Part shown: in pieces, positions 1 through 30,396 of the stretch
Numbering within the stretch: position 1 is the stretch's first letter
Layout: the number at the start of each line of letters is the position of its first letter
IMG/VR virus record: IMGVR_UViG_3300032243_000488
Span: 1 to 30,396 of that record
Source: a virus
Taxonomy: Duplodnaviria; Caudoviricetes
Reading direction: 5' to 3' (one strand)
DNA: 30,396 nucleotides
Notes under the pieces: model-generated
The model's input: only the letters and a program-made list of their open reading frames with translations
What the model was told of the DNA's origin: nothing
Databases searched by the model: none
Program-made: the position numbers and the translations under genes

Positions 1-123
1 ACCAGTTAAAACTATATTATAGTTTCCTCCTCGTTGATAAACCATGTCGGTTGATCTTCTTAATTGTGTGTTGTTGTTTAGACCGTTAGCGTATAAACTT
101 TGGTATCCAAATGCCATATTATA
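1..123. repeat. Terminal direct repeat, left copy (identical to 30274..30396); circular-contig overlap
   Basis: accagttaaaactat...aatgccatattata is present at both ends; it contains the first 39 codons of the 28789..30390 gene. Confidence 0.97.
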
Positions 124-604
124 TTCCTGTTATTGCGTTGATCAAATCTTCATAAGCTGCATCACCTAATAGATTTGTTATTCTTTCATCCGCCATTATC
201 TTTTCAATTGATATGTCCAAGAAGTTAGCGGGTCTTATTCCAAATTTCTTTATGTTCTTTTGTATGGCGAAGGCGAAACTTTTGTCTGTCATAAATTTAC
301 CCTTTTTATCTCTACCTTTTAAGCCTCTTTGTTTAATCCATTTAATTAATGATCCAACTGGTACATATCCTTTTCCTGGTACCCTACCTGATTGAACCCA
401 TTGACCATATTCCGCCATAAGTACTTGAAGTTCAGTTACACCATTATTAGTTTTAGTTTGAACCTCAACGCTCCTTGCTAATGTACCTGAAGATACTTTA
501 TTACCAATACCTTTATACTTATCGAAACCAAATTGGTATCGTTTCTCATATAAAGATTGTCTAATTATATCTTCTAATATTGGTGCTATAGCTTCTAAAT
601 CCAT
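119..604 (-). CDS. Putative neck/tail-completion protein (HK97 gp10 / Mu gpG-like)
   Basis: SGTLARS, YGQWV..GR.PG, L.KWIK.RG and AFAI..NI...GI.P..F motifs typical of virion morphogenesis proteins; its stop is 1 nt from the next ATG across the circular junction. Confidence 0.6.
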   Translation of the reverse strand: MDLEAIAPILEDIIRQSLYEKRYQFGFDKYKGIGNKVSSGTLARSVEVQTKTNNGVTELQVLMAEYGQWVQSGRVPGKGYVPVGSLIKWIKQRGLKGRDKKGKFMTDKSFAFAIQKNIKKFGIRPANFLDISIEKIMADERITNLLGDAAYEDLINAITGI

Positions 605-684
605 TATTCTTGATTTGGTAATTCAGGTGGTAATGGTGTTGGGAACGGAGTTGGTTCGGGGGTTATTGTATATTGTATTTCCAT
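604..684 (-). CDS. 26-aa Pro/Thr-rich micro-ORF MEIQYTITPEPTPFPTPLPPELPNQE (not in the ORF track)
   Basis: ATG at 684 after an A-rich leader; TAATG overlap with the ATG of 119..604; fills the intergenic gap. Confidence 0.7.
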   Translation of the reverse strand: MEIQYTITPEPTPFPTPLPPELPNQE

Positions 685-700
685 ATTATTTAATTTTATT

Positions 701-3700
701 TTATAAACTTTGCCATCCAAATGGTGATGTTCCACCATAATAAGCTAATATATATGATGTTCCATCAAAAAATACTCTTAAATCACCAAAGTTTCCTGCT
801 GGATATGTTACAGCACTACCTGATGTTGGTAGAATGTTTATTAATTCTTTTACATTTAATGTATTTCTAATATCAGTTGTTGCATTAATCTGTAATGTTT
901 GATTTGCTACAGTACTGTTAAATGTTCCATATAATAATGAACCACTTCTCATGTCGTTTAATGTACCTCTATTTTGGTTGTCAAGATAAAATGTATTACT
1001 ACCTGTTTCATAACGACCAGCGTTACCACCAATTGTAATATTACCTGAACCACTTACGTTTGTATATAAACCAGTATTACCTATTGATATGTTGTTTGAA
1101 CCTGATTGATTAAAGAACTGACTATCATAACCAAACGCAATATTATCAGCACCAATTACATTTGATGATAAAGCGGTTGCACCAACTGCGGTATTACCAC
1201 CACCAAATTTGTTATTTACTAATGAATTTAAACCAATTGCAGTATTTAATGAACCTGAAATATTTTCTCTAAGTGCTGAACTACCAATTGCAATGTTACC
1301 AGCACCTGTTGTATTTCTAAATAATGTTGTTGAACCGATTGCAAAGTTATTTGATGCAATATTATCTCTTAAACTATTATCACCAATTGCAACGTTATTT
1401 GAACCACTAATGTTATTTAACATTGCGTTTGCACCAATAGCGGTATTTGATCCACCTATTGTATTAAAATATAAAGCAGCATATCCTAACGCTGTATTAT
1501 TAACACTTGATGATGATGCAAATTTTAAAGCATCCTCACCATACGCTAAGTTATTCAAAACATTACCAGTTCCTCTATTATATGTTGAACCTGTTACAAT
1601 TAATGAACCACTTACACGTAATGAACCTGTAACTATTTGTGTAGTTCCAATAGAACCTGTTGTTATTAAACCATTTCTATCGCTTGGTGTAATAACTACA
1701 TCATTCAATGTTAATGAACCTGATATTAAAACTGAACCCGTAATTCTTGTATTATTTGTATTATCAACGTGTATAGCGTTTCTTCTTGCGTTCGCTGCTG
1801 TTCCTGTCCCTACAACAAATACTGCATCATTTGTACTTTCTTGTAATGAACCTGTTGCATTAAATCTACCAAAGAACGCTGAACCACCCGCTAAAGTTGA
1901 TGTATGTGAACCTGATACAGCTAAGCTACTACCAAATATTACGGTTGATACTAAGTTTGCTGCAGATGATGAAACATAAGATGATGATACAATTATATTA
2001 TTACCACCAATTAAGTTATTGGTAAAAGTTCTTGATACGTTTGATGATTGTGAACCTGACACATATACACCGTGTGCTGTTCCATTATTACCTCCAACAA
2101 ATATATTATTATTAATTGTTATGTTATTATTTGCAATTGCTGAAGAACTTATATGGTTATTAACAGTAACTGGTGTATTATTAAAGTTATTTGAATAGTT
2201 GATTGAACTACTAATATGGTTTAATGTAATTTGACTATTAACAATATTAGCACCAATACTTACTTTAGTACTTTCTATATTATTTTGTGTAGATGTAATA
2301 CTACCACCATTAACTAAATTACTTGTTAAGTTTAACGAACCACTTTGACTATTGATTGTTAAAGCGCCAGCATTAACAATATTAGTATTAATTAAAGGAT
2401 GTCCACCAACTAAAGAAGATGTAATAAAGTTCATACTTATTTGTGAACCATTATTAACAATATTACCTGTTGTTTTAGGAAATAATAATGAACCTGTATT
2501 TAAGTATATTGATGAATTATTACCAAAAATAATATTATCAGAACCTGATATATAACCTTGTTGGTCAGCACTACCACCTTGTGCTGTGGCTCTTAATAAT
2601 GGTAATGTAACAATATTATTTGAACCTGTAATTCTTAATGAACCTGTATAATTTGCTTGAGTTGTACCAGGTCCACCAGCTGTAGGATTATCTCCCCAAC
2701 CTCTAATGATATTAACTTGTCCTGCTTGTGAACTTGTTAAATAGGTGTCAGGTTGAACTGTTGTATTAAGTGATAAATTATATAAATTACCATCTGAATA
2801 TAATGAACCTGTTACACCAACGTTTTTTGTTGCGTTCCATACTGAACCAGTTAGTGCAAATATACTATCTCCACTTGTTCCTGATGAACCACTTGAACCT
2901 GAACTACCACTACTACCTGAGGTTCCACTTGAACCACTAGAACCTGATGTTCCCGAAGAACCATTACTTCCACTCGTTCCTGACGTACCAGATGTACCAC
3001 TTGTACCCGATGGAGTTGTTGTTATAATAAATAATACATTATCATTACCAGAAAATTGATGTGTTGCTGAAATTAATGTAATAGCATAAGTCCAATATGT
3101 TGTATTATCAGTTTTTGTTCCTAATTGCCATACTTGATAGTTACTTTGATTTGTTTTGTCTTGTATTGTAATAACAGAACCTGAACCTAAATTACCTAAA
3201 AATATATCAACATTATTATTTTGTTGATCTTGGTCACTTACATTTAAAAATGTTGCACCTGTTTGTGGTGATTGGTTCCAAGTAATATATCCTGAACCTG
3301 GTGCATTAAATGAAACTGTCTTTGCTTGATAGTTAAAGAATGAGTTAGATACACCTGATGAACCTGATGTTCCACTACTACCACTCGTACCACTACTACC
3401 GTTACTACCACTTGTTCCTGATGTTCCTGATGAACCACTAGAACCTGATGTACCACTACTTCCACTTGAACCTGAAGTTCCACTACTACCACTACTACCT
3501 GATGTTCCTGATGTACCACTAGTTCCTGAAGAACCTGCAGCACTAAACACAGTCCACCATGCTGGTTGAATTGATGGTATTTTATTTAAATTACTACCTT
3601 GAATTGATACATATGATTGTCCATTATAAGTTACAACATCATTTATTTTATATGTTACTGTATTATCCCAAAGACCATTATATACAAATCCATTTCCACT

Positions 3701-3973
3701 ACTTCCTGATGTTCCACTAGTTCCACTACTACCACTTGTACCTGAACTTCCTGATGTTCCTGATGTACCTGATGATGCACCATAAATTGGAACACCATTA
3801 ACATATAATGAACCTGAGATATTCACCTGAGTTAAACTCATTTGTAATGGAGAATTATCACCATCACCTGTTTGAACTGTTTGTAATGTGTTTGTTAATC
3901 CGTTGGTACTATCGGTCATTTTCAATAAACCTTGAAACGAACTACTTACATATAAATTATTTAATTGAGCCAT
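701..3973 (-). CDS. Long fibre/adhesin: Gly-X-Y (GTS/GSS) repeats, CBM5/12-like module, TGSL.I repeats, 14-aa N.A.G..AL beta-roll repeats
   Basis: 1090 aa; three SGTSGSSG blocks; WDNTVTYKINDVVTYNGQSY...P.WW module; many NTAIG-type repeats like trimeric adhesin heads. Confidence 0.75.
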   Translation of the reverse strand: MAQLNNLYVSSSFQGLLKMTDSTNGLTNTLQTVQTGDGDNSPLQMSLTQVNISGSLYVNGVPIYGASSGTSGTSGSSGTSGSSGTSGTSGSSGNGFVYNGLWDNTVTYKINDVVTYNGQSYVSIQGSNLNKIPSIQPAWWTVFSAAGSSGTSGTSGTSGSSGSSGTSGSSGSSGTSGSSGSSGTSGTSGSNGSSGTSGSSGTSGSSGVSNSFFNYQAKTVSFNAPGSGYITWNQSPQTGATFLNVSDQDQQNNNVDIFLGNLGSGSVITIQDKTNQSNYQVWQLGTKTDNTTYWTYAITLISATHQFSGNDNVLFIITTTPSGTSGTSGTSGTSGSNGSSGTSGSSGSSGTSGSSGSSGSSGSSGTSGDSIFALTGSVWNATKNVGVTGSLYSDGNLYNLSLNTTVQPDTYLTSSQAGQVNIIRGWGDNPTAGGPGTTQANYTGSLRITGSNNIVTLPLLRATAQGGSADQQGYISGSDNIIFGNNSSIYLNTGSLLFPKTTGNIVNNGSQISMNFITSSLVGGHPLINTNIVNAGALTINSQSGSLNLTSNLVNGGSITSTQNNIESTKVSIGANIVNSQITLNHISSSINYSNNFNNTPVTVNNHISSSAIANNNITINNNIFVGGNNGTAHGVYVSGSQSSNVSRTFTNNLIGGNNIIVSSSYVSSSAANLVSTVIFGSSLAVSGSHTSTLAGGSAFFGRFNATGSLQESTNDAVFVVGTGTAANARRNAIHVDNTNNTRITGSVLISGSLTLNDVVITPSDRNGLITTGSIGTTQIVTGSLRVSGSLIVTGSTYNRGTGNVLNNLAYGEDALKFASSSSVNNTALGYAALYFNTIGGSNTAIGANAMLNNISGSNNVAIGDNSLRDNIASNNFAIGSTTLFRNTTGAGNIAIGSSALRENISGSLNTAIGLNSLVNNKFGGGNTAVGATALSSNVIGADNIAFGYDSQFFNQSGSNNISIGNTGLYTNVSGSGNITIGGNAGRYETGSNTFYLDNQNRGTLNDMRSGSLLYGTFNSTVANQTLQINATTDIRNTLNVKELINILPTSGSAVTYPAGNFGDLRVFFDGTSYILAYYGGTSPFGWQSL
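2868..3778 (-). repeat. Three blocks of in-frame 9-bp Gly-Thr/Ser-Ser repeats (about 2868-3010, 3352-3537, 3695-3778)
   Basis: Recurrent cctgatgtt/ccactacta/ccacttgta units; Gly at every third residue. Confidence 0.9.
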
Positions 3974-3995
3974 GTTATTTTTTTATTTAATATTA

Positions 3996-5009
3996 TTATA
4001 CTATCTCCCATTGTTGTTTAACCTTTCTCCATAATTCATCCAATTCTTCCCAAGTTAAATTAGGGGAGAAGTTAGTCATTGGTAATACACATCTGTTATA
4101 ATCAAATTTCTGTTGAACTGATATATCAAATGTCCATCCTGCAAGAACTGTATCCGCTCTCTCTAACCAAGGAATTAATTGTGCATCCCATTCTAAATTA
4201 TAATCAGACAAATATGCTTTGGCATAAAAATCTTTGGCTATTTCTAATGTATCACTTAATACTTCGGGTTGATTTGATAAATCTTCCTCAACTTTATCAC
4301 ATATAATAACTGTCCAAGTTACCTTCATATAATTTGATTCTATAAAACTCTTATTTGGAATAAAATAAAATCTTGGATATTCAGGTTCTTTCTTTGTAAT
4401 TATATCCATGGTTAATTCGGTAGCATCACCAAATCCCCAACTTTTAATTTGTCTATGATGTATTGAAAATTGTTTCCAATCTTCTATAATTTGTTGATAA
4501 GATGAAAATTGATGATCTTGAATAAAGTTATAATCATCTGTAATAGGTAAATTACATTTACTATAATCAAATGGTGTACTTAAATGTATATGAATTGTCC
4601 ATCCTCCAACAACAGAATCAAATCTTTCTGTGAATGGTATAATATCTGGTCCTTTATCTCCTACTATAATTTGACTAAAATTACCATATTGAGAAGTATA
4701 AGACTGATAAAATACAGTCCAAACATCCTTAATAATCTCCAAAGTATCACTCATTATCTCTTTTAAATTAGATAAATCATCCTCAACTTTGTCCATAATT
4801 ACAATTGCAAAGTCATAATGTATATGATTTTGATTAAAATATACTGATTCAGGTACAACATACATCCTTGTATATTTTGGTTCTTGTTTGGTATTAACAT
4901 CCATCGTACATTGAGCAAGGTCTCCAAACCCAAATGAACTGATTTGTTCGTGGTGGTAAGCTATACTACTAAAGTATGTTAGGATTTGTTTGTAATTAAT
5001 CTGTATCAT
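3996..5009 (-). CDS. Putative tail terminator/completion-like protein with an internally duplicated domain
   Basis: The two halves align: HH.QI.S.GFGD...TMD..TK.EP.Y.R, DKVE.DLSN..E..SDTLEI.KD, P..ER.D.V..GWT, FDY..C.LP.T. Confidence 0.55.
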   Translation of the reverse strand: MIQINYKQILTYFSSIAYHHEQISSFGFGDLAQCTMDVNTKQEPKYTRMYVVPESVYFNQNHIHYDFAIVIMDKVEDDLSNLKEIMSDTLEIIKDVWTVFYQSYTSQYGNFSQIIVGDKGPDIIPFTERFDSVVGGWTIHIHLSTPFDYSKCNLPITDDYNFIQDHQFSSYQQIIEDWKQFSIHHRQIKSWGFGDATELTMDIITKKEPEYPRFYFIPNKSFIESNYMKVTWTVIICDKVEEDLSNQPEVLSDTLEIAKDFYAKAYLSDYNLEWDAQLIPWLERADTVLAGWTFDISVQQKFDYNRCVLPMTNFSPNLTWEELDELWRKVKQQWEIV

Positions 5010-5015
5010 CTCACA

Positions 5016-5023
5016 TATAAATA
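5016..5023 (-). promoter_or_regulatory. TATTTATA promoter-like motif
   Basis: Ends 6 nt upstream of ATG 5009; the same motif recurs before other transcription units. Confidence 0.55.
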
Positions 5024-5050
5024 TTAAAAAAGTTAGAACGTGCGGTCAAA

Positions 5051-5352
5051 TTATCCTTTTTGTTGTGCCTTTTTCTGTATCCTATCCTGTTCCCTATCAT
5101 ATGAAATAAGAAATGATAATTGATTCAACACCTCGTTTATGTTTTTTTCGTAGATGTGGTCGTGTTTTGTAAAATCATTTCCAGCAATTCTGTTTGTGAC
5201 AACGAACCAACCGAACGACTTTTGAAAATTAGTTTCCATATCATTTTCCTCATTTTCCAAATCAAGTTTATCTTGGTCCATATTGAGATACTCTGGATCA
5301 AAGATAGTTGGGTATAACCCGAATATCTCTTTGCGTAATTGATAAAAAAAAA
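5051..5352 (-). CDS. -1 frameshift extension of the tail assembly chaperone (gpGT-like C-terminus)
   Basis: The -1 frame is open from the T9 run: FFFYQLRKEIFGLYPTIFDPEYLNMDQDK...FQKSFGWF...QQKG*. Confidence 0.8.
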
Positions 5353-5868
5353 CTGTGCTCCTAACAAGTACTTACAATCTAATTTCTTTTTAAATAACTC
5401 TGACCGTTTAATCATTGTCTTTACATCATACTTCTCAATCTTAAAATCATGTTCTGAATTTTGTTCTATGATTGGTCTATACATTACTGCTGCAAGAATA
5501 TGTAACATACTTAATAATTCATCTTCCTTTTTGGTTGAGATGGTATCCATATCCACAAACTCTGCGTATGTTAAGTCTCTCCAATTAGGAAAGAAACCAT
5601 ATTTAATCCCATCTATCTCAAACTGATCTTGAAACTTTGGAACTTCTGTTGGTATCAATGACATTATATAAGCACTGATATAACTTAATTCCATATAGTC
5701 ACAGTTATATAAATCATCTAATGGTGCTCCTGTGATCATATTGATCAGTTTTGCTGCAAAATATTCATCAGTATATAAGTCTTTTACCTTATAAATCTTT
5801 GAATAACTTTCAAGAGATATATAATTTGGTACTTCATATTCTGTTTCTCCTACTTTAAATTTCATCAT
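5137..5868 (-). CDS. Tail assembly chaperone (gpG-like), likely start ATG 5868
   Basis: YGFFPNW..LTYAEFVDMD, LHIL.AV.YRP and GAQFFF slippery site; ATG 5868 lies just after the TerL stop. Confidence 0.75.
   Translation of the reverse strand: MMKFKVGETEYEVPNYISLESYSKIYKVKDLYTDEYFAAKLINMITGAPLDDLYNCDYMELSYISAYIMSLIPTEVPKFQDQFEIDGIKYGFFPNWRDLTYAEFVDMDTISTKKEDELLSMLHILAAVMYRPIIEQNSEHDFKIEKYDVKTMIKRSELFKKKLDCKYLLGAQFFFINYAKRYSGYTQLSLIQSISIWTKINLIWKMRKMIWKLIFKSRSVGSLSQTELLEMILQNTTTSTKKT
5344..5352 (-). promoter_or_regulatory. Slippery sequence (T9) for programmed -1 frameshift
   Basis: CAG TTT TTT TTT ATC; downstream stem 5285..5329 (GAGAUAUUC/GAGUAUCUC, extendable). Confidence 0.8.
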
Positions 5869-5869
5869 A

Positions 5870-7201
5870 TTATCTAACGAACGCAATTGAGTAGCGTCCT
5901 GAACTTTTTAAATTTTTAACTTCATAATACATCCTCAACATTATTGAGTCAGCAATATCGGGTGACCTATCTCCTAATATTCTTTTCATTTGGTCCTTAC
6001 CTATCACACCAACCCTACCATCTTTCTCTACATCCTTTAACTTGACTGCAAGTAATTGTTGTGTTAGTTCATCAACCATCACAGGGTCCATTACATTAAT
6101 ACTAATTTTTCCATTCTTAATCAAGTCTGAAAGTTTGACGTAACATTGACTCTTTAGATTGGTAAAGTTCTGTTCATGTAATGGTCTTGAGTTATTGACA
6201 AATGAACTACATCTTAACATATCTACTAATGGTCCACCTACTCCATCAGAGTCTGCTATAACTTGTTGAGGATGGATTCCATGTTTGGTTATTAAATCCT
6301 TTATGTGATTTGATAATGTTAATGTATCTACCTTATTATATTTTATTATTTCTACTATTGTTAATCCCACCCAAATTGATATGACTGTACTGTCTCCACC
6401 GAAACGTGCAACGTCAATACATATATACTTCTTTTCAGACGGATTGGGAGGGTTTCTATAACACGCTTGACTGATTGTATCAAAGTCAAACAGACTGTCT
6501 AATTCCTCGTTATAATTCCAATCACCGAGTAATAACCTTTTCCTCTGTTCTGATGGTAATGTATTTAACATATCCAAATAAGATTGTGGTAAATGTGGGT
6601 TGTCTAAAGGTAATGATGGGACAAATTTAATATTGTCTGGCAACCTTTCTTCTATTGATGGGATATAAAACTCCTTCTTAATAAAGTTCTGTGATGGGTT
6701 GGTCGTCATTAAAATCTTGCCAATCAAATTGTGTTCGTTCAGTTTAAACCTGATACGTGATTTAACGATGTTATACGCTGTTCTTGTAACCTGTGATGCT
6801 TCCTCAATAACAGCACAAGTAATTTCAAGACCCGCAAGACTATCAAAGTTCGGGTCGCTTGGTTTATATTCAAGGTCTTTAAGTATTATTTCTGATTTAT
6901 TATTAAATGTAATTGTATTACTCTGTCCGTTATAGTTGTAATGTTTCTCTGCTTCCATCCCACTCATCTTCATTACCTCAAATAAAGTATTAAGTGAGGT
7001 TTGTTTAAGTGATGATAATGTGGTTCTTCCTAATAAACATCTTATCCCTTGATACTTTATACACATAGCAACCAACCATAATGACGCTAACATAGACTTA
7101 CCTCCACCCGCTGAACCACCAAAACAAACTTCTGTTGTGGTACTATCCATCAGATATTCAAACGCTATAGTCTGTCTCTTTGTCAGTTTAATTGTGGACA
7201 T
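5870..7201 (-). CDS. terL: Terminase large subunit
   Basis: Q motif LTKRQ, Walker A GGSAGGGKS, Walker B AVIEEASQ, motif C TTNP, nuclease IDVARFGGDS and RSPDIADS. Confidence 0.95.
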   Translation of the reverse strand: MSTIKLTKRQTIAFEYLMDSTTTEVCFGGSAGGGKSMLASLWLVAMCIKYQGIRCLLGRTTLSSLKQTSLNTLFEVMKMSGMEAEKHYNYNGQSNTITFNNKSEIILKDLEYKPSDPNFDSLAGLEITCAVIEEASQVTRTAYNIVKSRIRFKLNEHNLIGKILMTTNPSQNFIKKEFYIPSIEERLPDNIKFVPSLPLDNPHLPQSYLDMLNTLPSEQRKRLLLGDWNYNEELDSLFDFDTISQACYRNPPNPSEKKYICIDVARFGGDSTVISIWVGLTIVEIIKYNKVDTLTLSNHIKDLITKHGIHPQQVIADSDGVGGPLVDMLRCSSFVNNSRPLHEQNFTNLKSQCYVKLSDLIKNGKISINVMDPVMVDELTQQLLAVKLKDVEKDGRVGVIGKDQMKRILGDRSPDIADSIMLRMYYEVKNLKSSGRYSIAFVR

Positions 7202-7769
7202 ATAATATTTTATTTACCTTACCAACTTTTGACATTGGATATTTCTTCATATAATCTTCTATAAATTTATAATCAGATTGTGCGTAGGTTGTATCCAAAG
7301 TTATTTTCTTACCCATATTAGTTTTAAACATATAACATCCTATATCTATCTTACCATACTTCAAATCACAATCCACCGGTATATATTCATCGTTTATCCA
7401 ATTATGTACCATTGAACAAAATACAAAGTGTTTCCCATCTCCCATCTCTAACATATTATCAACAAAGGTTGGTACATAGTAATTATCTTCCCCTGTCATA
7501 ATAGTCCATTCACTTGTTGATTCTTGTAACCCATAGTTTCTTGGTGTATGTCCCCAATCATTATATCTAATTGATAGATTGGTAAATCTTATACGATCGT
7601 CATTAATCACATTTAGGAACGAATTAAGACGGTCTAAGTTCTCATGAGGTATATTATCACCCACAACATGAATCTTCCAATTTTGGTTGGTTTGTGAAAG
7701 AATGGAACCTATTATCGTTATGAGATGATTTGTTCTATTGTATGTTGGTATGATAAACTCTATTCCCAT
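7188..7769 (-). CDS. Glycosyltransferase family 2 (GT-A fold), likely start ATG 7769
   Basis: FIIPTYNR, SILSQT..W.I.VV.D, WGHTPRNYGL, GEDNYY (DxD-equivalent) and D..F. Confidence 0.88.
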   Translation of the reverse strand: MGIEFIIPTYNRTNHLITIIGSILSQTNQNWKIHVVGDNIPHENLDRLNSFLNVINDDRIRFTNLSIRYNDWGHTPRNYGLQESTSEWTIMTGEDNYYVPTFVDNMLEMGDGKHFVFCSMVHNWINDEYIPVDCDLKYGKIDIGCYMFKTNMGKKITLDTTYAQSDYKFIEDYMKKYPMSKVGKVNKILYVHN

Positions 7770-7795
7770 AGTCAAAAACGAAATTTTAGGGGGGT

Positions 7796-8194
7796 TTAAT
7801 CCCTATCTAATACGATGTTAAGGTTTATCTCATTTCCATTAGAAGTTATGTCTATCTTCCTCGTACCCTCCAAAGAATGGATTTTAGCAATGTCCGCTAA
7901 TACCTCTCGTTCAGTTCTCTTATTATTATCATCTCTACATCTCTTTAATAGATCATATAGTTGGTTAAGATGGTTCTCTAATATTTCTTCTTGATCTTGT
8001 TTATATCTTTCTTTCAATCTTGTTCTTGCTTCCTTCCACAGATTTTCCGCCTGTCTTTCAGATACTTTAAATTCCTTTGCTGCCGCTGATGCAAATTCTC
8101 TATATGATAAATGATCATATAACATTAATTCATACACCCGTGACATTACTACCTCAAATTGTATCTCGTCTGTTTTTCTTCCTGCCTTTGCCAT
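7796..8194 (-). CDS. Putative terminase small subunit
   Basis: N-terminal HTH (FKVSERQAENLW), helical middle and C-terminal KIDITSNG.EI tail typical of TerS; upstream of terL. Confidence 0.7.
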   Translation of the reverse strand: MAKAGRKTDEIQFEVVMSRVYELMLYDHLSYREFASAAAKEFKVSERQAENLWKEARTRLKERYKQDQEEILENHLNQLYDLLKRCRDDNNKRTEREVLADIAKIHSLEGTRKIDITSNGNEINLNIVLDRD

Positions 8195-8523
8195 TATATT
8201 ACTTTTATGTTTAAATTATCATTTATATAGTTCTTTAACTTTCTTGCTTGAACTGATACACAACTTGGACAACCAAAATTAAAATCCTCATTGAATAAGA
8301 AACTATATACCTTATTTATAAATTCTCTTTTATCATCTACCCTATTTCCAAGTTCAACATAAGCAAGATGTATATCTTCTTTTGTTGGGATATATATATT
8401 CTCCTCTTCCATTAGTTCAGGTAATACAATTGGTTCTTTCTTCTTCTTACAAGATGTACAACCTTTTTTAGTCTTACCATTCGATTTTTTACTTTCTAAT
8501 AGTTCTTTTAATTGTTTATCCAT
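8194..8523 (-). CDS. Hypothetical Cys-motif protein (GCTSC, GCPSC)
   Basis: 109-aa ORF with a TAATG overlap to the next gene; two CxxC motifs. Confidence 0.7.
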   Translation of the reverse strand: MDKQLKELLESKKSNGKTKKGCTSCKKKKEPIVLPELMEEENIYIPTKEDIHLAYVELGNRVDDKREFINKVYSFLFNEDFNFGCPSCVSVQARKLKNYINDNLNIKVI

Positions 8524-8524
8524 A

Positions 8525-8599
8525 TTAATTTGTTTTAATTGGTTCAGGTGTTGGTTGTGGTGTTATTACTATTGGTGGTTTTTTACAATTACATCCCAT
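8525..8599 (-). CDS. 24-aa micro-ORF MGCNCKKPPIVITPQPTPEPIKTN (not in the ORF track)
   Basis: ATG 8599 overlaps the end of 8589..8804; the stop is 1 nt before ATG 8523. Confidence 0.7.
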   Translation of the reverse strand: MGCNCKKPPIVITPQPTPEPIKTN

Positions 8600-8804
8600 G
8601 ACTTAGTGGTGTTACTGGTTTAATGAAAAACTCATCCATATTATCAAATGAGTCGTTTATTCTTAATTCTTTTGATTTATTTGATATATATTCTTCCATT
8701 TCTTGTTCTGTTGGAATATTCAATTCTCTTTGAGGAATATATATTCCTTTCTTCTTATCCCTTTCCATCTTTCTTCTCCATCTTCTTTGATCTGTACTAC
8801 TCAT
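8589..8804 (-). CDS. Hypothetical protein with a basic N-terminus
   Basis: 71-aa ORF overlapping both neighbours in the operon. Confidence 0.65.
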   Translation of the reverse strand: MSSTDQRRWRRKMERDKKKGIYIPQRELNIPTEQEMEEYISNKSKELRINDSFDNMDEFFIKPVTPLSHGM

Positions 8805-9312
8805 TGTTATATCTTTTAAATGTATTATATTTTACCTGTGTTCTTGTTTCTTTTACATATCTTCCTATTGATGGTAATGATATTGATGTATCCACCGCTA
8901 CTTTCTTTAGACTACCGAGAACCATATACTTCTCAAATATTACCTTGTTAAACCAATTTAAATCTCCAAATTCTTCTTCCATTATCTCCATAAACTTATG
9001 TGAATCCATCTCACTCTCTTGATTCATTACCTGTATTGCATCATTTAATTCAACTGTGGTGATATTATCCTTCTTATGTTTCTTATAAAACGGTGATGAA
9101 GGGTAACACCAATTAACCATTAACATCTTTATAATATAATACTTTATACTATTATCGTCAAGTTGTAATTTTATTTCTTTCTTATCATATAATTGAAGTA
9201 TTACCTCATGTAGTAATTCATATGACCAATCATCATTTTTTGTGTATTTCTTTGCTATTGATAATAGAAAATAATAGTTTTTGGTTATATAATTATTTAT
9301 TTCAATCTTCAT
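8797..9312 (-). CDS. ECF/sigma-70-like RNA polymerase sigma factor
   Basis: Region-2-like Y..LLSIAKKYT...SYELLHEVILQL; region-4 HTH SLKKVAVDTSISLPSIGRYVK. Confidence 0.7.
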   Translation of the reverse strand: MKIEINNYITKNYYFLLSIAKKYTKNDDWSYELLHEVILQLYDKKEIKLQLDDNSIKYYIIKMLMVNWCYPSSPFYKKHKKDNITTVELNDAIQVMNQESEMDSHKFMEIMEEEFGDLNWFNKVIFEKYMVLGSLKKVAVDTSISLPSIGRYVKETRTQVKYNTFKRYNNE

Positions 9313-9565
9313 TTAATAATTTTCTGCAATCTAAAAGAACTTCACATACTTCATAATGTTCCAATTGTTCATTAGATATTAAACTACTTTCCAATACATC
9401 TTCAAGGAAAGAAATTCTATTTATGGTGGGATCCAATTCTCTATCTATTTCTAATAGTAATAAATCTATCAATCTATTACATACTGCTTTCTTTTCTTTA
9501 TATGTATATTGATTATAATTCTTTGGTATATCAACCCAACCTAAATCAACTTGCTCTCTTTTCAT
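9302..9565 (-). CDS. Hypothetical protein with a UVR-like C-terminal helix pair (EQLEHYEVC)
   Basis: 87-aa ORF overlapping neighbours; the UVR resemblance is weak. Confidence 0.6.
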   Translation of the reverse strand: MKREQVDLGWVDIPKNYNQYTYKEKKAVCNRLIDLLLLEIDRELDPTINRISFLEDVLESSLISNEQLEHYEVCEVLLDCRKLLNED

Positions 9566-10271
9566 TTCTATATTTACTTACTACTGTTCTTATTAGTGTA
9601 TGGGAACATTTATAAACTTCTGCTATATCAAAATATGTATTACCTATTTCTAGTAGTCTAACAATATCATTAACATTATTATATATACCTGTCTTTAATT
9701 TTCTTCCTCCACCTGCTGATGATTTTCTTTTTGGTTTATCTCTTGGTATTATATTGATAAATACTCCATTTTCTTTTATACCAGGTTTATTCCATATACT
9801 GGTACCTTCATCAAATATCCAACCAAACGCCTTCATAACAGAAAATACTTGTTCCTTTTGATAAATATCAGCGTATATATTTGGTTTTGCTGGTACTCTT
9901 TCACTTCCTCCTCTTTCTTTATTACGTTCTTCTGTACTTTTCTTATAATGTTTATTATAACAAGTTTTACATTTTTTAATTAGATTTTTACTACCATTAG
10001 GATAAAATTTATCCAATGGTTTTATTTCTTTACATACAAAACATTCTTTATACCCTAATTGTAATTCTAAGACCACTGGTTGGATTATCTCCTTCGGTTG
10101 AGGTATATCTATCACCAGTTCCTTTTTAACCTTATTTCGTTCCTTCCAATCTCTTCCTTGCTTTCTAAAACATTCTATACAATACTTCTTTCTATAAACT
10201 TTGTTGGGTTGTTTATCTAATGAATATTCTTCAATTGGTTTTTCTATATTACATTTTGTACATACCGGCAT
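9546..10271 (-). CDS. Tandem zinc-finger plus C-terminal HTH DNA-binding protein, likely start ATG 10271
   Basis: CTKC..EKP..EY...CIEC and CFVC..IKPL..FY...CKTC; HTH GNTYFDIAEVYKCSHTLIRTVV; TATTTATA ends 3 nt before ATG 10271. Confidence 0.75.
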   Translation of the reverse strand: MPVCTKCNIEKPIEEYSLDKQPNKVYRKKYCIECFRKQGRDWKERNKVKKELVIDIPQPKEIIQPVVLELQLGYKECFVCKEIKPLDKFYPNGSKNLIKKCKTCYNKHYKKSTEERNKERGGSERVPAKPNIYADIYQKEQVFSVMKAFGWIFDEGTSIWNKPGIKENGVFINIIPRDKPKRKSSAGGGRKLKTGIYNNVNDIVRLLEIGNTYFDIAEVYKCSHTLIRTVVSKYRNEKRAS

Positions 10272-10292
10272 TACTATAAATAGTTTGGTTTT

Positions 10293-10378
10293 AAACAAAA
10301 GACCCAGCACTTGGAAATGGGAATAACCTTTGGTGCTGGATCAATGAGCGAAAATTGTTTTAGAACTTTCTATATTAT
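10293..10378 (-). ncRNA. Candidate small RNA ending in a large-loop terminator-like hairpin
   Basis: TATTTATA at 10386-10379; stem GAUCCAGCAC/GUGCUGGGUC (10342-10333 / 10310-10301) followed by UUUUGUUU. Confidence 0.45.
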
Positions 10379-10388
10379 TATAAATAAA

Positions 10389-10595
10389 CTAATCTGAATC
10401 TTCAAGAGATAAAAACTCTTTTACTTTATTGATATTCTTTCCATACTGGTTCAGTATTATATTATCACCGGAACTTCTTTCTGTTGAGGATAGTTTCTCA
10501 ATCATAGATATATATTCATTCCTGCTTGTTTGCGGTAATGAATAAAATTCTTTCATTGTTAATTCTTTATCCCTCCAATTCCAACCTTTTTTCAT
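10389..10595 (-). CDS. Hypothetical protein
   Basis: 68-aa ORF with a TATTTATA motif at 10610-10617 upstream. Confidence 0.7.
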   Translation of the reverse strand: MKKGWNWRDKELTMKEFYSLPQTSRNEYISMIEKLSSTERSSGDNIILNQYGKNINKVKEFLSLEDSD

Positions 10596-10647
10596 AATAG
10601 TACTTTTTATATAAATATATATAATTTTATTGATTATAAAAAATCAT

Positions 10648-10669
10648 CCAGTATATACTAGTATACTGG
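10648..10669. repeat. Inverted repeat CCAGTATA-N6-TATACTGG beside a T-rich tract
   Basis: Read directly; lies in the divergent intergenic region. Confidence 0.8.
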
Positions 10670-10821
10670 TGCTCTTTTCTTTTTATTTATTTATTTTGTT
10701 TTGTTTTGTTATGCTAGGGCCGGTAATGCTGGGTAAAAAAATGTGTACAAGATCCAACAGGAGTGCTTACCTGAAGTTTATAGTATCTTTTAACAAATAC
10801 TAGGTTTTTTAACCCTACCTT

Positions 10822-10854
10822 TATAAATATAAACAAATATACCCAAAAGACAAA
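10822..10854 (-). promoter_or_regulatory. Leftward Bacteroidota-type promoter TTTG-N19-TATATTTA
   Basis: Minus strand reads TTTG tcttttgggtatatttgtt TATATTTATA; the spacer also contains a perfect TATATTTG. Confidence 0.65.
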
Positions 10855-10907
10855 ATAAATGTGGAAAAGTATTTTACCTCCAATTTTTTTTTATAAATTA
10901 AAGTATT

Positions 10908-10917
10908 TATATTTATA
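10908..10917 (+). promoter_or_regulatory. Rightward TATATTTATA promoter-like motif for the early block
   Basis: Ends 17 nt upstream of ATG 10935; divergent from the 10822 promoter. Confidence 0.55.
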
Positions 10918-10934
10918 CAAACAAAACAATTTAT

Positions 10935-11375
10935 ATGGCAACAGTTTATCACAACACAACCCATCTTGAGGGTAAAGAACTACAACAAAGAATTGACAAT
11001 GCTGAAGGTCAATTGGAACAGATTCAAGAACTATTCAATATCTATAAATCTATGACAAGATGGGAAACCAGACGAAAGTTCATTGAACATTTTGGTCCAA
11101 TAGATGAAGCACAACCTGGTGCAAGGATTGATGCATTGGTTGATAAAGGTATTATATATAAGTCCACCGAAAAGTGGAGGGAAGAAAAAGGTGCATTTAA
11201 TTTTGTGTATAAATTATATCCAACTGATGGTACTATTCCTGAGGATTATAATAATAAAGTTCCAAAAATTATTGTACCTTTACAGTTCAACGAAGATGGT
11301 ACAGTTGACCTTGAAGCAACATCAGATACATTTATTATTAAATTAAACAAACAAGACAAAAAATATTCACTTTAA
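10935..11375 (+). CDS. Winged-helix DNA-binding protein
   Basis: YHNTT lead-in, ELF...MT..E, ARI.ALVDKG.I.K...G....Y.L wHTH pattern; first gene of the plus-strand block. Confidence 0.65.
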   Translation: MATVYHNTTHLEGKELQQRIDNAEGQLEQIQELFNIYKSMTRWETRRKFIEHFGPIDEAQPGARIDALVDKGIIYKSTEKWREEKGAFNFVYKLYPTDGTIPEDYNNKVPKIIVPLQFNEDGTVDLEATSDTFIIKLNKQDKKYSL

Positions 11376-11387
11376 AATAAAAACAAA

Positions 11388-11615
11388 ATGGGAAACTGTC
11401 CTGAATTTTACTCAAGAGAAGTTAGCATCATGCAACAATCTCAATCAAAACTTGCATTAGAGTTTTTAACACATCATGGAATCATTCCAACACCAATGGA
11501 ACTTTGGTCTGTAACAGAAGTGTTCGTTCAATGTTGTCTTCATAATCAAACTGATGATTTGAAGAAACGATTAAAGGATTTAAATGATTGGATTATTAAA
11601 CGTAAAAATAAATAA
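11388..11615 (+). CDS. Hypothetical protein
   Basis: 75-aa ORF with an A-rich leader, in operon. Confidence 0.75.
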   Translation: MGNCPEFYSREVSIMQQSQSKLALEFLTHHGIIPTPMELWSVTEVFVQCCLHNQTDDLKKRLKDLNDWIIKRKNK

Positions 11616-11616
11616 T

Positions 11617-11793
11617 ATGGACGAAGTAATATTAAAAAAGAAAGAGGTAAAGGCTCTTATTGGTTGTGTTAATTCTTATATAAGAATATGTAATAACTCT
11701 TCACCTGAACCACCAGAACTTACTAAGATTAAAGAAGATTTTATTAAACAATTGAAAAATGTTATTAAAAAAATAGAAAAAATAAATAAATAA
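11617..11793 (+). CDS. Hypothetical protein, likely start ATG 11617
   Basis: TAAtATG coupling to the previous stop. Confidence 0.65.
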   Translation: MDEVILKKKEVKALIGCVNSYIRICNNSSPEPPELTKIKEDFIKQLKNVIKKIEKINK

Positions 11794-11794
11794 T

Positions 11795-12007
11795 ATGAAA
11801 CTTAAAACTTACAAATTAGAAAGAGATAATCGTAAAATAATTATACAACAAATAGAATGGTTAAAAACTGAAACACAAGAAGAATTTGATTGTGATTATA
11901 TCAAGGAGTTATTTCCTATGAATAAAAAGGAATTGATTAAAGTATGGGTTGAATTAGTTATTAAACTAAATTACCCTGAATTAGATTGGATACAAATATA
12001 TTATTAA
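11795..12007 (+). CDS. Hypothetical protein
   Basis: TAAtATG coupling; 70 aa. Confidence 0.7.
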   Translation: MKLKTYKLERDNRKIIIQQIEWLKTETQEEFDCDYIKELFPMNKKELIKVWVELVIKLNYPELDWIQIYY

Positions 12008-12011
12008 ATAT

Positions 12012-12044
12012 TTTGACTTTTGGTAAAAGTTAGTTATATTTATA
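12012..12044 (+). promoter_or_regulatory. Promoter TTTG-N19-TATATTTA(TA)
   Basis: TTTG 12012-12015 and TATATTTA 12035-12042; spacing matches the Bacteroidota -33/-7 consensus. Confidence 0.65.
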
Positions 12045-12045
12045 T

Positions 12046-12190
12046 AGAAGGGGTGAGGATTTATTTATTATAGATTGCCATCTATGTAAGGTTAAGTTTT
12101 GTTATACAACCACCCCTTCTTTTACAACGTCTATTTTTCCATAATAAATAGGATTTTCATACTCACCCCGTTTCTACGGGGTGTTTTAAT
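12046..12190 (+). ncRNA. Candidate structured small RNA (about 145 nt)
   Basis: Lies between a promoter and a terminator; stems 12046-55/12111-20, 12070-75/12080-85, 12131-36/12146-51 and 12164-71/12176-83. Confidence 0.6.
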
Positions 12191-12192
12191 TT
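12164..12192 (+). terminator. Intrinsic terminator CACCCCGT-ttct-ACGGGGTG-TTTTAATTT
   Basis: 8-bp GC-rich stem followed by a T tract. Confidence 0.8.
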
Positions 12193-12198
12193 ACTGAA

Positions 12199-12222
12199 TC
12201 TGTACAGAATGTTGTCTGGCAA
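12199..12222. repeat. 24-bp direct repeat, copy 1 (palindromic core TCTGTACAGA)
   Basis: 22/24 identical to 12624..12647. Confidence 0.85.
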
Positions 12223-12227
12223 AAATA

Positions 12228-12247
12228 TGTGGATAAAATGTTAATAA
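12228..12247. promoter_or_regulatory. Tandem DnaA boxes TGTGGATAA and TGTTAATAA
   Basis: Perfect TTATCCACA reverse complement plus a 1-mismatch box 2 bp away. Confidence 0.55.
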
Positions 12248-12252
12248 CTTTA

Positions 12253-12283
12253 TTTGTACATTCAATATAAGGTTGTACATTCG
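12253..12283 (+). promoter_or_regulatory. Promoter TTTG-N19-TACATTCG
   Basis: One mismatch to TAnnTTTG with correct spacing; upstream of ATG 12324. Confidence 0.6.
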
Positions 12284-12323
12284 TTGTTCATTAATCGGGA
12301 TAGTATCCCACAAAACAAAAGTT

Positions 12324-12569
12324 ATGATAGATAAACAACAACAAGTGACCATTAATCTAAATGAGTATGTCACTTACGAACAAAAGGTAGAAGTAGTGGA
12401 AGGTCTTATGGAACTGTTAGATTTAGAATATGACAGGGAAGACCAAATCATTACATTGAAACGTGATAATGAGGATATACTTCAGTTGGCAATAGAGAAG
12501 TACGAACGTCTAAAGGCCATAAAAATGGCGGATAAGACATTTGATAATCTGTTCCCGTACAAAAAATAG
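12324..12569 (+). CDS. Hypothetical acidic coiled-coil protein, likely start ATG 12324
   Basis: A-rich leader caaaacaaaagttATG; has its own promoter and terminator. Confidence 0.75.
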   Translation: MIDKQQQVTINLNEYVTYEQKVEVVEGLMELLDLEYDREDQIITLKRDNEDILQLAIEKYERLKAIKMADKTFDNLFPYKK

Positions 12570-12593
12570 TTCTGTTTGATTAATAATCCCTTG

Positions 12594-12620
12594 ACCCTCG
12601 TAGAAATACGGGGGTTTTGT
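12594..12620 (+). terminator. Intrinsic terminator ACCCTCGTA-gaaa-TACGGGGGT-TTTGT
   Basis: 9-bp stem with one G-U, GNRA loop and T tract; sits between convergent blocks. Confidence 0.8.
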
Positions 12621-12623
12621 GGT

Positions 12624-12647
12624 TCTGTACAGAATGTTGTTTGACAA
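12624..12647. repeat. 24-bp direct repeat, copy 2
   Basis: tctgtacagaatgttgtttgacaa. Confidence 0.85.
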
Positions 12648-12681
12648 TGCCAGACAATATTGGTTTTAAGACGATTTAAGA

Positions 12682-12900
12682 CTACTTTTTCTCCCATTGA
12701 GCGTAACATATGGCGGACGATTGTTCCTGTCCATATTCGTCTATAATTGAAGATATACACCTACTAATATATTTGTCTTGTTCCTCACCTTTTTCGGGTG
12801 ATGGGATTGGGAAACCATCTTTAATTAACGCAGGAACCATAGGTGGTTCAATCTCTTTTTTAAGTTCTATTCTAATTCTTATTAAATCTTGAATATTCAT
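12682..12900 (-). CDS. Small hypothetical protein with a PIPSP..GE....YISRC...AICY..W module
   Basis: Last gene of the head operon; ATG directly after the previous stop. Confidence 0.75.
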   Translation of the reverse strand: MNIQDLIRIRIELKKEIEPPMVPALIKDGFPIPSPEKGEEQDKYISRCISSIIDEYGQEQSSAICYAQWEKK

Positions 12901-12901
12901 A

Positions 12902-13264
12902 TTATTTTAAACTTAATTGGTATCTTGTATTAGATATTAATTCAGATATATTATCTATTTGATTTTGAACCCATGATTCTTGACAAGGAATAGTTTTTCT
13001 ATTTGTTTCCACAAAATCGTACAAACCCTTAAAATAGATGGCAGAACCACCTTCTTTCCAATCAACAGGATTAGATAAAGTATAAGAAGTGATACGAGGA
13101 GCATATCCTTGAATTGACTCCACCAACCCATCAATACGTTCAAGAATTTCTTCGTAATAATTTTGTAATGCTTTATGTTCACTAAACGATGTTGTTTGAT
13201 GATGCCATGTTATAGCTTGTTGTTTGCTCTGATGTAGAGTTGAGATAAATTGATTTATTTCCAT
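12902..13264 (-). CDS. Ferritin/Dps-like four-helix protein (DUF5856-like), likely start ATG 13264
   Basis: WHHQTTSFSEHKAL..YY.......D.LVE..QG and NQID.I..LI..T.Y.L. Confidence 0.8.
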   Translation of the reverse strand: MEINQFISTLHQSKQQAITWHHQTTSFSEHKALQNYYEEILERIDGLVESIQGYAPRITSYTLSNPVDWKEGGSAIYFKGLYDFVETNRKTIPCQESWVQNQIDNISELISNTRYQLSLK

Positions 13265-13281
13265 ATTATATTTTTTTTGTT

Positions 13282-13911
13282 TTAGAAGCAATCGGGACAG
13301 TTCCACCAGTTCTCTGCTTGTTCAGAATATGGTCTTATGTTTCCTCCACCAGCAACTCCCAAGTTTTTCATACTCCAACCCTTACGAGTTGAATCTCTTA
13401 GGAATATACCATTATTATATTTTTGAACCCTATCTGGTATCATACCATCAATAGTTGATGAACTAAGATAATCAGGAAATTTATTTTGACCACGACCTGT
13501 TAATAGATAATCAATAAGTCTTTGACTATAAAAGTCTGCTCTTTGTTTTTGTAATGAACGAAGATATTTCATAGTTTCAATCTGAACAGGAGCACCAAAT
13601 TCATTATTACCCTCTTGGATACCTCTGTTTAAAGTTCTATACATTAGGTGAGGAATTGCATTAAAGTAAGCAGTTTGAATAAGATATGGTTGTATATAAG
13701 AATTTACCAATTCTAATTCATCAGCATTGAATGTATTACCTGTTGTACCTACTTGTGATAATAAATGATTATAAAATCTACTACCTAATATAGTTTGTAG
13801 ATCAATGTCTTGAGCAACTTGAACTTCTGCTTTAAGAACGTCCATATCGACATTCTTATTTATGTTTGTGAAGTTTTTTAATTTAACTTCTGAGATTAAT
13901 AATACGCCCAT
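13282..13911 (-). CDS. Putative head-tail adaptor/connector
   Basis: Directly after the portal; N.NVD.D.L......AQD..L..ILG...Y pattern; helical. Confidence 0.6.
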   Translation of the reverse strand: MGVLLISEVKLKNFTNINKNVDMDVLKAEVQVAQDIDLQTILGSRFYNHLLSQVGTTGNTFNADELELVNSYIQPYLIQTAYFNAIPHLMYRTLNRGIQEGNNEFGAPVQIETMKYLRSLQKQRADFYSQRLIDYLLTGRGQNKFPDYLSSSTIDGMIPDRVQKYNNGIFLRDSTRKGWSMKNLGVAGGGNIRPYSEQAENWWNCPDCF

Positions 13912-15065
13912 TATATTTGTATTGGAGTTGTTGGTTTATCTATTACTACAGGATTATCTTGAACATCACCTGTTAAGAATATACTTAATGGTTTAACTTC
14001 TAATGTAGTAGGTTTTTCAAATTTCAATGATAATAATTTATTAAACACTGGTAATATTTGATCTTGATATGGTTGAATAACCATCTTACGGAAATATTCT
14101 GAATGTTGAACTATCTCATCACTACCACCCAATTTTCCTGATGTAGCAATTCCAAACAACTCAGCACTTGATACTCTATGTGAAGATAATATTGTTCTTG
14201 TTATATCATCATTTAAAGTTTGATAATAACTATCGTGATCATCTCTTGGTATTTGTGTAATGTCAGGAGATTGTTCCTTACTTTCATTAAATGATATAAT
14301 AGCTTGACCTGCATTATCTGAACCACCATATTGACTTTCCAATGCTCTAACAATAATTCTTTGTTCTTCTTCACCTGGTATCCCATTATTATAGTTAATC
14401 CAAAGAGAAGGGTTCATACCCTTTCTAAGGTTATTCATATGATAATTAAGAGATTCAATATTAATTTCAATTGCTCTTTGTCCTGCTGACCAATCAGGTA
14501 CAGGATAATAACTCATTGATGGTAAATAATTCTTAAAATATAATAATTGTGAAGGATCTTTTTCATTCTGATTAAATGCTTTAATCTCTTTTGGTGTATA
14601 TTTTTTTACATTTGACCAATCAGGACTGTAATAATAACAATCAATCTTATCATCTTGATTTAATTTACCACTTCTAATACGAGAAAAATCCACATGATAT
14701 ATCTCAGCAATACTTTTTCTATCTTTTGACCATATTACATTTAAAGAAAATCCACCAAACATCATATAATCAAGTGACACTTTTCTCATTACCTCACTTA
14801 CATTCTCAGATGGATTAATCAAATTAATTGTAGCCATTGGGTTATTTAATGATACAATACCGTCACCCATAATTTGGTTCACTTTTGATGTAACCACCGC
14901 TTTATGTATTGCACAGTTGTCATATAGACCTATAAAATATTGAGGTAATAGGTTATTTAAACCATAGAACACCCAATCTAATCGGTTAATTACTTCAGCA
15001 AAGACAGGTAAAGACGCCTGTGAAAAATCAATCTTCTTTAAATCAAACTTTTTTAATTCACTCAT
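13911..15065 (-). CDS. Portal protein
   Basis: YG..NLLPQY, H.A.V..K, D...FGG, YYP.PDW, N....G..PS, G..NAG and I...HRV.S..LFG motifs. Confidence 0.85.
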   Translation of the reverse strand: MSELKKFDLKKIDFSQASLPVFAEVINRLDWVFYGLNNLLPQYFIGLYDNCAIHKAVVTSKVNQIMGDGIVSLNNPMATINLINPSENVSEVMRKVSLDYMMFGGFSLNVIWSKDRKSIAEIYHVDFSRIRSGKLNQDDKIDCYYYSPDWSNVKKYTPKEIKAFNQNEKDPSQLLYFKNYLPSMSYYPVPDWSAGQRAIEINIESLNYHMNNLRKGMNPSLWINYNNGIPGEEEQRIIVRALESQYGGSDNAGQAIISFNESKEQSPDITQIPRDDHDSYYQTLNDDITRTILSSHRVSSAELFGIATSGKLGGSDEIVQHSEYFRKMVIQPYQDQILPVFNKLLSLKFEKPTTLEVKPLSIFLTGDVQDNPVVIDKPTTPIQI

Positions 15066-15068
15066 AAA

Positions 15069-15440
15069 TTATTCTTGTATGTATATATAATTTGAATTAG
15101 TTTCATTATTAGAGACATACTCTGTAAATGGATTTGATTCAGCAGTACCATCAAGTACCACCATACCAACAAAAACTAACTCATTATCGGGTTGACCATA
15201 TATATTTAATTGGTATTGTCCCTCGTAATTTAAATCGTTAGAATTTAAATTTAATGTGATTGTACAATATCTAATATTTTGAAAAAATTGAGTTGGATTG
15301 TTTGTAGAAACAGAATATGTTTTTACTTCCTTACTCATAATATGTGTAAAAATCAAATCATAACTTGTGAATGTACTTCTTGAGTTATTGTTAATATTTA
15401 ATACCAATGTGTTTTGTACCCCTTTATTCATGTATAACAT
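15069..15440 (-). CDS. Virion structural protein (beta-rich; possible head closure)
   Basis: 123 aa between the tail tube and portal; EGQY...IY motif. Confidence 0.5.
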   Translation of the reverse strand: MLYMNKGVQNTLVLNINNNSRSTFTSYDLIFTHIMSKEVKTYSVSTNNPTQFFQNIRYCTITLNLNSNDLNYEGQYQLNIYGQPDNELVFVGMVVLDGTAESNPFTEYVSNNETNSNYIYIQE

Positions 15441-15459
15441 AATATATATAATTCCTACC

Positions 15460-15467
15460 TATAAATA
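15460..15467 (-). promoter_or_regulatory. TATTTATA promoter-like motif (TATATTTATAGGTAGG)
   Basis: Just after the 15505 terminator and upstream of ATG 15440. Confidence 0.6.
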
Positions 15468-15496
15468 TATAAAAAATCACTTTGAATAGGTATGTT

Positions 15497-15520
15497 AAAA
15501 AAAAAGGGTCCGAAGACCCT
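15497..15520 (-). terminator. Intrinsic terminator with cUUCGg loop
   Basis: Minus strand AGGGTC-TTCG-GACCC followed by nine T; after the tail tube gene. Confidence 0.9.
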
Positions 15521-15569
15521 CTTTATGATATAGGAGATATATAGATTGTCCTTTTGGACTAACATTTAA

Positions 15570-16118
15570 TTACCCTACGATACTTGCACCTGTAAATACT
15601 GAAGCTAAACTTCCTATAATTACGTTTGCTGGTTCTTTTTCTTGACCTGTGAAAATCATTTCAAAACCATTTCTATCACCGTAAGCAGTACCAGTAGCAG
15701 CAGAACCACCACTTAAATACATACCATTTACTTGACCTAAGTAATATTGTGTATCAAGTTGATCAATTGCAATGATTTGAAGTTTATCGTTTTGAGATAA
15801 AATCTTTAATTGGTTTCTTTTATCTTGATCGTATTTGAAGAACACAGCTGTTAAAACTTGTTCAAAATAAATAGTACCATTTTCAAAACTCTTAGTCGTA
15901 TTTTGAGTAAGAGTAGATGTATTTCTTTTTAATTCAAAGCCATATAAAGTAGTTCCTGTAGTAGAAGTAGCACCTGTGATTGCACCTAAATCGGGTGCTA
16001 TCGTGTCAAAAGTAAGTCCTGTAACAGACCCACCACCACCAACGATGTAGATTTTCTTAATACCACCAATACCATCTGAACAACCTAATTGGATCCCTGA
16101 AGAGATATAACATGACAT
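15570..16118 (-). CDS. Major tail (tube) protein
   Basis: C.....C..G.GG.K..Y, ENGT.YFEQ.L, G...G......TG.A.GD.NG....F.G.E..P; follows the capsid gene. Confidence 0.7.
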   Translation of the reverse strand: MSCYISSGIQLGCSDGIGGIKKIYIVGGGGSVTGLTFDTIAPDLGAITGATSTTGTTLYGFELKRNTSTLTQNTTKSFENGTIYFEQVLTAVFFKYDQDKRNQLKILSQNDKLQIIAIDQLDTQYYLGQVNGMYLSGGSAATGTAYGDRNGFEMIFTGQEKEPANVIIGSLASVFTGASIVG

Positions 16119-16147
16119 ATTGTTTATATTTTAATTTTTTTTTAATA

Positions 16148-16166
16148 AAGGGGACTTTCACCCCTT
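16148..16166 (-). terminator. Hairpin after the capsid gene (weak terminator or mRNA stabiliser)
   Basis: AAGGGG-tgaaagt-CCCCTT with only a short U tract. Confidence 0.55.
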
Positions 16167-16189
16167 AATGTTTTTTAATATTTTATAAA

Positions 16190-17167
16190 TTAAGGCTTAC
16201 CGTTCCATGCCATGTATTTGGTTGTACCAAATGTAGCTACAGTTGCACCATAGTTGTAGTTAGCTCTCATACCAATACGGTCAAAGTCAATACTATACCA
16301 AGCTCTTAATGTTTCATCACTCAATAAGTCAACACCATAAACCATATATTCTGCTGGTGCAATTGTTACTTGAGTTGAACCATTTAAACCTAATGTAGGA
16401 TAAATTTTAATGTTTGTATTTGGATGTACCGCTGACATATTACTTGTAATAGTCGTTGAGTTGATGTAGTTAGTGAAGAAGTTTGCTCTTGTTAATGCTT
16501 GTACATACAAACGGAAATAAGAGTAAGACATAAACACTACTAAATCTTCACGTACCAATGCGTTAGCATCTAATGCGTTGATTAAATTATCTACTTCTGT
16601 GATTGGGTTACCTGCTGAACCATAAGCTGCTGAACTTGAGAAAGTTGAACCACTTGAGTTAGCACAAGAACCAGAGAAAGTATTTCCTGTTGAAGTACTA
16701 ATCAATGTAGCAAAACCGTTGAAACAGTCACCACTTACAGTTTTTGCGTTCCATAATTTATCTTCAACACGTTGTTCGATTTGCTTTCTTTTTAAATCTA
16801 AGATCATTTGTTCAAAAGGAACTTCCTCTTGAGTTTGACCCGCTTTCATCAACATAGATTGATATGTAGCGAATAAATCTTTATAACATAAAGTCTCATA
16901 CAATGTCTCAGGACAAGTTGTGATGTTATGTTGTGTAAATTGTGTTACACCACTTGGAGATAAAGAACAGTTTCCTGCTTGAAACACTGGAGTTGAATCC
17001 AATAAGTTTAAAGCTTGTGTACCTTTGATACCAGTACGTACATTAACGACAGAAGCTGTAGTTCCACCGATAAGTGCTTTTGCTAATAACTCACCACCTA
17101 CTTGGTCAGAATAACCACCAATGGTTGAAACGTCATACGCAAAGGCTTGTTTTTTTAAATTACTCAT
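16190..17167 (-). CDS. Major capsid protein
   Basis: 325 aa after protease and scaffold; GIK....L, C...SG...FTQ..I, E.LC.KDL, FNGF; followed by a hairpin. Confidence 0.85.
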   Translation of the reverse strand: MSNLKKQAFAYDVSTIGGYSDQVGGELLAKALIGGTTASVVNVRTGIKGTQALNLLDSTPVFQAGNCSLSPSGVTQFTQHNITTCPETLYETLCYKDLFATYQSMLMKAGQTQEEVPFEQMILDLKRKQIEQRVEDKLWNAKTVSGDCFNGFATLISTSTGNTFSGSCANSSGSTFSSSAAYGSAGNPITEVDNLINALDANALVREDLVVFMSYSYFRLYVQALTRANFFTNYINSTTITSNMSAVHPNTNIKIYPTLGLNGSTQVTIAPAEYMVYGVDLLSDETLRAWYSIDFDRIGMRANYNYGATVATFGTTKYMAWNGKP

Positions 17168-17188
17168 TTTGTAATATTTTTTTTTTAA

Positions 17189-17941
17189 TTATTTATTTCT
17201 TAAAGAAGACAAAGCTCTAACACGAGCATCTAAATTATCTTCAATATTTATTTTTGAAAAACTATCAGTTTTACCGTCAGCAATTTTATTTGCTCCTGGT
17301 TCTTTTTTGAAAGCTTTAAATTCATTCTCTAATTTTGAATAAGATTGTTCCATTTTAGAAACTTTCTCACCCATTTTAGATATAAACTCTTTTAACATAT
17401 CCATCATTTCTTTGGACATATTCATTGGAGCATCAATTGATGGAGCTTCAGCGGGTCCTACTTCTGGCATACCGTCAGCAGGTTCAGGACCTACTTCCAT
17501 ATACTTAACAATAACTCCGTCTTTAGTCTCAATTTTATCACCACCTTCAAGTTCGTGTGTACCATCTGGTGCTGGAACTTCAGCATCAGCAGTAACTACC
17601 ACAACTTTTGCACCTTCAGCAATTGCATCACCTGCAATTTTAAGAACGGTACCATCAACTAATTTTGCATCAACAAAAATCTCTCTTACAGTTGTAATTT
17701 CACCAGATTTAACTTCAATATCAAAATTTTCTTTCAATTTGTAAGAACCGTCTTTCAATTTTACTTGTTCAAACGCTTCATTAATTTTGAAGATTTTAGA
17801 ACCAACCTCTAACTTTTCAGTATTAAGGATAGTATCATCTTCTAATTTGAAAGATAATAATTCAATTTCATCACTCTTTAAGAAACCAAACTGTACCATA
17901 AGATTTTTAATTTCTTTAATAGCACTTTTTGAATTAGACAT
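17189..17941 (-). CDS. Putative capsid scaffold protein
   Basis: Acidic; two DG..G..V...P.DG...L...I....G.I beta repeats, then a coiled coil; between protease and capsid. Confidence 0.65.
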   Translation of the reverse strand: MSNSKSAIKEIKNLMVQFGFLKSDEIELLSFKLEDDTILNTEKLEVGSKIFKINEAFEQVKLKDGSYKLKENFDIEVKSGEITTVREIFVDAKLVDGTVLKIAGDAIAEGAKVVVVTADAEVPAPDGTHELEGGDKIETKDGVIVKYMEVGPEPADGMPEVGPAEAPSIDAPMNMSKEMMDMLKEFISKMGEKVSKMEQSYSKLENEFKAFKKEPGANKIADGKTDSFSKINIEDNLDARVRALSSLRNK

Positions 17942-17976
17942 AATCGTTTTTTATTTTTTTTTTATTATTTCCTACT

Positions 17977-17984
17977 TATAAATA
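17977..17984 (-). promoter_or_regulatory. TATTTATA promoter-like motif (TATATTTATAAGTAGG)
   Basis: Upstream of the scaffold-capsid-tube unit; same flanks as 15460. Confidence 0.6.
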
Positions 17985-18006
17985 TATATATAAGTGGTTT
18001 TTCTTA

Positions 18007-20076
18007 TTATTCTTTAATTTTCTTCAATACTTCAGCTACCTTGTAAAGGAACATCTCCTCTCTTGAAAAAGATGCCACCTCCTCAAAGAACCCTGAAACA
18101 CTAAATCCGTTTAATTTACCCTGTTTTACTTCTTCCCAAACCTTTGGATTATTTACTTTCATAGATACAAACCAAGTTCCAACAGGTAAAGATTCAAATC
18201 CATACTTATTTGACTTGTCTTGACTATCTTCTTTAATCCAAGATTCCAATACGTGAATGTCCTTGATCGCTTTACCATCATGCATTGTATCATTGTTGTC
18301 AGTATATTTGTTTCTCATATACTTTTCAGCAATCATCTTAATTGTATCAGAACTAAAATATACATAATAAGGGTTTCCCTCAGCATCTTTACGGAATATC
18401 TTTTGATCAGGAATCATTGCTGGTCCAAGTACAATATGTTTCTCATTATCTGTAGCAAAATGTTGTTTAGACATATTTTGTTTTGAATTATCATAACCAC
18501 ATTTATGACAAATATATGGATCATTACCACCATCTTTCATATTCCATTCCCATCCACAATTTTCACATTTGATTGTATCACTTGCAAACAAATATTCAAA
18601 CTCATCTATAAATGACTTTTTCTTTTTCTTTGGTAATTGATCAACATATGGAGTAATACCACCAACATCATAACCAAAATCATTTAGTTTAGATCTAGAC
18701 CAACTTAAAGCGGATAAACCACCCCAACTATCATACATCAATTTACCACATCCATCACCATATCCTTTTGAACTATCTAAATCTACTTTATGACGAGATA
18801 AATAATTATACATTCTCTTAACTGTCTCTAAACTAATTGATTCACCTTTAGCAAGTTGATTAGCACGTTGTTTCCCAACATCTGTTCCACAACTACCCCA
18901 TCCATTTTCATCTACATATTTTAATACCGCTTTAGCATTATTCTTAACACTATCAGGATAATCAGAAACACTTTCCATATTCATTTTAATAGGAACACAA
19001 TTAGGACTACCATCATCCTTTAAACCAATTGGTTCATATCCTTCCCAACAAGGATTAGGTTCAATATCTAATTTAAACTTAATTGCACTAACACTTGGAG
19101 CGTTTTTCTTAATTTCATTAATTACATCTATATTATTATCATAATGTTTTGTTATTCCAATTCTATTTAGAACATCAGATTTTGGTGCACCATTTGTAAA
19201 TAATACTTTATCTTGAGGTAACCTTAATGACTTTGCTTCATCCAATATATCTCTACCTTCAGATTCATTTCTTGCTGTAACAATATAAACATCGTTACCA
19301 GCGTCAATTAACTCCTTATATAACTCCTTACCTTGTGGGGTTGATAGAACACCATCATAATCCAAAGAGACCTTAGGTTTCCCGTCAAAATCAGTTCTAA
19401 GACCTAAGTTCTTTATAGTTGAAGGTGATGGATTAGCAAGGGTTGGTCCTGTAACCGTATTTGGTTGAGTAAAGTCAGGTGTACCATAGACAGGAACACC
19501 ATTAGGACCTGTAATTTTATCCTTATTTATTGACGCCTTATTGATTATATCACCAGTCTTCTTATAAAGGATTTTAAACCACTTATGACGACAATTGAAC
19601 CCACCCCTCCATAATCTTGCAGAGTCTCCAAAATCGTTTGTAATTGCTTCAATATCTTCATTTCTCCATACCAAATTCTTAGAACATAAATCTCTACAAA
19701 ATGTTCTTGTGGTTGGAATTATCTTATTTTGATTAATATTTGGGGATAAATCGTATTTATATCTAACTCTATAAAATGAATTATCTTCTTTTGAATCATC
19801 ATTAGGGTCAGTAGATACAAAATCTTCCTCAATTATTCTATCAAACTCATATCCTTGTGATAATAGATCTTCTTCTAATTCCGCTTTGGATAATAATTTA
19901 TCAAGATATTTTTGATCCTCTCCATCAGGAATATGAAACTCATGTTCTTTTTCCTTTTTAAATGCAACCCAATTTACCTCAATTGCTGGTTCATCCACCA
20001 ATGAGATTGAATCAATCCCTGATACATCATCATCTTCTTGTATCTTTAATTCAAATATTTTTTCTTTCTTTATCAT
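18007..20076 (-). CDS. XkdF-like prohead serine protease with about 500 aa of inserted modules
   Basis: N-terminal ISLVDEPAIE.NW.AF; C-terminal GPAMIPD..I.R, MH, ESW, LP.GTW, K.G.LNGFSV.G. Confidence 0.8.
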   Translation of the reverse strand: MIKKEKIFELKIQEDDDVSGIDSISLVDEPAIEVNWVAFKKEKEHEFHIPDGEDQKYLDKLLSKAELEEDLLSQGYEFDRIIEEDFVSTDPNDDSKEDNSFYRVRYKYDLSPNINQNKIIPTTRTFCRDLCSKNLVWRNEDIEAITNDFGDSARLWRGGFNCRHKWFKILYKKTGDIINKASINKDKITGPNGVPVYGTPDFTQPNTVTGPTLANPSPSTIKNLGLRTDFDGKPKVSLDYDGVLSTPQGKELYKELIDAGNDVYIVTARNESEGRDILDEAKSLRLPQDKVLFTNGAPKSDVLNRIGITKHYDNNIDVINEIKKNAPSVSAIKFKLDIEPNPCWEGYEPIGLKDDGSPNCVPIKMNMESVSDYPDSVKNNAKAVLKYVDENGWGSCGTDVGKQRANQLAKGESISLETVKRMYNYLSRHKVDLDSSKGYGDGCGKLMYDSWGGLSALSWSRSKLNDFGYDVGGITPYVDQLPKKKKKSFIDEFEYLFASDTIKCENCGWEWNMKDGGNDPYICHKCGYDNSKQNMSKQHFATDNEKHIVLGPAMIPDQKIFRKDAEGNPYYVYFSSDTIKMIAEKYMRNKYTDNNDTMHDGKAIKDIHVLESWIKEDSQDKSNKYGFESLPVGTWFVSMKVNNPKVWEEVKQGKLNGFSVSGFFEEVASFSREEMFLYKVAEVLKKIKE

Positions 20077-20094
20077 AATATAATATATATAATT

Positions 20095-22962
20095 TTATAA
20101 TGTACTTAAATCCTTAAGTCTTGCTTGTTTCTGTGCTTCAGTTGTTAATTCACTTGAAACAACATAAGTCTTAATTATTTGTGGTGCAATTGGTGCAACA
20201 CTTGTTGTTTTTGGATTATCGTTATTAGCTTGACCCATTGCACCTTTACTGAATGATGTTCCACCACCCATTTGATTCATTGCTGATAATAATGGAGCAA
20301 ACATTGTTACTGATCCTCTTGTCATTACCGCTTCACCACCTTCCGCATTGATCATTACACCACCTCCTGCATGTCTTGGACCTTCAATCATACCACCATC
20401 ACCATAGTTTTTACCATAGTTTGCTGCTGCCGGTGGTGATGATGGAGCTGATGATCCTCCAGTTAATGAACTTTGATATGTTTGACCCGCAATTAAATCA
20501 ACTTGTTTATAACCAAATACTAATGCTGCAGCTGCAGCAATTGCACCCAATACAGGACCAACAATAGGTATTACAGCAAGTGATGAATAAGCGGATATTG
20601 CTGATTGTAATGTTGAAATTATTGCTTGACCCTTTTGTGCTTGTCTATTTTTGTAGAAATACTTTTCCTTTACCTTATCTTCTGCTTCTGCATTACCTTT
20701 AACTTGATTTAATTCGTTTTGTAATGCAAGACCATTGATAGTCTGTTGTTGTGAATAGAAATTACTTACCACTCCTAAACCTGCACTAACATATCCTAAA
20801 TAAGCATCAAACTTTTCCTTTTGTAAATCCTTTGATAATTGAACATATTTCTTTTCAATTGCAAGTTTTTGTGATTCAGTTAAATCTAATTCAGATAATT
20901 CTCTTTCTTTAGCTAATTCTAATATTTTTTGACGATCATCCCAATAAGCAAGGAAACTATTCTTTTCTGCGTCTGTTGATATTTGAAGAAACTTAATATC
21001 ATCATCAAGTTTCTTTAATTTCTTTTCATTATCCGCCTTCTTCTTATCATCATCTATCTTTTTAAGATCATTTACCAAAGCTTGGTTCATATTAATGACT
21101 GCTATTTGATAATCTTTTTCTTCTAATAACTTGTCTTTGAATAACTTATCTAAATCTCTTAAATCATCATCATATTTCTTTTGTCTCTCTAATTTTTGTT
21201 TAGTAGTATCATCTTTTATAGCTAATATTTCAATTTCAGATATTTTTGAGGTAATTGTTTGTTTAAACTTAACTTGTTCATCATCAATATCGTTTAATGC
21301 TTTTGTATATGTTGCTTTAGCAAGGATTAATTTACTTCCTTTAGTCTTCTCATCAAGTTCTGCTTGAGCAACCTCTTTATCAAAAGCATCTTTTGCTAAC
21401 GCTTTTTTGGTTTCATAGTACTTATCTGTACCTTGTTTTAATGCAACTAATATTGAATTATCTGTATTTGTTTGAATATCAATTAGTCTTGTAGCATCTT
21501 CTGTTGTTGATGCAATAATTTTCTTTCGATTTTCTTCTTTAATTTTAGCAATTTCATTACCACTTAATTGTTCATGTGATTTTTTAATTTGTAATTGCTC
21601 ATCAAAAAGTTTTTGTAATTCTTTAGCACTTGTTTTTTCTTTATCAATTTCTATTGCAATTTGTGCATCTAATTGTTTTAATCTTCTGTCTGCCGCATCC
21701 TTATCTAACGTTAAAGAAGCATTTGAATTAGCTACCTGTTGTTCTAATCTTAAATCACCCGATTGCTTACTATTATCCGCAATAGCACCATCAATCTCTT
21801 TTTGTCTTTCTTTTCTTTGTTCAGCGTTTATAGTAGAATTTAAAAGTAATTTTGTTTGTTCATGTTCAAGTGCAATTCTTGCATCTTTATTTGCTTGTAT
21901 CCTATCATTTAATCCTTTCTTTTCAATATTAACTTGTTCAGTAACTGATGCATTTCTTAATTTAGCTTGATTTAATGCAATAGTTGTATTGGCTTTAATA
22001 ACATCATCAGTTTCTTTTATACCATTTTGTAATGCTTTAAATGAACTAGTTAATCTTTCATTTTCTTTTTCTGCCGCCTTAACACCTGTAATAAATTCTG
22101 AAACTACATCATATAATTTAGTAAAAGCCCAAATAATTCCACCAATTACAAAACCTGCAAATGCAAGTTTCAATAAATTCATAGCAATTGTTAATGCACC
22201 AACACCTTCAGCAGCACCCTTACTAGTTTTATCTAATGTTTGATTAGCAATAGATTGTTGTTCAGTTGAAAGTGTAGTTTTTCTTTGTTGCATATATAAT
22301 GCTTGTTCTTCAACAGTCATAGAAGCAATTGCTTGACCTGACTTTTGAGAAGCATTAATCATTGCTTGTTCAGCACTTACCAATTCACCATTTTGAATAA
22401 CAAGTTTCTTTTTAATATCTACTTGTTTTTGATACACTTCATTTGTAGCACCAACTGCAGTAGGTGTCGTTCCACCACCTGTTGTCGTTCCACCTCCACC
22501 TGTAGTTGTTCCACCACCTTGTTGTTGAACTTGTGGTGTTTCTTTAATGGCCTTATTAATTCCTAATATATTATCAAATACATGGGCAATATCCTTACCC
22601 AATTCAGCAAACTGACTTTTAATATCAGATAATTTATATCCTGAAAATGTCTTTAATAAATCTACAGATGATTGAAGACCAGCAGAAAATTGACCAATAG
22701 GACCAGGTAATAACGATAATGTACCAAACAATTCTCTTGACTTGGCATTAACCCTTTCAGCATTATCTTTTGTTTCATTTAACTTTGCTGATAATAATTT
22801 AAATTCTGCACTATTTTCCTTACCCTTCATTGACAATTGAGCCAATTCGTTATTTAACGCTTTAACCTGTTGTTTAAAATTCAGAGTAGATTGTACCGCA
22901 ACATCAATGGCGTTACCTTTAATGTCAAATATAATCTCAACTTTCTTTTGTGTTGTAGCCAT
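20095..22962 (-). CDS. Tape measure protein
   Basis: 955 aa; Ala/Lys/Leu helical coiled coils, hydrophobic patches, C-terminal GGMI.GP.H..GGV.INAEGGEAV. Confidence 0.85.
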   Translation of the reverse strand: MATTQKKVEIIFDIKGNAIDVAVQSTLNFKQQVKALNNELAQLSMKGKENSAEFKLLSAKLNETKDNAERVNAKSRELFGTLSLLPGPIGQFSAGLQSSVDLLKTFSGYKLSDIKSQFAELGKDIAHVFDNILGINKAIKETPQVQQQGGGTTTGGGGTTTGGGTTPTAVGATNEVYQKQVDIKKKLVIQNGELVSAEQAMINASQKSGQAIASMTVEEQALYMQQRKTTLSTEQQSIANQTLDKTSKGAAEGVGALTIAMNLLKLAFAGFVIGGIIWAFTKLYDVVSEFITGVKAAEKENERLTSSFKALQNGIKETDDVIKANTTIALNQAKLRNASVTEQVNIEKKGLNDRIQANKDARIALEHEQTKLLLNSTINAEQRKERQKEIDGAIADNSKQSGDLRLEQQVANSNASLTLDKDAADRRLKQLDAQIAIEIDKEKTSAKELQKLFDEQLQIKKSHEQLSGNEIAKIKEENRKKIIASTTEDATRLIDIQTNTDNSILVALKQGTDKYYETKKALAKDAFDKEVAQAELDEKTKGSKLILAKATYTKALNDIDDEQVKFKQTITSKISEIEILAIKDDTTKQKLERQKKYDDDLRDLDKLFKDKLLEEKDYQIAVINMNQALVNDLKKIDDDKKKADNEKKLKKLDDDIKFLQISTDAEKNSFLAYWDDRQKILELAKERELSELDLTESQKLAIEKKYVQLSKDLQKEKFDAYLGYVSAGLGVVSNFYSQQQTINGLALQNELNQVKGNAEAEDKVKEKYFYKNRQAQKGQAIISTLQSAISAYSSLAVIPIVGPVLGAIAAAAALVFGYKQVDLIAGQTYQSSLTGGSSAPSSPPAAANYGKNYGDGGMIEGPRHAGGGVMINAEGGEAVMTRGSVTMFAPLLSAMNQMGGGTSFSKGAMGQANNDNPKTTSVAPIAPQIIKTYVVSSELTTEAQKQARLKDLSTL

Positions 22963-22968
22963 ATCCTA

Positions 22969-23172
22969 TTAGTTTAAACTGTCCTTCAGAACACTCTGAA
23001 ACGCCAGTTGTAATATGTTTTTATCTCCTTTTAATAAACCTATTGAACTAAAATCCATATTAAGGTCTGTTAAAGTGTTTATTTTGTTTATTAGTTGATC
23101 GTTAAATGTACTTTTTAGGTATATCTGAGTTAAATCAACTAATTCATTATCTTTGTAAATTTCTATCTTCAT
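22969..23172 (-). CDS. Hypothetical protein
   Basis: 67 aa; TATTTATA at 23176-23183 ends 3 nt before the ATG. Confidence 0.65.
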   Translation of the reverse strand: MKIEIYKDNELVDLTQIYLKSTFNDQLINKINTLTDLNMDFSSIGLLKGDKNILQLAFQSVLKDSLN

Positions 23173-23190
23173 ATCTATAAATATTGTTTT

Positions 23191-23670
23191 TTACGTAACG
23201 GTTATTGAAAGTGTCTGACATACAGGATAAATTGCTTTAAGTCCTATAAATCTTATTTCAAAGTAATATGTCCCTGATGAGAAGGTTGTTAAACCCATCA
23301 TAGAGGGGGTTACGGTGACCGTATTTGACCCCGAATAGGTTGATGAACCTGTTGTACCACTGGTTACAATATCGACACATCTCCAAGGTTTATAATAAGT
23401 TTGACCTGCTGCTATCATATGAACCGATAATAGGTGTATTTGACCTGCTGCAGATATAAATACATCAGCACTATTCTTAGCCCAAGTATAATCGTGAGTA
23501 AAAGTTATTCCCGTTGTTCTTGCTGTACCTGATACAATAAAATTAGATACTGTTCCTGATACACTATTATCGTTTATGTTTTGTATAACCTCAACATCAT
23601 ATTCCGATATATTATAGTTTGGAAATACGAAATTTTGATTATTTACTTGTGAAATGTATTTGTTAGCCAT
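23191..23670 (-). CDS. Ser/Thr-rich virion protein (Ig-like beta sandwich)
   Basis: beta-rich; GTYYFEIR strand; located in the tail block. Confidence 0.55.
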   Translation of the reverse strand: MANKYISQVNNQNFVFPNYNISEYDVEVIQNINDNSVSGTVSNFIVSGTARTTGITFTHDYTWAKNSADVFISAAGQIHLLSVHMIAAGQTYYKPWRCVDIVTSGTTGSSTYSGSNTVTVTPSMMGLTTFSSGTYYFEIRFIGLKAIYPVCQTLSITVT

Positions 23671-23682
23671 ATTTTATATTTT

Positions 23683-24897
23683 TTAATATCCGTATAATGC
23701 TTTATTAGAATTAAAGTTATTTGTTATTTCAGTATTACTTAATACTCTATTATAATATTCAAAATCACCAATACTACAATCAGTATATACACTACCATTA
23801 TTTCTTGCTATAGTCCATCCAAAAGTAGAAGGTCTTAAAGAAGTAATAGTAAATGGTGTTGATGTATTTTCTAATGAACCATTAACATATATTACAAGAG
23901 TTGATGGAAATGACCAAATACCAGTAATATAATACCATGTATTTGTTACCATTGTAGTTGTTCCAGCTAATGATGCACTTGAATAAAAACCACCAACTAA
24001 TCCAGCAATTTGAACTTCAAATTTATTTGATGCATTTTTATCTAATAATAAACTCCATCCACCTGATGCATCATTACCTTGCATAAAAAATATCTTTTGT
24101 GTAGCACTTGTTGTAGTTTTAACCCATCCACCAAATGTATATGAACCAGTAGTTGAACCTGATGAACTTCCACCAAAATCTACCCATTGATTTGTTCCAT
24201 TAAATGTAAAATTACCTCCATTTGAAGTTGAAAATGTAGGACTATTTATTAATGTTCCATTATAAGTTGTACCTGTTGCAACACTTGTCCATGTTGTACC
24301 TGTTCCTACATAAGAATTACCATTAGTCCAAATTGTTAAACCACTTTGTATAATTGATGTAAATGGTATTAAAGTTGGAGTAGGAGTAGGAGTACTTGTT
24401 GGTGGTAATGGAGTAGGAGTATTTGTACTTGTAGGACTTGGAGTTGGTGTATTTGTTGGTGGTAATGGAGTTGGTGATGGGGTTGGTGTAGGTAAAGTAC
24501 TTTCAAGTTTTAGTGATACTCTATATTCAAAATGATACGCACTTGGTATAGTTGTTGCTGTAAATGTATAAAAAGTTGTTGTATCTGATGATGATAAAAT
24601 TAAAGTATCAAATATTCCATTATTAGCATATTGATCATCAGTTGTATAATCTCGTCTATATATTGATACTATTTTTCTATAATTAGTACCACCAGCTGCT
24701 CCAATAACAACAACATCATTTTGATTTAATTTATAATAACTAAATCCACTTTTATTTTTATTAATTGGTTGTCTTGTAATAGAATTTATTACAACAGATA
24801 ATGATGAATTAAATGCTGTATTATCAAACGATATAATTAAAGTTCCGTCTGCGTCTGCGTTTGTTGATTGTTCTGATGGATATATTCTTGGAGCCAT
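23683..24897 (-). CDS. Tail-associated adhesin: beta domain, Pro/Thr linker, LamG/ConA-like lectin domain
   Basis: NGTLINSPTF, F.FNGTNQWV, T...WVK, NTWYYITG.W, IYVNG, YNRVLS..EI..NFN. Confidence 0.8.
   Translation of the reverse strand: MAPRIYPSEQSTNADADGTLIISFDNTAFNSSLSVVINSITRQPINKNKSGFSYYKLNQNDVVVIGAAGGTNYRKIVSIYRRDYTTDDQYANNGIFDTLILSSSDTTTFYTFTATTIPSAYHFEYRVSLKLESTLPTPTPSPTPLPPTNTPTPSPTSTNTPTPLPPTSTPTPTPTLIPFTSIIQSGLTIWTNGNSYVGTGTTWTSVATGTTYNGTLINSPTFSTSNGGNFTFNGTNQWVDFGGSSSGSTTGSYTFGGWVKTTTSATQKIFFMQGNDASGGWSLLLDKNASNKFEVQIAGLVGGFYSSASLAGTTTMVTNTWYYITGIWSFPSTLVIYVNGSLENTSTPFTITSLRPSTFGWTIARNNGSVYTDCSIGDFEYYNRVLSNTEITNNFNSNKALYGY
24373..24493 (-). repeat. Pro/Thr linker repeats (PTPTPSPTPLPPT...)
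   Basis: ggagta/ggagtt hexamer repeats. Confidence 0.85.
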
Positions 24898-24915
24898 ATT
24901 TTTTTATATTATTTA

Positions 24916-27900
24916 TTATACGTATCCTTTATTAAATAAAGTATATAATGGTGAATTATAACAAAAACTTGTTGAGTTAAATGTTACACCATAATTACTT
25001 GAGTACCAATAAATACCGTTACCACTTACATATATTTGTCTACCTTGTGATGAAACATTTACTGATGGTAAAATACCAACATCATATGTTCCTAAAGTTG
25101 TTGTTATAAAATTAGCTCCATAATCTTGTGATATAATTACATCTTGATGATATGGTCCACTATCTACAATTGCTATTATAGAACCATCAGCACTACAATC
25201 AATATTATTTCTATAATTTGAACTTATAAAATAATTTCCTGCTAAAATATTATTAAATGTTACACCAAAATCACTTGATTTATATATACCAATATTAGAT
25301 GAAATATAAATATATTGTCCTGTTTTACTTATTACAACATGATTATAACCTAAATAAGGGTCTACAACAGGTAAATTATTATATTGTGTCCAAGTTGTAC
25401 CTGAATTTGATGATACCATACTATAATAATATGTTGTTCCAGAAGTACTTTTCATTACAATATATTGATATGAACCATCATAAGATAATGCACATAATAA
25501 TGGTGTATCACTTCCACTCGTACCTGTAACTTTACCATTTAAACTATCTGTTGAATAATTTGATGGATTATTATAATTATTATTTTTTATAACTAAAGGA
25601 TATTGTGGAGATACATATCCTTTTATACTTATTGAATATTTACCATTTCCTGACATACCAATTGCATTCCAACCTTTAGAGGTATATGTTGTATCTTCAT
25701 TAAAATTTGCACCATAATTAGATGAATTATAAATACCTATAGAATTTGTAGTTCCTGCAAAAGGAAGTATCATTTGATATTGACCATCCCAACTCATTGC
25801 AATTTCTCTAAAATCTATGTCCCATCCAACGTGTGTCGTATATGATGCTAATGAACAAGTAACACCAGAATTTGATGAATAATGGATTCCAGTTCTTGCA
25901 TAACTATCTACAGCCGTTACATATTTAAATGATTCAGGAACTAATGTAGGAGTTGGACTTGGAGTATTTGTAGGAGTTGGACTTGGAGTAGGAGTTATAC
26001 TTGGAGTATTTGTAGGGGTCATAGTTGGAGTAGGGGTATTTGTAGCAGTAGGAGTAGGAGTTGGGGTTGGGATACATATATTATATCCATATGTTGTTGA
26101 TGAACCGGTTATTATTCCATATGTTGTTCTTGCAGTATTAAATGTAGAACAACTACTCCAAAGATTAGTTCCTGTATATCCTGATGATACCCAAAATGGT
26201 CTAAACACTTCTAATAAACCTGATGGGTCATTATTATATTGTTTATTTCTCATAGTATCACAAGTCCAATCTATACAACTACCACTAATATATTCACTTT
26301 CAGTTATTTCATTCATTGTATAAGGAATATATTCATTTCTAAATGAACCTGTATTAAAATTTTCTATCGTTGAAGTAAATCCTGTTTTTGCTCCTGTTAA
26401 AGCTCCTACCTGATGATCATAATAAATAGACCATGCAAAATTTGTACTTCTTATATTAGGATTTGTAAAATCTGTTTTTAATTTAAAACAATAACCAAGT
26501 TGATCACAATATTGATATTTAAAATATCTATCAACATATTCTTGAGTATTGACATTATATTGTAATAATTGAACTTGAGTTAATTCTCTGTTGGTAAGAT
26601 TAAAGTCCACAATCTTATTTACAATGAAATACTGTTCGTTTATTTTGATTAAATCCTTTGGTTGAAGGTTTTGTATATCAGAATAGTTAAGGTTAAAATA
26701 CCCTGTTAAAAACCTTGTATTTGGATTGTATAAATTGGTAATTCTATTATTATAGAATTTATTATATACATCATTTTCCGTATATGTATTATATGTTTGT
26801 ACCCCGATTGTATCTGTAGGTTGTTCTGAATTAAATAATATACAGAAACTATCATCATTAATTTTTTGATTATCATTTAATCCCATTGGCATTGTATGAG
26901 ATATGGTTGGTACTACCCAATTTGAAAAATCATATGTATTACCAGTTGAAGAAGATAATTTAACTGTATAAGTATTATAAGCATTAGTGGTATTATATAC
27001 TTCATTTACACTATCTATAAATGGATTTTGTCCACCCAACCAAAAGAATAACTTTGGTTTTGTTTTAACTCCTTTATATAACCATCTTACCTGATTATCA
27101 TATGTACTTTGTTCACTTGATGCTGAATAATTTATACCTAAAGGAAGACCTATATTAGCATCCCATTTACGAATCAATTCAGGTGAAAATATTGTATCAA
27201 TTGTTTTTTGTTGTGATTTAAAATCAGTTGGATTATAAACTATATTTTGACCGTATATTCTATTATTAACATTTTTGAATATTCTATTTCCCTCATCTCC
27301 ATCTTCTAAATCTGTTAAGAATAATTCACTCTCAATATAATTCAATGCTGGTTCAACTGTAAATCCTTTATCCCAACTCATAAGTGGAGTCCAATCATAT
27401 ATATTTCCTGTTCCCATATAAAAGTCAAATGGTTCTATAATAATTTGATTTGGGTCATCAGGATCAGGTATGAATAATAAATCAAATTTCTTTGCAATTG
27501 AACTAAGTAAATCTATCTGTTTAATATTTTGATCTATTACTAAACTAAAATTAACAAAGTCACCATCCATAAACGCAACTGTATCTCCTATTTTTTTTGG
27601 TGTATATCTTAATGTACTAATATCAGCAACAGGAACACCTCCTGATTCAAATCCAAAATCAAATCCATATACTGCGTTGATAGTCAATCCACTTGTTCCT
27701 GCTGGTATTGTACCTCTTTCAGTATATGGAAACATATTGGCAAACGCATAACTAATATCTTCCAAAGAATAACAAGGGACACCTGTTCCTCTTTTACAAA
27801 CAATAATATTTAATGGTGTTCCATAACTTGTTGATCCACTATATATTAATTCAACTCCACTATTCGGTAATATTTCTATATTGTTTATCTTATAACTAAA

Positions 27901-28785
27901 TTTTGTTGCTTCTGAACTGAAATAACCATATAGATATAATGTCTTCATCCATGGAGTGTTCATAAAATCAGACTTGATTGTATATCCGTATTTCTTGAAT
28001 ATCAATTGAATAAGAGAATATATACTTAGTGCTGGTTTTAATTGATTATCTCTTAAACCATATGTTGGTGAATTGATATAATATTCTTTAACACCTGCTG
28101 CAGTTGCTCCACTTATACTTGTAAATCCACTAATTGGACTTGTTGATGTATATAATCTTGTTTGATCTACTGTTGCACCTGTAAAATTAGGTAATGTTGC
28201 ACCACTATAATCTATATAATTGTATCCATTATGTAGAATTGGATAGAAAAATGGGTATGGTTTTTCTTGATTTAAGAAAAAATTTGAAAGATAAAACTTT
28301 GAATTTACTTGTGCAACATTAAACGTATGATTAAAAGTATAATCTGTATCATTAAAATTTAAATCTTTTAATAAGTTATTACCTATTTGACCAAATAAAT
28401 CTCCTATTGTTGAATATAAAGTCACATCATATTCTACCTTACTATTTAATACACTAACTTTATTTAATCTCATATATCCCCTGAAATATGATTGACTATC
28501 TAATAAAACATCACAATTAACTCTAAGTGTTGCATTAAAATATAATGATTGAGCATCCACATTAAAGAATGATTCAAAGAATCTATTATTCTTTTTTGAA
28601 CCAGGTAAAGTCAAACCAATTGAATAGTCTGAATTTCTTTTAGAAATATCCTGTAACTCCGCAAAAGATTTATTAATCTTTATAGGAATATTACCATATA
28701 AATCTAATATTTCATATGGGGATAAAATTCCTTGATCATTTTTTGAATTTGAATAAACTCTTAATTGTGTTTGTTGTTGACTCAT
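24916..28785 (-). CDS. Tail tip/hub protein with a PT linker and C-terminal Asp-box (BNR) beta-propeller
   Basis: N-terminal LDLY...I......QDISKR..DYS....LPG...N...F tail motif; six S-x-[ND]-x-G-x-[TN]-[FWC] boxes. Confidence 0.75.
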   Translation of the reverse strand: MSQQQTQLRVYSNSKNDQGILSPYEILDLYGNIPIKINKSFAELQDISKRNSDYSIGLTLPGSKKNNRFFESFFNVDAQSLYFNATLRVNCDVLLDSQSYFRGYMRLNKVSVLNSKVEYDVTLYSTIGDLFGQIGNNLLKDLNFNDTDYTFNHTFNVAQVNSKFYLSNFFLNQEKPYPFFYPILHNGYNYIDYSGATLPNFTGATVDQTRLYTSTSPISGFTSISGATAAGVKEYYINSPTYGLRDNQLKPALSIYSLIQLIFKKYGYTIKSDFMNTPWMKTLYLYGYFSSEATKFSYKINNIEILPNSGVELIYSGSTSYGTPLNIIVCKRGTGVPCYSLEDISYAFANMFPYTERGTIPAGTSGLTINAVYGFDFGFESGGVPVADISTLRYTPKKIGDTVAFMDGDFVNFSLVIDQNIKQIDLLSSIAKKFDLLFIPDPDDPNQIIIEPFDFYMGTGNIYDWTPLMSWDKGFTVEPALNYIESELFLTDLEDGDEGNRIFKNVNNRIYGQNIVYNPTDFKSQQKTIDTIFSPELIRKWDANIGLPLGINYSASSEQSTYDNQVRWLYKGVKTKPKLFFWLGGQNPFIDSVNEVYNTTNAYNTYTVKLSSSTGNTYDFSNWVVPTISHTMPMGLNDNQKINDDSFCILFNSEQPTDTIGVQTYNTYTENDVYNKFYNNRITNLYNPNTRFLTGYFNLNYSDIQNLQPKDLIKINEQYFIVNKIVDFNLTNRELTQVQLLQYNVNTQEYVDRYFKYQYCDQLGYCFKLKTDFTNPNIRSTNFAWSIYYDHQVGALTGAKTGFTSTIENFNTGSFRNEYIPYTMNEITESEYISGSCIDWTCDTMRNKQYNNDPSGLLEVFRPFWVSSGYTGTNLWSSCSTFNTARTTYGIITGSSTTYGYNICIPTPTPTPTATNTPTPTMTPTNTPSITPTPSPTPTNTPSPTPTLVPESFKYVTAVDSYARTGIHYSSNSGVTCSLASYTTHVGWDIDFREIAMSWDGQYQMILPFAGTTNSIGIYNSSNYGANFNEDTTYTSKGWNAIGMSGNGKYSISIKGYVSPQYPLVIKNNNYNNPSNYSTDSLNGKVTGTSGSDTPLLCALSYDGSYQYIVMKSTSGTTYYYSMVSSNSGTTWTQYNNLPVVDPYLGYNHVVISKTGQYIYISSNIGIYKSSDFGVTFNNILAGNYFISSNYRNNIDCSADGSIIAIVDSGPYHQDVIISQDYGANFITTTLGTYDVGILPSVNVSSQGRQIYVSGNGIYWYSSNYGVTFNSTSFCYNSPLYTLFNKGYV
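25945..26070 (-). repeat. Pro/Thr linker repeats
   Basis: PTPTPTPTATNTPTPTMTPTNTPSITPTPSPTPTNTPSPTPT. Confidence 0.85.
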
Positions 28786-28788
28786 ATA

Positions 28789-30390
28789 TTAAAATCCTTG
28801 ATTAGCAAAGAATGTGTCTGCTGACTTAAATGTTATTCTATATTTGTTTAGTTTTTGGTGTTTCTTTGTAACTGTATCAACTTGTGTAGATAATACCTGT
28901 AATGGTCTTAAATCCCAATAGATTTTATCTTGTCTATCCATTGGTGATATAAAATTAGGTCTAACCTCATATACTTGTGGTGATGAAAATAAATCTTCTA
29001 ACCAATTAGCAGTAGGAACTGATAAATAATCTGACTCTACAACAAGTTCCTGACTTACATCAGTACCAAATGTCTTTGTACTTCTACCCACATTTATATC
29101 AGGTCCAGCACTATCAGTTGAAAAGTATCTACTATCAAAAGATTGTGTGGTAATTTTCTGTGTATTTTGTCTATAAGATTTAAATGTGAAATAATCATAC
29201 CCACCTTTAGAGTTTAAGAAACATATTCTTGTATTTTCAGGAAGACAATTATTATATAAATAAAAATAGAATGTCTCACTTACAGGACCAACTGGTCCTA
29301 CTGATGCACGTGATGTACTATTTGTTGGAAATGAATAGAATAATTGTACTGAATAATAAGCAACATTATCAAAAGTCTGTCCTGTTAAAAATAGATTTTG
29401 TATATCTGCTGGTCCACAAGGTAAAGCAAAGGGTTGTAATGTATCTGTATAACCTGTTGGTGATGCGTATGTTGTTCCACTAAAGTTTAATTGTTGTGCC
29501 CAATATCCATTAGTAACTAATTGAGTATTTGTATCATCGTATAAAGTAAAAACTGCGTAGTCTGCTTCTATAACCATTCTATCTCCTGATTGTCCGTTTA
29601 AATACCATAATACATAATTTTCATTAGGTTGTATATACTGGATACGTGGTGCGTCCGTTAAAAACCTACTTGTTTCACTCATCTCAGGTACGGTGGGATA
29701 ATCCATCATATATTGAGACATAGGTGACAATCGTCTATAAACATCCAATGTATTGATTGTTAAACCTGTTCCCATAACCGTTCCAATCTCTTGATCAAAG
29801 TTTGGTAATAAGTATTTATCACTACCCATTTGAAATTGACCACCTACATAATCAAAGTATTGTCCTGTGTTTGTAAATCCTGAAGCTGTAAATCCTGTTG
29901 AATTAATACAGTTTGGTATATTTGTATAATGATTATAATTATTTGTTGGTGTCCCACCTGTATATTCTGTAACTGTTACACCACTTGCATTGACATATCT
30001 ATATCCATATTTATAATTTGCGGTAATAATATTAGGGTATGGGTTGTTTATATTAATTGTATTGTTTGTATCGGTCCAATTATTTAACCAATAATAAGTA
30101 AAATGTTCTGATTCAACATAGTTTGATAGATAATTATATGGTCTTAAATTGAAAAAATAACTATAAGTTCCACCTGTTAATGATGTACTATATGGAACTA
30201 AAGTCATTCTTCCTACTTTAATTCCATCACCGTATAAATCTACATCTAATTCCATATCACCTTCATAGGTAGTACCAGTTAAAACTATATTATAGTTTCC
30301 TCCTCGTTGATAAACCATGTCGGTTGATCTTCTTAATTGTGTGTTGTTGTTTAGACCGTTAGCGTATAAACTTTGGTATCCAAATGCCAT
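28789..30390 (-). CDS. Tail structural protein (possibly distal-tail-like)
   Basis: FLTDAP, C-terminal FLN..GG.DYF.F and WLE.LF.SP.VY; precedes the tail tip gene. Confidence 0.65.
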   Translation of the reverse strand: MAFGYQSLYANGLNNNTQLRRSTDMVYQRGGNYNIVLTGTTYEGDMELDVDLYGDGIKVGRMTLVPYSTSLTGGTYSYFFNLRPYNYLSNYVESEHFTYYWLNNWTDTNNTININNPYPNIITANYKYGYRYVNASGVTVTEYTGGTPTNNYNHYTNIPNCINSTGFTASGFTNTGQYFDYVGGQFQMGSDKYLLPNFDQEIGTVMGTGLTINTLDVYRRLSPMSQYMMDYPTVPEMSETSRFLTDAPRIQYIQPNENYVLWYLNGQSGDRMVIEADYAVFTLYDDTNTQLVTNGYWAQQLNFSGTTYASPTGYTDTLQPFALPCGPADIQNLFLTGQTFDNVAYYSVQLFYSFPTNSTSRASVGPVGPVSETFYFYLYNNCLPENTRICFLNSKGGYDYFTFKSYRQNTQKITTQSFDSRYFSTDSAGPDINVGRSTKTFGTDVSQELVVESDYLSVPTANWLEDLFSSPQVYEVRPNFISPMDRQDKIYWDLRPLQVLSTQVDTVTKKHQKLNKYRITFKSADTFFANQGF

Positions 30391-30396
30391 ATTATA
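30274..30396. repeat. Terminal direct repeat, right copy
   Basis: Identical to 1..123. Confidence 0.97.

Follow-up and report, generated by a model that had tools for sequence, protein, structure and literature searches.

IS10 RNA-OUT is a cis-encoded, fully complementary single stem-loop of ~70 nt; its loop initiates pairing at the mRNA 5′ end and hides the start. The sar RNA of P22 overlaps its target, and Bacteroidota ribosomes initiate without Shine-Dalgarno pairing. In the available sections of a 2025 review of phage sRNAs (PMC12197685), the c4 antisense RNA of P1/P7 is a small phage RNA with a loop-displayed pairing sequence, which blocks a regulatory phage mRNA of the same locus through partial complementarity, and sar and OOP (lambda) are antisense RNAs of 68-77 nt that damp an early regulator post-transcriptionally, OOP being cis-encoded and sar being tabulated as trans. 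The same sections make no mention of Bacteroid- or Flavobacter-. In the available part of PMC10994844, MasB of Bacteroides thetaiotaomicron is a chromosomal base-pairing RNA that binds ~40 nt downstream of the start.

The window analysed here, the whole stretch of 30,396 nt, represents an entire phage genome (30.4 kb) with direct repeats at its termini, and at 12 kb it contains an element that shares some features with each of these RNAs (Table 1). As with the c4 RNA, the element would be a small phage RNA with a loop-displayed sequence, which by computation is complementary to a phage mRNA initiation region and is predicted to block a regulatory mRNA of the same locus through partial complementarity. 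It differs from the c4 RNA in that its family has no Rfam match, has its own promoter and has its predicted target genes upstream on the same strand; the seed mirrors AUGGC and an A-rich leader, not a Shine-Dalgarno region, and the predicted targets encode a winged-helix and a helical protein, neither of which is recognised as an antirepressor by family matches. The family core of ~78 nt with one closing stem is similar in size to sar and OOP, but unlike OOP it does not overlap its target and the predicted pairing is short and imperfect. No target lies opposite it with full complementarity, and no conserved ORF was found on the opposite strand. Like MasB, it would act by base-pairing in a phylum that initiates without Shine-Dalgarno sites, although it is phage-borne and AUG-centred, and unlike RNA-OUT its large AU-rich loop is predicted to pair in trans at two short sites. 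The best reading of these comparisons is a c4/sar-like trans antisense RNA that would mask the AUG and an A-rich leader instead of a Shine-Dalgarno site. With slightly better than even confidence, we propose that this conserved phage small RNA blocks translation of the neighbouring winged-helix and 75-aa genes by pairing at AUGGC and the leader.

Two other classes were considered and rejected. For a type I antitoxin, the neighbours look soluble and none of the best four window matches was a long duplex with a gene for a small hydrophobic protein; for a 6S RNA, Y RNA or tRNA-like RNA, there was no Rfam or ARAGORN match, and the core has a single closing stem. The literature titles and abstract openings that we searched contained no description of the family. 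Six of its motifs were not found in the searched part of the supplements of Fremin et al. 2023 (PMC10690425), and the family may be among the 10,000 candidates of that study.

The RNA element and its family

Table 1. Positions of the RNA element, its predicted target genes and a second hairpin unit in the window
Feature	Positions	Strand	Basis or remark
Second promoter-plus-hairpin unit (10.3-kb RNA)	10301-10342	minus	gap between 10389-10595 and 9546-10271
Predicted target region: promoter box (10908-10915), A-rich leader, ATGGCAA start	10908-10941	+	duplexes
146-aa gene, cluster c25, predicted winged helix-turn-helix; predicted target in the window	10935-11375	+	model
75-aa three-helix gene, cluster c4	11388-11615	+	confident model; predicted target in many relatives
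Promoter-like site: TTTG (12012-15), 19 nt, TATATTTA (12035-42)	12012-12042	+	sequence
Closing stem, 5′ arm, G-rich	12046-12055	+	pair probabilities; covariation in relatives
Apical hairpin with UUGCCAU (12075-12081), the conserved seed, mirror of AUGGCAA	12070-12085	+	
Predicted second pairing site GUUUUGUU	12096-12103	+	mirror of 10920-10927; duplex prediction
Closing stem, 3′ arm, C-rich, then U run	12111-12120	+	pair probabilities; covariation
Variable tail with weak hairpin (12130-12152); contains the unconserved second and third CAU motifs	12121-12163	+	
Intrinsic-terminator-like hairpin (12164-12183) and U run	12164-12187	+	

The promoter-like site is a variant of the Bacteroidota −33/−7 consensus TTTG/TANNTTTG, and the transcription start of the RNA is predicted at 12047-12048. 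Matches to a sigma-70 promoter were not enriched in the region (60 sites versus 53.6 in shuffles). An earlier sequence-only reading of this DNA had proposed a promoter, an RNA with four stems and no ATG-initiated ORF, and a terminator. The promoter is present but is better read as the Bacteroidota TTTG/TATATTTA type than as sigma-70, and the terminator hairpin with its T run was found as described. Of the stems, the closing and apical ones covary and the terminator recurs, whereas the middle helix lies outside the consensus of 16 relatives. The RNA folds better than its shuffles (z −3.85, reached by 0/200), and the pair probabilities leave the seed bases 12076-79 unpaired. The 3′ arm of the closing stem with its U run possibly forms the 3′ end of a short form of about 78 nt.

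No ORF of at least 50 codons was found inside the RNA on the + strand, and its only AUG (12084) runs straight into UAA, in agreement with the earlier claim. The small frames on either strand of the window copy were limited to this AUG-UAA, a TTG frame of 31 codons and short frames on the opposite strand. The frame opposite the seed, which begins with the mirrored ATG, has no conserved length, stopping within 7 codons in some loops and continuing in others. A 9-codon ATG frame lies on the minus strand in the region 12153-12182, and the second and third CAU motifs are its in-frame ATG codons. ARAGORN found no tRNA or tmRNA in the window, and Rfam gave no match for the RNA in the window at E up to 1; the earlier view of a structured non-coding RNA is supported. 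Rfam searches of the loci of 10 relatives gave two sub-threshold matches, both outside the RNA, and annotated phage records gave only 13 short matches, which is chance level.

Family loci were gathered by the portal protein, by sequence patterns and by the 75-aa protein; loose pattern scans yielded, among the matches listed, mostly unrelated sequences. Three features defined a match of the detector: the box TANNTTTR, a stem rich in G, with four G in its 5′ arm, and a loop rich in A and U; a seed was not required. This seed-free detector placed the RNA downstream of the 75-aa gene, on the same strand, in 53 of 65 distinct contexts, indicating a conserved synteny. Among the 12 misses, 8 had <750 nt of sequence, 3 were recovered by a covariance model, and L072/L074 had the promoter only. 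The covariance model found one copy per phage in 22/67 sources, no second copy in the window, and no copy in 400 kb (20 stretches) of a Flavobacterium genome. The TATATTTA box was seen in 51/52 members, the detector having required TANNTTTR; TTTG lay 17-21 nt upstream of the box in 37/52, and the stem began 3-7 nt (median 5 nt) after the box in 51/52. Judged by its sequence features, the element is real and is part of a conserved family of phage RNAs that Rfam does not match.

The loop of the family is AU-rich and 38-55 nt long, and it carries a single conserved seed. Among 47 distinct loops, 44 have GCCAU, one GCCCAU, one GCCAAU and one (L035) none. Eight of the 47 had entered solely through patterns containing the seed, and GCCAU was present in 36 of the 39 loops found without a seed requirement. 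The seed of L078 (14226-14299) has one extra C and that of L064 (6120-6196) lacks the U. L035 (13543-13623, minus strand) keeps the stem and has another C-rich motif in its loop, for which no match was found in its own genome outside the RNA. Downstream of the closing stem, at least 4 T occur within 6 nt in 43/49 members, and in 37/49, the window copy included, a terminator-like hairpin follows 15-57 nt after the stem with no ORF between. In 8 of the 12 members without this second terminator, an ATG lies within 10 nt after the stem. In L026, L058, L146, L348, L363, L364, L366 and L374, stem and U run lead directly to an ATG instead of a tail and terminator, and in several of them the ATG opens a small hydrophobic ORF; the RNA of this subgroup may serve as a leader as well. 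All members have a 5′ arm rich in G (330/511 bases) and a 3′ arm rich in C, which is partly built in because the detector required four G. The two arms often resemble a Shine-Dalgarno/anti-Shine-Dalgarno pair.

Seven close relatives with near-identical loops were paired in 105/105 cells, with three pairs of the closing stem changed on both sides; 0/500 shuffles reached this and slid controls gave 42-55%, although kinship can beat shuffles in such a test and the helix was drawn from the same sequences. Double changes were seen at 7 of the 9 consensus pairs in the subfamily to which the window copy belongs (16 members), and the consensus fold held only the closing stem. The interior G-U pairs of the stem alternate with G-C or A-U, and therefore + strand RNA is favoured. 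In the apical stem, the C of CAU has a G six bases upstream and a C three bases downstream that pair with each other, and this closing G-C pair covaries (12/3/4/25, p 3e-5, kinship uncorrected). The seed is unpaired at 73-88% on average across loops.

The sequence-only reading had pointed to three CAU motifs as anti-start-codon elements. They are present at 12075-81, 12134-45 and 12154-61, but three or more CAU occurred in 5663 of 10,000 dinucleotide shuffles and in 3022 of 6050 genome windows of 147 nt, which is chance level. The second (TTCCAT) and third (TTTCAT) motifs recur in only 2/49 and 6/49 tails of family members, and the closest relative, L010 (87% identical), has neither. CAU per loop was 1.6 with the seed included versus 0.72 expected, and CAU per tail was 0.89 versus 0.91. 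The extra CAU are not enriched, and what the relatives keep is the covarying stem and the single GCCAU.

Own-phage complementarity at two upstream starts

The predicted targets lie 0.4-1.1 kb upstream of the RNA on the same strand. The model of the winged-helix product (cluster c25) has a pLDDT of 79, and its top Foldseek rows were nearly all winged-helix regulators of the ROK, PadR and MarR types, with a best E of 3e-3 and none under 1e-3; its Atlas similarity of 0.92 was to viral clusters without a name. The fold of the 75-aa product (cluster c4) matched only uncharacterised phage proteins in the viral library, its best PDB match (Z 6.4) was within the background for helical bundles, and its Atlas matches were <0.9. 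Neither product matched an antirepressor family. In 13 of 15 homologues of the winged-helix gene, the start has a promoter box no more than 45 nt away.

When 18 loops were scanned freely for duplexes within their own loci, the starts of the two upstream genes appeared in some phages and nothing consistent elsewhere. We then compared the pairing of own loops with that of permuted loops for 32 gene clusters with at least 8 members in 29 phages, i.e. 35 sets minus four near-duplicates, one seedless set and one missed by the detector, with start codons called by script. For the AUG-anchored pairing length, only the 75-aa gene (z 3.8, p 4e-4) and the winged-helix gene (z 3.7, 0/5000) survived correction for 32 tests. 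The energy score was led by the capsid cluster c6 (z 3.2), the winged-helix gene (3.0), the 75-aa gene (3.0) and the small-terminase-like cluster c16 (2.6). Rows for the best of all genes were left out, as they were inflated by an ORF of G009 that overlaps the RNA.

When the better of the two genes was taken in 51 pairs, z was 4.2 and 4.6. After thinning to one member per kin cluster, the median z was 3.9/3.1 for 30 clusters, 3.1/2.3 for 20 (p 0.003 and 0.014), 2.9/1.7 for 15 and 2.7/1.6 for 13, where the energy score gave p 0.06 and the downstream part p 0.25. The 17 held-out pairs, with near-duplicates among them, gave z 2.1 and 2.3 (p 0.026 and 0.015). The own-phage signal, which survives thinning and the held-out set at a modest level, owes most to the sequence 5′ of the AUG. 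Against permuted controls, the loop's 3′ half matched the leader of the own winged-helix gene (z 3.4-3.6; 2.1-2.3 when thinned); one of two wrong-orientation controls reached z 2.2 unthinned and neither did after thinning. The same test was weak for the 75-aa gene.

An ATGGC start was found in 27/51 of the 75-aa genes and 17/27 of the winged-helix genes, versus Met-Ala starts in 50/607 other conserved genes and 3/92 accessory genes. When only ATGGC starts were compared, 23 starts of the two genes matched their own loop (z 4.7, 3.7 and 3.5), whereas 61 other ATGGC starts of the same phages did not (z −0.6, −0.7 and 0.9). Broad action on all Met-Ala genes of the own phage was rejected because these 61 starts gave no own-phage signal. 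Clear examples are L014 and L366, each with 13 contiguous pairs, and L065 and L261, each with 12.

In the window, the duplex with the winged-helix start has 7 contiguous pairs at the seed and 8 at the very start of the leader, 10920-10927 being the first bases of the predicted leader. Its energy is −14.7 to −18 kcal/mol, or about −5 once opening costs are counted, and it ranks second of 36 own starts, below a doubtful opposite-strand ORF. The 75-aa gene begins here with ATGGGA and pairs weakly.

Genome context and a second hairpin unit

The minus strand of the phage encodes terminase, portal, protease, tape-measure and tail genes, and small genes form a block on the plus strand at 10935-12569. 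The 33 ORFs scanned for family matches included no integrase. The promoter type, the weak ECF sigma match of 8797-9312 and a few Atlas taxa suggest a host in the Bacteroidota. The portal protein gave no prophage or host link in 185,579 genomes. The ECF-type sigma-like gene at 8797-9312 (minus), upstream of the terminase genes, is kept in 20/35 phage sets; it matches a Bacteroidetes ECF sigma model weakly, below the cut-off (E 1.7e-5), and its product is a candidate reader of the TATATTTA box. The family box ends in A where the Bacteroidota consensus has G, and therefore the phage's own sigma-like protein may read it. A TATTTATA box also lies upstream of several virion genes.

Several other features were observed in the neighbourhood. 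A DUF5856/Dps-like ('starvation-inducible') gene at 12902-13264 (minus) ends the portal operon and occurs in 10/35 phage sets. A repeat of ~25 nt follows each of two terminator-like hairpins, at 12197-12227 and 12622-12652; a loop motif common to the two hairpins is inverted in one relative to the other. L010 also has both copies, and the repeats could mark sites where the variable block of small genes recombines or receives insertions. At 10812-10857 (minus), a 46-nt inverted copy of the promoter region of the RNA drives a long leader-like stretch within 10600-10857, which contains a block conserved in G010 (L340), L066, L053, L065 and L075 and repeated CCAGCA/CCAGTA units, two in the window and five in L066 and L340. 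These are possibly origin iterons, an operator array or another RNA.

Relatives have the hairpin of the 10.3-kb RNA in the gap between the same pair of genes, usually preceded by a TATATTT box. Of its 23 large loops, 16 have CCA, 13 CCAU, and the others none. In the window, 9 nt at the beginning of the 75-aa gene match its mirror. Its target test gave no signal for the 75-aa or winged-helix gene and no consistent family-wide own target; cluster c33 reached z 3.1 in 7 loci with near-duplicates, and the loop of L338 was anchored at the wrong CCA. We regard it as a separate, weaker candidate. The sequence-only reading had combined the two RNAs into a code for five N-terminal dipeptides, which does not hold, as only the anti Met-Ala seed is conserved and the anti Met-Ser motif of the 10.3-kb RNA is lost in close relatives. 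A bolder and rather unlikely idea is a two-RNA anti-start-codon system, in which the GCCAU RNA and the 10.3-kb YCCAU RNA (against AUGGA/G) would cover AUGG starts, silence the first regulators of the own phage and of co-infecting relatives, and drive an arms race over second codons. If true, this would be an RNA immunity suited to ribosomes that ignore Shine-Dalgarno sites.

Predicted mode of action and alternative explanations

The sequences show conservation, synteny, stem covariation, one seed and own-phage complementarity at the two starts; we infer the transcription of the RNA, its pairing, the repression and its purpose. The TATATTTA box would drive transcription, and with a start at base 1 of the stem the 5′ end would be shielded; the paired ends would stabilise the RNA. 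The apical UGCCA loop would make the first contact with AUGGC, and pairing would then zip across the A-rich leader, where Bacteroidota ribosomes read adenines instead of a Shine-Dalgarno site. In the available parts of PMC6847099, transcription of F. johnsoniae starts 4-5 nt after the −7 box with the consensus TTTG/TANNTTTG, which also appears in the available part of PMC9723704, and initiation is favoured by leader adenines at −3, −6 and further upstream (PMC6847099). Because the RNA and the cassette share the promoter box and a stable RNA would accumulate, the accumulated RNA may shut the two-gene cassette by delayed negative feedback, either as timing or in response to phage copy number. 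The position of the two genes and the RNA suggests that they are early. The own-phage complementarity makes it likely that the AUG region is masked and not a Shine-Dalgarno site, as the sequence-only reading had supposed, and favours the second of its two options, the timing of phage genes, over host shut-off as the main job, since the loop flanks track two phage genes and not the 61 other ATGGC starts.

It is also conceivable, though unlikely, that the RNA mainly hits the same two genes of co-infecting related phages, an RNA-based exclusion that can coexist with self-regulation. Phages whose starts left ATGGC would then be escapers still carrying the weapon, and indeed neither gene has ATGGC in 6/27 phages with both in view (12/51 overall), all of which keep GCCAU. 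Foreign (permuted) loops still pair with the two starts, with a mean of 7.4 contiguous pairs, and the heteroimmunity of P1/P7 c4 provides a precedent in the available sections of PMC12197685. However, own loops pair better (mean 8.8), which is the opposite of what is expected for a weapon aimed solely at others, and the ORFs scanned include no integrase.

We give a still smaller chance to a broad silencer of Met-Ala mRNAs of the host (and phage), or of one host mRNA such as rpoA. The seed is short and invariant, Met-Ala starts pair better with the window loop (mean 15.2 versus 11.9), and in a sample of 1093 starts from three stand-in Bacteroidota genomes, from which the true host may differ, 14 of the 85 ATGGC starts scored at least as well as the own target, as did 64 starts in all. 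The own match was in the top 2% of this sample for 12/44 loops (median 12.7%) and no better than the host median for about ten. Against this, the flanks of the loop follow the two phage genes, and only 7.8% of the sampled host starts, those with ATGGC, would be affected. Side effects on host Met-Ala mRNAs are conceivable. As for rpoA, many loops have a mirror that would encode M-A-I, with which Bacteroidota rpoA starts, but rpoA starts paired no better than unrelated matches to the same pattern (13.2 versus 14.3), the base before the AUG fitted in 2/44 loops, and the conserved A behind M-A-I is accounted for by the apical stem. The 43-44 rpoA matches among 120 were a product of the chosen pattern and no evidence, and rpoA was rejected as a host target.

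It is improbable that the loop is a protein-binding decoy whose conserved unit is CCA, not CAU, resembling a tRNA end or a motif of a host RNA-binding or defence protein. CCA is present in 38 of the 39 unbiased loops, including that of L064 without the U, and the loops of the 10.3-kb RNA hold CCA more often than CCAU. CCA-binding enzymes, however, generally require a free 3′ end, and a decoy leaves unexplained both the own-phage flank match and the enrichment of ATGGC at the two genes.

A cis-acting element, either a leader or attenuator with the stem and U run as terminator, or a DNA hairpin at an origin or packaging site, is very improbable. It would agree with the U run behind the stem, with the ATG-after-stem subgroup and with the invariable order of G-rich and C-rich arms. 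On the other hand, most members, including the window copy, have a terminator without an intervening ORF, the G-U pairs speak against a DNA hairpin, and the target match would be unaccounted for.

The full version of the earlier proposal, in which several anti-start motifs jointly cover common N-terminal dipeptides, is scarcely tenable: all three motifs are largely unpaired in the window copy, but their number is at chance, two of them are rare in the tails, and extra CAU are enriched in neither loops nor tails.

The RNA is probably not the global host silencer first proposed. The preferred reading, a phage RNA that would block the starts of two neighbouring genes, makes the family a testable case of how phage RNAs could block initiation in Bacteroidota, and the family offers a covarying scaffold, a start-codon seed, a second site in the A-rich leader and dozens of co-changing natural RNA-target pairs. 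If the reading is true, it would also provide a ready scaffold for gene knock-down in Flavobacterium or Bacteroides.
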